Source of the DNA: an uncultured Acidobacteriota bacterium
GTDB lineage: Bacteria > Acidobacteriota > Vicinamibacteria > Vicinamibacterales > UBA2999
NCBI GenBank assembly: GCA_963734635.1
Contig: CAVTIA010000014.1
Span: 720,192-784,191, forward strand
Length of the DNA stretch: 64,000 bases
Reading direction: 5' to 3'
In this document: positions 1 to 64,000 of the stretch, one piece after another
Position numbering within the stretch: position 1 is the stretch's first letter
Layout: every line of letters starts with the position of its first letter
Translations under genes and position numbers: made by a program
Notes under the pieces: generated by a model
Told to the model about the DNA's origin: nothing
The model's input: the letters and a program-made list of their open reading frames with translations, nothing else
The model's database searches: none

Positions 1-26
1 GTAAATCCGTCAATGTCATTGCCAGA

Positions 27-972
27 TTAGCCCCGTTCCTTCGTCAGCATGTGCGACAGATCGAAGTCGAGGCAGGGCGGGTCTTCCAGGTAAGGCGCAT
101 CGCTCGTATTGAGCGGCATTGCCCGGGGATCCATCTCCCACGGCTCCATCAGCACGTCCGGATCGTGGACGGTCGCCTGGTAATGCAGCGTGTTGCCCTC
201 GCGGCGCAGCCGCTCGACGACTCTCATGTTGTTCGTGTGGAACCATCCGGGCCAGCCCAGCCAGCTCACGTCGTTGAAGCCGATCACCTCGATGACGAGC
301 GTATCGCCCTCCCAGCGTCCAACGGAATCACCCATGAACGTCTGGTCCTGCGAGTTGACCGGATCGTGGGGGCGTCCGTCGGTGGGGATGACGCGCCAGG
401 TGTTCCTGTTCTGGTACAGCAGGACGACGTCCTTCGGAGTCTGGAGGATCCGCATTGGCGGGCCGAGTCGGGGAACTCCCGGCGGGAAACACGAGAACGT
501 CGTGTCTTCCTTGTTGCCGTTCTCATCCAGATACTGGACGCGTTCCCAGACTTCGGGCTTGTACAGCGGCGGGTTGCCGAAGGCCCGTTGCGTGAATCCA
601 GCGTCACGCTCCGAGTAAAGGTTGTTGCCGTGACGGTAGTTCGGCTGGCGCCCGACGATCTTCGCGTTTGCACTCACCCTGCCTGCGGCGAGCGCTGCCG
701 AGTACCTCCGAATAATGCTCGAACTGATGGACTTGTCCGTTCGGCTCGATCGCCTGCACTCCACCGGCGCCGCCTGCACCGCCGCCTCCACCTCCCCATC
801 GTCCGCTGAGATCCGGCTTCCCGTCGGAGGTACGCGGAGTGGGCGCCGAGGTGGATGGGGCATTCGAAGCTGGCCGTGTCTGTGCCGCAGCGTCGAGGTA
901 GATCAGCAGCAGCGACACGGCGGCCGCTCCGGCAACAGTGACAACAAAGCGACGAACGGGACCGCACGTCAT
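27..972 (-). pseudogene. secreted conserved hypothetical protein (paralog of 23330..24169); frame broken by an apparent 1-nt indel near 690-730
   Basis: Signal peptide and TPRTSDGKPDLSGRW lie in the 604..1038 frame (ATG 972 preceded by GAGGAG). VIPTDGRPHDP and GDSVGRWEGDTLVIEV lie in the 27..863 frame. Both parts are colinear with the intact paralog; 946 nt = 3n+1. Confidence 0.6.
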
Positions 973-986
973 GAAAGTCTCCTCGC

Positions 987-1412
987 TCACTTCGTATCCG
1001 CGCCCGTACTCGTGGCCTCGGACTTGTACTGGTGCCATAGATCGATCTTCCGGCCGTCCGGCAGGATGAACGTCAGGACATATCCATTCGGCGATTTGTC
1101 TCGAGCGCGCGCGACGATCGCCGTATATGTTTCACCCGTCTTGAACACGTCCCGTCCGCTGATCCCGATGTCGCGAAAGCCGCCCGGACCGGCGCCGGAG
1201 ATGGTCCAGGTCGTTACCTTGCCGCTCTCGTCCTTGACGTCCAGGAACCAGCGCACGTGCGGGTTGATCCACAGAACCTTCGTCAGCACGCCGGTGAGCG
1301 TGGCATGGTCGTCCTGGTCGAACGCGGCCTGAACGGCATGATGAGCCCGCAGGTCCGCCGCTGCCCAGAGCAGCGCGCCCAGTATCAATGCCCCCGCAAA
1401 TCCGTAACGCAT
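987..1412 (-). CDS. DUF6152-like small secreted protein
   Basis: 141 aa with signal peptide ending ...DLRA|HH. Shares TGVLTKV..W.NPH...LDV blocks with 24264..24701 and 46652..47068. Confidence 0.75.
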   Translation of the reverse strand: MRYGFAGALILGALLWAAADLRAHHAVQAAFDQDDHATLTGVLTKVLWINPHVRWFLDVKDESGKVTTWTISGAGPGGFRDIGISGRDVFKTGETYTAIVARARDKSPNGYVLTFILPDGRKIDLWHQYKSEATSTGADTK

Positions 1413-1439
1413 TGCCGACCTCCTCGAGAAATTCGTTGA

Positions 1440-2342
1440 CTAGCGCGCTGCCGCAGCTTTCTTGATGTTTTCGGGCACTGGCATCACGACGTAAGGATTA
1501 TATGTCTGGCTTTTGGTCAGCGTCAGATCCATGAGCTTGACGCCGTTCCGCTCGGCGACGATGCGGCGAGGAAGAAGGGCGTCACTCTTGTAATCGTCGG
1601 CGTTCAAATCGCGGTAATCCGAGTACGTGATGACGGTGACCGCATTGTTGAGGCGTACCTCGACGCGCTCGATCCTGTGGCTGAAGTAGCGACGTACACC
1701 CGTGGGCATGGTGTGAAACAAGAAATTCTCCGGGTCCAGCGTCGCCTTCACGGTGCCACTCTGCAGTGGAGCAGGGAGGGGGAACGTGATCACGGGCTTG
1801 CCGCCTTCCGTTGAGAACATTGCTTTGGCGCCAGCCAGCCGCGCCGCCTTGATCACCCCTTGCGGAAGCGTCCAGGCTCGCAGCAGCCGCTCCTGGGCAG
1901 ACTGGTTCATCGGCGTCGCATTGCGACCTGGCTCTGTCTCGTCCCACGCCAGCTCGCCTGCTACCACCTGCACATGCCGATCAGCTTTCTGTCCTCCGGC
2001 TGCGGCACACGCGAAATCGACGCGCATCGCCGGTACTGGATGTTTTTCCCGCCGATCCGCGGCAGGATACCGAACGCTCGCGCGGTAGTCCGTCAATTGA
2101 CAGTTCCGGCCCTGGACGTCGATCGATCCGGTGGCCCAATACTCGAACGTGACGACGCCGTCCCGCTCCTGAGGGCCGCGAATCATGCCGATGGCGTCGG
2201 CCGCTTTATAGAGGGCGGACTCGAGATCGGTTGCCGGTTGCGCCGGCGGGAATGCAGCCTGCGGTGCCTGCGCCGCCAGCGGCGCTCCGACGAGAACCGC
2301 GAGCACAAAAGGGATGACCAGGACGGATGCGACTCTTTGCAT
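1440..2342 (-). CDS. secreted hypothetical protein
   Basis: 300-aa ORF with signal peptide (VLVGAPLAAQA). Its C-terminal ITYSDYRDL block resembles MDYSDFRDV in the C-terminal domain of 47267..48448. First gene of a 3-gene minus-strand run. Confidence 0.6.
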   Translation of the reverse strand: MQRVASVLVIPFVLAVLVGAPLAAQAPQAAFPPAQPATDLESALYKAADAIGMIRGPQERDGVVTFEYWATGSIDVQGRNCQLTDYRASVRYPAADRREKHPVPAMRVDFACAAAGGQKADRHVQVVAGELAWDETEPGRNATPMNQSAQERLLRAWTLPQGVIKAARLAGAKAMFSTEGGKPVITFPLPAPLQSGTVKATLDPENFLFHTMPTGVRRYFSHRIERVEVRLNNAVTVITYSDYRDLNADDYKSDALLPRRIVAERNGVKLMDLTLTKSQTYNPYVVMPVPENIKKAAAAR

Positions 2343-2420
2343 GCGATCTCCCAGGTTCGCGGCCGTTGCCGCGGTCGCGATGCTAGTCGAATTCGCCGTC
2401 AGGGTTCAAGGCGCTCGCGA

Positions 2421-2482
2421 GTACGTAGTGTCCGCCTTCAGGCGGACCACGATCGGTCCGGCTAAAGCCGGACACTACGTAC
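2421..2482. repeat. two adjacent REP-like hairpins (GTAGTGTCCGCCTTCAGGCGGAC and GTCCGGCTAAAGCCGGACACTACGTAC)
   Basis: Perfect 6-7 bp GC stems around CTTCAG/CTAAAG loops. The same motif occurs at 49660, 58456 and 58497. Confidence 0.7.
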
Positions 2483-2508
2483 CAAGGCGCCCGAGGCACC
2501 GTAGTCCC

Positions 2509-3654
2509 TCACCGCTGAAATTCGATGAACCGCTCCGAACGGCCGGTGACGAAAAATCGCGCGCGCCGGTCCGCGTCCTTGTCGGAGCCAATGGCAGGCT
2601 CGAGTCCGGCGACCTGCGGATACCAGCCTCCGCCGTTCATGATCTTCTGCGGTGCGCTCCACGCTCGTGGATCGCTCAGCGTCTCCGCGTACGAGACGTA
2701 GATCCCTTCGTTGTTGAACGACTCGTCCCGCGCCCGGTTCAGCAGCATCACGTACCGCTCCAGATACCGGTTCCAGTGCACGGACGGTCCCCAGAACGCA
2801 TCGGCGGTCGCCTGACCATCGTGCCACGGTCTGACAGGAGGCCAGAGCGGCGTGCCGCTGGGATACTCCCAGGTTTCAGCGTCCGCCAGGCCAGTCACCT
2901 GCCGTGGCGGCAGCCACGCGCCGTCGCGCCAAATCGATACACGCCCGACGGGGGCATCCCGATCGGCCCATGCCAGACGTCCTATCGCCACACCCTGATC
3001 GGATGGCACGTTCGAATATTGGCTGATGAACAGGAACAGATCGCGTCGATCGGCCGAGAGCATCGCGCTGACGTCGCCAACGCCGCCGATGACGTAGCGG
3101 TTGGTCGATGCGCACGCGTCGGTCCCCGGCGGCGCTTCGAAGATGACTCCCAGGTCCTCCCAGCTTCCGCCCTTGTCGGTGGAGCGGAGGGCGCCGACTC
3201 TCGGAACGGAGCGATCGGGCCGGCCACAGGCAAACGCCGGCGTCTCGTGATGGTAATACCCGTACCACGCTCCGGCGTCATCAGGAATGATGCTCTCGAT
3301 CCAGATTCCATGTCCCGGGTGCCGCACGATGGTGACCGGTCCCTGGTCCTGCATCTCGGTCAGCGCCCATCCAGACAGCAGCGATGGCACGCCGCCCCAT
3401 GAAGCGAGCGCAAACAATCGCCACCTGCCCTCCACGAGGTCCCACGTCATCGGCACGTTCGAATCGATCGCACCTGGCATGACGAGGCGCGGCGCTTCAA
3501 CGAGCCGCGCCAATGGCAGCCGCTCCTGCTGTGCATCGATGACGGCAAGCGTGAGGACGAAAAAGGCGAGGACCGGGAGAGAACGCAAGGAAGAAACGTT
3601 ATACAAGGCGCGCGGGAGGCGGCACAAGCCACAATCCCGCCACGCCCCTCTCAC
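2509..3654 (-). CDS. secreted hypothetical protein with one BNR/Asp-box-like motif
   Basis: 381-aa ORF with a hydrophobic N-terminus (LPVLAFFVLTLAVIDA) and STDKGGSWED resembling an Asp-box. Start codon uncertain. Confidence 0.5.
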   Translation of the reverse strand: MRGAWRDCGLCRLPRALYNVSSLRSLPVLAFFVLTLAVIDAQQERLPLARLVEAPRLVMPGAIDSNVPMTWDLVEGRWRLFALASWGGVPSLLSGWALTEMQDQGPVTIVRHPGHGIWIESIIPDDAGAWYGYYHHETPAFACGRPDRSVPRVGALRSTDKGGSWEDLGVIFEAPPGTDACASTNRYVIGGVGDVSAMLSADRRDLFLFISQYSNVPSDQGVAIGRLAWADRDAPVGRVSIWRDGAWLPPRQVTGLADAETWEYPSGTPLWPPVRPWHDGQATADAFWGPSVHWNRYLERYVMLLNRARDESFNNEGIYVSYAETLSDPRAWSAPQKIMNGGGWYPQVAGLEPAIGSDKDADRRARFFVTGRSERFIEFQR

Positions 3655-3692
3655 ATCCGGCGCGTGGCGATCCAGCGCGCCGGATATGAACC

Positions 3693-4838
3693 TCAGCGAA
3701 TGCGCTGTGCGGCGTCGTGCGGCGCGCGGCCCGTTTCAATCAGCGTCTTCATCCGCGCAAGATCCGCATCCAGGCCGTGCTTCGGGTCAACTCCGAAAGC
3801 AGTCGCCACCTCATGGCCCAACCATCCTGCTGGCGGGTTGTACGTCATCCGAATGTGCACGCGGGTTCGCCCGTCTGCCTCCGGATCGAAGCGGACCACA
3901 CCCGCGTGCGCGACGGCAGAACCCGGCAGTGTCCGCCACGCAATCGTCTGATTGGGGACCGCATGCGTAACCTCGGCGTCGAATTCGACGGTCGTCCCGG
4001 CCGGGCCCGCGACCTTCCAGTGAGACTGCATCGGACGGCGGTCGCTCGACCGGACGTCGTAGACGCGCGACATGAATCGGGGAAAGTTCTCGTAAAGCGA
4101 CCAGAATGCGTAGACCTCGCCGACTGGCGCATTGATCAGGATGGTTTTCTGCAGATCCACGGCGCGCCGCCGGTCGCTGATGCCGAAGAGGCGCTTTGTC
4201 GGCAGGTTGGTTGCCGCCCGCGCCGCGAGTCCTGCACCGAGGAGCACTGCGATGGTTCCTGCGGCAGTACGTTTCCCCAGCCCGGCGACCATCATCGCAG
4301 CGCCAGCCGTTCCCAGCACGACTCGAGTGGTGGGCGCCCAATGCGGCTGCAACGCATCGAAACGGCTCGTGGCCGGCGGCCGGCCACCCTGCAGTGAGGG
4401 GATGTTGCCCGCGCGTTCGTGACGCTCGAGCTCGTCGATAACGTCGCAGACACCATCGACGCGCCGGATGGCACGAATCAACGAGTCCGCTTCGCGGTCG
4501 AGGATCGGTCCGCGCATCGTGACGATGCCGTCGTCGGACGTCACCTCAACGGCATGTGGATGCGAGACGACCCGCCCGAGCTTGGACCGGACCCGCTCGA
4601 CGACCACCGCATCGTCGACATCGTCGTGTCGGAACGGACTACGCAGCGATGCCGCGGTTCCATACGTCCGATGCAGCATGTCGCGGCCTACCGTGCCGAT
4701 CGCGCGGCGCGTGATCCTCGCAGAATGGGTCACGGTGTCGCGGATCCGGGCGCGCCGACGCGCCCCTCGGCCGGGGTCGAGAAAATACGTGAGGCCGGCC
4801 CCTACGCCGGCGCCAGCGAGCAGCGAGCGCGTCTTCAT
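3693..4838 (-). CDS. BON domain + SRPBCC (cyclase/dehydrase-like) domain protein
   Basis: ATG 4838 preceded by GGAGGG. BON-like VERVRSKLGRVV...VEVTSDDGIVTMRGPI, then SRPBCC-like ILINAPVGEVYAFWSLYENFPRFM. Confidence 0.7.
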   Translation of the reverse strand: MKTRSLLAGAGVGAGLTYFLDPGRGARRRARIRDTVTHSARITRRAIGTVGRDMLHRTYGTAASLRSPFRHDDVDDAVVVERVRSKLGRVVSHPHAVEVTSDDGIVTMRGPILDREADSLIRAIRRVDGVCDVIDELERHERAGNIPSLQGGRPPATSRFDALQPHWAPTTRVVLGTAGAAMMVAGLGKRTAAGTIAVLLGAGLAARAATNLPTKRLFGISDRRRAVDLQKTILINAPVGEVYAFWSLYENFPRFMSRVYDVRSSDRRPMQSHWKVAGPAGTTVEFDAEVTHAVPNQTIAWRTLPGSAVAHAGVVRFDPEADGRTRVHIRMTYNPPAGWLGHEVATAFGVDPKHGLDADLARMKTLIETGRAPHDAAQRIR

Positions 4839-4851
4839 GGCACACCCTCCA

Positions 4852-5376
4852 TCATGCGCAAAGGCCGTCGCCCTTTCGCAGAATATCGCGCAGCCACCAT
4901 TCGGCCTTCTCATGAATCTGGACGGTGCGCGAGAAGAGATCGACGGAGCCGGGGTCGTCATGCTCGTCGGCGATGCGGGCGCCACGCCGCAGCTCGGAGA
5001 TCACGATCAGCAGCTGCCGATCAGCCTCCTCGACCATCTCCCGCATATTCGCCTGCGCCGCAGCAGGCGACACACTGGCCAGATTTGCGGCATCGAGAAG
5101 ATGCCCCGGGGGGTCCTGTCCGATCATCCGCACGCGTTCAGCAAGCTCATCGATCGTCCCGAGGACCTCTTCCGCGAACTTATCGAACAGCTTGTGCATG
5201 TCTCGAAAGAGCGGACCGAACGTCTGCCAGTGGTAGTGCTTGTAATTCGCATAGAGAACGAACGCATTGGCAACTTGCCTGCGGAGCTCCTGCACGACCG
5301 GATTGTTCGGGTCGTTCTCGCGGGACAGCTCATGCGCAAGCGCGCTGGTATCTCGACTCGATGTTGTGTTTCGCAT
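4852..5376 (-). CDS. dps: Dps-family ferritin-like DNA-protection protein
   Basis: ANYKHYHWQTFGPLFRDMHKLFDKFAEEV and DPGSVDLFSRTVQIHEKAEWWL are typical Dps helices. The start could also be GTG 5418. Confidence 0.8.
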   Translation of the reverse strand: MRNTTSSRDTSALAHELSRENDPNNPVVQELRRQVANAFVLYANYKHYHWQTFGPLFRDMHKLFDKFAEEVLGTIDELAERVRMIGQDPPGHLLDAANLASVSPAAAQANMREMVEEADRQLLIVISELRRGARIADEHDDPGSVDLFSRTVQIHEKAEWWLRDILRKGDGLCA

Positions 5377-5488
5377 GTGACGGCGCGGAGCAATTCCCGC
5401 GCCGGGCTGGTGCAGCACTCGTACGAGTGGTGCGGGTTCCGCGAGTCGGAGCTGCGAACCGCAGCGGACCCCGCCAAAAAAAGAAGAG

Positions 5489-6595
5489 TTACAGCGAGGC
5501 GAGATATGCGGCGATGGCGATCATCTCGTCGGGACTGAGTTTCGAGACGACCGGCTCCATGATCGCGCTGCGTCGCGTGCCCTGCTGATAGTTGTATAGC
5601 TGCCGTACGGTGTAGCTGACGCTGCGGTCGGCGATCGGCGGCACATCACCCGCGCCGAGCAGATTCGCGCCGTGGCATGCCGCGCACTGCATTGTCGTAC
5701 CGCCACCCGTGGTGACGAGCGCCTTGCCTCGTCCGAGGGTGCCGTGTGGCACGTAAGCCACGAAACCCCCTTTAGGATCGCGCAGCCGTTCGGTGCGATC
5801 AGGAAATTCCGGCACCTCGATGAATCGCCGGCCCAGCGGCTCGGTGTCCTGGCCGAGCGGTATGAACAGGCCGGCGGCAGACTGACGCGTCCGTGGCGCC
5901 ATGTCGCTCTCGACGACCTTGACCCACGGCTTCCACGCGATGGCCGAGTAGTACTGCGCGGCCGCCCTCATCTCCGCCTCGGTGAGGAACCGGGCGATCT
6001 GAGCCATCTCAGCATGATTGGCCTTCCTGGGATCGGCGCTCGTGCGCCCGCCGCTCCTGAACAGTGCGAGCTGCTGCAGGAAGTAGTTGACCGGAAGAGC
6101 GGTCACGTGGCCGTTCTCGGGCTTGCCCTGGCCGTTGTGGTAATGGCAATGCGCGCAGGCACGCAGCCGGTCGCTCTCGCGGCCGCGCTGCACGATGTCG
6201 GGCACTGGCGACGGATGCTCGCCGGGGTACCAGTCGGCCGGGTCGTAGTGCGCCTGGATCTGCGTAATCGTGAACACACGGTCGCTGCCCGGAAGGCGAA
6301 GCAGCGCGGGATCGTCCTCCCAGGGCCGACCAGGCCGCGAGCAGGTGTACGGCTTCGCGTCCGGGGGACAAGGTGGTGGCAGGGGATCGGGTCCTGGTGT
6401 GACGTAGCCGTACGCCCACGGCAGCGGGTTCGGTGCGGGTACCTGACCCGCGGCTACCGCCATCCCGATAACGGTGACGAGTAACAGCACAAACGCCCCG
6501 GCCGCCCGCGCGGAGCGCGGGCAATCAAACGCTGCACGAGCGAGGCGGAGCCGCGCCGCATGCTCGCTGGTCTGAGGCGAAGCCTCGCTCGTCAT
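5489..6595 (-). CDS. dihaem c-type cytochrome, secreted
   Basis: Two CXXCH motifs (CAHCH, CAACH). Paralog of 48700..49704 with a shared ending [10 protein letters not shown]. The ATG overlaps the mdh stop (ATGA). Confidence 0.8.
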
Positions 6596-7533
6596 ACGGC
6601 CAGTGCTTCGATGAGCTCCCGGATGGAGGCGGCGGACTTATGGAGCGCCGCCTTCTCGTCTGCAGTCAGCTTGAGCTCGATGATCTGCTCGACGCCACGT
6701 GCACCGAGCTTCACCGGCACACCCATGAAGATGTCGTGTAAGCCGTACTCGCCCTCGAGGTAGACCGCGCACGGGAGAATCTTCTTCTGATCCCTGAGGA
6801 TAGCCTCCACCATCTCGACCACCGCAGCGGAAGGCGCGTAATAGGCCCCGCCGATCTTCATCAGGTTGACGATCTCGGCACCGCCGTCGCGCGTGCGCTG
6901 GTTGATCGCGTCGATGCGCTCCTTGGGCAGCAGCTCGGGCAGCGGAATGCTCGCCACCGTCGTATACCGCGGGAGCGGCACCATCGTGTCCCCATGGCCA
7001 CCCAGCACCAGCGAGTGGACGTTCGCTACCGAGACGCCGAGCTCCTGCGCGACGAATGTACTCATGCGGCCCGAATCGAGCACGCCCGCCATCCCAATCA
7101 CGCGATGCTTCGGAAAGCCGCTCAGCTTGAACGCCGCGTGCGCCATCGCGTCGAGCGGGTTCGTCACGATGATCAGAATGGCATCGGGGGAGTGTTTGAC
7201 GACCGGGCCGACGACCGCCTTGACGATGTTGTAGTTGCCCTGCAGGAGATCGCTCCGGCTCATACCAGGCTTTCGCGGGAACCCGGCTGTAACCACGATG
7301 ACGTCGCTGTTGGCGGTTTCACGGTAGTCGCCGTCCCGCGAGGTGAAGCCGATCGCATTCACGTCCGACCCGATGATCGGCGTCGATTCGAGCATGTCGA
7401 GTGCGCGTCCGGCCGGGATCCCTTCCAGCACGTCGGCCAGCACGACGTCCGCCAGACCGCGATCGATGATCCGCTGCGCCGCAGTGGCTCCAACAGCCCC
7501 GCCCCCGCCGACGATGGTGACTTTTTTTCGCAT
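6592..7533 (-). CDS. mdh: malate dehydrogenase (LDH-like type)
   Basis: [19 protein letters not shown] dinucleotide fold, [16 protein letters not shown]; 313 aa. Confidence 0.9.
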
Positions 7534-7543
7534 CTGCCCCTCT

Positions 7544-7578
7544 GTCCGCGCGCAGGCTGAAGCCTGCGCGCTACGGAC
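7544..7578. repeat. REP-like hairpin GTCCGCGCGCAGGCTGAAGCCTGCGCGCTACGGAC
   Basis: Long GC stem around a CTGAAG loop. Related copies at 9200, 29324 and 29454. Confidence 0.7.
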
Positions 7579-7586
7579 AAAAATTT

Positions 7587-7613
7587 CCTCCGTGTCTCTG
7601 TGTCTCCGTGGCC
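7587..7613. repeat. word-repeat tract (GTGTCTC[CT]GTG words)
   Basis: CCTCCGTGTCTCTGTGTCTCCGTGGCC. The same words occur at 14756..14777, and in reverse complement at 46536..46561. Confidence 0.6.
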
Positions 7614-7629
7614 CGTGAGCTGTCCGTGA

Positions 7630-8797
7630 TCACGCTGACTGATACAGCTTCGTCAGCACGAACTCGCGATGGCCCATCACCTCGGCGCACGTGAGCCGTC
7701 CGTTGCACGTCCGGACGACCATGTCGATGAGTTGATCGCCCGCCTTGTCGAGCGTCAGCTCGCGTCGCAGGATCCCCGATACGTCAAGATCAATGTGCTC
7801 CACCATCGTCCGCGCCGTCTTCGGGTTCGCGGTGAGCTTGATGACAGGCTCGATCGGGTTGCCGATGACGTTCCCTTGCCCGGTCGGAAAAAGGTGAACG
7901 ACGAAACCGGCCGCGGCCTGAAGCGTGATGCATTCCGCTGCGGCCGACGACGTGTCCATGTAATAGAGCCCGGGGCCTTTCGACGGCGCTTCCGCCGGTT
8001 TGAGCACATCGATGAACTTGCTCTTCCTGCCGATCTTCTGCAGGTTCCCAAACGCTTTTTCCTCGATGGTGGTCAGACCGCCTGCGATGTTGCCCTTGGT
8101 CGGCTGCGATTCCGACAGGTCGCTGGTCTTGTGGCGGTTGATCACCTCCTGGTATGCGTTGAAGACGCTGCATGAACTTGCCACGCACCTCGGGAGTGGC
8201 CGCCCGATCGGCGCACACCATCTCGGCGCCCGTGAGCTCCGAGGTTTCGCCGAAGCAGGTCGTCACGCCCATCGGATCGAGCTTGTCGATCAGATTGCCG
8301 ACCGTCGGACACGACGCGAGCCCTGAAGTGGTGTCGCTCTCTCCACACTTGGTGGAGATGAAAGCTTCTTCGATGGAGCACTTCTCGCGCTGCCGCTCCG
8401 ATGCCCACTGCATCAGTTCGCGCGCCTTGCGCGAGGCGTTGGCAATAGTGGTGATGTCGCCATGTTCTTCGATGGAGAAGCCGGCGACGGGCTTGCCGGT
8501 TTTCGCGATGCCGTCGACAACCCGACCTGTCCAGGACGGCTCGATACCGATGACCACGCAGGCTGCCACATTAGGATTCGACCCCGTACCGATGAGCGTG
8601 CGGAAGAACAACTCGAGATCCTCACCGAACTGCAGCCGACCGTAGGCATGGGGGAGCGCCAACGTGCCCTTGATGTTGTGCGCCACCGCCTCGCACGCGG
8701 CATTCGAAAGGTCATCGAGCGGGAGAATGACTACATGATTACGAACGCCGACGCGCCCGTTTTCGCGTCGGTATCCATAGAATTCGTAGCGTCCCAC
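7630..8797 (-). pseudogene. UxaA-family (altronate/galactarate-type) dehydratase large subunit; apparent 1-nt indel near 8165-8185
   Basis: GTG 8797 lies 1 nt after the small-subunit stop. The N-terminal part ([21 protein letters not shown]...) is in the 7790..8866 frame and the C-terminal part (...[21 protein letters not shown]) in the 7630..8184 frame; 1168 nt = 3n+1. Confidence 0.75.
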
Positions 8798-8798
8798 G

Positions 8799-9083
8799 TC
8801 ACCACCTTTTGGTCTTGAGATTGTGCACGTGCACGTGGCGGCCCTTCGGAATGTCGGCCACGGCACGACCCACGTCGTACCCGTACTTCAGCACCGTGTC
8901 GCCGCTCTTGATGTCCGCCAGCGCGATCTTGTGTCCGAGCGGCACGGTGTCGAGCGCTTTCACGCGGATCGTCTCGTCGGTTTCCATGATCCAGCCGGTC
9001 AGTTCTTTGTTCGGTTGTATGTCTTCCACGACGGCAACGCCGACCGTGTCGGCCTTGTCGTGCACGATGAAATCAGTCGGCAT
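8799..9083 (-). CDS. UxaA-family dehydratase small subunit (SAF domain)
   Basis: 94 aa; [16 protein letters not shown]...[19 protein letters not shown] is typical of the SAF/UxaA N-terminal module. Confidence 0.8.
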
Positions 9084-9114
9084 TTTGCTGGTTGCAGTTG
9101 TTGGTTGGTGGTTG

Positions 9115-9224
9115 TTGGCCGCGCACGCTGAAGCGTGCGCTCTACGATTGCCGTTAACTGTTGGCCGCGCACGCTGAAGCGTGCGCTCTACGATTGCCCG
9201 TAGCGCGCAGGCTTCAGCCTGCGC
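9115..9224. repeat. array of three REP-like hairpins (two 38-nt copies at 46-bp spacing plus a GTAGCGCGCAGGCTTCAGCCTGCGC hairpin)
   Basis: TTGGCCGCGCACGCTGAAGCGTGCGCTCTACGATTGCC occurs at 9115..9152 and again at 9161..9198; third hairpin at 9200..9224. Confidence 0.75.
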
Positions 9225-9227
9225 AAT

Positions 9228-10931
9228 CTAATAGCTAAACACATATACCGCACCCGAGTCGTCCGCGGAGTTGTCGGCCTGATTGCCACCGATGCCTTTC
9301 GATGAGCCATCCTCGTTGTGCGCGCCGACCGCCATGATTCTGCCGTCGGTGCTCAGTGCCACGGCGCTTCCGAACTCGTCGCCCGCCTCCGTGTTGGACC
9401 CCTTCACGTAAGCTCGCTGTGTCCAGGTCGCCCCGCTCCGCGTGTAGAAATACACCGCACCCGATTCCTCCGCCTGCTTGCGCTGCTCGCGCCACGGATC
9501 GAGATGGTCGACGATGAGGAAGGGTTGCGGTTCCGGTGCACGGACGCCCTGGGCCGCATTGTCCTCGAGGTACGCGGTTACGGCGAGCGTGTTGCCGTCG
9601 CCGCTCAGTGCGAGCTTCACACCGAACGAGTTGTACGGACGAGGATTGTTGGCCTTGATGAACGCCTGCTCGGTCCACGTCGTCCCGGATCGCACGAAGA
9701 CGTACGCCGCTCCTACCCAGATGTTTGCAGCGCCGCGAGGTGGTGAATCGTTGTCGCACCCTGGAGGATTGATGCCGGGCGTCAGGCAATCCTCATCACC
9801 GGCGCCCGCCGCTACCGTGTTCCCGTCGTCGCTGATCGCGACGACGTATCCGAGCTGATCGGTGGCTTCGGTGCGGGATCCTTTGATGTATGCCTGCTGC
9901 CTCCATGCGCCATCACTGCGCGCGAACACGTACAACGCGCCGGCGCCGCCAGCGGTGTTGTCGCGCGGACCGTTGATGGTTCGTCCAGAGCCCCGTTCGT
10001 CGAACGCGCTGGTCACGAGCGTGTGGCCGTCAAAGCTCAGAGCTACCGCAAACCCGAGCATATCGCCGGCCTGAAGGTGCGAGCCCTTGAGGTACGCCTG
10101 CTGCGTCCACGAGGCGCCCATCCGGTTGAATACGTACACCGCCCCGGCGGACTGCTGCGAATCGTCGCGCTCGTTGCCGTTTACCTGCTGCGCCGCACCG
10201 TCTTCCGAGATTGCGCCCACGGCGAGTGTGTTGCCGTCGCCGCTCAGCGCCAATGAATAGCCGAACTGATCGCCGTCGCCGGGCACTTCGCCTTCTCCGG
10301 CCCTTCCGGTGTTCGAGGCTTTGATGTACGCCTGTTGCGTCCACGTGCTTCCCGCGCGACTGAAGACGTATACAGCGCCTGCCTGGCGGAGCGAGTTGTC
10401 GTTCTGATCGCCGTTGATTCCGGTTGCCGCGCTCGATTCCCAGGGCGCAGCGACAGCCAGGGTGTTGCCATCCCGGCTCAAGGCCACCGAGGCGCCAAAG
10501 TGATCGCTCTGGTCCGCATTCGAAGCCTTGATATACGCCTGTTGCACCCAGGAGCTGCCCTGGCGGGCGAACATGTACACAGCGCCGGATGCGTAGGCTG
10601 AATTGTCGTTCTGGTTTCCGTTGACGCCTGTCGAGCCACTGCTTTCGTACGGCGCGCCGACAACCATCGTGCTGCCGTCGCCGCTCAGGGCAATCGAATT
10701 GCCATTGTGACCCTGGTTGCCGCCGCCGTCGGCGAAGTAGTCGTAGGCCTCCGCGTTCGATGCCTTGATGTAGGCAGTCTGTTTCAGGGGCAGTAAGGGT
10801 GTCGCGGTTCGCACCTGCGATGATAGATGCCCTTCCGCGACAAGGATGATAGCCAAGGCGATGGCGTGGTGAATGTATCGTTCACGCTTCTGGGTTCTCC
10901 GTTCTCCGTTCGTGTTCAGGTTCGGTTCCAT
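9228..10931 (-). CDS. FG-GAP/integrin-like repeat beta-propeller protein, secreted
   Basis: About 8 repeats of W.QQAYIKASN...D.FG.SVALS.DGNT.AVGA..E.S..G.NGNQ.DNS...GAVYVF. The start is uncertain: the first in-frame ATG (10931) lies inside the palindromic element. Confidence 0.75.
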   Translation of the reverse strand: MEPNLNTNGERRTQKRERYIHHAIALAIILVAEGHLSSQVRTATPLLPLKQTAYIKASNAEAYDYFADGGGNQGHNGNSIALSGDGSTMVVGAPYESSGSTGVNGNQNDNSAYASGAVYMFARQGSSWVQQAYIKASNADQSDHFGASVALSRDGNTLAVAAPWESSAATGINGDQNDNSLRQAGAVYVFSRAGSTWTQQAYIKASNTGRAGEGEVPGDGDQFGYSLALSGDGNTLAVGAISEDGAAQQVNGNERDDSQQSAGAVYVFNRMGASWTQQAYLKGSHLQAGDMLGFAVALSFDGHTLVTSAFDERGSGRTINGPRDNTAGGAGALYVFARSDGAWRQQAYIKGSRTEATDQLGYVVAISDDGNTVAAGAGDEDCLTPGINPPGCDNDSPPRGAANIWVGAAYVFVRSGTTWTEQAFIKANNPRPYNSFGVKLALSGDGNTLAVTAYLEDNAAQGVRAPEPQPFLIVDHLDPWREQRKQAEESGAVYFYTRSGATWTQRAYVKGSNTEAGDEFGSAVALSTDGRIMAVGAHNEDGSSKGIGGNQADNSADDSGAVYVFSY

Positions 10932-11051
10932 GTTCGGGGTTCGAGGTTCGGCGTTCGAGGTTCGCCCCATGAACATGGAACGTTGGAACCTTGAACCCAC
11001 AACCGAACGTGAACACGAACAGAGAAATGTCAGAACCGAGAAGCGTGAACG
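10879..11051. repeat. ORF-less hairpin copy (173 bp) of the 37667..38357 element
   Basis: Termini CGTTCACGCTTCTGGGTTCTC... and ...GAACCGAGAAGCGTGAACG are reverse complements and match the termini of the ORF-bearing element. Confidence 0.7.
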
Positions 11052-11066
11052 ACGCATCATTTGACG

Positions 11067-12758
11067 CTAATACACGAACACATACGCCGCGCCGGAATCG
11101 GCCGCCGAATTGTCGGCCTGATTGCCGTTGATTCCTGTCGCCGCGCTGTCCTCGCCATGGGCGCCGACCACCATCACGTGCCCGTCGGTGCTCAGCGCCA
11201 ATGAGCTTCCGAATTCATCGCCCGCGTCCGCGTTGGCGGCTTTGACCCACGCGCCAGCCGTCCATCTGGTGCCGCTGCGCGTGTAGAAGTACACGGCGCC
11301 GGATTCTTCCGCTTCGTTCCGGTGCTCACGCCAGCCGTTCAGCATGTCCTGAATGAGGAATTGCTGGACCATCGGCGGCCGGATACCACGGCCTCCGTTG
11401 TCCTCGAGGTACGCTGAGATCGCGAGCGTATTCCCGTCGCCGCTCAGGTCGAGCCTGACGCCAAACGAGTTGTACGGCCGTGCGTTGGGCGCCTTGATGA
11501 ATGTCTGCTCCGACCAGGTGGTGCCGTTTCGAACGAACACGTACGCTGCGCCCACCCAGATGTTCGCGCCCCGGTTGGGCGGTGCATCGTCGGCACAGCC
11601 GGGAGGATCGATGCCCGGCGTCAGGCAGGCCTCGTCGCCGGAACCGACGGCGATCGTATTGCCGTCGTCGCTGATGGCCGTCGCAAAACCAAAGCCGTCG
11701 CTGGTTTCACCCTTTGAGCCTTTGATGTACGCCTGTTGGCTCCAGGTTCCGCCCTGACGCGCGAAGACATAGAGCGCGCCGGAATTCTGCGACTCGGTGT
11801 TGTCGGGAGGATTGATTCCCCTGCCGCCACCGTCTTCGTCGAATGCGGCGGCGGCGAGTGTGTTGCCGTCGAAGCTGAGCGCCACCGAAAACCCTAGACC
11901 GTCCCCTGCGCCCATGTTCGCGCTCTTGACGTAGGCCTGCTGCGCCCACGTAGTGCCCGTCCGCGCGTACACGTAAACCGCGCCGGCAGACTGCGCCGAG
12001 TCGTCGCCCTGGTTTCCATTGATCTGTTGCGCCGCGCTGTCTTCGCTGATGGCACCGACCGCCAACGTGTTGCCATCGCCGCTCAGCGTCAGCGAAAAGC
12101 CGAACTGGTCGCCGTCGCCCACGAGCGTGCCTTCGCTAGCCTTCCCCGTGTTGGACGCCTTGATGTAGGCCTGCTGCGTCCAGGTCGTACCGGTACGGGT
12201 GAAGACGTAGACAGCGCCGGACTGCGGGATCGAGTTGTCGTTCTGGTTGCCGTTGACCCCCGTAGCGCCGCTCGCTTCCCAATGGGCGGCAATCGCCATC
12301 GTATTGCCGTCGCGGCTCAGCGCGACCGACGAGCCGAAATGATCACTCTGACCGGGGTTGGAGGCCTTGACGTACGCCTGCTGCGTCCACGAATCGCCCT
12401 GGCGGACATACACGTAGACGGCTCCAGACGCGTAGACGGAGTTATCGCGCTGGTTGCCATTGACCCCGGCGGCGCCGCCGCTCTCGAACGCCGCGCCGAT
12501 GGCCATTGTGGTGCCGTCGCCATTCAGCGCGATCGACGTTCCCGTGTGACCCTGGTTTCCGCCCCCGCACGCGAAATGGTCGTAGGCTTCCGCGTTCGAC
12601 GCCTTGATATACGCCACCTGTTTGAGCGGCAGCACCGGCGGCACTTCCTTGTTCAGCGTCGGCGCCTGCGCAATCAGGTAGCCCGGAATGAAGAGAAGCA
12701 CGACGAGGGCGGCTATTCCGCCGGGATGCCGCATTACACGAGCGCTGATCCGTGACAT
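11067..12758 (-). CDS. FG-GAP/integrin-like repeat beta-propeller protein, secreted
   Basis: ATG 12758 is preceded by AAGGAG that overlaps the upstream TAA. Signal peptide IAALVVLLFIPGYLIAQA; same repeat unit as 9228..10931. Confidence 0.8.
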   Translation of the reverse strand: MSRISARVMRHPGGIAALVVLLFIPGYLIAQAPTLNKEVPPVLPLKQVAYIKASNAEAYDHFACGGGNQGHTGTSIALNGDGTTMAIGAAFESGGAAGVNGNQRDNSVYASGAVYVYVRQGDSWTQQAYVKASNPGQSDHFGSSVALSRDGNTMAIAAHWEASGATGVNGNQNDNSIPQSGAVYVFTRTGTTWTQQAYIKASNTGKASEGTLVGDGDQFGFSLTLSGDGNTLAVGAISEDSAAQQINGNQGDDSAQSAGAVYVYARTGTTWAQQAYVKSANMGAGDGLGFSVALSFDGNTLAAAAFDEDGGGRGINPPDNTESQNSGALYVFARQGGTWSQQAYIKGSKGETSDGFGFATAISDDGNTIAVGSGDEACLTPGIDPPGCADDAPPNRGANIWVGAAYVFVRNGTTWSEQTFIKAPNARPYNSFGVRLDLSGDGNTLAISAYLEDNGGRGIRPPMVQQFLIQDMLNGWREHRNEAEESGAVYFYTRSGTRWTAGAWVKAANADAGDEFGSSLALSTDGHVMVVGAHGEDSAATGINGNQADNSAADSGAAYVFVY

Positions 12759-12769
12759 ACGCCAACTCC

Positions 12770-14644
12770 TTACTCGCGGAATTTCACGATGAGGTGCGCT
12801 TTGTTGGATGTTCCGTTGCCCCACTGGAGTCCGATTTCCGGATGAAGCGGCCATGGATTCCGAACGACGATGTCGTGCCAGCCGGGCTCGCGGAGAAGAC
12901 TTCCGTCGATCACGACCTGCAGCTCGGATCCGCTCACGGCCTTGTACGACACTGGAACGCCTTTGAACAATACCTGCGAGCGCCGCACGAAATTAAAACC
13001 ACGAAGGGTGACCGTTGCCGACGCCGTGCCCTCGGTGACCATCAGCGGGGTGATCGACTCGATTGCCGGCTGCGGTGACTCGATGGGATTCGGCAGCGGC
13101 TGGCCCGGCCCGACCGGGCGATTGCCGTTGAAGCGTCCGCCGCTCCCGTTAAAGGCGACGGGCCGGAACGCGTTGACCCAGAGCAGCGCGTCGACCGGGG
13201 TATTCAGTTCTGACTCGCGCTTGAAGACCGGGTTGTAGCCGGCGCTGTATCCGAGCTGGACGCGCTTGCCGTTGAAGATGACGGTGTCCACCTGCTTCAG
13301 GTTTTCGACATTCTGCAACGGATCCGCGTTGACGATGACGATGTCCGCGATTTTACCGGCCTCGATCGTGCCGAAGTCCTTGCCGCGATCGATCGACTCA
13401 GCAGCCCACTTCGTGGCGCCCTGGATGATCTGCATCGGCGTGATGCCTGCCTCGATGAAAATCAGCATCTCGTGGATCAGACTGTTCCCGGGTACCCGCT
13501 GCGGATTCGTGTTCGCGCCCGGCAGCACGTGACCGCCGGCGTCGGCGAACATCTTGTGGAAGCGCAGCGCATTCCGATATCCCTGGAGTCTGCGCTCGCG
13601 CACCGCGCCAGTTCCGCCGGGCCGGCCACGATAGACGGCGAGCGCCGTTTCGACCCGCTCGGGCGGGTAGTAGGAGAGGAGCGCAGGATCCGCCGTCTCG
13701 AAGAACCGGCGATCCTCGAGCGCAAACTTGTCCCAGTCTCGCTGGAAGCCGCCGTAGGTGGCACGGAACGTCGGCGTCAGGGCGACATTCTGTTTGACGA
13801 GCAGCGCGATCAGCTCCCTGGCCTTCGCCTCGTCCATCTCGGAATACAGGTCGGCCTCGTTTCGCGGGTCGTCTTCGCTCGTGACCGGCGTCCGGGCGAC
13901 CGTGCGGCCGATTCCGGCCGAATGCGGCAGGTTGCGTGTGCCGAGCATTGCGGCTTCGAGAGGTCCGAGGATGGGCCCATACGCCCGCATGAATGTCGGC
14001 TTTCCGAGCCTTCGCGCCTCGTCCGCCCCCGCCTTGTAGATCTCCATCGGCAGGCCGCCTTCGGCGAACTGAATCATGTCGGCTCCCAGTTCGACCCAGG
14101 CGCGGACGAGCTCACGCGCCTCCTGGCCCGTCTTTGGGGTTCGCCCGGGCGTGCCAGGCGTTTCGAGGCCGGTGCCGCCAACGGGTTCGGTGGTGAACCT
14201 CGAAAGGCCGGTGAACGGACGCGGCCCGCGTACGAACCCCTTGTGCACCGCGTCCCGGTGCGGCGCGCCGATTTCGCCCGCTATGCCGACGTCAATCGTG
14301 GACGTGATGCCGTAGTTCAGCATCACCTCGCCGTAATACCAGTTGTAGCTGACCTGTGCATCCCACAGTCCGGGCAGGATGAACTTGCCGTCCGCACGAA
14401 TCACCTGCGCACCAGCCGGAATCGCAGTCTGGCCTCGACGCGAGACGCTGGTGATTCGATCGCCCTGGACGATGACCAGCGCGTCGATTACCGGCGTTCC
14501 GCCGTTACCGTCGATAAGGGTGCCTCCGTCAATTACCAGCGGCGCTGGCGCCTGCGCGTCGACCAGGCCGGGCATGATCCCGGCGAGCGCCATGGCGCCG
14601 ACCACGGCCAGAGAGCGGAGAAGGACTGATGCTCGCATTCGCAT
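12770..14644 (-). CDS. secreted amidohydrolase-family metallohydrolase with C-terminal Ig-like (IPT/TIG-type) domain
   Basis: GGTLIDGNGG...ADGKFILPGLWD and GKIADIVIVNADPL are amidohydrolase N- and C-terminal signatures. The tail VTLRGFNFVRRSQVLFKGVPV resembles IPT/TIG. Confidence 0.7.
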   Translation of the reverse strand: MRMRASVLLRSLAVVGAMALAGIMPGLVDAQAPAPLVIDGGTLIDGNGGTPVIDALVIVQGDRITSVSRRGQTAIPAGAQVIRADGKFILPGLWDAQVSYNWYYGEVMLNYGITSTIDVGIAGEIGAPHRDAVHKGFVRGPRPFTGLSRFTTEPVGGTGLETPGTPGRTPKTGQEARELVRAWVELGADMIQFAEGGLPMEIYKAGADEARRLGKPTFMRAYGPILGPLEAAMLGTRNLPHSAGIGRTVARTPVTSEDDPRNEADLYSEMDEAKARELIALLVKQNVALTPTFRATYGGFQRDWDKFALEDRRFFETADPALLSYYPPERVETALAVYRGRPGGTGAVRERRLQGYRNALRFHKMFADAGGHVLPGANTNPQRVPGNSLIHEMLIFIEAGITPMQIIQGATKWAAESIDRGKDFGTIEAGKIADIVIVNADPLQNVENLKQVDTVIFNGKRVQLGYSAGYNPVFKRESELNTPVDALLWVNAFRPVAFNGSGGRFNGNRPVGPGQPLPNPIESPQPAIESITPLMVTEGTASATVTLRGFNFVRRSQVLFKGVPVSYKAVSGSELQVVIDGSLLREPGWHDIVVRNPWPLHPEIGLQWGNGTSNKAHLIVKFRE

Positions 14645-14701
14645 TTCAGGAAAGTGTGAGGAGCGCCATTATGGTCAACCGGCGAAAGATCGGTCAATTC
14701 A

Positions 14702-14777
14702 GGTTGTAGGTGGTAGTCGGTAGGTGGTAGTCAGGGTGGCCCGGGCGTTTGACCCGTGTCTCCGTGTCTCCGTGGCC
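14702..14777. repeat. composite word-repeat tract (GGTAGGT/GGTAGTC words, then GTGTCTCCGTG words)
   Basis: GGTTGTAGGTGGTAGTCGGTAGGTGGTAGTC ... GTGTCTCCGTGTCTCCGTGGCC. The word types are shared with 42279..42370 and 7587..7613. Confidence 0.6.
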
Positions 14778-16432
14778 TGTCGCTTGTGGGTCATAGTGTT
14801 GAAAGTTTGAGAACGAGCCATTTTCGTGCAGACCTGCTCGCGGGGGCCACTGTGGCGCTGGTGGGGCTTCCGCAGTGCCTGGCCTACGCGACGATGTCTG
14901 GGCTTCCCCCTGCATACGGGCTTGCGACTGCCGTTGTTCCCGGACTCGTCGCCTCGATCGCCGGGCGGAGCCGCTACGTCATCACCGGCCCGACCAACAC
15001 CACGGGCCTCCTCGTTCTTGCCGCCCTGGTGCCGTTTCTCGGCTCGAACGGGCTGCTGGCGCCGGACGGCCTCGGCCGGCTCGCGACGCTCACCCTGCTC
15101 TGCGGTGTTCTCAGAATCGCCCTGGCGCTGAGTGGGGGAGCCGTCCTCGTTCGATTCATTCCCGAGTCGGTGCTCACAGGCTTCACGATCGGGGTCGGTA
15201 TTCTCATCGGCGTCATGCAGCTCGATGAGGCGCTGGGTCTTCCCGCGGTAAATGGGGCAGGTGGGTGGGACGAATACCGCGGGCTAACATCGCTCGTGGC
15301 GGAGGGCGCGCGCCCGTCGCCTCTTGCCGGCCTCGTGACGCTCGTATCAATCGCCGCGGTCGGGCTCGGTCAACGCATGTGGCGGCGTCTGCCCGCTGCA
15401 CTGATCGTCGTGGCTTCCGCAGCAGCAGCCGCGTGGGCGTTCGGACTCGATGCCAGGTTTGGATTACCTCTCGTCAGCGACCGCACGGCCGTGCCAGGCG
15501 GGTGGCCGACGGGTGCGCTGCCCGATTTGCGCCCGACCGTGATCGCAAGCCTGCTGGTGCCGTCGGCGGCGATCGTGCTCCTCGGCACCCTCGAGCTGCT
15601 CGTCAGCGTACGGGCGGATGATTCGCGACCCCACGTCCCGCGTGAGATCCTGGCGCAGGGATGGGCGAACGTCGCGGGCAGCGTCGCCGCTGCGTTTCCG
15701 GCGTCGGCGAGCCTGACGCGCTCGGCCCTGCTGCGGTTTGCGCGTCCGCACAGTCGTGCTGCGGCCGCGTTTGCGGCGCTTCTCACGCTGCCCGTGCTGC
15801 TGTTTGGCTCCCGACTGATTGCGTATATTCCCCAGGCGACCCTGGCGGGTGTTCTGATCGTCATTGCGGCCGGTATGGTGCGGCAGCCGACGGTCGGACG
15901 CGTCTGGAGAGCGTCCCCCGTGAGCCGCCTGCTGCTTGGCACCACAGCGGTCAGCACGCTCGTGCTGCCGCTTGCATGGGCGGTGTTCGTTGGCGCGGGC
16001 CTGGGCCTGCTTATTCATTTGGCCAGAACGAGCGCACCGCGGGTCCGCGCCCTGACCTTCAAAGACGATCGGCTTGTGCCCGTTGACGATGGACAGAATC
16101 CATCGGTCGTCGTGCTCGAGGTATCTGGCGCCGTTCACTACGCCGCCGTGGAGCCGCTGCTCGAGGACGCCGAACGGCATCTGCCGTCCGCCGTAGCCCT
16201 TGTCATTGTCGATCTCTCATACGCGCACGAGCTGCGGTTTACCGGCGTGCGCGCCCTCGAATGGTGGGCCGCCGATCTCGAACGTCGCGGCATTCGGCTG
16301 CGCATCGCTGGCGTGACGCCAGAGGTGCGCGACTTGTTCGAAGGCAGCGACAGTCAGCTCGCGTACACGATGTGGGAACCCGAGCCGGGGCGCAGCGCGT
16401 GGAAGTGTTTTCGTGAGGCGGGTGGGGAGTGA
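14756..16432 (+). CDS. SulP-family anion transporter with C-terminal STAS domain
   Basis: RADLLAGATVALVGLPQCLAYA is the SulP N-terminal signature, followed by multiple TM segments and a STAS-like tail. The real start may be GTG 14786 or TTG 14807, because 14756 lies in a repeat. Confidence 0.8.
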   Translation: MSPCLRGLSLVGHSVESLRTSHFRADLLAGATVALVGLPQCLAYATMSGLPPAYGLATAVVPGLVASIAGRSRYVITGPTNTTGLLVLAALVPFLGSNGLLAPDGLGRLATLTLLCGVLRIALALSGGAVLVRFIPESVLTGFTIGVGILIGVMQLDEALGLPAVNGAGGWDEYRGLTSLVAEGARPSPLAGLVTLVSIAAVGLGQRMWRRLPAALIVVASAAAAAWAFGLDARFGLPLVSDRTAVPGGWPTGALPDLRPTVIASLLVPSAAIVLLGTLELLVSVRADDSRPHVPREILAQGWANVAGSVAAAFPASASLTRSALLRFARPHSRAAAAFAALLTLPVLLFGSRLIAYIPQATLAGVLIVIAAGMVRQPTVGRVWRASPVSRLLLGTTAVSTLVLPLAWAVFVGAGLGLLIHLARTSAPRVRALTFKDDRLVPVDDGQNPSVVVLEVSGAVHYAAVEPLLEDAERHLPSAVALVIVDLSYAHELRFTGVRALEWWAADLERRGIRLRIAGVTPEVRDLFEGSDSQLAYTMWEPEPGRSAWKCFREAGGE

Positions 16433-16897
16433 CGTGATCGAACGGGACATCGTGGTCGTCGGCGCCGGTCCAGTAGGTCTCACTGCCGCGTTGGCGGTGC
16501 GCGCAACTGGTCGACCCGTGACGGTCGTTGACGCAGGCGCCCGCGATCGCGTCAGGCCCGGCAGCCGCGCCATCTTCCTGCACCGCGTCACCCTGGAGCT
16601 CCTCGAGGACATCCGCAGCGGTCTCGGTGCTGAGCTCGTACGACGCGGTCTGGTATGGCGCACGAAGCGGACGCTTTACCGTGGGCGTGAGGTGTACCGG
16701 CGAACTACAAGCCGGTTGCGGCGGGAATTTAACTCGGTGCGAGCACATGGCCTCCTGCTTTCCGGAGGCCCGTCGCGGCAGTGGCCGAATGAGCCTCTGC
16801 CCGAGTGACGCGAGAAGCGACGGGAACCTTGCTCATGGCCTTGACGGTGTACGGTCGAAGCGACAAGATGGCGTGTCTGAAGCCAGTGAGCGCGCCC

Positions 16898-17455
16898 ATG
16901 CACGACTTGACGGCGCTGCTGAATGCCTGGAGCGCAGGCGATCCTTCCGCCCGCGACCAGCTCATGACGGTCGTGTATCAGGAGCTGCGCCGGCGGGCGG
17001 CGGGGCAGCTGCGCGGCGAACGCCGCGGGCACACGCTGCAGCCGACGGCCCTCGTGCACGAGGCCTATCTGCGGCTGGTCGATCAGCGGCGGATCGTGTG
17101 GCAGAACCGCGGGCAGTTCTTCGGGGTCGCGTGTCAGATGATGCGGCGCATCCTGGTCGATCGGGCCCGCGCGCATCGCATGGCAAAGCGATCGGGGCAA
17201 TGGGCACGCGTCACCCTTGACGAGGCGGTAAGGTCGACGCCGCCGGTCGACGTCGACGTGCTCGATCTCGACGCCGCGCTCACACGACTGGCGGCCTTCG
17301 ATCCCCGGAAGAGTCAGCTCGCTGAGCTCCGATTCTTCGGAGGCCTGTCACTCCAAGAGGCCGGCGAGGTCGTCGGCATCTCCATGGCAACCGCCGAACG
17401 GGACTGGCAGGCGGCGCGAGCGTGGCTGCTCAAGGAGCTGCGGGGTGAGGACAGG
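16898..17455 (+). CDS. ECF-type RNA polymerase sigma factor (kinase-associated, TIGR02999/ECF43-like)
   Basis: LLNAWSAGDPSARDQLMTVVYQELRRRA, HTLQPTALVHEAYLRL and region 4 LSLQEAGEVVGISMATAERDW. There is no stop before the kinase ATG at 17456. Confidence 0.8.
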
Positions 17456-17738
17456 ATGACACCTGAGCGCTGGCGGCGGGTAACCGAGGTGTTCCATGCG
17501 GCGCGGTCGCACGACGCAGCGACCCGTGCGCAATACCTCGATCAGGCCTGTGCTGGTGACCGCGCCCTCCGCGACGAAGTCGGCGCGATGCTGGCCGCAG
17601 AATCCGACGCCGGGCAATTTGGTGAAAGCCCCGTGCATGTTTCCACCGACCGCGTGCGACGGCTCGAATCCGGCACGATGGTCGGTTCGTACCGCATCGA
17701 CAGGTTGATTGGCGCCGGTGGCATGGGGGAGGTCTATG
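17456..17738 (+). pseudogene. 5' stub of a Ser/Thr protein kinase gene, truncated in the glycine loop
   Basis: MTPERWRRVTEVFHAA...YRIDRLIGAGGMGEVY, after which the sequence becomes the monooxygenase C-terminal part in another phase. Confidence 0.75.
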
Positions 17739-18724
17739 CCTTCGGCGACGAACCTGCCTCAAGTCGTTACGGAAGCCGTGCTGCTGCAGGCGTGCATGGA
17801 CACTGGCGTCGAGTTTGTCTGGAACGCGGAGTTCGTAACTGCAAGGGCTGACGATCGCAACGTTGTTCTTGACACCATTGACGGGCGCCGTATCAGCGCC
17901 CGCTATGTGATCGGCGCGGACGGTGCGCGTTCAGTCGTGCGCGAGTCAACGGGGCTGCGTCTCGAGGGGCCACGAACGTCGAACGCTTACGTAATCGTCG
18001 ACGTTGCCGAAGATCCTGTCGCGCCGCTCCCGCTCGAGCGCGTGTTTCATTACGAGCATCCGCAGGTTGGATTTCGTAATGTGCTGTTCGTCCCGTTTGC
18101 GGGTCACTGGCGCGTCGATTTGCAGTGTCATCCTGACGACGACCCGGACGAGTACAGCTCTGATGCGGGCGTACGCGATTGGCTGGCGCGCGTGATGCCC
18201 GCGAAGTACGCGGATCGCGTGACATGGGTGTCGTCCTATGTCTTTCGACAGGCGATCGCAAGCTCGTTCGCCGACGAAACCCGACGTGTGCTGCTGGTGG
18301 GAGAGGCCGCGCATCTGTTTGCGCCGTTTGGCGCGCGTGGCCTCAATTCAGGCGTCGCCGACGCGGTGATGGCGGCGCGGGCGATAGATTCGGCCCTGCG
18401 TGCTGAAAGGCCCGCCGCTGCGGCCGCGTCTGTCGACGAGTTTGCGGTCGCCCGCCGCGCGGCAGCCGCTCGCAACCGGGCGGCCTCATCTGCCGCGCTC
18501 GCCCACCTGCAAGCCGCCTCACCGGCCCGGCGCCGGCTGCGCCGCGCAGCTGCCAGAGTGGCGCCGTTTGTGACCTCGGCGGGCCGCTGGCTCGACCGAG
18601 CGCCATTCGGACCCCGGCTCGGCGAGCCGGATCGCTATGGAATGCACTACTAGAGCAACCGGACGCATCGGCGCGTCAGGGCGACTGAGCGTCGCGATCG
18701 GCAAAAACGCCGCAGGCAACCTTT

Positions 18725-18837
18725 CGTTCACACTTCTGTGTTCTCCATTCTCTGTTCGTGTTCACGTTCGGTTCGAAGTTCGAGGCGCGGTCGAACCTGA
18801 ACACGAACCGAGAAGTGAGAACCAGGAAGCGTGAACG
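18725..18837. repeat. ORF-less hairpin copy (113 bp) of the 37667..38357 element
   Basis: The left arm CGTTCACACTTCTGTGTTCTCCATTCTCTGTTCGTGTTCACGTTCG and the reverse complement of the right arm agree at most positions by eye. Confidence 0.75.
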
Positions 18838-18843
18838 TCGGTC

Positions 18844-20153
18844 TCAAAACCTCCGATTGATCCAAGCGGCCGCGTAGTCGTAGAAATTCTTCACCGTGTT
18901 CGAGTACTGCCCCGGTACGGATTCGCAGGACACGCACGGTGTTTGGCCATGTTCAGCACCCTCAACGACTACGAAGTCCTTGTCGGAGCTGGCGGCGAGC
19001 TCATAGTGGATCTCGTTATCACGGACGAAATAATGCGCGCCCATCGCGGCTACCAGCAGCGGCACGCGGATCTTTGGCAAATGACACGGAGGGGAATTGT
19101 TGCTCGAGCAGTGGTCAATTCGATCCATGGAGTCGGTCGCCCGAATGGCGTTCGCGCTCAAGAACGACTTGATGGTCAGGAGAGCCGTCCCGTTCGCGAA
19201 TGAGACATTCTCTTGCGCCAGCTGCGGAGCCGCGCGACGAACGCTTTCCACGATTTGCGTCACCACTGTTCCGTCATTCTTGAGTAACTTTCGCGGCTTG
19301 GCTGTGCTGTGGTGGACGCTCAGATCGAGTTGCATCAGGCGGCCACCGACTCCCCTGGGAACCACGAAGGCGTCATCGTCCGGGTACAGGTATTTCGCGT
19401 CCTTCATTCGGGTCTGCCTGTCCATCGCCAGATCGATCAACCTGTTCATCCGCTCCGCCTGTGCCTTGAAGTACTTGGTCTTGAACTCTTCGCTATAGGA
19501 GGACGGTCCCTTAGGGTTGTACCCGTTCCTGGGATTGAATGGATCCAGACTCGGATCGAGTTGATCTGGCCGACTTTCGTTTGTAACAGCAGGATTGAGG
19601 CTCCTGAGTGCATTGACAGGGTTGCCTGGATGCGCGTCGACCAGAATCAGGCCATCGGCTGGAGCCAGCCCGCCAAGCTCATTCCCGCACTGCACAAGCT
19701 TCTCAGGTCCGCGGCACACGGACGGTCCGTTTTCGGCGACGCTCTCATAGAACGTCATCGTCGCGCCACCGCCGCTCCAGCCCCAGAGAATGATCTTCGT
19801 GATTCCCGGCTGTTTCTTGAGAAACTGCACGCCCGCGCTGACGTCCAGCGGGATGGTCTCGAACCGGACCAGCGCCTCGTTGTTGTCCGACCTGGGGTTC
19901 ATGCACAAGACCGCAAATCCCCTTCTGGACAGCTCTGTGCAGGCGAGTGCGCCCATGAAGTTCGATGTCCGGTGCATGACGAGGATGGCAACGTGAGGCA
20001 CAGGGTCCGCGGCATCAGGCAAGTAGAACGCGCCCTTCACGGACGCGGGCACGCCGGGGAATCGGATGTACCGCGGGTTGCTCTGCGCGACTGCAGGCCA
20101 GCGATAAGACCGAGACTTGCAAGGGCAATCGACGCACGTGCTGTCCAATTCAT
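18844..20153 (-). pseudogene. secreted alpha/beta hydrolase; apparent 1-nt deletion near 20090 separates the signal peptide from the body
   Basis: ATG 20153 gives MNWTARASIALASLGLIAGL, then the frame shifts into ...AVAQSNPRYIRFPG of the 18844..20148 ORF. GWSGGG is the nucleophile elbow. Confidence 0.65.
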
Positions 20154-20356
20154 GCGAGTGCTCTCGTTATGGTGCTCTCTCGAAAGCGACGACGTACAGA
20201 TGCCACTGCTTCGGAATCACCGTAACCGGCGCTTCAAACGTGAGGAGGTCTTGAAATCCGCATTGACGGCTTTGCTCGTCGGGGCCGCAAGGTACCGCCG
20301 CCCGTCGCCATTGCGCGACGCGCGCCTGTCGGTCTCGTGCTCGAGCAGAGTGCCTG

Positions 20357-20681
20357 TCAGCCGTCAACTCGGACAAGTTCCCCAGCCTTGATCTTGGTCA
20401 GAGCGTCGAGAATCCGAGGTACCGAGCGGTCGAAGTTCCTGCAGCCGATTCCTTCGCACCCGCACCACGACAACGCCAATCCCTGACGTCCGAAGGTTCT
20501 GCTGGAACTCGAGATGCTGATCGACCGTGCGCAAGACCTCGAAACGCTCTGCAACCATGAGTTTGAGCAGTTCGCCGTTGCGTTTCGATGACCACCCCAT
20601 CTCGACCACATGCCGGACGGCGTGGCCAGGCAGATCGTTCTTCAGCCGCTTGGGAACACACTCATCGAGCAACAGCAGCAT
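20357..20681 (-). pseudogene. DUF5615-like (PIN-like) protein; apparent 1-nt insertion near 20423
   Basis: MLLLLDECVPKRL... is in one frame and the expected C-terminus VPRILDALTKIKAGELVRV in the 20357..20611 frame; 325 nt = 3n+1. Confidence 0.65.
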
Positions 20682-20889
20682 GAGCCTCGGTCATTTCGCG
20701 GGCCAGCTCGAGCGCCGCAACTGCCTGCTCACGGGTTACAGAAGGAAAATCTTCGAGAAAGTCGTCCAGCGAGTCTCCGCCTTCAAGGTAGTCGTAAAGA
20801 TTCTTGACGGGCACCCGCGTACCTACGAACACTGGCGTGCCGCCCAAAATCTCAGGATCGCTGTGGACCACCGGCGGTCTATCGGGCAT
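20662..20889 (-). CDS. DUF433-like protein
   Basis: 75 aa; DPEILGGTPVFVGTRVPVKNLYDYLEGGDSLDDFLEDFPSVTREQ is the DUF433 signature. Overlaps the downstream gene by 20 nt. Confidence 0.75.
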   Translation of the reverse strand: MPDRPPVVHSDPEILGGTPVFVGTRVPVKNLYDYLEGGDSLDDFLEDFPSVTREQAVAALELAREMTEAHAAVAR

Positions 20890-20997
20890 CTGGACGATCT
20901 ACCTTGAGTATACGTCTCGTGCCATCTGGTGCGGGCAACGGTGACCGACCGCGCCGTAGAAGGCGCTGGACCCACCGACGATGGGACGGAAAGGGCG

Positions 20998-23262
20998 TCA
21001 GCGCCCGTCACCGCCGGGCAGTTTCAGCCGTGTCAGCAGCGCCGGAAACCCGGGATGCGCGCGGATCGCGTCGTATTCCGGGTCACAACCGAGCCGCCCG
21101 AGGAACCCGTTGCCATCGCTGATACCGCGATTGAGCCACTCGATCGCCTCGTCCGTGCGATTCATGCCGACCAGTACACGTCCGCCACCCAGCAGGGTGC
21201 GATGTATTCGGTGTCACTGCGCGTCAGCAGTTCCTGCAGCGCGCGTTCGGCGTCGGCGGTCCGCCCGGCCCGGGCGTACGCGAAGCCGAGCGTCGAGACG
21301 AGCACCGGCTGGCGATCGCCCACGCTGACCGCGCGTTCCGCGGTGACGACCGCCTCGTCGCTGCGCCCGCTGGCGGCCTGGAAAAGCGCCCTGATCCAGT
21401 GCGGGAACGCGGCCTCGCGCTCGAACTCGAGGGAGAGTCGTGTATAGCGATCCGCGCGCTCGAAGTCGCGACTCCAGTACGCGACGCCGCCCGCAAGGTA
21501 GGCGATCACGGCGGAATCAGGCTCCAGCGCCACGGCAGCGTCCGCGGCGCGCACCGCGTCGTCCGGGCGCCCGACGCACGCCCAGAGCAGCCCGAGATAG
21601 GCCTGGCTCACCGCAAGCTTCGGATTGAGCGCGAGGGCGCGCTGATAGCCGGCTTCGGCGGCGGCGTAATCGTTCCGGATCCACTGGGCGGTGGCCCCGA
21701 CGCTGTGGTGCGCTTCGGCCAGCGAGGGGTCGAGCGCCAGGGCGCGATCGGCTGCGGCGATGGCGAGCGGCCCGAGTTCCCGGCCGGGCCGCACACCGTA
21801 AATGGCCATCACCGTATAGCAGTCGGCGATGCCGGCGTGCGCGAGCGCATAATCGGGATCGGCGGCCGCCGCCTTCTCGAAACACTCGAGCGCGGTCCGC
21901 AGGTGCCACCGGTTGCGTCGGGCCCAGTGGTACCGGCCCTTGAGGCAGAGCGCGTAGGCCTCGGGGTTGTCGGTGGCCTTCCGCACGAGTGGCGTGTCAC
22001 TGCCGCGCGTCAGTTTCACGCGGAGGCGTTCGGCGACGGTGCGGGCGATCTCGTCCTGCACGGCGAAGACATCGTCGAGGTCGCGGTCGTAGCGCTCCGT
22101 CCACAGCTCATATCCGTCGCCCACGTTGGTGAGCTGCGCCGTGATGCGCACGCGGTTCCCGGCCTTGCGGACGCTGCCCTCGACGACGTGCTGGACGTTC
22201 AACCGCTGACCAATCTCCGCGATGTCCAGCCCCTTCTCATGGCAACGCATCGCGGAGGTCCGGGAGGCGACCTGCAACGCGCCCAGCGCCGAGAGCGCAG
22301 TGATGATTTCGTCGGCGATGCCCTCGCAGAAGTACTGCTGATCGCCGGCGGGGCTCGAGATCCTTGAACGGCAGCACGGCGAGCGACGGCAGGGCCCTGG
22401 CGGCCGGGTGGTGACCGCCGCTCGACTGCCGCGCGCGCAGGATGGCGCGAAGCTCGTCGACGATGTCTCTTGCATGCTGGGGCCTCGCTTCAGGCGCCTT
22501 GGACACGGTCCGCGCGATCAGACGCTCGAGTCCGGAGGGGAGGTTCGCCACGAAGCCCCGTAGCGGCACGTCTTTGTTGAGAATCGCGTCGAAGATGACG
22601 GCAGTCGTGCTCCCGGCAAACGCCGGACGGCCGCTCAGCATCTCGTAGAGCACGAGCCCGAACGAGAAGATGTCGCTCCGCCCGTCCACCACGTCCCCTC
22701 GCGCCTGCTCCGGCGACATGTAGGCCACGGTGCCGAGCACGTCGCCGGCAACGGTCAAGCCTGCCTGGGTGACATCCACGGGAACGTCGGTCCGCTTCGC
22801 GAGGCCGAAGTCGAGTACTTTCGCGTGGCCGGCCGGGGTCACGATGATGTTGGCCGGCTTCAGATCGCGGTGCACGACGCCGCCGGCGTGCGCCGCATGC
22901 AGCGCGTCCGCGATCTCGATGGCCAGCGCCAACGCCTCGTCCAGCGGCATCGGGCGGCCGGCGATGCGCGCCGCGAGGGTGTCGCCATCGACGAGTTCCA
23001 TGGCGATGAAGTGCCGGCCGTCGACTTCGCCGACATCGTAAACCGTGCAGATGTTCGGATGATTGAGCGCGGCCGCGGCCCGCGCCTCGCGGCGCAGCCG
23101 TTCGGCGGAGCTCGGCCCCCGGCCATCCTCGGGAAGGAACTTCAGTGCTACGGGTCGATCGAGGCGGACGTCGATTGCGCGATACACGACGCCCATGCCG
23201 CCAGCGCCCAGTGGAGCAACGATCTGGTAGACGCCGAGACGCGTGCCGGGGAGAAGGCTCAC
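20998..23262 (-). pseudogene. Ser/Thr protein kinase with C-terminal TPR region; two apparent frame breaks (near 22355 and near 21175)
   Basis: [16 protein letters not shown] and [19 protein letters not shown]|[17 protein letters not shown] continues in the 21162..22475 frame. The tail MNRTDEAIEWLNRGI...DPEYDAIRAHPGFPALLTRLKL is in a third frame, ending at TGA 20998. Confidence 0.75.
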
Positions 23263-23329
23263 GTGCGGGATTATACGGGCGGCACGTCAGGCGGCCGCAG
23301 AAGGCCGGTGTGGCTGACGGTGCGGTGCG

Positions 23330-24169
23330 TCAGCGGGGTTGCGCCTGATCGGGCGACCGCATGAACAGCGACGGCCGCTTCAGGTACTCCTGATAGCGGG
23401 CCGGATCCAGGTTGTTTTCCGCACAGACGTACTCGCGGACGCGAACGCCCTCGCGGAGCATGAGCGTGCGGCGAATCGTCCACGGCTTGGCGAGCAGCTC
23501 CGGATCCTCGATCACCGCCTCGTAGTTCAACTGATCCTTGTCGATGCGCGTATAACGTTCGGTGATGTGCAGCTTGTCGCTGCTGACGATGCCGGCGGCG
23601 AGCCAGTTGCCCTCCTTGAAGTTGTTGACATCGACGACGAGCGTGTCGCCATCCCACCGCCCAACGGAGTCGCCTTGGTACGTCGGTTCGGCATCATCGG
23701 GGTGTGGGCGGCCGTCGGTGGGAATGATTCGGACGGCATTGAAGTACTCGTAGATGATGACGACCTGCCCGGGCGTCTGTACGAACTGAATCGGGAAGAG
23801 GATAACGCCGGTCATCCGCGGACCGGCCGAAGGCAGGCAATACGCCGTCGGATCGTCGATCGAACGCCGGTTGAGCAGCTCCTGCGTGCGCTGTCGCGCC
23901 GATGGCAGCAGTGATGGCGGCTCGTTCTGCGGGCCGCCCCCCTGTCCAGGCGCCGACGGGTCCCATTCGCCGCGCTTCGGGCTCGACTGGTACACACCGT
24001 TCAAGTCGACCCTGCCGTCTGGGGTTCGCGGCGTGGCAGCCTGTGGCGGAAGGGCAGCATTCCCCGGCGACGTTTGGGCGACCGCGGAAGCAATCAGCAC
24101 CAAGGACGCGATGACCACCACGGCGACGACGCCGGCGGCGCCTGTCACGCGGGCACTCATGCCACTCAT
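23330..24169 (-). CDS. secreted conserved hypothetical protein (intact paralog of 27..972)
   Basis: ATG 24169 (or 24160), signal peptide VVAVVVIASLVLIASAVA, then IIPTDGRPHPDD and GDSVGRWDGDTLVVDV. Confidence 0.7.
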   Translation of the reverse strand: MSGMSARVTGAAGVVAVVVIASLVLIASAVAQTSPGNAALPPQAATPRTPDGRVDLNGVYQSSPKRGEWDPSAPGQGGGPQNEPPSLLPSARQRTQELLNRRSIDDPTAYCLPSAGPRMTGVILFPIQFVQTPGQVVIIYEYFNAVRIIPTDGRPHPDDAEPTYQGDSVGRWDGDTLVVDVNNFKEGNWLAAGIVSSDKLHITERYTRIDKDQLNYEAVIEDPELLAKPWTIRRTLMLREGVRVREYVCAENNLDPARYQEYLKRPSLFMRSPDQAQPR

Positions 24170-24263
24170 CCTAGACTCGCGGAGCGCGTCCCCCCAACCA
24201 CTGGGCTGACAGCAAGGACGAGGCTCCATCGATCGGAATATCAAGGGCGAGTTCTTGGCTAAT

Positions 24264-24701
24264 TCAGTTACCCGGCGCGACGGCAGCGCCTTCACCGGTT
24301 CCGGACAGAGGTCCAAAGAACAGATGTTTGCCGCTGGGCAGCGTGACCTCTCGTCCCAACGCAAAGGGAGAATCGTCCCGCGCGCGCCATCCGACAACCG
24401 TCAGGGTGTCACCGATTTTGATGGTTCCCTCCCGCGACCAGCCCGTGCGGTAGAGCACGACTGACGGGTAGCCTTCGAATACCCAGGCCACCACTGCCCC
24501 GTCCTTCTCCTTGACGTCCAGGTACAGATGACTGTGAGGATTGGTCCACTGCACCTTGGTCAGGACACCGGTGATGGTGACCGGCTTGTTGGCGTCGAAG
24601 GTTGCTCCGAAGGAGTGATGCGCCCAGACAGGCGCCGCACCACTGAGCGCCGCGAACAGCGCGAGGCCGGACGCCACCGCGAAAACCGGACAGGTACGCA
24701 T
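24264..24701 (-). CDS. DUF6152-like small secreted protein
   Basis: ATG 24701 preceded by AAGGAGG; signal peptide ...APVWA|HHSFGATFD; 145 aa. The rest of the 369-aa track ORF upstream is non-coding-looking. Confidence 0.8.
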   Translation of the reverse strand: MRTCPVFAVASGLALFAALSGAAPVWAHHSFGATFDANKPVTITGVLTKVQWTNPHSHLYLDVKEKDGAVVAWVFEGYPSVVLYRTGWSREGTIKIGDTLTVVGWRARDDSPFALGREVTLPSGKHLFFGPLSGTGEGAAVAPGN

Positions 24702-24797
24702 GCGGCCTCCTTGAAGGTGGTGCCATTCTAGAGCAGAACTCTGTTGTCCATCTCTTCGGCAGATGGCGATATGCTGGGTGGAACCGGAGGGTCTCGC

Positions 24798-25970
24798 ATG
24801 AAGTGGATGGTGACGATGTGTGCGCTCGTGGGCTGGGTCGCGGGTGGGGTGTCGGCCTCCGCGATCACGGGCGATCAGCCAGAGTTTCGTAAGCTCGCCG
24901 AGGACGTCTATGCCTACATCGGCAAGCTGAACGACTCGAACGCGATGGCCATCGTGACCACCGAAGGGGTCGTCCTCGTGGACACTGGCAACAACACGAC
25001 GGACACGCGCGAACTGCTGAAGCATGTCCAGTCGGTCACGAGGCAACCGGTGCGCTACGTCGTCATCACCCAGAATCACAATGACCATTCCGGCGGCGCC
25101 GCGCTCTTCTCGCCCCCGGCAAAGACCATCGTCCATGAGCGGGTCGCGAAGCAGTGGGCCAGCCTGAAGCCCCATCAGATCACCGCGTGGCGGCGGCGCT
25201 TCCCCGAGCGGACGGCGGCGCTCGAACGCCTGAATCCGACCGACACCATCCAGAGCGTCGGGAATCAGTTCACGCTTCGTCTGGGCGGCAAAGAGATTCA
25301 GTTGATCTACGTCGAGGACGAATACAATCCCGGCGACATCGCGGTCTGGCTGCCGAAGGAGCGCATCCTGCACGCGTCAATGGCGGGCTACAAAGACCGC
25401 CATCCCGACATCCGTCCCGACTACAGCCATGGGACGACTGAAGGGCTGCTGAAGCAACTGAAGACGTACCTGGCGCTGCGCCCCGCGACCGTCGTCCCGG
25501 CGCACGGGCCGGTGGGCGGCGGGTGGCTGCTGGAGGGCATGATCGAGTACTACCTGCTCGCCCGCGACCAGGTGCAGGAGATGATGAAGAAGGGGGTGCC
25601 GCTGGCCGCCGTCGAAAAGGAGTTTCAGATGAAGTCGTTCAGCGGGTGGGATCGCACCGAGCACCTGCCTTGGATCGCGGCGACTATCCATCGCGAGCTG
25701 CAGGGTCTCGGGCCGCAGGTCATCACGGTCGCCGAACGGCGGCTCAGCGGCGTCGTTTCGAGCGCTGTTCAGGATGGCCGGTTTGTAACCGTGACCACCG
25801 GCGACGGGACGCAGGTGCGACTTCGCGTCACCGGCGACACAGTGTTCGAAGGGATCGGCGACCGGACCGAGATCAGGTCGGGGATGAAGGTGTCAGCGGC
25901 GTACGAGGTGCCCGACGGCATCGTGCCGGCGCTCGGCTTCGATACCCTCGAATTAACGGTGTCCCGCTGA
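24798..25970 (+). CDS. secreted MBL-fold metallohydrolase with extra C-terminal domain
   Basis: ATG 24798 preceded by GGAGGG; VVLVDTGNN...VVITQNHNDHSGG is a variant HxHxDH motif. Confidence 0.65.
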   Translation: MKWMVTMCALVGWVAGGVSASAITGDQPEFRKLAEDVYAYIGKLNDSNAMAIVTTEGVVLVDTGNNTTDTRELLKHVQSVTRQPVRYVVITQNHNDHSGGAALFSPPAKTIVHERVAKQWASLKPHQITAWRRRFPERTAALERLNPTDTIQSVGNQFTLRLGGKEIQLIYVEDEYNPGDIAVWLPKERILHASMAGYKDRHPDIRPDYSHGTTEGLLKQLKTYLALRPATVVPAHGPVGGGWLLEGMIEYYLLARDQVQEMMKKGVPLAAVEKEFQMKSFSGWDRTEHLPWIAATIHRELQGLGPQVITVAERRLSGVVSSAVQDGRFVTVTTGDGTQVRLRVTGDTVFEGIGDRTEIRSGMKVSAAYEVPDGIVPALGFDTLELTVSR

Positions 25971-26008
25971 GCGACGTCGCAGGGCCTCAAGTGGCCTGAG
26001 CGGCGGCG

Positions 26009-27721
26009 CTAGTCGAGCGGCTCCAGCTTCACGATAGAGCCACCGTGATTGCTGCCGACCCAGAACGTCACCGGGCTGGTGGAGTTGTCCACCCACACGC
26101 GCCGGATATTGGTCGGGTTGGGGAGAAGGTACTCCGTGAACCGACCGGTCTTCGTATCGAGCCGCACGATCCGGTCGTTCATCATCGATCCAGTCCACGC
26201 CTCGCCGTTCTTGTCGATGACGACGTCGTAGGGGTTGGACCAGGCTGTGGGAACAGGCCATTCCTTGATCTGCTTCGTCCTCGGGTCGAGCACTCCGATG
26301 GCGTTGCCGTCGTATTCGGCAAACCACAGGCGGTTCTGGTTGTCGACGCTTCCCCGGCGCGGCCGCGAATTCGGGATCGCCGTGCGGAGGATCTCCAGTT
26401 TCTTCGTGGCGCCGTTGAGGATGCCGATGTTCGCGGCGTTGAAGTCGAGCATGTACAGATTGTTGTTGTGGTCGGCGTTGATGCCGTAGGAGCCGATCGT
26501 GCGCTTCGTCTCGGGGTCGGCAAAAGTGCCGAAGTTCTCCCAGGTGCTCGTCGCAGGATCCAATCTCAGAATCTGCGCTCGGTCGGAGTTCTTCACCCAC
26601 ACCTTGCCGTCGACGTGCGAGAAGGTCGGCGAGGCGAAGGACTGCTGCGTGGCATCGGTCTGCCATTCCTTCGGGACGGACCAGGTCTGGACCTTGCCCG
26701 TCTTTCTGTCGAGTTTCGCGACGCCGCCCTGATACATCAGGGCGACCCAGAGGTTGCCATCCCGGTCGAACTCGAGATCGAGCGTCCCGACGGGGAATCC
26801 GTCCTTGATCTGTGGAATCGGATATTCGGTGACCTTGCCGGTCTTGGGGTCCATCTTCCCCACGAAGAGCGCGCCGAAGTCCGAGTACCAGACCATGCCG
26901 TCGGCGTCGACGACGACGTCATGCGGCTCGATGGTCGTGCGCGGCAGATCGTATTCGGTGACAACCATGCGCGTGCCGCGCCCCGAGGGGCGCGGCAGCG
27001 TCTTGAACGCGTAGTCGTGCATCGGCCCATCGCCCAGGTTGACGGTGGCCAGCCATTCGGCGGCGGCTTTCGCCCGGGTATCAGCGCCCATGCCGCCTTC
27101 GCCCCCCATGGCGTTGCCTGCGCCCCCGCCCAGATTGCGCCGCGCCGTACCCACGAGCCGCTGTGGACGCTGCAGTGTGCTGCCGGGATAGTAGCCAGCC
27201 ATCCGCTCGAGGACCTGCAGGAACTGCCCGGCGTCGTGCCTGGAATTCACGATGGGCGTGTAGGAATGGCAACTGTTGCAGGAGAGCAGGAACTTCTTCT
27301 GCTGATCGGAGCCGGGCATGCTCGCCAGCCACTCGGCGTTGGTGAGCTGCGAGGCGAGATCCTTCGTCGGACGCAGCGTGAGGTCCGCGTTCGCCGTTAC
27401 GCCGGGGCGCACATCGATCGCAGTCCGCCCAGGGAGCTCGTAACCGATCGCGCGGATCCTCAGCGCGTATTCGCCCGGCTCGAGCTTCGCCGCAGGGAAG
27501 CTGTAACGGCCCGTGTCGTCGGAGACGACTGAAATGGCGGCGGTGGAGCCGCTCTTTCTGGCGGTGACCACCACGCCTTCCATGGGGCCTTCCTGTTCGG
27601 AGTTGACACGACCGGTCAGGGCCACGCCGGCCTGCGCCTGCGTCGACGACCAGCCCCATCCAGTGTGGATGACGAGCGCCGTCAGTCCAACGACCGCGGC
27701 AAGCCCTAGAGTCTTTCGCAT
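26009..27721 (-). CDS. CarboxypepD_reg-like domain + CXXCH haem motif + beta-propeller (NHL/virginiamycin-B-lyase-like) secreted protein
   Basis: GRVNSEQEGPMEGVVVTARK...DDTGRYSF, then LSCNSCH, then repeated D.DG.VW-type blades; 570 aa, intact. Confidence 0.7.
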   Translation of the reverse strand: MRKTLGLAAVVGLTALVIHTGWGWSSTQAQAGVALTGRVNSEQEGPMEGVVVTARKSGSTAAISVVSDDTGRYSFPAAKLEPGEYALRIRAIGYELPGRTAIDVRPGVTANADLTLRPTKDLASQLTNAEWLASMPGSDQQKKFLLSCNSCHSYTPIVNSRHDAGQFLQVLERMAGYYPGSTLQRPQRLVGTARRNLGGGAGNAMGGEGGMGADTRAKAAAEWLATVNLGDGPMHDYAFKTLPRPSGRGTRMVVTEYDLPRTTIEPHDVVVDADGMVWYSDFGALFVGKMDPKTGKVTEYPIPQIKDGFPVGTLDLEFDRDGNLWVALMYQGGVAKLDRKTGKVQTWSVPKEWQTDATQQSFASPTFSHVDGKVWVKNSDRAQILRLDPATSTWENFGTFADPETKRTIGSYGINADHNNNLYMLDFNAANIGILNGATKKLEILRTAIPNSRPRRGSVDNQNRLWFAEYDGNAIGVLDPRTKQIKEWPVPTAWSNPYDVVIDKNGEAWTGSMMNDRIVRLDTKTGRFTEYLLPNPTNIRRVWVDNSTSPVTFWVGSNHGGSIVKLEPLD

Positions 27722-27792
27722 GGAAGCCTCCCAGCCGGGCCAATCTTAGGCCTTCCCGCCCGGTTTGGCCAATGCAGGGGCATGTATTATTT

Positions 27793-27829
27793 GAGCGTTC
27801 GGATCGTTCGAACGTTCGGGCGTTCGGAG
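27793..27829. repeat. CGTTCG word-repeat tract upstream of 27836
   Basis: GAGCGTTCGGATCGTTCGAACGTTCGGGCGTTCGGAG, with a central palindrome CGTTCGAACG. Confidence 0.5.
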
Positions 27830-27835
27830 TGCATC

Positions 27836-28914
27836 ATGAAACGTCTTCTCACACTCGCCATTGCGCTATGTACAGGGGTTGCGCCGGCGCTCGGCCAGAC
27901 GAGCTGGCCGAATCAGCGTGAGGCCGACTTCGTCCTGCGTAACTACCGCTTCGGCAGCGGGGAGACGCTCGCAGAGCTGCGCATCCACTACATCACGCTC
28001 GGCACTGCACGGAAGAACGCTGCTGGCGAAATCGTGAACGGTGTGCTGCTGCTGCACGGTACGAGCGGATCCAGCACCTCCTGGCTGCAGCCGACACTGG
28101 CGAACGAGTTGTTCGCAGAAGGGCAGCCGCTCGACGCGTCACGTTACTTCGTGATCATTCCAGACGGCATCGGTGCGGGTGGATCCAGCAAGCCGAGCGA
28201 TGGCCTACGGGGCGATTCCCGCACTATCGCTACCGCGACATGGTGGAAGCTCACTACCGCCTCGTCACCGAAGGCCTGGGCATTCGGCATCTACGCCTCG
28301 TGCTCGGTACGTCGATGGGCGGGATGCAGACGTGGATGTGGGGCGAGATGTATCCCGACTTCATGGACGGGCTCGTCCCGATCGCCAGTCAGCCGAGTGC
28401 GATGAGCGGCCGCAACTGGCTCACGCGTCGCGTTCGGATCGAGGCTATTCGCAACGATCCCGACTGGAATGGCGGCAACTACGAGAAGAATCCCACGCGG
28501 TATGTCTACACACTGCCGCTCGCATCACTGATGACGGAAAGCGTCGTCAGGATTCAGGAGACCGCACCGACGCGCGAAGCGGCTGACGCGCTCTATCAGC
28601 GGCTGGTCGAAGAAGCGAAGAAGAACGACGCGAACAACCAACTCTACGCGATCGAGGCGGTCATGGACTACGACCCCTCGAAAGATCTGAACAAGATCAG
28701 GGCGAGTCTCCTCGCGATCAATTTCGCAGACGACGCGCTCAATCCACCGGAGCTGGGGGTGCTCGAGCCGGCCATCGCGAAGATTCCGCATGCCCGGTAC
28801 GTGATGCTCCCCGCGGGGCCCGATACGCACGGCCACTATACGTATTTCCGTGCCGCCCTGTGGAAGTCGCATCTCGCGGAATTCATGAACACTCTGGAGG
28901 CCACACGGGAATGA
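27836..28914 (+). pseudogene. secreted alpha/beta hydrolase (homoserine-acetyltransferase/MetX-like fold); apparent 1-nt deletion near 28215
   Basis: ...KPSDGLRGD is in the 27782..28405 frame and FPHYRYRDMVEAHYRL...GTSMGGMQ in the 28240..28914 frame; 1079 nt = 3n+2. Confidence 0.7.
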
Positions 28915-29327
28915 GGAAAGTTGCATTGCTCACGGGCGCGATCGCACTGGTTGCCTTGTCGATTGCGGCGGCACAGACCAAAACGGTCTGGGACGGCGTC
29001 TACAGCGAAGCGCAGGCAGGCCGCGGCAAGAAGTCGTACATCACGCACTGCGCGTCGTGCCACAACGAGGGGCTGCAGGGCGGTGACCTCGCGCCGGAGC
29101 TGAAGGGGGAGAGCTTCCTCCTGCGCTGGAACGACAAGTCGATGTTCGAGTTCGTCGATCGGGTGCAGAAAACGATGCCGCAGGACAATCCCGGTGGGCT
29201 GAACGCGCAGGAGAACGGCGACATCGTCGCGTATATCCTGCAGGTGAACAAGATGGCGCCCGGCTCCGCGGATCTTTCGTCGGACGCAGCGGCGCTGAAG
29301 GCGATCACCATCACGAAATCCAAGTAG
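28911..29327 (+). CDS. monohaem c-type cytochrome, secreted
   Basis: The ATG overlaps the upstream stop (ATGA). Signal peptide, CASCH, and NGDIVAYILQVN. The stop TAG lies inside the GTAG of a REP hairpin. Confidence 0.8.
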   Translation: MRKVALLTGAIALVALSIAAAQTKTVWDGVYSEAQAGRGKKSYITHCASCHNEGLQGGDLAPELKGESFLLRWNDKSMFEFVDRVQKTMPQDNPGGLNAQENGDIVAYILQVNKMAPGSADLSSDAAALKAITITKSK

Positions 29328-29349
29328 CGCGCAGGCTTTAGCCTGCGCG
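29324..29349. repeat. REP-like hairpin GTAGCGCGCAGGCTTTAGCCTGCGCG
   Basis: GC stem around a CTTTAG loop; same family as 7544 and 9200. Confidence 0.7.
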
Positions 29350-29421
29350 GGATCCCTTACGTGGGGCGGGTGCCGCCAAGCGGCGTAATACCACGCGAGG
29401 CGGACCCGCCGGAGATACACA

Positions 29422-30495
29422 ATGTCGAAAATCCGAATCGCCGTCCTTATGCCCGCGCAAGCTAAAGCTTGCGCGCTACTGGTCGCTTTGCTTGCGGTGC
29501 TCCCACTAGCACACCTGTCTGCCCAACAGCGCGGCCGTGGCGCCGGCGGCCGGGGCAATGCACCCGAGTTTCCGACCGACCTGCAGTGGTCGAGCAACGC
29601 CGAAACGCAGCGGCGTGTGGCGACGGCAATGAAAATTGCCGGTTCGGATCTGGTTCCACAGGCCAAGATGTTCTGCACCGCGACGGGTCCGCAGCGCATG
29701 GCGGTGGCGAGACAAGCGGCCGGTCTGCCGCCCATGCCGAACGTCGTGGTCGAGCCAACCCGCGTGTTCGACAACATGTGGTGGATCGGCATGACGTCCC
29801 AGAACGTCTGGGCGATCACGACCAGTGAAGGCATCATCCTGCTCGACACGATGAACAGCTCGGATGAAGCGCGCGATGTGATTGTCGCGAGCATGAAAAA
29901 GGTGGGCCTCGATCCGGCGCAGATCAAGTACATCGTCATCGGTCACGGTCATCCGGGACAGTCGGATCACACCGGCGGCGCGCTGCATCTGCAGAAGACG
30001 TACGGCGCCAAGGTGGTGATGAGCCCGATCGATGCCAAGCTCGTGTTGCCGACGCAGCGTGCCGATCGTCCGCTCGCGGTGCCCGACATCGACGCCGTTC
30101 ACGGGCAGAAGCTCACGCTGGGCGACACGACGCTGACCTTGGCTCATATTCCGGGCCATACGCCCGGCACAATGGGGGTGATTGTGCCGGTGAAGCTGCG
30201 AGGCGCCTCGCATTCCGTGATCGTGCTGGCGGCCACGCAGATGCCCACGCGCGAGTCGCTGATCCAGTTCGAGAAGGTCTTCACCGAGTTTGCGAAGCCG
30301 ATGAAGGTGGAGGCCTCACTCAACATGCATGCGAACGGCGTGCAGAACGACCTCGAGTTCCTGGAGCAGATCCGCAAGAACCCGAACGGTCCGAACCCGT
30401 ATCTCTACGGACCCGAGCGCTTCAGCCGGTGGATGGACATCATGATCGAGTGCGGCAGGGGACGGCTGGCGGCACTGGGAGTGAGCACGAACTGA
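29422..30495 (+). CDS. secreted MBL-fold metallohydrolase
   Basis: IILLDTMNS...IVIGHGHPGQSDHTGG (HxHxxxDH). The start may be ATG 29422 or ATG 29449. Codons 11-19 are encoded by a REP-like hairpin (29454..29479). Confidence 0.7.
   Translation: MSKIRIAVLMPAQAKACALLVALLAVLPLAHLSAQQRGRGAGGRGNAPEFPTDLQWSSNAETQRRVATAMKIAGSDLVPQAKMFCTATGPQRMAVARQAAGLPPMPNVVVEPTRVFDNMWWIGMTSQNVWAITTSEGIILLDTMNSSDEARDVIVASMKKVGLDPAQIKYIVIGHGHPGQSDHTGGALHLQKTYGAKVVMSPIDAKLVLPTQRADRPLAVPDIDAVHGQKLTLGDTTLTLAHIPGHTPGTMGVIVPVKLRGASHSVIVLAATQMPTRESLIQFEKVFTEFAKPMKVEASLNMHANGVQNDLEFLEQIRKNPNGPNPYLYGPERFSRWMDIMIECGRGRLAALGVSTN
29454..29479. repeat. REP-like hairpin CGCGCAAGCTAAAGCTTGCGCGCTAC inside the 5' end of a CDS
   Basis: Perfect stem GCGCAAGC/GCTTGCGC with a TAAA centre, translated as PAQAKACAL. 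Confidence 0.6.
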
Positions 30496-30502
30496 TCCTC
30501 GT

Positions 30503-30550
30503 CGTTCACACTTCTGGGTTCTCGGGTTCTCTTGGGCGTCTGCGTTCTTC
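30503..30550. repeat. solo left arm of the 37667..38357 element family
   Basis: CGTTCACACTTCTGGGTTCTCGGGTTCTC... with no matching right arm; lies between two convergent genes. Confidence 0.55.
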
Positions 30551-30794
30551 AGCCCAGGGTCGAAATGATGCGCGCGCGTTCCTCCTCGGAGAAGTCGTCT
30601 CCGTAGAGACGCTCGAAAAGCCGCGCGCGCAGGGCGTGGTGGCTGATGGCCGGCTCGCCGGCCCGGATGCCGGCGACGGCCAGTGCCCGCGCGAGATCGA
30701 ACATCTCGCATGCCATGCGCACCCGATCGCTGCCGGACCGCCGCGCCAGCAGCGCGTCGAGTCTGGCTGCAATCTCCCGGGGCGTATCGTTCAT
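30549..30794 (-). CDS. small alpha-helical hypothetical protein (81 aa)
   Basis: The ATG overlaps the stop of the upstream nucleotidyltransferase-like gene (ATGA). No recognisable motif. Confidence 0.5.
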   Translation of the reverse strand: MNDTPREIAARLDALLARRSGSDRVRMACEMFDLARALAVAGIRAGEPAISHHALRARLFERLYGDDFSEEERARIISTLG

Positions 30795-31377
30795 GATTCC
30801 ACCTCCCGCAGCAGACCGTCGACCGACAGAAGAGCCGCCGATCGGTCCAGATAGGCGCGATCGAGGGTGGTGCGCTGGAACATGATACGCCGCGGACGTC
30901 GCGCAACTGGATCTCGGAGTGGCTGTCGCTCGCCCACGACGAGCTTGACAGGATGAGGTCTTCCGGCGCCACGATCCAGAGCGGATGCCCGTCCACCTCG
31001 ACGAGGCGCCGCCGCCCGAATTCCTCGAGACGATACGCCGTGTCCTTCAGGACGACGAAATCCACCTTCACAATCGCGTCGCGATGAATCACGTTGAAGA
31101 GGGTCCGGCGGGAGATGGCGGCGCGGAGCGTCTCGACATCGGCTCCGAACTCGTCGCCGAGCGCCGCGGCGAGCCGGGTTGCATCGGCCGGCTCCAGTTG
31201 CACGACCACGTCGATATCCCTGGTCATGCGCGGGTGGCCGTAATGACCCGCCGCGATCGACCCGGTGATCATGTACGGGATTCGCGCCGCATCGAGCCGG
31301 CCCGTCACGAGCTTCAGGACGGACAATTGATCCTGAGGCGGGTCGCTCACGACGGAGTGTACCACCCCATCGGGCAC
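30791..31377 (-). pseudogene. minimal nucleotidyltransferase-fold protein; apparent 1-nt deletion near 30888
   Basis: ITGSIAAGHYGHPRMTRDIDVVV matches the G[GS]x9-13DxD NTase motif. ...SEIQLRDVRG then continues as IMFQRTTLDRAYLD in the 30791..31399 frame. The GTG 31377 start is tentative. Confidence 0.55.
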
Positions 31378-31432
31378 GGACGGCCGCTCCACCACGCACC
31401 TCGCTATAATCTGACCCGCTCCCGCACGAGAC

Positions 31433-34099
<2,667 letters not shown>

Positions 34100-34155
34100 G
34101 CGCGATCACTTCACATCGGACAGGCCTGTTCAGATATCGCTCGTGGGAGGCACCT

Positions 34156-34440
34156 ATGAGCCAATCATGCCGTCTCGCATTTCTGGTTTGCCTGTGTCTC
34201 GTCGGGACACTTGGCTCAGTCGCCTGAAAGCACCCTCGCATTGTTTGGTGTCTCCGTCGTCCCCATGAACTCGATGCGATGTACTCGGTCGTAAGCGACG
34301 CGACTGAACATCTCGCCGGATGGGAAACGGTTCTCAGCCGTCACGGAACGCGCCCCAAGTGAACAGCCGCACATCATTGTCGTGCACACCTGGTTCGAGG
34401 AGTCGAAGCGTCTGTGCGCGAGAACTGAGAACCTGTCGTT
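34156..34440 (+). pseudogene. gene debris: signal peptide, amidohydrolase-like N-terminal fragment and a PD40-protein C-terminal tag in three different frames
   Basis: GGGAGG-ATG 34156 gives MSQSCRLAFLVCLCLVGTLGSVA then a stop. Other frames read AQSPESTLALFGVSVVPMNS and QPHIIVVHTWFEESKRL (compare IVLNFFDELRRRVP at the end of 31433..34099). Confidence 0.4.
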
Positions 34441-34464
34441 CACACGTGTGAACTGAGAACGCGT

Positions 34465-34645
34465 CGTTCACACTTCTCGGTTCTGCGTTCTCAGTTCCTG
34501 TTCACGTTCGGTTCGGTCCGGTCCGGCGAAGCCGAACACTACGAACTGCCGGTCGCACGCGCACCTGAACAAGCGAACTCAGAACGCGAACTCTGAACCG
34601 AACCTGAAGCACGAACCGAGCACCGGGAACGTAGAAGTGTGAACG
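34465..34645. repeat. ORF-less hairpin copy (181 bp) of the 37667..38357 element
   Basis: Termini CGTTCACACTTCTCGGTTCTGCGTTCTCAG... and ...GGAACGTAGAAGTGTGAACG. An extra partial terminus CGTTCACACGTGTGAAC lies at 34437..34453. Confidence 0.7.
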
Positions 34646-34664
34646 ACGACGAGGCGTTCAGCGT

Positions 34665-35375
34665 TCAGACCGCCACCCCCACCGTGAACGTCGCGTTGTA
34701 CCCCGTCGTCGGGCTGCCCGTCACGTTTGCCATTTCTGACGCCACGCTGTCGGCGAACACGTTGTCACGCGCGTTGGCCGTCGGGTTCTGACCCTTCGGC
34801 GCGTATACACCCGTCGAGTACAAAGCTGCGGTCAGGCTCTCGGGAAATGCAATCTGCGTCACCTTTACCGATCTGCCGTTCATCGTCACGTCGACGTGGA
34901 TGTGCGTGGCGCGTCCCTGGTACCAGCCCGGGTAGATCGTCGTGAAGGTCACCCGCCCCGAGCTGTCACTGGTCTGAATGCCGCGCAGGAACGTTTCGGA
35001 CACGCCGTTGTAGCCAGGCTGGGCGTATTGCGAGTAGTGGCCGTCTGCATCGCACTGCCAGATTTCCACGTTTGCGCCCGCGACGGGACTGCAGCCATTG
35101 TTCACGTTCACCACGCTGATCGTCAGCGTCAATGGAGCGCCGGTCTTACCTTCGCGGATGTCGCTTCTGAAAAGATCCGTCAGCGAAGGGTAGGGCCCGA
35201 CGGTTTCGGATGGCGACACCGCACAGGCTGCATTTGTGCCCGTCGTGGTCGTCGCGGCGGCCGCTTCCACAGTGCTCGGGCCAGTCGGCGTCTCTCCGCA
35301 GCGAATCAGCGAAAGCGCCGCACCCGAAGCGCCCAACATGCCCAGCGCCTCGCGGCGTGTGAGTCTTTGTTTCAT
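34665..35375 (-). CDS. Tat-exported intradiol ring-cleavage dioxygenase-family protein
   Basis: ATG 35375 preceded by GGAGGA; MKQRLTRREALGMLGA is Tat-like; VGPYP, EIWQCDADGHYS and GRATHIHV are intradiol dioxygenase blocks. Confidence 0.7.
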   Translation of the reverse strand: MKQRLTRREALGMLGASGAALSLIRCGETPTGPSTVEAAAATTTTGTNAACAVSPSETVGPYPSLTDLFRSDIREGKTGAPLTLTISVVNVNNGCSPVAGANVEIWQCDADGHYSQYAQPGYNGVSETFLRGIQTSDSSGRVTFTTIYPGWYQGRATHIHVDVTMNGRSVKVTQIAFPESLTAALYSTGVYAPKGQNPTANARDNVFADSVASEMANVTGSPTTGYNATFTVGVAV

Positions 35376-35520
35376 CTCCACATCCTCCAGTGGTGTGATT
35401 CCACTGGAAAGGTGTTGTCCATCCGTTGGGGGTGTACAAAAAGAGTATGGCAGCCGGACACGAAAGCTTCATGAAGCTGTCACAGTTTCGCAGTACTTCT
35501 CCGTTTGAATTCAGGCATCG

Positions 35521-36978
35521 ATGAAGCCTCCTGCGCACGGCCGCCGGTCCACGCTGTACGGGAGCTTCTACTGGCGTCTCGGGATCAGCTTCGTCGTGTT
35601 CGTGCTTGCGGTGCTCGTTGCGCAGAGCGTCATGTTCAGCTACATCCTCGCGGGAACGAACGCGCGGAATCCTTCTCTTTCACCCAACAATCTGGCCACC
35701 TCGGCCGCTGCCGAGGTTGGGGCCGCCCTGACCGCCAACCCGGACCTGGATCTGGGCGCGTATCTGACCAGCCGCTATGGCCGCGAGCCTTGGCCTGTCT
35801 TCGTCGTCATGAGTGACGGTTCGGTCTCCGGCAACTCGACTCGGGCGCTGTCGGATGACATTCGGCGATCGGCTCAGTCCGCGCTTCGAGGCACGGGTAT
35901 CGACCGGGGCAGCACGCCGGCGCCCGAGGGGCCTGTGGTCACCGCTCCCATCCAGGTAGGCGGCGAGCTGCGCGGCCTGGTAGTGCTGCCGCCACCGCCG
36001 CCGGGTGGGGTACTGCGAGACGTGGGCCGTCTGCTATCGCTACCGGGCACGATCGTCCTGGTGATCGCGACGCTTGTTGCCGTCGTCATCATCTTCGCTC
36101 CAGCGCGGCGCCGTCTCTCGGCGCTCGAGGATGCGGCCGAACGTTTGGGTGCCGGCGATTTGACCGCGAGGGCGCCCGGCGAAGGCGGCGATGAAATCGC
36201 GCGCGTGTCGCGCGCGTTCAACCGCATGGCCGAAGACCTTGCCACGCGCGACGAGGCGCTGCGCGCGTCGGACCGATTGCGCCGCCAGATGCTCGCCGAC
36301 GTTTCCCACGAGCTGAAGACGCCGCTGACGGCGATGCGCGGCTACGTCGAGACCCTGCGCATGCCTGAAGTGGCGCTGGACGAGAATCGACGAGCCAGGT
36401 ACCTCGAGACGATCGAGTCCGAGACGCTTCGGCTCGATCGCATCGTGAAGGATCTCCTCGATCTGGCGAGGTACGAAAACAACGTGGCGCCGCTCGACGT
36501 CCGCGTTTTCGACGTGGCTCGGCTGTTCGACAACGTCGTTCGACGACACGAGCACGACACGAGCACGCGGCACATCACGGTATCTTCCGAGGTTGAAGGC
36601 GGCGCTGATCAAATCGTTGGCGACCCCGATCGCATCGAACAGGTCGTCGAGAACCTGGTAACGAACGCCGTCCGCCACACACCTGAGGGGGGCCGAATCG
36701 AGCTGCGTGCCGGAATGGCGAATGAGTGTGCGGTGCTGTCGGTGGCGGATTCCGGCAGCGGCATCGCGCCGGAGCACCTGCCGTACGTATTCGACCGCTT
36801 TTACAAAGTGGATCCCGCACGCGCGGCGGCAGGAGCGGGCAGCGGGCTCGGACTGTCGATTGCGAAAGCGATTGTCGTACGCCACGGCGGCACAATCGCA
36901 GTTGCCAGCGCACCGGGCAGCACGAGATTCACCATCTCGCTGCCTCAGGCGGCTCACTCAACGTCGACGAATTTATAG
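35521..36978 (+). CDS. sensor histidine kinase (TM-HAMP-HisKA-HATPase)
   Basis: H-box SHELKTPLTAMRGY, N-box VENLVTNAVRHT, G-boxes DSGSGI and GSGLGLSIAKAIV. Confidence 0.9.
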   Translation: MKPPAHGRRSTLYGSFYWRLGISFVVFVLAVLVAQSVMFSYILAGTNARNPSLSPNNLATSAAAEVGAALTANPDLDLGAYLTSRYGREPWPVFVVMSDGSVSGNSTRALSDDIRRSAQSALRGTGIDRGSTPAPEGPVVTAPIQVGGELRGLVVLPPPPPGGVLRDVGRLLSLPGTIVLVIATLVAVVIIFAPARRRLSALEDAAERLGAGDLTARAPGEGGDEIARVSRAFNRMAEDLATRDEALRASDRLRRQMLADVSHELKTPLTAMRGYVETLRMPEVALDENRRARYLETIESETLRLDRIVKDLLDLARYENNVAPLDVRVFDVARLFDNVVRRHEHDTSTRHITVSSEVEGGADQIVGDPDRIEQVVENLVTNAVRHTPEGGRIELRAGMANECAVLSVADSGSGIAPEHLPYVFDRFYKVDPARAAAGAGSGLGLSIAKAIVVRHGGTIAVASAPGSTRFTISLPQAAHSTSTNL

Positions 36979-37673
36979 CCGACACCCCAGGCGGTCAGGA
37001 TTAGCTCCGGATCCTGCGCGTCGCGCTCGATCTTCCGGCGCAGCCTGCTGATGACCGTGTCCACGGTGCGTTCGGTCACGTAGGTGTCGTCGCTCCAGAC
37101 GTTCTGGAGCAGCGCTGCCCGGCTGAAGACGATCCCTGGCCTGCGGGCGAGCTGATACAGGAGGTCGAACTCCTGGCGGGTCAACTCGATCGGGGCGCCG
37201 CGTACGATCGCTTCGCGCCGCTCCGGGTCGAGCTGCACGTTCGCGGCCGACGTGCGCTTCCGCGCCGGGGCCGGGCTGTCGTCGTCACGGGCGTGCCGCC
37301 GTGTGATGGCGTTGACGCGTGCGATGAGCTCGCGGATGCCGAAGGGCTTGGTGAGGTAGTCGTCTGCACCGCTTTCGAGCCCCAACACCTTGTCAGATTC
37401 CGTGTCGCGCGCGGTCAGCATCAGGATTGGGGTGCTGACGTTCGGTCCGCCCGTCCGGATCGCGCGGCACAGCGAGACTCCGTCCAGGCCCGGCAGCATG
37501 ACGTCGAGAATCACGAGGTTGTACGCGCTCTCGCGAAGGCGGCGCAGCGCCTCGCGACCGTCGGCGGACTCTTCGACTTCGAACCCGGCGAGCTCGAGGT
37601 GCAGGCGCAGCAGATCACGTACGGGAAGCTCGTCCTCGACGACGAGGGCGCGGCGCGAAAAGCCGTCGTTCAC
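36954..37673 (-). CDS. OmpR-family response regulator
   Basis: ALVVEDE...ILDVMLPGLDG receiver domain plus winged helix TVDTVISRLRRKIE...TAWGVGYKF. The GTG start lies within the element terminus. Confidence 0.9.
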   Translation of the reverse strand: MNDGFSRRALVVEDELPVRDLLRLHLELAGFEVEESADGREALRRLRESAYNLVILDVMLPGLDGVSLCRAIRTGGPNVSTPILMLTARDTESDKVLGLESGADDYLTKPFGIRELIARVNAITRRHARDDDSPAPARKRTSAANVQLDPERREAIVRGAPIELTRQEFDLLYQLARRPGIVFSRAALLQNVWSDDTYVTERTVDTVISRLRRKIERDAQDPELILTAWGVGYKFVDVE

Positions 37674-38357
37674 ACTTCTCAGCTTCTCCGTTCTCAGTTC
37701 GTGTTCACGTTCAGTTCCGGCGTTCAGAGTTCACCTTTCCGAGGTTCGACGTTCTTGCACCTGCATTCGCGCAAGCCGTGCAAATTCTGCGTACCTGACC
37801 CGAATAGGCGAGCAATCATGGCCTGAAGACCTTGGCACTCGGCGTGCTCCGTTGCGCACCATGGGCGTACACCGATTCACGGAACTACGCGCCTGGCAGG
37901 CCTGCAACGTTTACAAGAATGCAGTCTATCGACTCTGCGAGCAAGGATCGCTCTCGACAGACTGGAAGCGTCGAGGACAGCTCGAAGATTCGGTATCTGG
38001 TCCACCCGGACACATCGCCGAAGGGTTCGGCAGATTCAACCCGGCCGACTTTGCACGCTTCGCCGTAATCGCGCGGTCGTCGCTCATGGAATCGCAGAAT
38101 CATCTGCGAGACGCGGTCGATAAGGGCTACATCACCGAAGACATTCGCCTCGAACACGACAAGCTTGCCGAGGCCGCTCTCGAGGAGGTCACCGGACTGC
38201 TGGAGTACCTTCAGTCTCCCGAGGCGCTGCGAAACGCTCGCCGCGCCCGTGAACGCCGCATCGCGTCAAGATCCGAACGCCGAACCAAGAACCCGAACAA
38301 CGAACCAGAACCGAACCTGAACACGAACCGAGAAGCGAGAACCGAGAAGAGTGAACG
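37667..38357. mobile_element. 691-bp element bounded by about 50-nt imperfect inverted repeats and carrying a four-helix-bundle (23S-IVS-type) gene
   Basis: The left arm starts CGTTCACACTTCTC and the right arm ends GAGAAGAGTGAACG. The arms are reverse complements, and the same termini bound ORF-less copies at 10879, 18725 and 34465. Confidence 0.6.
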
Positions 38358-38361
38358 ATAG
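37861..38361 (+). CDS. four-helix-bundle protein (23S rRNA intervening-sequence protein family)
   Basis: FTELRAWQACNVYKNAVYRL...GHIAEGFGRFNPADFARFAVIARSSLMESQNHLRDA is typical of the family. The last ~35 codons are arm-encoded low complexity. Confidence 0.75.
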   Translation: MGVHRFTELRAWQACNVYKNAVYRLCEQGSLSTDWKRRGQLEDSVSGPPGHIAEGFGRFNPADFARFAVIARSSLMESQNHLRDAVDKGYITEDIRLEHDKLAEAALEEVTGLLEYLQSPEALRNARRARERRIASRSERRTKNPNNEPEPNLNTNREARTEKSER

Positions 38362-38367
38362 TTTGCT

Positions 38368-40650
38368 TTACCGCGTCGCCGTCGCCGCCGTCGTCACTCT
38401 GACCGGCTGCACCATGGCGCCGTTGCCCGCCGTGTCCCATGCGGCAAATCGGACCCACTTCTTGCCCGTGGCGTCGAACGGAATCTCGAAGCGCTTCCGG
38501 CCAAGCGGCGCGAGCTCTGTGGCGGGGATGATCTGGCGATCGATCTTGGCGCCGTCGCCCCACACGACCTCGACGAACTCGAGCGGGAACGTCCATTCGA
38601 GATCGGCCACGATCGTGCGCTTGGCTCCTGCACCCTGCACCGCGTAGTTGGATATGAGCACTTCGCCCGACGTCCAGAAGTAGTCGCCACGCTTGACCGA
38701 ATCGATGATCGAGTCCCAATTGCCGCTGCTTGCGAGCGGGAGGGTGTCGAGCTTCACGTACTGCACCGGGCTGTTGGCGTAGAAGTCGTCGCCCGGCCCC
38801 TGCTCGTACGTTTCGGTGATCGCCTGGATGTATTTGAGCTGGCCCGGCTTGTCGGCCATCCAGTTGTTCATCTCGTCCAACAGCGTCTGGCAGCGGATCT
38901 CGCACAGGCGCTGCTCAGAGCCGTCGAGGCCCATGCCCCATCGGACGCCGATGCCGCGGTAGTTGTCGTCGATGAAGTAGCCGCGATCCTTGATGGCGTC
39001 CGGATAACCTGTCGACCCCTTTGATCGGGGATGCGGCATGAAGATCAGCAGGTTCTCGCGGCGGACCATCTCCATCATCTCGTCAGGTCCGGCGATTCGA
39101 TAGACCTTGCCGTATGTCGGGTGATTCTCGACGAACGGCTGATCCGGCTTGCGATCCGGCAGCCAGTAGACCGGCTTGGAGACCAGCAGATCGTTGTGGC
39201 CGCCGATGCCCCCAGCCGCCCCTTCTTCGTTCGGCATAATCAGAAAGTTCTTGTCCGAATGGCGTCTCGCGACTTCGTAGTAATCGGCGAGCGTCTTGAG
39301 ACGGTCTTCGCGCGGAAGACCAAAGCCAAGCCCGCTGCCGTCAATGGGCGCGAAGATATTGACGCCCGCCGCCTTGACGACGTCGAAGTCGTGAAGGCGT
39401 ACGTCGAGGCTGCCACCCTGTCGTCGCAACCGGCCCACCAGCGCTGAGTGAAAGTGGGTGGCCATCACCTGATAGCCTGGCAGCGGTTTGAACTTGTCGT
39501 CGCGGGTAAATGCCAGCGCTCCCCTGGCCGCGCCATCGGCGGGCGTAGCGCTCACGTACAAGTAGACCGGCATCCGCTGCCACGTGCCCGGCCGCGCGCT
39601 GCGCAGCGCGAAGTTCTGCCGCGTGTCCTCTGCACCGCGACCCATGTCCTCGGGGCTCGATTCCGCTTCCGGCTGTCTGACGCCGAACGAATAGCTCGAC
39701 GCGCCGTCCTTGCGGTAGTAGACGTAGCCCTGGTTGAACGAGACCTCGCGCGACCAGAAGAAGTTGTGAGGCGGCGGGAACGCGGCAATCGAGCCCGCGG
39801 CTCCTTCGGCGACGACGAGCCGGTTCTGCGCGCGGAGCGGCACGATGTCAGTGTTCTGTGCACCACCGAATCGGTAGTCCTGCCAGATGTTCGACACGTC
39901 GCGCCACGCGACGCGCGACGCCGCGTCGATTCGCAGCCCCTTGAGTCCGCCTTCGTACTTGTAAGCTACCGAGTCGACGTCGGTCTTGGCGATTACCTCC
40001 TGCTCGATGAGGTTGGTGCCTCGGTAGATCGAGTATTGCAGGCGGCCATTGAACACTCCAAGCTGCACTCCGTCGAAGCTGACCTCCAGGCGCGCTCCAT
40101 TCGTCTTGACGTCGCAGCCGCGCGCGGCATAGGCGGCGGTCGCGCGCTTGATCTCCTCCGGTTTTCGCGGGAGGGCCGGCTGATCGAGAAGCCCCTTCGG
40201 GGGAGGAATCGCATTCATCCGCGTGTTTTCGAGCGGCTCTGTATTGAGCGGCGCGTCCCAGAAGGCGTCCCACTTGATGCTGTCGATCAACTCCTTCGTC
40301 AGTTCGACCTTCAGGCCGCGCAGCGGCTGGAGCTGCTGCTCGGTGACCCGGCGGACACCGCTGACCACGCGGTAATCCGGCGTGACACCCGTAGCGACGA
40401 CCTTCCAGTCCCCCCGCTGCGGCCGCACGGCGAGCTCCGCGATCGTCGGAACTCCGCTCATCACGGTCATCCGCAGTCTGACCTGTTGTCCGGAGTCGCC
40501 GTCCCATGTGACCGTCAGCGCATCGTTTGCAACGGTGGCGGTCAGGCCGGGAGCTGGACGGTAGTCGCTCAGATTGCAGGTGAGCGGATCTGCGGATGCC
40601 GCAGCAGACGTGAACAGCAGCATGGCGACTGTCGCGAAGGGTGCTCTCAT
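38368..40650 (-). CDS. large secreted hypothetical protein (760 aa)
   Basis: Signal peptide MRAPFATVAMLLFTSAAASA; long uninterrupted ORF with coding-like composition; no motif I can name. Confidence 0.6.
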   Translation of the reverse strand: MRAPFATVAMLLFTSAAASADPLTCNLSDYRPAPGLTATVANDALTVTWDGDSGQQVRLRMTVMSGVPTIAELAVRPQRGDWKVVATGVTPDYRVVSGVRRVTEQQLQPLRGLKVELTKELIDSIKWDAFWDAPLNTEPLENTRMNAIPPPKGLLDQPALPRKPEEIKRATAAYAARGCDVKTNGARLEVSFDGVQLGVFNGRLQYSIYRGTNLIEQEVIAKTDVDSVAYKYEGGLKGLRIDAASRVAWRDVSNIWQDYRFGGAQNTDIVPLRAQNRLVVAEGAAGSIAAFPPPHNFFWSREVSFNQGYVYYRKDGASSYSFGVRQPEAESSPEDMGRGAEDTRQNFALRSARPGTWQRMPVYLYVSATPADGAARGALAFTRDDKFKPLPGYQVMATHFHSALVGRLRRQGGSLDVRLHDFDVVKAAGVNIFAPIDGSGLGFGLPREDRLKTLADYYEVARRHSDKNFLIMPNEEGAAGGIGGHNDLLVSKPVYWLPDRKPDQPFVENHPTYGKVYRIAGPDEMMEMVRRENLLIFMPHPRSKGSTGYPDAIKDRGYFIDDNYRGIGVRWGMGLDGSEQRLCEIRCQTLLDEMNNWMADKPGQLKYIQAITETYEQGPGDDFYANSPVQYVKLDTLPLASSGNWDSIIDSVKRGDYFWTSGEVLISNYAVQGAGAKRTIVADLEWTFPLEFVEVVWGDGAKIDRQIIPATELAPLGRKRFEIPFDATGKKWVRFAAWDTAGNGAMVQPVRVTTAATATR

Positions 40651-40670
40651 CGGGATCTCCAGCGTGAGCC

Positions 40671-40715
40671 AGTCAGTAAGTCAAAAGTCAAAAGTCAGAA
40701 GTGAAAAGTTAAAGG
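40671..40715. repeat. AAAGTC word-repeat tract
   Basis: AGTCAGTAAGTCAAAAGTCAAAAGTCAGAAGTGAAAAGTTAAAGG, about 7-nt period, unusually AT-rich for this DNA. Confidence 0.5.
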
Positions 40716-40722
40716 AAGCGTT

Positions 40723-42273
40723 CTACCGTGTGGTCGTAATCACCTCTTCCGGCACGCACGAGAAGTTCGCCTCATCATCGGTGCTGCCGGTTCCCTTCCA
40801 GCGCGCGACCTCGCCAAACGGACAGAGTGGGCGTGTGCGGTCCACTTTTCCGTCTCTTATTCGTGAGGCAACGAGGCGCGTTGGTTTCTGGCCTTGCTCA
40901 ACCCACTGTTCTATGGCGGCCATCCGGTCGAAACGGTCAGGGCCCGGACCGCCCTGGCAGTGATACACACCCGGCATCATGAACAAGGCTATCGACGCAT
41001 CGGCCTGTGATCCGACAGTGGTCAGGACGTTGCGGAAATACATTGTGCTGTTCTGCGGCGTGACCTGCGGGTCGGCCCAGCCGTGCCACATCAACAGCTT
41101 GCCCCCACGGTCGAAGAACGGCTTCAGGTTCGCGTCGTCTGATGCGAGCAGGCCATTGTCGGCGCGGGTTGCGGTCTCCATGTCCGTCGCAACATTGAAT
41201 CGCGCCGGATTCCATGACCGGTCGAACGCGACGTTCTTCAGCGCGGTGACCGCGTTGTTCAGAGGTTCCGGACCGCCGATGGTGTCCCACTCGAGCTCGG
41301 CTCCCGGCCAGAGGTGTCCCTCGAAGAGAACTGCCCCTGTCGAAGGGTGCCGGACCGGAGAGAGCATGGCCTTCGCCGATTGAATCTGAGGCGCAGTGAG
41401 GCACGAGGGGCTGTCGCCGTCCTTGCATGCGAGCACCTGCGGGTCGAAGGTGCACTTCGTGGGATTCTCAATGACGCCGTCTTTCACCCCGTCGAGGCCG
41501 TCACATGCCTGCAGCACCGCCTCGTGAATCATCGGATACTTCGACGCGGGAATCGCGCTCCCGGGCGCGCGATTCATCGCCTGGTTCACCGCGAGACGCC
41601 CGGCGTGCATTCGCATGGAGTTCCACGCGGAGGCGCCCGCGACAATCCCGTCGAAGTCCTGCGGATATCGCTGTGCGGCGGTGATGCCCTGTCGGCCTCC
41701 CTGCGAACATCCATTGAAGTACCAGTACCGCGGCGCACTGCCGTAGAACGCGGGGACCACCGCCTTTGCCGCCGCGGTCATTTCGTGAATCGCGCGATAG
41801 GCAAAATCAATGAGCTTCTCTGGATGTCCCGGTGCGAAGTCCGCATTGTTGCCCATGTGGCCGGTGTCGGTTCCAACGGTCGCGTAGCCGGCAGCGAGTG
41901 CTGCAGCCATCGACGGATACGGAATGGTGCCGGCCCAGCCGCCGTTGCCAACCGCTTGCAGCCGCTCGTTCCAGCCGGACGCGGGGAGCCACACCTCGAC
42001 CTTGATGTCGGAATCGGGACTGGGCGTCAGTGAGGCCGCGATCCGACAGAACGACGGAAGCGCGGCGTACGCCCGGGCCGCGGCGGCAGGCGGTGGGTTT
42101 CCTGGCGGTGTGAACTGACCGGCGGCGATGGTTTCTGCCGCCGTGATCTTTGTGTCAGGGAGCGTGAGGCGGAGGAGCTCCTCGCACGTAGCGGCCCGAG
42201 CCGGAGACGCCGACGCAATCGCGAAGGCCCCGGCCAACACCATGGCAAATGTGGTCCTCACGATTGACTCCAT
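40723..42273 (-). CDS. tannase/feruloyl-esterase-family alpha/beta hydrolase, secreted
   Basis: FNGCSQGGRQGITAAQRYPQDFDGIVAGASAWN is the family's nucleophile block; 516 aa with signal peptide. Confidence 0.8.
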   Translation of the reverse strand: MESIVRTTFAMVLAGAFAIASASPARAATCEELLRLTLPDTKITAAETIAAGQFTPPGNPPPAAAARAYAALPSFCRIAASLTPSPDSDIKVEVWLPASGWNERLQAVGNGGWAGTIPYPSMAAALAAGYATVGTDTGHMGNNADFAPGHPEKLIDFAYRAIHEMTAAAKAVVPAFYGSAPRYWYFNGCSQGGRQGITAAQRYPQDFDGIVAGASAWNSMRMHAGRLAVNQAMNRAPGSAIPASKYPMIHEAVLQACDGLDGVKDGVIENPTKCTFDPQVLACKDGDSPSCLTAPQIQSAKAMLSPVRHPSTGAVLFEGHLWPGAELEWDTIGGPEPLNNAVTALKNVAFDRSWNPARFNVATDMETATRADNGLLASDDANLKPFFDRGGKLLMWHGWADPQVTPQNSTMYFRNVLTTVGSQADASIALFMMPGVYHCQGGPGPDRFDRMAAIEQWVEQGQKPTRLVASRIRDGKVDRTRPLCPFGEVARWKGTGSTDDEANFSCVPEEVITTTR

Positions 42274-42278
42274 AAGAA

Positions 42279-42370
42279 GTAGGCAGTAGGCGGTAGGCGG
42301 TAGCGTAGGCAGTCGACGGTAGCGTTTCTGCCACGGACTACGAACTACGACCTACCACCTACCGACTAAC
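42279..42370. repeat. GGTAGGC word-repeat palindrome
   Basis: Left GTAGGCAGTAGGCGGTAGGCGGTAGCGTAGGCAG; right CTACGAACTACGACCTACCACCTACCGACTAACC is its approximate reverse complement. Confidence 0.6.
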
Positions 42371-42375
42371 CGAGT

Positions 42376-44545
42376 TCAGCGCGCCAGTGGATCCGGACGC
42401 ATCTGGAACTTGTACACCTTCGGCAGCGTGCCCTTCCCGCCTTCGATGTGCCACGGTGTTCGGTTCGCAGACGTCGTCCAGAGTCCGCGTCCCTTCCAGC
42501 CAGCGCGTGGATCGTCGATGCGGCCATCGATCTGCTTCACGAAGAAGCCGATCGGGTATGGCACGCGCGCCACGGCCCACTTGCCGTTCTGGAGTACGAG
42601 CAGCGCGTCGGAGAGGTTGCCGGTTGCGATTGGAACGTTCTTCCCGGCGCCCAGCGAGTCGTACTTGTCCACCCAGTTGTAGTAGTTGGAGTCCGCGGCG
42701 CCCGATTCTGGGCTGCCACCCTTGAAATTCGGACCTGGCACCGTGTAGAAGGACCACCCCTCCTTGCACTGCTTGCCGGTGGCATTCGGCCCGTTCAACG
42801 GTGCTTTGCACTTGCGTCGATCGAAGCTGGCGTAGTGCCCGCTGGCCAGCACGGTCCAGACGACGCCGTTCCCGTCGACGTCCAAGCCGCGAGGCTGATA
42901 CACATGCTGTCCTGGCACCTGTCCGGTACGGCACCTCGTAGATCTCCGCGAGCGTCGTCGTTGGCGGATTCGATCCGAGCGAGACTCGAACGATGGCGCC
43001 CGGCATTTCGTTGGCGTCGCCCCAAATCGCTCCGTCGGACGGGCTGACCGCGATCGCGTAGAAGCTGGTATCGATCCGCTTGTCCTTGGTCGGATCGACT
43101 GCGGCATCGGGCTCTACCCACGCATCCTGCTTGCCGTTGCCGTTGGTGTCGAGAATGAGCGGTGCCCAGCCTTGTGCCTTCTGCGGGTCGCGCGACTCGT
43201 CGAGCACCTTCGTATTGACCCAGCCCACGACGCCGCCGTTGCCCGACCAGATCGTGTTGTTGGCATCGTGCGCGAAGTTCAGGTGGAAGGTGCCGAAGCA
43301 CGTGTCAACGATGGTCCACTGCTTCGTCGCCGGGTCGTAAACCGTGTACTGCCGTCCGCTGTTGTTGAGCGGGAACAGTTTGGCCGACGGATGCGTCGAG
43401 CCCTCTTTGCAGAAGGCCGGCTGCGCGGCGGGGGCGCGAGTACGCGTGGTGTTCCAGGTGCGTCCCTTCTGGTCCATCACGTTGCTGTGTCCGATGACCC
43501 GGCTCGTCCAGTAGATCTCCTCACCCCAGTACGGCGAGGCAACACCGATCTTGGACGGCTGCGGCTGCAGCTTTTCGTCGAGCACAGGGATCTTCACCTG
43601 CGTGAACTTGTGCTGCATCGGATCCAGGATCGTCATGTTGTCCGAGCTGTTCTCGTGCACGCCGTAGACTGGCCCGTTCGCATTCACCGTTGGATTGCGC
43701 TTGTCGCTCGCGACGGCGTCGTGGAAGTACTCGCGATCCGTCGCCCAATCCCAGACTGTGACGACGAAGTTCCGTTCGACGCCCTGCGGCCGCGGCGGCG
43801 CCTGCGGGAGCTCGCCGCCGGCAACCCGGTCGGTCCAGTCGGCGAACATCTTGAGCACGCGATCACGGCCGAATCGGTTCGTGTTCGCGTACATGCCCGC
43901 GCCGCCATCGATCCCGGCCTGCAGCCGGTGATTCCAGGCCTCGACCGAGTTCCCGAACTTGCCGAGGTTCTGCGGCATCTCACGCGTCGCCTTGTTGCCC
44001 ATCTGGTGGCACGGCGTGCAGGTGGACGTCTTGATGTTGTTGATCCACATCGCCTGGCTGCGCATCGCCTCGGAAATGCCGTTCCCCTTGGCGCCGGTGC
44101 CGGGGAACTCGCTCTTGTCCGGCGGCTGCACGAGTGCATACCAGTAGTTGGCCGGGTAGTATTCGGCCGCGGCACGCGGGTTCGGCGCGAGCGTCGCCGT
44201 CAGGTTCACTGTCCGGCCAGGAGCGCTCATCGTCTTCGCCGAATCGACGAGGCCGTAGCCGCGGACCCACACGTTGTAATTGCCTTTAGGCAGGTCCGGG
44301 ATCACGTATCGGCCGCGATCGTCGGTGACGACGATGCGAGCCATCTTCGTCGGCAGATCCGTGGTTTCCGCAATCACCCAGACGCCGGCTTCGGGACCTT
44401 TCGTGCTGGTCACGACGCCGCCGATATCATCACTGTCGATGCGAGGGGCATTGCCGCCCTGTGCGGTCGCCCTCGTCATTGATACGGCGAGGAATGCTGC
44501 GAGCGCCAGGCCGAGCACCCCCAGGGACAAGGTCCGTCTCTTCAT
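42376..44545 (-). pseudogene. CarboxypepD_reg-like + CXXCH + beta-propeller secreted protein (paralog of 26009..27721); apparent 1-nt indel at 42905-42935
   Basis: ATG 44545 preceded by AGGAGGGAG; GGVVTSTKGPEAGVWVIAE...DDRGRYVI; TCTPCH. ...AEIYEVPY switches to ...HVYQPRGLDVDGNGVVW in the 42376..43107 frame; 2170 nt = 3n+1. Confidence 0.7.
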
Positions 44546-44645
44546 CGTGGCTCCCTCCTGCCTGTTTATCCGCCTCCGCCAGCGTCGGGGAAGTCGGGCG
44601 ATCCGCGATTTTATCCCTAAACCGGTTTCATCACTCACTCACGCA

Positions 44646-44689
44646 CCCCAGGCACCTCTAGGCGCCCCAGGCACTTCAGGCACCTAACC
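44646..44689. repeat. AGGCACC word-repeat tract
   Basis: CCCCAGGCACCTCTAGGCGCCCCAGGCACTTCAGGCACCTAACC; the same words occur at 47246..47283. Confidence 0.55.
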
Positions 44690-44723
44690 ATGAGGGCTCA
44701 GAACCGGAGCAGACGGGTGACGG

Positions 44724-46339
44724 TTATCTCGCGAACACGTACACGGCGCCTGACTCATCCACCGAGTTGTCGGCCTGATTGCCGTTGACGCCGGTGGCCC
44801 CGCTGTCTTCGCCGCGGGCGCCGACTGCGAGAGTCCGGCCGTCGCGGCTGAGCGCGACGGATCCTCCGAACTCGTCGTACGCCTGCGTGTTCGAGCCTTT
44901 CATGTATGCCTGCTGCGCCCACATCGCGCCAGAACGCGCGAACAGGTAGACAGCCCCGGCCTCCTCACCGGATTCATCCTTCTGGTTGCCGTTGATGCCT
45001 TGCGCCGCGCTGTCTTCGTTCTGCGCGCCGGCGACCAGCGTGTTGCCGTCGCCGCTCAGCGCCAGCCGAACGCCGAACCAGTCGTTCTGTCCGGTATTCG
45101 ACGCTTTGATGTAGGCCTGCTGCGTCCAGGTGGTGCCAGTGCGCACGAAGATTGCCACTGCGCCGGCAGACTGGTTGGCCTTCTGGTCGGCCGCTCCGGT
45201 GTCGGACGGGGCATTGACGACACCTGTGCACAGACAATCCTCGTCGATGGATCCCATAGCCAGCGTGTTGCCGTCGTCGCTGATCGCCACCGACACTCCC
45301 CACGAATCGCCGCCTTCCGAGTTCCACGTCTTCAGGTACCCTTCGCGCGTCCACGTCGAGCCTTTGCGGACGAGGACGTATACGGCGCCGGATCCATTGC
45401 GCATCGTATCGATCGGAGCGTTTACGCTTCTGCCGGATCCGCCCTCGTCGTACACGCCGATCGCGAGCGTGTTGCCGTCGGCATTGAGCGCGAGGGAGTA
45501 GCCGAACTGATCGCCTGCGGTGCCCATCGGCGGCGCTTCTGACTTGATGTAGGCCTGCTGGGTCCATGCAGTTCCGCTGCGCGCGTAGAGGTACACGGCA
45601 CCAGCGGTGAGCGCGGACTCGTCCTTCTGGTTCCCGTTGATCCCGCTCGCGTTGCTATCTTCGCTTGGCGCGCCCACCGCGAGCGTGTTGCCGTCGTCGC
45701 TGAGTGCGACGGAGAAGCCGAACTGATCACCTTCGCCCGGAAGGTCGCCTTCGCCCGCATTGCCCGTGTTCGACGCCTTGATGTACGCCTGCTGCGTCCA
45801 GGTGTTGCCGCGCCGCGTGAACACGTACGACCGCGCCGGCCTGAGGAATCGAATTGTCTGTCCTGGTTGCCGTTCACCCCTGTTGCGCCGCCCGACTCCC
45901 AGAACGCGCCGACCGCCATGGTGTTGCCGTCAGCGCTCAGCGCAACGACGTTGCCGAAGTGGTCGCCGTTTCCCGCGTTGGAGGCTTTCACGTACGCCTG
46001 TTGTGTCCAGGTCCCACCGTTGCGGGTGAAGACGTAGACGGCGCCGGAATTGTAGGCATCGTCATTCGTTTGATTGCCGTTAACTCCGCGCGCGCTGCTG
46101 CTCTCGTGCTGCGCGCCGACGGCGATGGTATTGCCGTCGCCGCTGACGGCAACGGCGTTGCCAATGTGGCCGTCGAGCGCTCCGCCTTCGCCGAAGTGAT
46201 CGAACATGCCCGGGTTCGACGCCTTGATGTATGCGATCTGTTTCGGGATTCCCGGCCCCTGTGCGACGACCACCGGTGCAAGGATGGCTAGAACGGACGA
46301 ACAGCAAACGAGCGCGGCCGCGAGAAACCTCGGGCTCAT
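44724..46339 (-). pseudogene. FG-GAP/integrin-like repeat protein (third paralog); two apparent 1-nt insertions about 32 nt apart (near 45860 and 45828)
   Basis: ATG 46339 and signal peptide FLAAALVCCSSVLAILAPVVVAQG. GVNGNQD | DNSIPQAGAV | YVFTRRGNTW needs three successive frames; 1616 nt = 3n+2. Confidence 0.7.
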
Positions 46340-46535
46340 GAATGCCTCCGACTGGACCGCTATGCGGCTCGAAAACCCGCGAATCTTGTACTCGTTATGA
46401 ATCCGCATAGCGGTCCTGGGCGCGCGGAGCGCACCAAGAAGACGCTGCCAATCAGCCAAGGGCATTCTCGCCGGAAATCAAGGGCAGGCCCTTGGCTGGG
46501 TGGATGATGACGAAAGGCGGATTGTACAGAAATCA

Positions 46536-46561
46536 GGCCACAGAATCACAGAGACACAGAG
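46536..46561. repeat. word-repeat tract, reverse complement of the GTGTCTC words
   Basis: GGCCACAGAATCACAGAGACACAGAG. Confidence 0.55.
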
Positions 46562-46603
46562 CGAACGTTGCCCTGTATCTCGGGGCTTCTGCGGCCCGTA
46601 CAT

Positions 46604-46651
46604 CCGGAAGCTCTGAAGGATTCCGGAGACTCGGAAGCCTGAAGCTTCCGG
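46604..46651. repeat. two small hairpins with CTGAAG cores (REP-like)
   Basis: CCGGAAGCTCTGAAGGATTCCGG and CGGAAGCCTGAAGCTTCCG. Confidence 0.5.
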
Positions 46652-47068
46652 CTACTGCGCGTTCGGCGCCGGCTGTCCGTAGTTCGCGTTCTGCATCACC
46701 ACCTTGCCCGAATCGGCGAGGATGACGCGCGCGCGCTCGGTGAGGTTCATGTACGGCGCGCCGCTCTTCAGCCGTCGGCCGGTCAGTGTCACCTTCGTTC
46801 CAGGCTTCACATCGTTGGTCCAGCCGCTCTTAATGAGCTGCTGCGCGCCCCCCATCTCAGCCTGCCAGCGTACGTTCTTTCCTTCGGTGGCCACGTCGAG
46901 CACGAGAATCGAGTGGGGGTTGACCAGCTGTGTCTCGACGACGGTTCCCGTGATCTCTAGGACCTCTTCGATGTAGCGGCCCGCATCGCCGTGGTGCGCC
47001 CATGCGGCGCCCGAAAGGACGAGAGAGCCAACGGCCATACCAACCGCAAAAATTAGAGTCTTCTTCAC
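46652..47068 (-). CDS. DUF6152-like small secreted protein
   Basis: GTG 47068 preceded by AGGAGGGG; signal peptide ...SGAAWA|HHGDAGRY; LVNPHSILVLDV block. Confidence 0.75.
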   Translation of the reverse strand: MKKTLIFAVGMAVGSLVLSGAAWAHHGDAGRYIEEVLEITGTVVETQLVNPHSILVLDVATEGKNVRWQAEMGGAQQLIKSGWTNDVKPGTKVTLTGRRLKSGAPYMNLTERARVILADSGKVVMQNANYGQPAPNAQ

Positions 47069-47245
47069 TGCCAATCCCCTCCTGCCGGTGCAAGACACGC
47101 GTTCGAAGGGAGCCTGTCTGCCGACTGTTTTCACTATACTCTCCGGCCGCCTCGGCAGCAAACTACAATGCGTGAGTGCCTGTAGTGCTTGACGGTCTTA
47201 ACGTGCCCGGGCCCGGCGTGCCAAAACGTGCGAACGTGGCTAAAC

Positions 47246-47283
47246 GTGCCTGAGCACTCAGGCACCTTAGGCGCCTAGGCACC
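47246..47283. repeat. AGGCACC word-repeat tract
   Basis: GTGCCTGAGCACTCAGGCACCTTAGGCGCCTAGGCACC; overlaps the annotated 3' end of 47267..48448. Confidence 0.55.
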
Positions 47284-48448
47284 TTGTAGCGTTAATACGG
47301 CTTCGGCGGTCCCGGTCCGCGTATCGCGTCGCGTCGATCGTCACGTTCGCCTGCACGTCGCTCAACTCGAAGTTCGACCGTCCGTCGAGCCAGGTCATCG
47401 TCCATTTGAACGGAAGCTTGACGCCAGCCACGTCGCGGAAATCAGAGTAGTCCATCTGAACCGGCAGACGTCCCACCGGAGAAGGGGTCGACCGGACGAC
47501 GCGTGTCAGCAGGCCTGTTTCTTCATCGAAGTACAGCGTCACGAGCGCGGCACCTTTGTTTCCTTGAACCGCCAGCACCGTCCGGTCGTTGATGAAATCG
47601 CTGCTGGAACGCGTGTTCGTCAACGCCCCTTTGATGTTGGCGGGAAACATCAGCTCTGCGTCGGCTCTGGCCGAGTCGAGCTCTGCACCATGTAGCTCCA
47701 TGACCGCAACAGGCTTGAACGGTGCCGAAACCCAGCTGGCTGTTCCACTGAAGATGGTCGTATTGTCGCCTGCTTCCTTGTCGCGGACGATCACGGCTCT
47801 CTGATTCGGCGCCTTCGCGTAGATTTCCACCGGGCGCGGGAAGCCTTCGGGCCCGTAGCCGGAATAGGTTCCCTTCGCCGTGTAGCTGGTGAGCTTCGCG
47901 ACACGATCCGCACCTCCGACCGCCTGCAGGTACTTGTCGAGGATCTGGGCTGCCGTTGGCGTCCCCGGGGGTCCCGGTGCCAGCATCACGTCGAGCTCGT
48001 CGAGCTGTGGCGTGCCATAGAGCATCACGAGACTCGGGGTGACTTTGGGCCGGTTGCTGCCGCGGTGGCAGGAGAAGCAGGTCACAACCTGACGTCCGCC
48101 GAAGTACTGCTTGTTGATTTCGGTCATGATCGTGACCATGCGGCGGGCCGTCTGCTTCCGCGGGCTGACGTCCTTGGCGTAATTCGCCCAGTCGTTGGAT
48201 GACGCGGTGTGGCAGTCCTCGCATGAGAACCCGAGCGCTGCCGAAAACACGCCCATCGTTCCCATGAACTCGTCCACCGGGATGCCGCGAAGCACAGTGA
48301 CGTTCTTGAACACGTTTTCCGCCAACAGCTGGCTCTGTGCCGCCGGTTGAACGGAGCCGGCCTGACCGCTGACGAACGCCACGGCCGTCGCCCACACGAC
48401 AGCCGTGCCCACGGCACTCCAGACAATCTGTCTCGATCCAAACCTCAT
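47267..48448 (-). CDS. secreted c-type cytochrome (reaction-centre cytochrome-c-subunit-like N-domain) with an additional C-terminal domain
   Basis: VFKNVTVLRGIPVDEFMGTMGVFSAALGFSCEDCH and VVTCFSCHRG. The last ~20 codons (RDRRSRINATRCLGA) look non-native; an alternative frame ends ...GPGPPKPY at TAA 47292, so the 3' end is uncertain. Confidence 0.7.
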   Translation of the reverse strand: MRFGSRQIVWSAVGTAVVWATAVAFVSGQAGSVQPAAQSQLLAENVFKNVTVLRGIPVDEFMGTMGVFSAALGFSCEDCHTASSNDWANYAKDVSPRKQTARRMVTIMTEINKQYFGGRQVVTCFSCHRGSNRPKVTPSLVMLYGTPQLDELDVMLAPGPPGTPTAAQILDKYLQAVGGADRVAKLTSYTAKGTYSGYGPEGFPRPVEIYAKAPNQRAVIVRDKEAGDNTTIFSGTASWVSAPFKPVAVMELHGAELDSARADAELMFPANIKGALTNTRSSSDFINDRTVLAVQGNKGAALVTLYFDEETGLLTRVVRSTPSPVGRLPVQMDYSDFRDVAGVKLPFKWTMTWLDGRSNFELSDVQANVTIDATRYADRDRRSRINATRCLGA

Positions 48449-48699
48449 GTCGCCTCCGATACGATCGTTCCCATTCTCCAGTACGATCTACTTTGCCCGA
48501 AGAGGGGCAGTTTACCCCGTGTTTTCAAGGGGGCAAAGGCTGCGCCAGTCCGAATGTAATGGCCCGTCTGAAGAAGGCGCGCGATGGCGTTCGGTCGGTG
48601 CGGCTTTTTTCGCACGCAGGCCGGAATTCCTCCCGCGAGCCACAGAGAACACAACCCTGCCCTCGGCTGGTTTATGATGGCCCCCGCACCGGAGGTGTT

Positions 48700-49704
48700 A
48701 TGCGAAGAATCCTGTGGGTCGTGACTGCGGCTGCGTGTGCAACGTTGTCGGTCAGCGTTGCATCACAACAGGCCGCCACAGGCATGTACCCCGACAAGCC
48801 GTGGGCGTTCCCGGCGCAGATCGAGAAACCGTTTCCCCCGGACGCCGCGCCCAAGACGGTGCCGGGGAGCTCGAAGAAATATACGGAAAAAGAAATCGAT
48901 GATCTGATGAACCCGCCGGATTGGTTCCCCGATCAGCATCCGACGCCGCCGCAGATCGTCATGAAAGGACGTGGCGGGGCGATGGCGTGCGGCGCATGCC
49001 ACCTGATGTCGGGGCTTGGCCATCCTGAATCGTCAGGCCTGACGGGCCTGTCGGCGCCCTACATCGTCCAACAGATGATCGATTTCAAGAACGGCACCCG
49101 GAAGGACGTCACCGGCAAGCGCATGAACGGAATCGCCATGGAAATGACCGACAAGGAAATCCAGGAGGCGGCCGAGTATTTCGCGGCGCTTCCGGTGCGC
49201 GCATTCCAGAAGGTCGTCGAGATGGACATGGTTCCGAAGACGTTCCTCGCCAACGGGCGCATGCGCTTCGTCGATCCGGGCGGCGCGATGGAGCCGATCG
49301 GGGCGCGAATCATCACCGTGCCGCAGGAGGTCGAGCGCGTGCGGCTGCGCGACCCGTACGTCGGGTTCCTGTCCTACGTGCCGACGGGCAGCCTCGCTCG
49401 CGGCAAGAACCTCGTCGAGACCGGCGGCGGCAAGACGATGAACTGCGCGCTCTGTCACGGCGCCGGATTGAAAGGGCAGGCGTCAATCCCGCGACTGGCC
49501 GGGATGCATCCGATTTACACGGCGCGCCAGCTTTACTGGTTCAAGGACGGAACTCGCAGTGGTCCCGACGCGGCGCTGATGAAGCCATGGGTGGCGTCGT
49601 TGAATGACGACGACATCGTCGCGATCTCGGCGTATCTGGCTTCGCTGCGAGCCGTAAAGGTCCGGCTAAAGCCGGACACTGATCGTTACGTAGGTCGTAG
49701 GTAG
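48700..49704 (+). CDS. dihaem c-type cytochrome, secreted (paralog of 5489..6595)
   Basis: ATG 48700 preceded by GGAGGTG; CGACH and CALCH. The 18 C-terminal codons after AYLASL are encoded by REP hairpins. Confidence 0.8.
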   Translation: MRRILWVVTAAACATLSVSVASQQAATGMYPDKPWAFPAQIEKPFPPDAAPKTVPGSSKKYTEKEIDDLMNPPDWFPDQHPTPPQIVMKGRGGAMACGACHLMSGLGHPESSGLTGLSAPYIVQQMIDFKNGTRKDVTGKRMNGIAMEMTDKEIQEAAEYFAALPVRAFQKVVEMDMVPKTFLANGRMRFVDPGGAMEPIGARIITVPQEVERVRLRDPYVGFLSYVPTGSLARGKNLVETGGGKTMNCALCHGAGLKGQASIPRLAGMHPIYTARQLYWFKDGTRSGPDAALMKPWVASLNDDDIVAISAYLASLRAVKVRLKPDTDRYVGRR

Positions 49705-49718
49705 TGTCCGGCCCGGAC
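49660..49718. repeat. REP-like hairpins (GTCCGGCTAAAGCCGGACACT ... GTAGTGTCCGGCCCGGAC)
   Basis: Same motif as 2456..2482 and 58497..58535. Confidence 0.7.
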
Positions 49719-49719
49719 G

Positions 49720-52131
49720 TTAGGTGCCCGCCCGCAGCCTCCCAAACGCAGGTGGCGGTACGCGACGCCGTGACGCCGCTTCGTACGCCGACGCAACTCT
49801 CAGGATTCGATCTTCGGCACCAGGTTCTGCTCTGAACACAAGCGAGAAGGGCAGTCCCGGTGCAGGCAGCATTGTCGGCGTGTTGTTGTTCGTCGCTACA
49901 TACCTTCGCTTATCCGGACTCAACGTGAACGTCGCGTCGTACACTTCGCGCACGTAGCCCGCCGGTATGAGCACCTCCGTCTCGCCAGCATACGGTCCCA
50001 TGCGGAGTTCGCCGCGAGTGTTCCCCGGTGGGCCCGGCTGCGGTGCGAGACCTATCTTTCCGGGTGGCAGCGACGTGTGGAGACGCACGACAACGTCCAG
50101 TCGGTTCTCCTGAATCACTTTCATGTCGACCCGTCGCAGGAGCTCGCGCAGCATGATTCGCTCGGCGACGCCGTCGCGTTCTCCGGGTGGACTGACGACG
50201 TTGTCGGACTCTTCCCAGTTCTTCCACCAGGCACGTTGTTCGTCGCTCCAGAACTTCGAGCGTGCGTTCAGCGTCGGCCAGTCGACGAGCGTTTCCTTGA
50301 AGCCTCGCGCCTGCCAGTCAGCCGCCCGACGTGAGAGGTATTGCACAACATGGAACCTGAATTGCCGTTCGGTTGCGAGCGTTTGGATAGTACGGATGTT
50401 CAGATTCTTTGGCGGCGAAATCCGTCCGTCGGCGAGCGCCACCATGTAATCGGCCGGTGCGAGCGTTCCTGATCCGAATACCTTGCCCGGCGCAAACTCC
50501 GTCGGTTTGATCATCGTTGCGACATCCGGAAAGACCGGTTGTCCCGCATTCGTCACCCGGAACAGCAGACTGGGAAAGAAGACGGGAACGAGCTCTGCCA
50601 AAGCGCGGGTATAGGTCGTCCGCATGTTTTCGACAGCCGGATCGTCGGGCCAGAGCGGATCGACGGATTCGACGAGGGTCGCGCCAAGGCGCGCACCCAG
50701 GACTTCTTTGATCTCGCGCGCCGCGGCCATGGCGATCGGCTCATCGGCCTTCACGTCCGGGAAGGTCAGCATCGACTCGCGGATGACCCCTATCCGGATC
50801 CCTTTCAGGGATCCTGCCGCGCCAGGCATCGCAGCATTCACCGCGTACGAGTCACCGAGCACACTCGTGCGTGGCACGGTGGTAAACACGTCGCGAGAGT
50901 CGTAGTAGCCGTCCTCCGGATCCTTCAATGCATCGAGGACCTTGGCCGCGTCCGTCACGCTGCGGCAATGAATTCCGGCCCGATCATTGTGAATGTCGGC
51001 GCCGATCGCGCCACCCAGGAACGACACCATCGATTTGTGGGGAAGTATCAACGCCACCGAATTGTGATTGGCGGGCCCGCGGCACGACATGCTCGTTTCC
51101 TCGCAGATGCTGCACATGACGAGGTTCGTGCTGACGGATGCACCAGAGCCCGAGCTGGAGCCGAGCGACGCGGCCCGGGTCGTGTCGTAGGAGTTGGCGA
51201 CATTGCCGCTCCAGCTGCTTCGCTGATATCCAAGGTCGGAGACCAGAATTTGATCCGGTTCATTTCGGCCGGGCGGCGCAGCGGGGATGCCGTTGTATTC
51301 CGTGTTCACCGCCTTTGCGTAGATGATGGCGCCCTTGTCACGCAGCTGGGCCACCAATGTGTGATCCCGAGCAGGGAAGTCGATGTCGTACCGGGCGTCG
51401 GCGGCAGCCGTCGTCCGCATATCTTTCGTGTCGTACGGATCCTTGAATGAGAACGGAATGCAGTAAAGCGGGAGTCTGGCGAGATCGGGCCGCGCACCAT
51501 ACTGTGCATCGAGCTCTGCAGCGCGTTCAAGCGCGTCTGGCTGCGCGCGGAACTCCTCGCAGACCGCGGGCGATCCGGTCGGTAACGGGCCGGCGGACCG
51601 GGCCCTGTCGCGATCGCCTTTGCACGTGACCGAGCGCTCGCCGCGAAGATTGAGGGTGCCGAGGGCATTGACCTGTCCAGAGTTCGGAGTTCCCACTGTC
51701 ATGCCGTACTGCTGCTGTACCTCCGGGTCCGAGGCCGTTGCTTCCATCCGGCCAAGTTCGATGGGCGGACCGGTGTACTCGTCGTAATTCGGCAAGAGCG
51801 ACGACACAGCGACTGTTTCGGTGGGAAACCTGAGCGGCGATCCCGCCCTCACGGTGCCTCGAGCGGAAGCGACCGGAGCGCCGTCCCGAGTCACGAGCCG
51901 GTCGCTCGTACCGTTGTAGGCTTTCGCGCGCTCGATGTAGGTCGCGACGAGTGCGCGGCACGTGATCTGTCCGCTTTGGATCGCCTGATGTACATCCGAG
52001 ATCGTGGTCTCCATGATCTCGAAACCACCTGGCTGTGACTGCGCACCCTGGGACTGCACCAGCAGACTGGCGAGCGCGACGCCGAAGAGTATCAGCGGGA
52101 CGATGAACAGCGCTCGTTTGCCGATCGACAT
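49720..52131 (-). CDS. large secreted amidase-signature-family protein
   Basis: 803 aa with signal peptide; [15 protein letters not shown] resembles the GGSSGG amidase-signature core. Confidence 0.65.
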   Translation of the reverse strand: MSIGKRALFIVPLILFGVALASLLVQSQGAQSQPGGFEIMETTISDVHQAIQSGQITCRALVATYIERAKAYNGTSDRLVTRDGAPVASARGTVRAGSPLRFPTETVAVSSLLPNYDEYTGPPIELGRMEATASDPEVQQQYGMTVGTPNSGQVNALGTLNLRGERSVTCKGDRDRARSAGPLPTGSPAVCEEFRAQPDALERAAELDAQYGARPDLARLPLYCIPFSFKDPYDTKDMRTTAAADARYDIDFPARDHTLVAQLRDKGAIIYAKAVNTEYNGIPAAPPGRNEPDQILVSDLGYQRSSWSGNVANSYDTTRAASLGSSSGSGASVSTNLVMCSICEETSMSCRGPANHNSVALILPHKSMVSFLGGAIGADIHNDRAGIHCRSVTDAAKVLDALKDPEDGYYDSRDVFTTVPRTSVLGDSYAVNAAMPGAAGSLKGIRIGVIRESMLTFPDVKADEPIAMAAAREIKEVLGARLGATLVESVDPLWPDDPAVENMRTTYTRALAELVPVFFPSLLFRVTNAGQPVFPDVATMIKPTEFAPGKVFGSGTLAPADYMVALADGRISPPKNLNIRTIQTLATERQFRFHVVQYLSRRAADWQARGFKETLVDWPTLNARSKFWSDEQRAWWKNWEESDNVVSPPGERDGVAERIMLRELLRRVDMKVIQENRLDVVVRLHTSLPPGKIGLAPQPGPPGNTRGELRMGPYAGETEVLIPAGYVREVYDATFTLSPDKRRYVATNNNTPTMLPAPGLPFSLVFRAEPGAEDRILRVASAYEAASRRRVPPPAFGRLRAGT

Positions 52132-52239
52132 GAAAACCTCCTGCCCAGAAACACATCAGGCGGGGGGCGCTTCATCTTTACGCCTCCCCGCCTGAACGAC
52201 TCGATCGCGCGGACGATCCGAAAACCCGAACGATTCAGC

Positions 52240-53163
52240 TCATTTCGTCTCGTTGTAGATCGTCTGCGCGTCCGCGCGAATGCGCGCCGGCTGCGCCATG
52301 TACCCGGTTGGTGGCTTCCAGCTGTTCGCGAAGTCATCCACCGATTTACCCGCCTTCTTGGCCTCCTGAACAGCCGTTACGTAACCGCGAATGAACTGGA
52401 TGTAGTTCTTGAGATCGGCGTTCGTGCTAGGCGCGTTGCTATGACCGTTCACGATCACGTCGGCGTTCTTCTCCGTGAAGGCCAATGCCTTCGTCAGTGT
52501 GTCCGCATAGCCCGTGCCGGTGCCGCCGTTGTTCGAGTCCATGATCGGCAGCTCGTTCCCTGGGAATACGTCCGCGATGTGGAATATGCGATGCGCGGGG
52601 AAGAACACCATGGCATCACCATTGGTGTGGGCACGGCCGAAATACATGAGATCGATCTGCTCGGCGCCGCTGCCAATCGTCATCTTGTCGGTGAACGTCC
52701 GCTTGGCCAGCCCCTTGCCGTTGTTCTCTTTGAAGATGTTGCGCGGATTCGGGTTTGGCGCTGCCGACGAGTTCGGCCGCATCTCTTTCATGTTGGCGGC
52801 GGTGTTCGCGTGCGTGACGATGTCCACTTCAGCCGGGAACTCAACATTGCCGCTCACGTGATCGCCGTGCGTGTGCGTGTTGACGATCATCATCACCGGC
52901 CGGTTGCTCACCTTTTTGATCGCGTCGAGCAGCGGCTGCCCCCATCCGGGATTCTTCGTGTCGACGACGATCACGCCTTTGGCGGTTATGAAGACGGAGC
53001 TGTTCCCGCCGCCACCCTTCATGACGAACAGGTTGTCTTTCAGCTTGTCGATTTCAACGACCATCGGCGCTTGCTGTCCGGCCGGTGGCTGCTGCATCGC
53101 GGCGGCCGTCAGCGTCAGACTACCCAGGGCCACGAGCGTGCCCAGTACGATCCGCCTTCTCAT
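52240..53163 (-). CDS. secreted MBL-fold metallohydrolase
   Basis: ATG 53163 preceded by GAGGAGG; VIVVDTKNPGWG...IVNTHTHGDHVSGN. Confidence 0.8.
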   Translation of the reverse strand: MRRRIVLGTLVALGSLTLTAAAMQQPPAGQQAPMVVEIDKLKDNLFVMKGGGGNSSVFITAKGVIVVDTKNPGWGQPLLDAIKKVSNRPVMMIVNTHTHGDHVSGNVEFPAEVDIVTHANTAANMKEMRPNSSAAPNPNPRNIFKENNGKGLAKRTFTDKMTIGSGAEQIDLMYFGRAHTNGDAMVFFPAHRIFHIADVFPGNELPIMDSNNGGTGTGYADTLTKALAFTEKNADVIVNGHSNAPSTNADLKNYIQFIRGYVTAVQEAKKAGKSVDDFANSWKPPTGYMAQPARIRADAQTIYNETK

Positions 53164-53204
53164 GGAAGCCTCCTCAGCAGTGAACATCATAGGCCCACTG
53201 CTCA

Positions 53205-53263
53205 GAAAGTGGAAAGTGCAAAGTACAAACTTTTCAATTTGCACTTTGCACCTTGTACTTCTC
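53205..53263. repeat. GCAAAGT word-repeat palindrome
   Basis: GAAAGTGGAAAGTGCAAAGTACAAACTTTTCAATTTGCACTTTGCACCTTGTACTTCTC; the arms are self-complementary. Confidence 0.6.
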
Positions 53264-53275
53264 TTCGTTACTTCG

Positions 53276-56185
53276 CTAGAAAGTGAACCTGAACCCGAAC
53301 TGCATCGTGCGGTACTCTCCGGCCGTCGGCAGCAAGTAGTTTTGGATCAGGCTCTCTTGCAAGCCGAGCGTATAGTTGGTCCGGTTGAACAGGTTGAAGA
53401 CCTCCGCGATGGCGGTGAGCGACATCGTCCCAGGCAGCGGAACCCGCTGCCGCAGGCTCAGAGAGGTCCGATTCTCTTTCGGGCCGAGCTCCGCGTTGCG
53501 CGGCACGATCGTCCCATTCGGTCGCAGGCGGGCGCTGCCGCCGCCGAAGGCGCGCACATCCCCCCCGTAGCTCGTGGCGAGCCGGTTGCCGGCGCCGAAG
53601 TAGTGCAGGCCGCTCACCTGGAAGCCGAAGCCGACCTGCCAGATGCCGCTGAGCACCAGGCGATGACGCCGATCATCCTGCGAGAACCCCCATTCGCCGC
53701 CGAGATCCGGCTGCGTCTCGAACGCGACCGGACTGAGGCCCTGGAACGGGTAGGAGTCGGAGTTCCAGAGTCCCGACAGCGTATACGTCGCCGACGCCTG
53801 CCAGTTGTTGCTCATTCGCTTGCTGAAAGCGGTCTGGAGCCCGTGGTAGGAGGACTCGCCCGTGTGGACGCTCATCGAGGTGTTGCCCCATCGGGGATCG
53901 ACTCGGCGGGCGCGGTCAGCCGCGGGGTAGTTGGCGCCGGTGGCCGGGTTGAAGGTCAGGTTGACGTTGTCGATGACGTCCTTTTCGTCCCGCCCTTGGG
54001 TATACACGTAGTCGGCCTCGACGGCCATCGTGCCGCCAAACTGCCTCTGCATACCGATTGTGGTCTGCCATGTTCGCGGCACGTGGATGAACTCGAACGG
54101 TCCGCGGAACTCTTGGAGCGCACGCGTCAGGCAGGGCGCCGCGCCGGCGAAGCCGCGGGCCTGCCATGCCGCGAAATTCGCAGCCTGTGCAGGCGAGTCA
54201 CAGAACGTGGTCAGCGCCTGCTCGTAAGTGGGCAGCCCCTGCCCGTTCGTCGGGTCGAGCGCAAAGTTGGCGCGGCCATCGTTCAAATATTCGATGTTGG
54301 CAATCTGGGCGTTGCCGGTGGCAAACGAGAAATCCGCGCCGATCGCGTCGCCATAGTACAACCCCGACCCGCCGCGGATGACCGTACGCTCGTTCAGTTG
54401 AAACGCGAAGCCGACCCTGGGCTGGATGTTATTGAGATCCTCCGGCATTCCGGCAGACTGCCACGGTGCCACTTCGACGTCGTTGGCGAAGCTGTGGAGC
54501 GAGGCGTCCCACCGCAGGCCGAGATTCAACGTCAGCCGGTCCGAGATTCTCCAGTCGTCCTGCGCCCACGCGCCCGTTTTGTACGAATCGAGCAGCACAT
54601 TGAAGTCGCCGATGCCGATGGTGTATCTCACCACGAGTGGCGAAATGGCTGCGAGATTCCACGTGTCGGCGTTGAACGGGTCGGGGAACCACGCTGTCAG
54701 CTGCGCGGCCGTTGGCAGCGGCCCTCCGCGGGCGTCGATGATGCCCATGCAGTTCCGGCAGTTCGCCTGTATCTGATGGCGCTTCAGGAACTCTGCGCCC
54801 GCGCGCAGATCGTGACGGCCGCGTGCTTCATACGAGAAGGTGAAATCGTCGCGGAAGGTCCAGACCGTCTGGTCCTGGTGCCGGGGATGGTTCGCGTTGC
54901 CGGTGACGTTGAATCCGGTGAACGAAATGCGCGGCGACCCCGTGGTGATGCCGTTCGCCTTCTGCCAATGGTTCGACCAGGTTGTCGGATTGGCATTGGC
55001 CAGGTTGAAGAACGCATAACCGACCTTCGCCTCGTTCACAGCACGATTCGAGATCACGTGCGTCAGCTGACCCATGCCTTCGTTGTTGTGCTCGACGGTC
55101 GTATTCGTGGCCGCCGGGCTGTTGTTCGCCGCAGGCAAGCCGAACGGCTCAAAGAACCGTCCCCAGGTGCCTTTGCCCATCAGCCGGATCTCGTTCGAGA
55201 GCTGGTAGTCGCCACGAACGTTGGTCAGCTTGATCGTCCTGTCGCCGTGCAATTCCTTGTTGAAGACGGGGAACGGCGTATTCCAGATGCTGCTGCGTGG
55301 CTCGCGCTCGTACTCGAAGTTGCCGAAATAATGCAGCTTGTCTCTGACAATCGGGCCGCCGGCGGCGGCACTGAATTGCTGGTTGTTTATTGGGACGACG
55401 CGCTTGAGAACCGGCTCGTCGGCGTTGAGGCGGTTGTGGCGGAAGTTGGTGCGGAACAGTCCCGAAAGCTGATTCGTGCCGGACTTCGTGATCACGTTGA
55501 CCTGTACGCCAGACGTTCGCCCCTGAGTCGCGTCGAAGCGATTCGTCAGGTACTGGAACTCGGCGATCGCGTCCTGGCTGTAGCGCGGCTGGTTGCCGGT
55601 GCCGATTTCATTCGACACCTGCTGTCCGTCCATGTTGAGCTGGAACTCACGCGCCTCGCCGCCGTTCCGGTCGGGTAGGGGTGTCACCGCGTTGCTGGAG
55701 CTCGTGCGGCTGCCCGGCGCCAGCATTGCGAGCGCGAGCCAGTTCCTTCCGTTCGCCGGCAGCTCCTGCACCTGCGTTGGATCGATGTTGCCCCCAAGGC
55801 TCGACGTCGTCACGTTGAGCAGCGGCGCGTCCGCCGTTACGGTGATCGTCTCCTGCACCGTGGACGGCTTAAGCTCGGCGTTGATGGACGCCGTCTGGCC
55901 CACGAGCACCTGCACGCCCGTCTGCGTCACGATGGTGAAGCCCGAGAGCTCCATCGTGATGCGGTAGGCCCCGACACGCACCGGGATGCGGTAGATACCC
56001 AGGGCATCCGTGACGGCCGTAAAGGTGTTGCCGGTCGCGTCGTTGACAGCGGTCACGGTTACGCCGGGCAGTACACCTCCCGTCGCGTCAGTAACAGTAC
56101 CCGTCAGTGTGGCTTCCTGCGCGAATGCCATCACCGGAAGTGCGAGAAGAATGCCGACGATCAGGAACCGCCTTACACACTTCAT
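53276..56185 (-). CDS. TonB-dependent outer-membrane receptor with N-terminal CarboxypepD_reg-like domain
   Basis: Signal peptide, GTVTDATGGVLPGVTVTAVNDATGNTF...GIYRIP, plug-like region, and a long beta-barrel ending ...MQFGFRFTF. Confidence 0.85.
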   Translation of the reverse strand: MKCVRRFLIVGILLALPVMAFAQEATLTGTVTDATGGVLPGVTVTAVNDATGNTFTAVTDALGIYRIPVRVGAYRITMELSGFTIVTQTGVQVLVGQTASINAELKPSTVQETITVTADAPLLNVTTSSLGGNIDPTQVQELPANGRNWLALAMLAPGSRTSSSNAVTPLPDRNGGEAREFQLNMDGQQVSNEIGTGNQPRYSQDAIAEFQYLTNRFDATQGRTSGVQVNVITKSGTNQLSGLFRTNFRHNRLNADEPVLKRVVPINNQQFSAAAGGPIVRDKLHYFGNFEYEREPRSSIWNTPFPVFNKELHGDRTIKLTNVRGDYQLSNEIRLMGKGTWGRFFEPFGLPAANNSPAATNTTVEHNNEGMGQLTHVISNRAVNEAKVGYAFFNLANANPTTWSNHWQKANGITTGSPRISFTGFNVTGNANHPRHQDQTVWTFRDDFTFSYEARGRHDLRAGAEFLKRHQIQANCRNCMGIIDARGGPLPTAAQLTAWFPDPFNADTWNLAAISPLVVRYTIGIGDFNVLLDSYKTGAWAQDDWRISDRLTLNLGLRWDASLHSFANDVEVAPWQSAGMPEDLNNIQPRVGFAFQLNERTVIRGGSGLYYGDAIGADFSFATGNAQIANIEYLNDGRANFALDPTNGQGLPTYEQALTTFCDSPAQAANFAAWQARGFAGAAPCLTRALQEFRGPFEFIHVPRTWQTTIGMQRQFGGTMAVEADYVYTQGRDEKDVIDNVNLTFNPATGANYPAADRARRVDPRWGNTSMSVHTGESSYHGLQTAFSKRMSNNWQASATYTLSGLWNSDSYPFQGLSPVAFETQPDLGGEWGFSQDDRRHRLVLSGIWQVGFGFQVSGLHYFGAGNRLATSYGGDVRAFGGGSARLRPNGTIVPRNAELGPKENRTSLSLRQRVPLPGTMSLTAIAEVFNLFNRTNYTLGLQESLIQNYLLPTAGEYRTMQFGFRFTF

Positions 56186-56214
56186 TCGAGCCCTCCTCAG
56201 GGGTCATTTCCGTT

Positions 56215-57288
56215 TTACGACGATGTGATACGAAGCAGCTTGATCAAGTTCCCGCCAAGAATCGCTTCCTTGTCCGCATTGCTCAGCCAGGACGCATTGA
56301 GGACGAGATCCACGGTGACCGGCCAGTTCAGCGGGTTGTCCGTGCCGTAGACGATCTGGCTCACGCCCAGCTCGTTCACGAGGTGCTTCAGCCCCTCGTC
56401 CGAGAAGACCATCGTGTCGACAAGGATCTGCGATCGCAGATACTCCCTCGGCTTCTTTTTGTTGGCACAGTTGGCGTTGTTCCGAACCTCGCACGCCACG
56501 TCGGTGCGCATGACATACGACGGCAGGTATCCGCCGGCGTGCGCTGCACCCACCTTGAGGTTGGGATGCCGGTCGAAGACGCCGTCGAAGATCAGCCGCG
56601 TCAGGAAATACGTCGTCTCGAGCGGGTTGCCGATGATGTTGCCGAGATCGCCGCGACCCTCAAGGGCGTCTTCCTTGATGATGTTCTCGGCGCCGCCCGG
56701 GTGCATAAACACTACGACACCGAGCTCCGCGGCTTTGGCCCAGAACGGATCGAACTTGGGCAGTGAGAGATCCTCGCCGTTCACGTGACCGCCGATTGCT
56801 GCGGCACGCAAACCGAGACGCTTGACACCGTCCTCGAGCTGCTGTGCAGCCAGATCGGGGAACTGCAGCGACGACGACGCCATCGCGACGAAGCGATCCG
56901 GATACTGCGCCACGAATTTCGAGAGGCCCTCGTTCTGCGCTCGAACGATGCGATTGGCCAGGTCGCGATCCTTGACCTCCCACCACCAGAAGCCGTTGAT
57001 GCTGAGCACCTGGACGTCGATGCCCTGTTTGTCGATGAGTGCGATGCGGTCGGGACCGAGCGGACGCCCGCCACCCTGCTTGGCCCACTCCGTGCCCTTC
57101 ACAACAGGATCGACTTCGGGCACTGTCGCGTGGGCATGAATATCGACGACGCGCACGCGGCGGCCACCGATGCTCACCTGCCGGCGAGTCGCAGGTGCTT
57201 GTACTGCGGCAACGTCACCGCGCCCGAACGCGTACATCCCTGCCGCAGCTCCCGCAACGGTCTTGAAGAAATGTCTGCGATTGGACAT
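56215..57288 (-). CDS. Tat-exported amidohydrolase_2-family protein (copy 1 of 3)
   Basis: MSNRRHFFKTVAGAAAG twin-arginine signal; RVVDIHAH metal motif; colinear with the next two genes. Confidence 0.75.
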   Translation of the reverse strand: MSNRRHFFKTVAGAAAGMYAFGRGDVAAVQAPATRRQVSIGGRRVRVVDIHAHATVPEVDPVVKGTEWAKQGGGRPLGPDRIALIDKQGIDVQVLSINGFWWWEVKDRDLANRIVRAQNEGLSKFVAQYPDRFVAMASSSLQFPDLAAQQLEDGVKRLGLRAAAIGGHVNGEDLSLPKFDPFWAKAAELGVVVFMHPGGAENIIKEDALEGRGDLGNIIGNPLETTYFLTRLIFDGVFDRHPNLKVGAAHAGGYLPSYVMRTDVACEVRNNANCANKKKPREYLRSQILVDTMVFSDEGLKHLVNELGVSQIVYGTDNPLNWPVTVDLVLNASWLSNADKEAILGGNLIKLLRITSS

Positions 57289-57302
57289 ATGAGAACCTCG
57301 TT

Positions 57303-57372
57303 CTGGTCTTTAGTCTCTGGTCTCTGGTCTTTAGTGACCAAAGACGAAAGACCAAAGACGAAGACCAAAGAC
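57303..57372. repeat. GGTCTTTAG/GACCAAAGAC word-repeat palindrome
   Basis: CTGGTCTTTAGTCTCTGGTCTCTGGTCTTTAGT followed directly by GACCAAAGACGAAAGACCAAAGACGAAGACCAAAGAC. Confidence 0.65.
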
Positions 57373-57377
57373 ATTGT

Positions 57378-58445
57378 TTATGACGTAATCCGCAACAACT
57401 TCATGAGATTGCCGCCGAGAATCTGTTCCTTCTCCGCGTTGGTGAGTGTCTTGTCGTTGATCACGTAATCAACATTGACCGGCCATCCGAACGGGATGTC
57501 GGTGCCAAAGACGATTTGGCCGGTACCCATCTCGGCAACCAGATGCCGCAGGCCGTCCTCGGTGAACACCATCGTGTCGGCGAGAATCTGCGACCGCATG
57601 TACTCGCTCGGTTTCTTCTTGATGATGCACTTCTGGTTCGGCCGCCCGCACGCGACTTCCGTTCGTCCGAGGTACGACGGCAAGTAACCGCCCCCGTGCG
57701 CGCCGCACACGCGCAACGCGGGAAACTTGTCGAACGTGCCGTCGAAGATCAACCGCGACAGGAAGACCGTCGTTTCGAGTGGGTTGCCGACGATGTTCCC
57801 CAGGCCGCCGGCTCCGGCAAGCGCGCCGTCCTTGAGGAGATTCTCGGAGCCGTTCGGATGCATGAAGACGAGCTGCCCCATCTCGGCGGCCTTCGCCCAG
57901 AACGGATCGAACTTCGGCAGCGACAGGCTCTCGCCGTTGACGTGGCCGCCAACGGTCACGCCACGCGCGCCGTACTTCGTCACCGCCTCTTGCAGCATCT
58001 CCGCGGCAAGATCGGGAAACTGCAGCGGAATGGATGCCATGCCGACGATCCGGTCGGGATGCATCCGGTTCCATTTCGCGAGCGTCTCGTTGTGATAGCT
58101 GCAGATGGCGCGCGCCAGGCCGCGATCCTTCGCTTCCCACCACCAGAAGTCGTTGACGCTGACCGCTGCAATGTCGATCCCCAGCTTGTCGAGGACCGGG
58201 ATGCGGTCGTCGAGACTCGGCCCTTTCATGTACTCCTCGAAGGGAGTCCCTTTGACAATTTCGGCCGGGATCGGCATGTCCCAGTGGTTGTGCACGTCGA
58301 TCACGCGCACGCGACGACCGCCGATCGTGATCTGACGGCGCGCGGGCGCCTGCATTGCGGATGTGCGCGTGAAGCCGCGTCCCGCGGCGTACATCGCCAC
58401 AGTCGCGCCCGCGATCGTCTTGCAGAACTGTCTGCGATTTGGCAT
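57378..58445 (-). CDS. Tat-exported amidohydrolase_2-family protein (copy 2 of 3)
   Basis: ATG 58445 gives MPNRRQFCKTIAGATVA; RVIDVHNH. The 20 extra N-terminal codons in the track ORF (YVVSAFRRT) are REP-encoded. Confidence 0.75.
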   Translation of the reverse strand: MPNRRQFCKTIAGATVAMYAAGRGFTRTSAMQAPARRQITIGGRRVRVIDVHNHWDMPIPAEIVKGTPFEEYMKGPSLDDRIPVLDKLGIDIAAVSVNDFWWWEAKDRGLARAICSYHNETLAKWNRMHPDRIVGMASIPLQFPDLAAEMLQEAVTKYGARGVTVGGHVNGESLSLPKFDPFWAKAAEMGQLVFMHPNGSENLLKDGALAGAGGLGNIVGNPLETTVFLSRLIFDGTFDKFPALRVCGAHGGGYLPSYLGRTEVACGRPNQKCIIKKKPSEYMRSQILADTMVFTEDGLRHLVAEMGTGQIVFGTDIPFGWPVNVDYVINDKTLTNAEKEQILGGNLMKLLRITS

Positions 58446-58455
58446 ATCAGCTCCG

Positions 58456-58535
58456 GTCCGCCTGAAGGCGGACACTACGTACGTCGCGTAGGGCTTGGCG
58501 GACACTACGTACGTAGCGTCCGGCTTTAGCCGGAC
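58456..58535. repeat. REP-like hairpins (GTCCGCCTGAAGGCGGACACTACGTAC ... GGCGGACACTACGTACGTAGCGTCCGGCTTTAGCCGGAC)
   Basis: Same family as 2421..2482 and 49660..49718. Confidence 0.7.
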
Positions 58536-59603
58536 TCACGATGTAATCCTCAGCAGCTTCGTGAGATTGCCGCTGAGAATCTGTTCTTTCTCCGCGTCGC
58601 TGAGAAACGGTGCATTGAGCACCAGGTCCACGGTCACGGGCCAGTTGAACGGGTTGTCCGTGCCGTAGACGATCTGACCAACGCCCACTTCAGCTACGAG
58701 GTGGCGCAGTCCCTCTTCCGAGAAGATCATCGTGTCGATAAGGATTTGCGACCGCAGGTACTCCTTCGGCTTTTTCGTGTTGGCGCATTTCGCGTTGTTA
58801 CGCACATCACACGCGACGTCCGTGCGCATGACGTACGACGGCAGGTAGCCGCCCGCATGCGCCCCGCACACGCGCAGCCGCGGGTGACGGTCGAACACGC
58901 CGTCGAAGATCAACCGTGTGAGGAAATACGTCGTCTCGAGCGGATTGCCGATGATGTTGCCGACATCGCCTCGTCCGCGCCAGGCGCCTTCTTTGATGAT
59001 GTTGTCGGCGCCGCCCGGGTGCATGAACACGAGCTCACCCATTTCGGCCGCCTTGGCCCAGAACGGATCGAACTTGGGCAGTGAAAGGTCTTCGCCGTTG
59101 ACATGCCCGCCCAGCGTGACACCGCGCGCGTTGAAACGAGTGACCGCATCCTGCAATATCTCGGCAGCCAGTTCCGGGAATTGAAGCGGAACCGACGCCA
59201 TCGCGACGAAGCGGCCGGGGTACTTCTTCACCCACTGCGCCAGTCCTTCGTTCTGTGCGTTGCAGATGGCGCGCGCGAGCCCCTGGTCCTTGACGCCGTA
59301 CCACCAGAAGCCGTTGATGCTCAGGGCCTGAACATCGAGGCCCTGCTTGTCCATGGCAAGGATGCGCTGGTCCAGGCCGGGATTGCCTCCGGCCTGCTTC
59401 TCGAATGGCGTGCCTTTGACGACATCGCCCAGCGGAATGTCCGTGTGGGCATGCACGTCGACGACCCGAACACGGCGTCCCGCAATCGAGACCTGCCGGC
59501 GTGCCGCGGGCGCCTGCGCCTCGCCCGGCCGACCGTGGCCGATGACGTATAGACCGGCAGTCGCACCGCCGACGCTCCTGAAGAAATCTCTTCGATTAGG
59601 CAT
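58536..59603 (-). CDS. Tat-exported amidohydrolase_2-family protein (copy 3 of 3)
   Basis: MPNRRDFFRSVGGATAG; RVVDVHAH; 355 aa. Confidence 0.75.
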   Translation of the reverse strand: MPNRRDFFRSVGGATAGLYVIGHGRPGEAQAPAARRQVSIAGRRVRVVDVHAHTDIPLGDVVKGTPFEKQAGGNPGLDQRILAMDKQGLDVQALSINGFWWYGVKDQGLARAICNAQNEGLAQWVKKYPGRFVAMASVPLQFPELAAEILQDAVTRFNARGVTLGGHVNGEDLSLPKFDPFWAKAAEMGELVFMHPGGADNIIKEGAWRGRGDVGNIIGNPLETTYFLTRLIFDGVFDRHPRLRVCGAHAGGYLPSYVMRTDVACDVRNNAKCANTKKPKEYLRSQILIDTMIFSEEGLRHLVAEVGVGQIVYGTDNPFNWPVTVDLVLNAPFLSDAEKEQILSGNLTKLLRITS

Positions 59604-59740
59604 GGGTGCTCCTTGAATGAATCAAGAGGAGTAAGTAGGTGAGCGAACTCTACACCTGACCGGGGTCAGGGGGAAGGGGGTGGGAAGGGTTATGCTATGG
59701 GGTCCTTTTACAGGTTCCTCAGATCAGGGAAGGAACGCTT

Positions 59741-62074
59741 ATGAAGCTGTGCAGGATGATGTCAGTGCTCCTCGTTGTGCTCGGCGGCCTCGCGTCGGAC
59801 GCCGCGGCACAGAACGCGGCCGCGAGGGCCACTCCCCCGTCGGCCATTCCTACCGTGTCGCTCGCGAACATCGCCCGCCAGGGCTTTTGGTATGCCGGCG
59901 GCAAGTACGTCGGGGAGCTCGGTGAAGAGAAAGAAGCCACCATGGGCGGTGCCATGTACGTGGAAGTCATGGTGCCCAAGCAGATCAGGTCGCCGTACCC
60001 GATCGTATTCGTCCACGGCGCGGAAGGGAGCGGCGTCGCCTGGCTGCAGACGCCCGACGGACGCCCCGGCTGGGCCTACAACTTCCTCGACATGGGCTAT
60101 GTCGTCTACTTGACCGATGTCCCGACGCGCGGCCGCTCGCAGTACGTGCCGGGCGTCGATGGCGCCCTCAACTATCGGACGGCGCCGATCCTCGAACAGA
60201 ATTTCACCGCCTCCGCGTCCCGCGGCAATTTCCCGGCGGCCAAGAAGCACACGCAGTGGCCCGGCCCGGGCCGCATGGGCGACGCGGTGTTCGACGAGTT
60301 CGCCAAGAGCCAGGTACAGTATTCGGCGGGCGGAGCCCGGAATGAAGCGCTGACGCGCGACGCGTACGTGGCGCTGCTCGACGCGATCAACACGCCGGTC
60401 ATCCTGTTGACCCACTCGCAAGGGGGGACCGCTGGCTGGCTGGTCGCCGACGCCCGGCCCAGTCTCGTCAAAGCCATCGCGACCGTCGAGCCGCAGGCGC
60501 CGCCGATCCGCAGCGTCGATAACGTGAAGGTGGCCTACAACCAGGGCGGCGGTCTCGCATGGGGCGTCGCCAACAGCCCTATCGCCTACGAGCCGGCCAT
60601 CGCCGACGCGACAGAGCTTCAGACCACGCTCGAGGCGCAGGCGCCCTCGGCCGACAAGGTGCCCTGCTACGTGCAGCAGGAGCCGGCTCGCAAGCTGAAG
60701 AACCTGCAGCGCATCCCGGTGCTGTTCCTGTCGATGGACGCGAGCTACCACCGCGCGTACGACCACTGCCTGGCGAAATGGCTCAATCAGGCAGGGGTCA
60801 CGACGCAGTACGTCGAACCGGAAACGGTCGGCATCTCGGGCAACAGCCACGTGATGATGCTCGAGAAGAACAGCGCCGATATCGCCAGGTACATCGGCAA
60901 CTGGCTCGGCACCAACGCGCGGCCCGGCCGCGGCGAGAACACGTCGCGTGCCGTGCCGCCGAAGACGATCCCGACTTTTTCAGTCGAGGACATCGCGCGC
61001 AAAGGCGTCTTCCACGCCGGGGGCGAGTACTGGGGTGAGGGCGACCGCCGCGTGATGCGCGGCGCGATGTACACGGAGGTATGGGTGCCGCGCCAGATCC
61101 GGCATCCCAACCCGATCGTGCTGTTCCACGGCAACGGGCAGACCGGTGTCGACTGGCTGCAGACGCCAGACGGGCGCGCGGGCTGGGCCTACAGGCTCAT
61201 CGAAGAAGGCTTCGTCGTCTACATGGTGGACTATCCCGCGCGCGGGCGGTCGGGCTACGTGCCCCTGCCGGGGGCGGACGGCAAGACGCCGCTCGACGGC
61301 AACCTCGGCATCCGCACGGCGCTCGAGATCGAACGCATCTGGACCAACGCGCGCGAGCGGGGCGATTTTCCGCTGAAGATGAACCACACCCAGTGGCCCG
61401 GTTCCGGCAAGATGGGCGACCCGGTGTTCGATTTCTTCATGAAGACCCAGGTGCAGTTTGCCGGCGCGACCGGGCAGCTGGTTCGCGCGGCTGGCGTCGC
61501 GTTGCTCGAGCGAATCGGAACGCCGGTCATTCTGTTCACTCACTCACAGGGCGGAGGATTTGGTTTCGACATCACCGAGGCGCGTCCGCAGCTCGTTCGG
61601 GTGATGGTGACCGCCGAACCCGGAGGGCCGCAGTTCGGCGGCGCTGATACTGCCAAGGTGACGGCCGGTCCGCGGAATCCGAATTCGTGGGGTCTGACGA
61701 ACAACCGCTACGAATACGATCCGCCGGCCAGTTCACCTGCGGACCTGCAGGTGGTACTGGAAGAGAAGTCCGACAGGCCGGATGAGGTGCGTTGCTGGAT
61801 GCAGGTGGAACCGGCGCGCAAGCTGGCGAAATGGAAAGGTATGCGCGTGCTCGCAATATCCGCCAGCGGAACGTATCACCGGGTATATGACCCGTGCATC
61901 CCGAAGTTCCTCAATCAGGCAGGCGTCAGAACCGATTTCGTGCGCCTCGAGGACGTGGGTATCAGCGGGAACAGCCACATGATGATGTCCGAGAGGAACA
62001 GCGACGACGTCATCGAGTTCGTCGTCGGGTGGATCCGCAAGAATGCGCCGGCAACGGTGACTGGCACGAGATAG
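59741..62074 (+). CDS. secreted protein made of two tandem alpha/beta-hydrolase modules
   Basis: The two halves are colinear (IARQGFWYAGGKY...THSQGGTAGW versus IARKGVFHAGGEY...THSQGGGFGF); 777 aa. Confidence 0.75.
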   Translation: MKLCRMMSVLLVVLGGLASDAAAQNAAARATPPSAIPTVSLANIARQGFWYAGGKYVGELGEEKEATMGGAMYVEVMVPKQIRSPYPIVFVHGAEGSGVAWLQTPDGRPGWAYNFLDMGYVVYLTDVPTRGRSQYVPGVDGALNYRTAPILEQNFTASASRGNFPAAKKHTQWPGPGRMGDAVFDEFAKSQVQYSAGGARNEALTRDAYVALLDAINTPVILLTHSQGGTAGWLVADARPSLVKAIATVEPQAPPIRSVDNVKVAYNQGGGLAWGVANSPIAYEPAIADATELQTTLEAQAPSADKVPCYVQQEPARKLKNLQRIPVLFLSMDASYHRAYDHCLAKWLNQAGVTTQYVEPETVGISGNSHVMMLEKNSADIARYIGNWLGTNARPGRGENTSRAVPPKTIPTFSVEDIARKGVFHAGGEYWGEGDRRVMRGAMYTEVWVPRQIRHPNPIVLFHGNGQTGVDWLQTPDGRAGWAYRLIEEGFVVYMVDYPARGRSGYVPLPGADGKTPLDGNLGIRTALEIERIWTNARERGDFPLKMNHTQWPGSGKMGDPVFDFFMKTQVQFAGATGQLVRAAGVALLERIGTPVILFTHSQGGGFGFDITEARPQLVRVMVTAEPGGPQFGGADTAKVTAGPRNPNSWGLTNNRYEYDPPASSPADLQVVLEEKSDRPDEVRCWMQVEPARKLAKWKGMRVLAISASGTYHRVYDPCIPKFLNQAGVRTDFVRLEDVGISGNSHMMMSERNSDDVIEFVVGWIRKNAPATVTGTR

Positions 62075-62087
62075 GTTGGGGATTTCA

Positions 62088-62188
62088 GGCTTCGGGCTTT
62101 AGGCTGTAGGCTTTGGGCTTCGTCTGGTTGTCACCTCGCGCTTCACGCGGGTCGCACGCCGAGAGCCAAGCGCCTAAAGCCCAGAGCC
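62088..62188. repeat. GGCTTT/AAAGCC word-repeat palindrome
   Basis: Left GGCTTCGGGCTTTAGGCTGTAGGCTTTGGGCTTCG; right GCCGAGAGCCAAGCGCCTAAAGCCCAGAGCC. Confidence 0.6.
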
Positions 62189-62216
62189 ATGGGCCGTTCT
62201 TTGGAGGATAGACATC

Positions 62217-63503
62217 ATGCGTAAGCGTACGTGGTTCGTGGTGACGGCCGCTCTTGCCCTGACCGCAGCGTTCCTGCTCGGCAGGTGGCTGACACCTGTG
62301 CCGGTTGAGGCGCAGCAGCAGCCGACCCGGGTTGCAGCGGTACCAGGTGAAAAGGGTGGCCAGGATATGTACGGCGGCTATGAGCCCGTCACGGGCTGGC
62401 CGAAGCCGTTGTCCTCGGTGCCTGGCGTTGGCAAGTGGACGTGGGGCGCGGGACAGGGCGTCTTCGCCGAGAGCCCGAACCGCGTGTTCGTCCTTCAGCG
62501 CGGCATGCTGCCGGAGGTCGAGCGTCCCAAGACAGTGAAGATCGCGCCGAGCGTCGAGTTCCCGATCGGTCGCCTGCCATGGCGCGACGCAACGTCCGCG
62601 AGCCCGCCTGGAGCGCTGTTCAAGCAGGGCACGCAGGAGCCGGGCGACGATCTCGACGCCGGGCAACCGGATGTCGATTACAAGTGGGGCCGGATCATCA
62701 ACGTCATCGATGCGCAGGGAAACCACATCGAAGACTGGACGCAGTACGACAAGATGTTCCGACGCCCGCATTCGGTGTTCGAGAGCCCGTACGATCCGCA
62801 GAAGGACGTGTGGATCGTCGACGACTATCGGCACGCGATCTTCCGCTTCAGCAACGACGGCAAGAAGCTGTTGCAGACGATTGGCACGCCGAACGTGCCG
62901 GGCACGGACGCAACCCATTTCTACCGCCCGACGTTCATCGCGTGGGCGCCGAACGGCGACTTCTACGTCGCCGACGGCTATCAGAACACTCGCGTCGTGA
63001 AGTTCGATCGCACCGGCAAGTACCTGATGGCCTGGGGCGAGCGGGGTGAGAACGGCAAGGAGACACGTCTCGGTTATTTCAACAACGTCCACGGCGTCGC
63101 AGTCGATCCGCAGACCGGCCGTGTGTTCGTGAACGATCGAGGCAATCGCCGCATCCAGGTGTTCGATGCCAACGGCAAGCCGCTGGACAGCTGGAGCGTC
63201 GGGGCACCGCCTGCGGACATCCATCTTGTGTACATGGACGGCTCGCGGATGTTGTGGGCGTTCGATCGCGCCTCGTCGAAGATGATCAAGTACGACCTGA
63301 GCGGAAACCTGCAGTACACCTGGGGCATGTGGGGCAACGCGGGCGGTTTCTGGGGCGTGCACGGGATGCACGTCGATTCCGAAGGCAACTTCTACGTGGC
63401 CGAAGTCGACAATGGCGGCGCACAGAAGTTCCGTCCTCGCGCCAGCGCAAACCCAGCGTTCCTGCTGACCAAACCAGCGGCGCCGGCAACGGGAACAAGG
63501 TAG
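62217..63503 (+). CDS. NHL-repeat beta-propeller protein (peptidylglycine-amidating-lyase-like)
   Basis: APNGDFYVADGYQNTRVVKFD, VHGVAVDPQTGRVFVNDRGNRRIQVFD and GNFYVAEVDNGGAQKF are NHL-type blades. Confidence 0.65.
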   Translation: MRKRTWFVVTAALALTAAFLLGRWLTPVPVEAQQQPTRVAAVPGEKGGQDMYGGYEPVTGWPKPLSSVPGVGKWTWGAGQGVFAESPNRVFVLQRGMLPEVERPKTVKIAPSVEFPIGRLPWRDATSASPPGALFKQGTQEPGDDLDAGQPDVDYKWGRIINVIDAQGNHIEDWTQYDKMFRRPHSVFESPYDPQKDVWIVDDYRHAIFRFSNDGKKLLQTIGTPNVPGTDATHFYRPTFIAWAPNGDFYVADGYQNTRVVKFDRTGKYLMAWGERGENGKETRLGYFNNVHGVAVDPQTGRVFVNDRGNRRIQVFDANGKPLDSWSVGAPPADIHLVYMDGSRMLWAFDRASSKMIKYDLSGNLQYTWGMWGNAGGFWGVHGMHVDSEGNFYVAEVDNGGAQKFRPRASANPAFLLTKPAAPATGTR

Positions 63504-63513
63504 GGCGACGGAT

Positions 63514-63625
63514 CGTCTTTAGTCTTTCGTCTTTGGTCTTTGGTGGGGCCCGGCAAAGCGCCGGGCCCCTTGTTTTTTCCGATCCATGGGCGAGACTAAG
63601 GACCACAGACCAAGGACCAGAGACC
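63514..63625. repeat. GTCTTTGG/CCAAGGAC word-repeat palindrome enclosing a terminator
   Basis: Left arm CGTCTTTAGTCTTTCGTCTTTGGTCTTTGGT (63514..63544); right arm GAGACTAAGGACCACAGACCAAGGACCAGAGACC (63592..63625). Confidence 0.6.
63545..63578 (+). terminator. rho-independent terminator
   Basis: Perfect 10-bp stem GGGGCCCGGC / GCCGGGCCCC with a 5-nt loop, followed by TTGTTTTTT, 42 nt after the stop of 62217..63503. Confidence 0.8.
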
Positions 63626-64000
63626 TCCTTTTGATCTACCTCCTCTTCTTCCTCTCCGGCATCAGCGGCCTGATCTATCAGGTCGTCTGGGTACGCGTCT
63701 TCGGCAACGTCTTCGGCAACACGATCTATTCGGCCTCGATCGTCGTCGCGGTGTTCATGCTCGGTCTTGGTGTGGGCAGCTACGTGGTGGGCGCCTGGGC
63801 AGACCGCCGCTACGCCCGACTCCGTTTGTTCGAATTACGTCCAGGCTCGGCCGAGCCTCGCTCGAACGCCGATGCGCCTCCGCATTCGTTGCTGCGCGTG
63901 TACGGCACGTTCGAAATCGTCATTGCGGCGATGGGACTGGCGATTGCGGCGGTGCTGCCACACCTCGGAGCAGTGTCGGCGCTCGTTTCCAGTTATGTAC
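63586..64000 (+). CDS. membrane protein, N-terminal part of a spermidine-synthase-like/fused-MFS family (partial, runs off the window)
   Basis: LLIYLLFFLSGISGLIYQVVWVRVFGNVFGNTIYSASIVVAVFMLGLGVGS is typical of that family. The ATG 63586 frame is open to the window end; the first 12 codons are repeat-encoded. Confidence 0.6.
   Translation, partial: MGETKDHRPRTRDLLLIYLLFFLSGISGLIYQVVWVRVFGNVFGNTIYSASIVVAVFMLGLGVGSYVVGAWADRRYARLRLFELRPGSAEPRSNADAPPHSLLRVYGTFEIVIAAMGLAIAAVLPHLGAVSALVSSYV

Follow-up and report, generated by a model that had tools for sequence, protein, structure and literature searches.

Hairpins with tandem-heptamer arms of many words in intergenic spacers of a soil Vicinamibacterales genome

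The intergenic hairpin at positions 57303–57372 (minus strand) of the window, the whole 64-kb stretch of DNA that was analysed, belongs to a kind of repeat that is already known from the STRR of cyanobacteria and the GGGAATC array pairs of Xanthomonas. What is new is that this heptamer-repeat kind is found in a further phylum, in soil Acidobacteriota (Vicinamibacterales), and in a form with many different words. We read the hairpin as one of a broad class of intergenic array-armed stem-loops, without a gene of its own, and as a REP- or MITE-like occupant of its spacer that is constrained as a transcript; we give this reading a probability of about one half. The most interesting by-product of the analysis is the nesting, across phyla, of four-helix-bundle (4HB) genes in stems that are built from heptamer arrays.

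A hairpin between two amidohydrolase cistrons

The hairpin, with the word GTCTTTG/CAAAGAC, was characterized by its sequence, RNA folding and strain comparison. It occupies an 89-nt spacer between two Amidohydro_2 cistrons, both on the minus strand, and the spacer is bordered by the stop codon of gene 57378–58505 (−) and the ATG at 57288 of gene 56215–57288 (−). Arm 1 (57303–57333) is composed of GGTCTTT AGTCTCT GGTCTCT GGTCTTT and arm 2 (57336–57372) of GACCAAA GACGAAA GACCAAA GACGAA GACCAAA GAC, i.e. four GGTCTNT units opposite five GACSAAA units with a loop of 3–4 nt; the tract in full is ggtctttagtctctggtctctggtctttagt gacc aaagacgaaagaccaaagacgaagaccaaagac. TRF detected two period-7 arrays at the site, 57302–57330 (4.1 copies) and 57336–57372 (5.4 copies), and the repeat finder paired both as inverted arms. 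The mRNA-sense (minus-strand) RNA folds into a stem of ∼30 bp with an energy of −41.7 kcal/mol (z −6.3; 0 of 200 shuffles as good), and the plus-strand RNA reaches −33.4 kcal/mol (z −3.8). The first-pass annotation of this DNA had described a word-repeat palindrome here, and the site is exactly as it stated.

Head-to-tail 7-nt units, in excess of the two to three copies at which repeats count as STRR-like, are present at the site, and its two complementary arrays lie close together on opposite strands, as in the convergent pairs of Xanthomonas. The arms are also inverted repeats of the type that terminates MITEs. The GTCTTTG/GGTCTCT sequence contains no run of three or more G and hence no G-quadruplex signature. 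No ORF is located in the loop, and the only 4HB gene within a stem in the window is that of the element at 37667–38361. The word hairpins have only the word in common, with no shared consensus palindrome of the REP type.

A stable stem directly after a stop codon recalls a transcription terminator or attenuator, and one word hairpin, at 63513–63625, does enclose a canonical intrinsic terminator with a T run (63545–63569) between its arms. It is nevertheless very improbable that the hairpins serve this purpose, as this nested terminator is the sole site with a strong stem in a terminator scan of the window. The GTCTTTG stem is followed by AGAACGAGGUUCUCAU with no U-tract and is located between cistrons of a conserved three-gene operon, and a hairpin between carA and carB in related species likewise separates cistrons.

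In Xanthomonas, 70 to 75 convergent pairs of GGGAATC arrays per genome are able to form stem-loops, and the same spacers are occupied in related species, with variable length (Rehm et al. 2015, PMC4692102). Common to both systems are intergenic tandem heptamers, mostly of ∼4 units, a large share of convergent arrays, and location between the same gene pairs in related species with extensive variation in length and sequence. Xanthomonas has one dominant word per genome, which is read as G-quadruplex-forming, whereas the present genome has many words, most of which, including GTCTTTG, have no G-runs. STRR are intergenic tandem heptamers of cyanobacteria, according to a passage in PMC4692102. They resemble the arrays of the window in comprising several heptamer words per genome, in their intergenic location and in their variable copy number, but they come from another phylum and are described as direct arrays rather than paired arms, whereas about one third of the present set is paired and some of its units are 8–9 nt long. 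Cyanobacterial STRR were reportedly presented by Mazel et al. in 1990 as short tandemly repeated repetitive heptanucleotides. The first-pass annotation knew of no named class for such tracts; tandem heptamers had in fact been named, as STRR and as GGGAATC arrays (PMC4692102).

Further tandem heptamers have been described in Beggiatoaceae (TAACTGA; PMC4679880) and Geobacter metallireducens (the GGACCGG and MTYCTGA sets; PMC2700814). These consist of 2–6 units, mostly just 5′ of start codons, but they are nearly all direct and use one or two words, with one indirect repeat in Cand. Maribeggiatoa BOGUAY. A survey of 7006 genomes ranked tandem heptamers first in abundance among the intergenic periodic repeats of prokaryotes and saw 'no clear clue' as to what they do (PMC6344855).

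Word arrays across the window

The 8.3 kb of intergenic DNA in the window contain 10 period-7 arrays, compared with 0.5 in dinucleotide shuffles (∼20-fold), and five period-8 arrays, compared with 0.2. When relatives are included (75 kb of intergenic DNA), 80 period-7 arrays stand against 5.6 in shuffles, and the intergenic density is ∼11 times the genic one, with the intergenic/genic split of window and relatives based on rough gene calls from codon statistics. A reverse-complement partner within 200 nt (score ≥24) was found for 53 of the 151 intergenic arrays, so about one third have a complementary arm nearby; the same search gave 0 partners in the reversed-sequence control and 11 in the complement-only control. 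The dyad symmetry that had been noticed from the letters is thus above chance, and the shuffles together with the two partner controls rule out a chance origin of the arrays. The usual arm consists of 4–5 units of 7 nt, and some arms have units of 8–9 nt. Array length also peaks at 4–5 units, a soft peak because TRF under-detects imperfect arrays of 2–3 units. The stems begin 0–20 nt past a stop codon and finish 0–30 nt before the next start.

Seven of the 13 tracts that had been listed as palindromes are indeed hairpins, one of them decayed and one small, and the other six are solo arrays. Besides the GTCTTTG hairpin, the full-sized hairpins are located at 63513–63625 (+), of the same word family (four GTCTTTN units, then four to five AGACCNN units), at 62087–62188 (+), with the word GGCTTTR/YAAAGCC, a spacer of ∼35 nt and a fold z of −3.0, at 42278–42368 (−), with GGTAGGY/RCCTACC (partner search and folding), and at 53205–53260 (−), with inverted arrays of AAGTGCA/TGCACTT. 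The tract at 46536–46596 (unstranded) is a decayed hairpin of the 8-nt family CACRGAGN, of which relatives have full copies, and at 47246–47284 (−) folding revealed a small hairpin, GTGCCTGAG/CTCAGGCAC, with an AGGCRCCT array after it.

No partner arm was found within 3 kb of the six solo arrays, which were defined by TRF. These are a period-9 array of AGGCACCNN at 44643–44684 (−), five units of AAAGTCA at 40671–40713 (−), a word that also occurs in a relative (L027), four units of CGTTCGGN at 27795–27827 (+), 5′ of a start codon, four units of GGTAGGT/GGTAGTC at 14701–14732 (unstranded), and two solo right half-arms of the CACGGAGA family (both unstranded), one at 14754–14777 with 2.6 copies of CCGTGTCT and then GGCC, and the other at 7588–7612, adjoining a REP-like hairpin. 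The word of the array at 27795–27827 builds a 136-nt hairpin in another relative (L171). At least eight unrelated words occur within one 64-kb window that holds a single 4HB gene, and nothing anywhere in the window matches Rfam at gathering score.

A second family of intergenic palindromes is present at 7548–7571, 9119–9226, 2421–2482, 29328–29350, 29455–29480 and 58456–58535. Its members have an 8–9-bp GC-rich stem and a loop of CTGAAG, CTTCAG, TTTAG or CTAAAG, often with GCTACG(TAC) after it, and they look REP-like; the palindrome at 58467–58526 is a tandem duplication with a period of 30. These REP-like hairpins (GCGCAGGCTGAAGCCTGCGC type) form a family separate from the word hairpins. Two relatives contain array hairpins of 220–290 nt (L005 17388–17608 and 19849–20139, L024 13560–13818) with energies of −150 to −195 kcal/mol and 8–9-nt words that include GGTGCGAG and AACGGAG. 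Their size is near that at which long DNA palindromes are usually unstable.

The arrays also cause wrongly extended ORF calls. The longest form of ORF 9228–11060 (−) runs through a gene-less hairpin at 10879–11051, so a mechanical choice of start would over-extend the protein; the real start of this gene is probably downstream of the hairpin.

Turnover of the hairpins and signature in the transcript

The window was compared with two strain contigs of 97–99% identity. The strains differ from it by one 7-nt unit at the GTCTTTG hairpin, the strain copy of the hairpin at 53205 has one 7-nt unit fewer, and a strain copy of the hairpin at 63514 (L001) has a left arm of GGCTTTN instead of GTCTTTN and a different inner hairpin. 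Within the species, no case of presence/absence was found in the 18 kb that were comparable.

Between species, turnover of the spacer contents is extensive. The three-gene amidohydrolase operon is kept in relatives, and its orthologous gap holds a 122-nt GGCTYTG/CRGAGCC hairpin at 96% protein identity (L167), only a C-rich half array at 86% (L168), a GGGAGTT hairpin at 84% (L169), a REP-like pair at 81% (L170) and, at 79% (L171), 15 nt with only a Shine-Dalgarno sequence. Both arms thus switched word together in one gap, from GTCTTTG/CAAAGAC in the window to GGCTYTG/CRGAGCC in the closest of these relatives. The neighbouring spacers of the relatives vary likewise, with words known from the window (GCAGTAG, CGTTCGG, GGTAGCN and GGCTTTG). 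The carA–carB spacer contains a hairpin in five species, with the word drifting on both arms (CACAGAGN in L004, CACGGAGA in L015, and CACGAAGGN in L007, L011 and L025); a sixth species (L012) has nothing in this spacer, and a seventh (L027) has a solo GCAGTRG array. One site is filled in L009 and empty in L006 and L020, and the filled copy has an apparent ATA duplication that is too short to be judged as a target-site duplication. No transposase, no clear target-site duplication and no other mobilising trace was found.

In L007 (15883 and 19240) and L011 (16024 and 19381), a hairpin stands on either side of carB and the words of the two are related (CACGAAGG, CACAAAGA), so an ordinary gene can also land between two array hairpins.

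Since the contents of orthologous gaps range from another word or half an array to a REP-like element or no element at all, we conclude from these sequence comparisons that the word hairpins are dispensable, fast-turning occupants of spacers, as REPs and MITEs are, that they are interchangeable with REP-like elements, and that the hairpin is not a fixed part of operon control. They also change in place, through unit slippage and concerted change of both arms. The likeness to REP/BIME elements lies in short transcribed intergenic palindromes that fill spacers after stop codons, with presence varying between relatives, and the two kinds alternate in the same orthologous gaps (L170); in REPs, however, the consensus stem is fixed and there is a RAYT partner, whereas the arms described here are tandem arrays of variable words. 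With MITEs, the hairpins share terminal inverted repeats, small size and presence that varies at orthologous sites between species, and in the GTTC family described below the gene-less copies outnumber the gene-bearing one. Unlike in MITEs, there is no transposase-bearing parent; the only gene-bearing relative encodes a 4HB protein of TIGR02436. The first-pass annotation had also offered a host-generated structured motif as an explanation. Unit slippage between strains agrees with this, but unrelated words, REP-like elements or nothing in orthologous gaps are a poor fit with a fixed host regulatory motif.

The GTCTTTG hairpin is located within the transcribed spacer of an operon, and G:U pairs make its sense RNA the more stable of the two strands. 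Of the hairpins flanked by genes that run in one direction, 13 fold better as mRNA-sense RNA and three fold worse, with 57 G:U pairs in the sense strand versus 39 in the other. The G-richer arm is the 5′ arm in 15 of 17 orphan hairpins (p 0.002), although the skew at the GTCTTTG site is marginal (+1 versus 0, one base) and the window's own GTTC element breaks this rule by the same measure. Solo arrays follow no G-first rule and have no orientation bias (24 versus 26). The G:U pairing and the G-richer 5′ arm point to a constraint on the transcript, or to mutation coupled to it; the G:U asymmetry could reflect transcription-coupled C-to-T mutation rather than selection.

How the hairpins spread and how they affect expression we infer as follows. 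They may move as whole units, or through ectopic conversion from copy to copy, in the manner of REPs and MITEs, and they would be tolerated owing to the self-contained stem that the transcript forms right after the stop codon. The C-rich arm, made second, would pair at once, so that a Rho loading site would not be exposed, and the long duplex would be a plausible RNase III substrate or barrier to 3′ exonucleases, comparable with 23S rRNA intervening sequences. Replication slippage would give the arms their array character, and selection or template-switch correction would preserve the pairing between them.

Slippage might also account for everything without any mobility. The tracts would then be host-generated simple-sequence repeats, with slippage favouring 7-nt units in relaxed spacers, intramolecular template switching making the inverted pairs and the 4HB genes unrelated to them, being located in repeat-prone spacers by coincidence; polymerase slippage that favours 7-nt units was proposed by Mrazek in 2007, as quoted in PMC4692102. 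Whole-unit indels between strains, the spread in array copy number, the solo arrays without orientation bias and the presence of GTCTTT arrays in contigs of 27 to 69% GC are all in agreement with such an origin. We nonetheless consider it rather unlikely, given that different species draw on the same limited set of words at sites that are not orthologous and that gaps switch between unrelated words, REP-like elements and empty states at 79–96% protein identity. Furthermore, CACGGAG copies, like GTTC copies, carry conserved position-specific termini, and complementary arrays enclose 4HB genes far more often than control genes.

Four-helix-bundle genes between complementary arrays

The single 4HB gene of the window is carried by the GTTC-type element at 37667–38361 (+), which consists of a left arm (37667 to ∼37760), the 4HB ORF (37861–38361) and a right arm (∼38262–38357) through which the ORF runs to its stop. 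The ORF has a match to TIGR02436 'four helix bundle protein' (E 1.5e-13) and another to Xcc0516, a structure from Xanthomonas (PDB 2gsc; E 4.6e-6), and the duplex of the arms has an energy of −85.9 kcal/mol. The GTTC/GAAC arms share the build of the word hairpins, as the first-pass annotation had pointed out. All 26 fetched homologues from Vicinamibacterales sit between GTTC/GAAC arrays with a conserved terminus; the element is built from a fixed terminus of ∼50 nt with GTTC-type heptamers, a variable GGTTCGN run and the mirror image downstream.

The window element is antisense to both flanking genes. A conserved leader at 37760–37860, between the left arm and the 4HB start, contains the motif GCARNNNCTGCGTAC, which is also found in homologues; it could be the element's own promoter or operator. 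The homologues (128–221 aa) have low-complexity C-terminal tails of very unequal length, and the tail is probably a by-product of array length.

Gene-less GTTC-type hairpins (all unstranded) are located at 10879–11051 (MITE-like, identified by the shared terminus and folding), 18725–18837 (shared terminus and inverted arms) and 34465–34645 (shared terminus), and a solo left terminus, also unstranded, was recognized by the same shared terminus at 30503–30548. A 16-nt palindrome at 34438–34453, just before the third hairpin, is a fusion of both element termini. The ∼50-nt terminus of the gene-bearing element is common to five gene-less or partial copies in the window and shows that these derive from the 4HB element. 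No target-site duplication was found around the four GTTC copies. The first-pass annotation had proposed that all word palindromes are relatives or footprints of the 4HB element. This is correct for the GTTC word. For the other words, direct descent is at most possible, with indirect support from the common build, the G-richer 5′ arm in most cases, the complementary arrays around 4HB genes of three other phyla and the metagenomic 4HB gene with the GTCTTT/AAAGAC word described below. The idea that each word has a local 4HB gene of its own found no support: neither the window nor 540 kb of related Vicinamibacterales DNA, with its dozens of non-GTTC hairpins, yielded a further 4HB gene, intact or decayed, and searching for homologues of the window protein brought up nothing but close relatives of the GTTC type, with no other words. 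Because no Vicinamibacterales 4HB gene with a non-GTTC word was found, the kinship of the GTCTTTG hairpin with 4HB elements rests on its architecture and on a low-GC metagenomic contig.

This contig (L076; 39% GC, another lineage) has a 4HB gene among GTCTTT/AAAGAC arrays, i.e. arrays of the same word. It came from a metagenome scan for GTCTTTNGTCTTTNGTCTTT, which yielded 80 loci with 27–69% GC; a 4HB gene abuts the array in two of them, L076 (E 1.9e-39) and L079 (a weak match). In the L076 region 2071–2710, the 4HB gene is located outside the loop, between two near-identical complete GTCTTT/AAAGAC hairpins. A segment of this contig, TAGAATGTNCTTACTAAAGACTAAC...AAAGACTTAWTTAA, occurs twice, once ahead of the 4HB ATG and once ahead of the ATG of the next gene, which looks like a duplication made on insertion.

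In other phyla, association of 4HB genes with complementary arrays is also apparent. Both fetched 4HB genes of Bacteroidota have GTTTGAG upstream and CTCAAAC downstream. A tblastn search of plasmids gave matches in cyanobacteria only; arrays abut the start and stop of the 4HB gene in nine of the 11 regions that were read, and eight of these nine are inverted, with eight words (TCAGGAG, GGGAAAA, GGAGATA, GGTGACA, GTAGGGA, GGGTGTA, GGGAACA and AAAAGCT). In Xanthomonas, the accB–accC spacer contains the XCC0516-type gene, enclosed by a GGGAATC array and the complementary one (L037–L040). These arrays are the repeats described by Rehm et al. (PMC4692102), who draw no link to 4HB genes. For 15 of 17 4HB genes from outside Vicinamibacterales, the complementarity between upstream and downstream flanks lies above the 95th percentile of 397 control genes. 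Sequence comparison shows that arrays of lineage-specific words enclose TIGR02436 4HB genes in four phyla. No paper that links the 4HB gene family with heptamer repeats was found in a literature search, which is not proof that none exists. The window and its relatives also allow a gap-by-gap comparison of many-word arrays.

Could the arrays be operators that are read by a multimeric protein? In such an arrangement, a pentameric 4HB protein, or one of the Csp, S1 or CsrA type, would bind one 7-nt unit per subunit, and the hairpin would control how the neighbouring cistron is translated or how stable it is. Both Xcc0516 and Avd form pentamers, and the arrays peak at 4–5 units; the most frequent length is four units in Xanthomonas (PMC4692102) and four or five units in Geobacter (PMC2700814). 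In addition, many arrays stop a few nucleotides short of a start codon, 4HB genes abut arrays, a partner that binds heptamers has been suggested for Nostoc (bioRxiv 10.1101/2022.06.06.494920), and there are candidate repeat-binding proteins in Beggiatoaceae (PMC4679880). This role is quite unlikely all the same: at least eight unrelated words next to one 4HB gene in 64 kb would call for many specificities or a sequence-blind reader, the element is absent from the orthologous gap of a relative with the same operon, and the length peak is the soft one noted above.

A wider, tentative possibility, which we regard as doubtful, is that heptamer-array stem-loops are the cis-acting arms of unrecognised, phylum-spanning selfish cassettes with a TIGR02436/PF05635 (Avd-like) 4HB protein as their cargo. 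The orphan arrays and hairpins (STRR, GGGAATC pairs and the words of the window) would then be their gene-less progeny or landing sites. One possible form of such a cassette would have a pentameric protein that reads 7 nt per subunit and host RNase III that frees the cassette from the operon transcript. If this were true, the 7-nt periodicity and the function of the 4HB family would belong to a single system; proteins of PF05635/TIGR02436 occur widely and their structures have been solved, with no function assigned outside diversity-generating retroelements.

According to a passage in PMC3936711 that cites Ralph and McClelland (1993), intervening sequences of 23S rRNA carry a PF05635/TIGR02436 ORF. 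There, too, inverted flanks form a long stem whose loop contains a gene of this family, as in the window, but the host is rRNA rather than an mRNA spacer. Excision of rRNA intervening sequences by RNase III is established.

Spacers of operons with essential or defence functions contain some of the 4HB genes: besides accB–accC of Xanthomonas, the cyanobacterial plasmids have the orders cas6/4HB/cas4 and cas10/4HB/cmr3 (L034, L036 and L163). PF05635 genes inside cas loci have been noted and interpreted as associated functions (PMC3936711), and the published 'CRISPR association' of 23S_rRNA_IVP genes may instead reflect insertion into operon spacers. Finally, a contig labelled Acidimicrobiia (L017) contains a GTTC 4HB element of the Vicinamibacterales type (71% identity) and, in addition, three AAATCAC arrays within 8 kb, which may be a case of a binning error or transfer.
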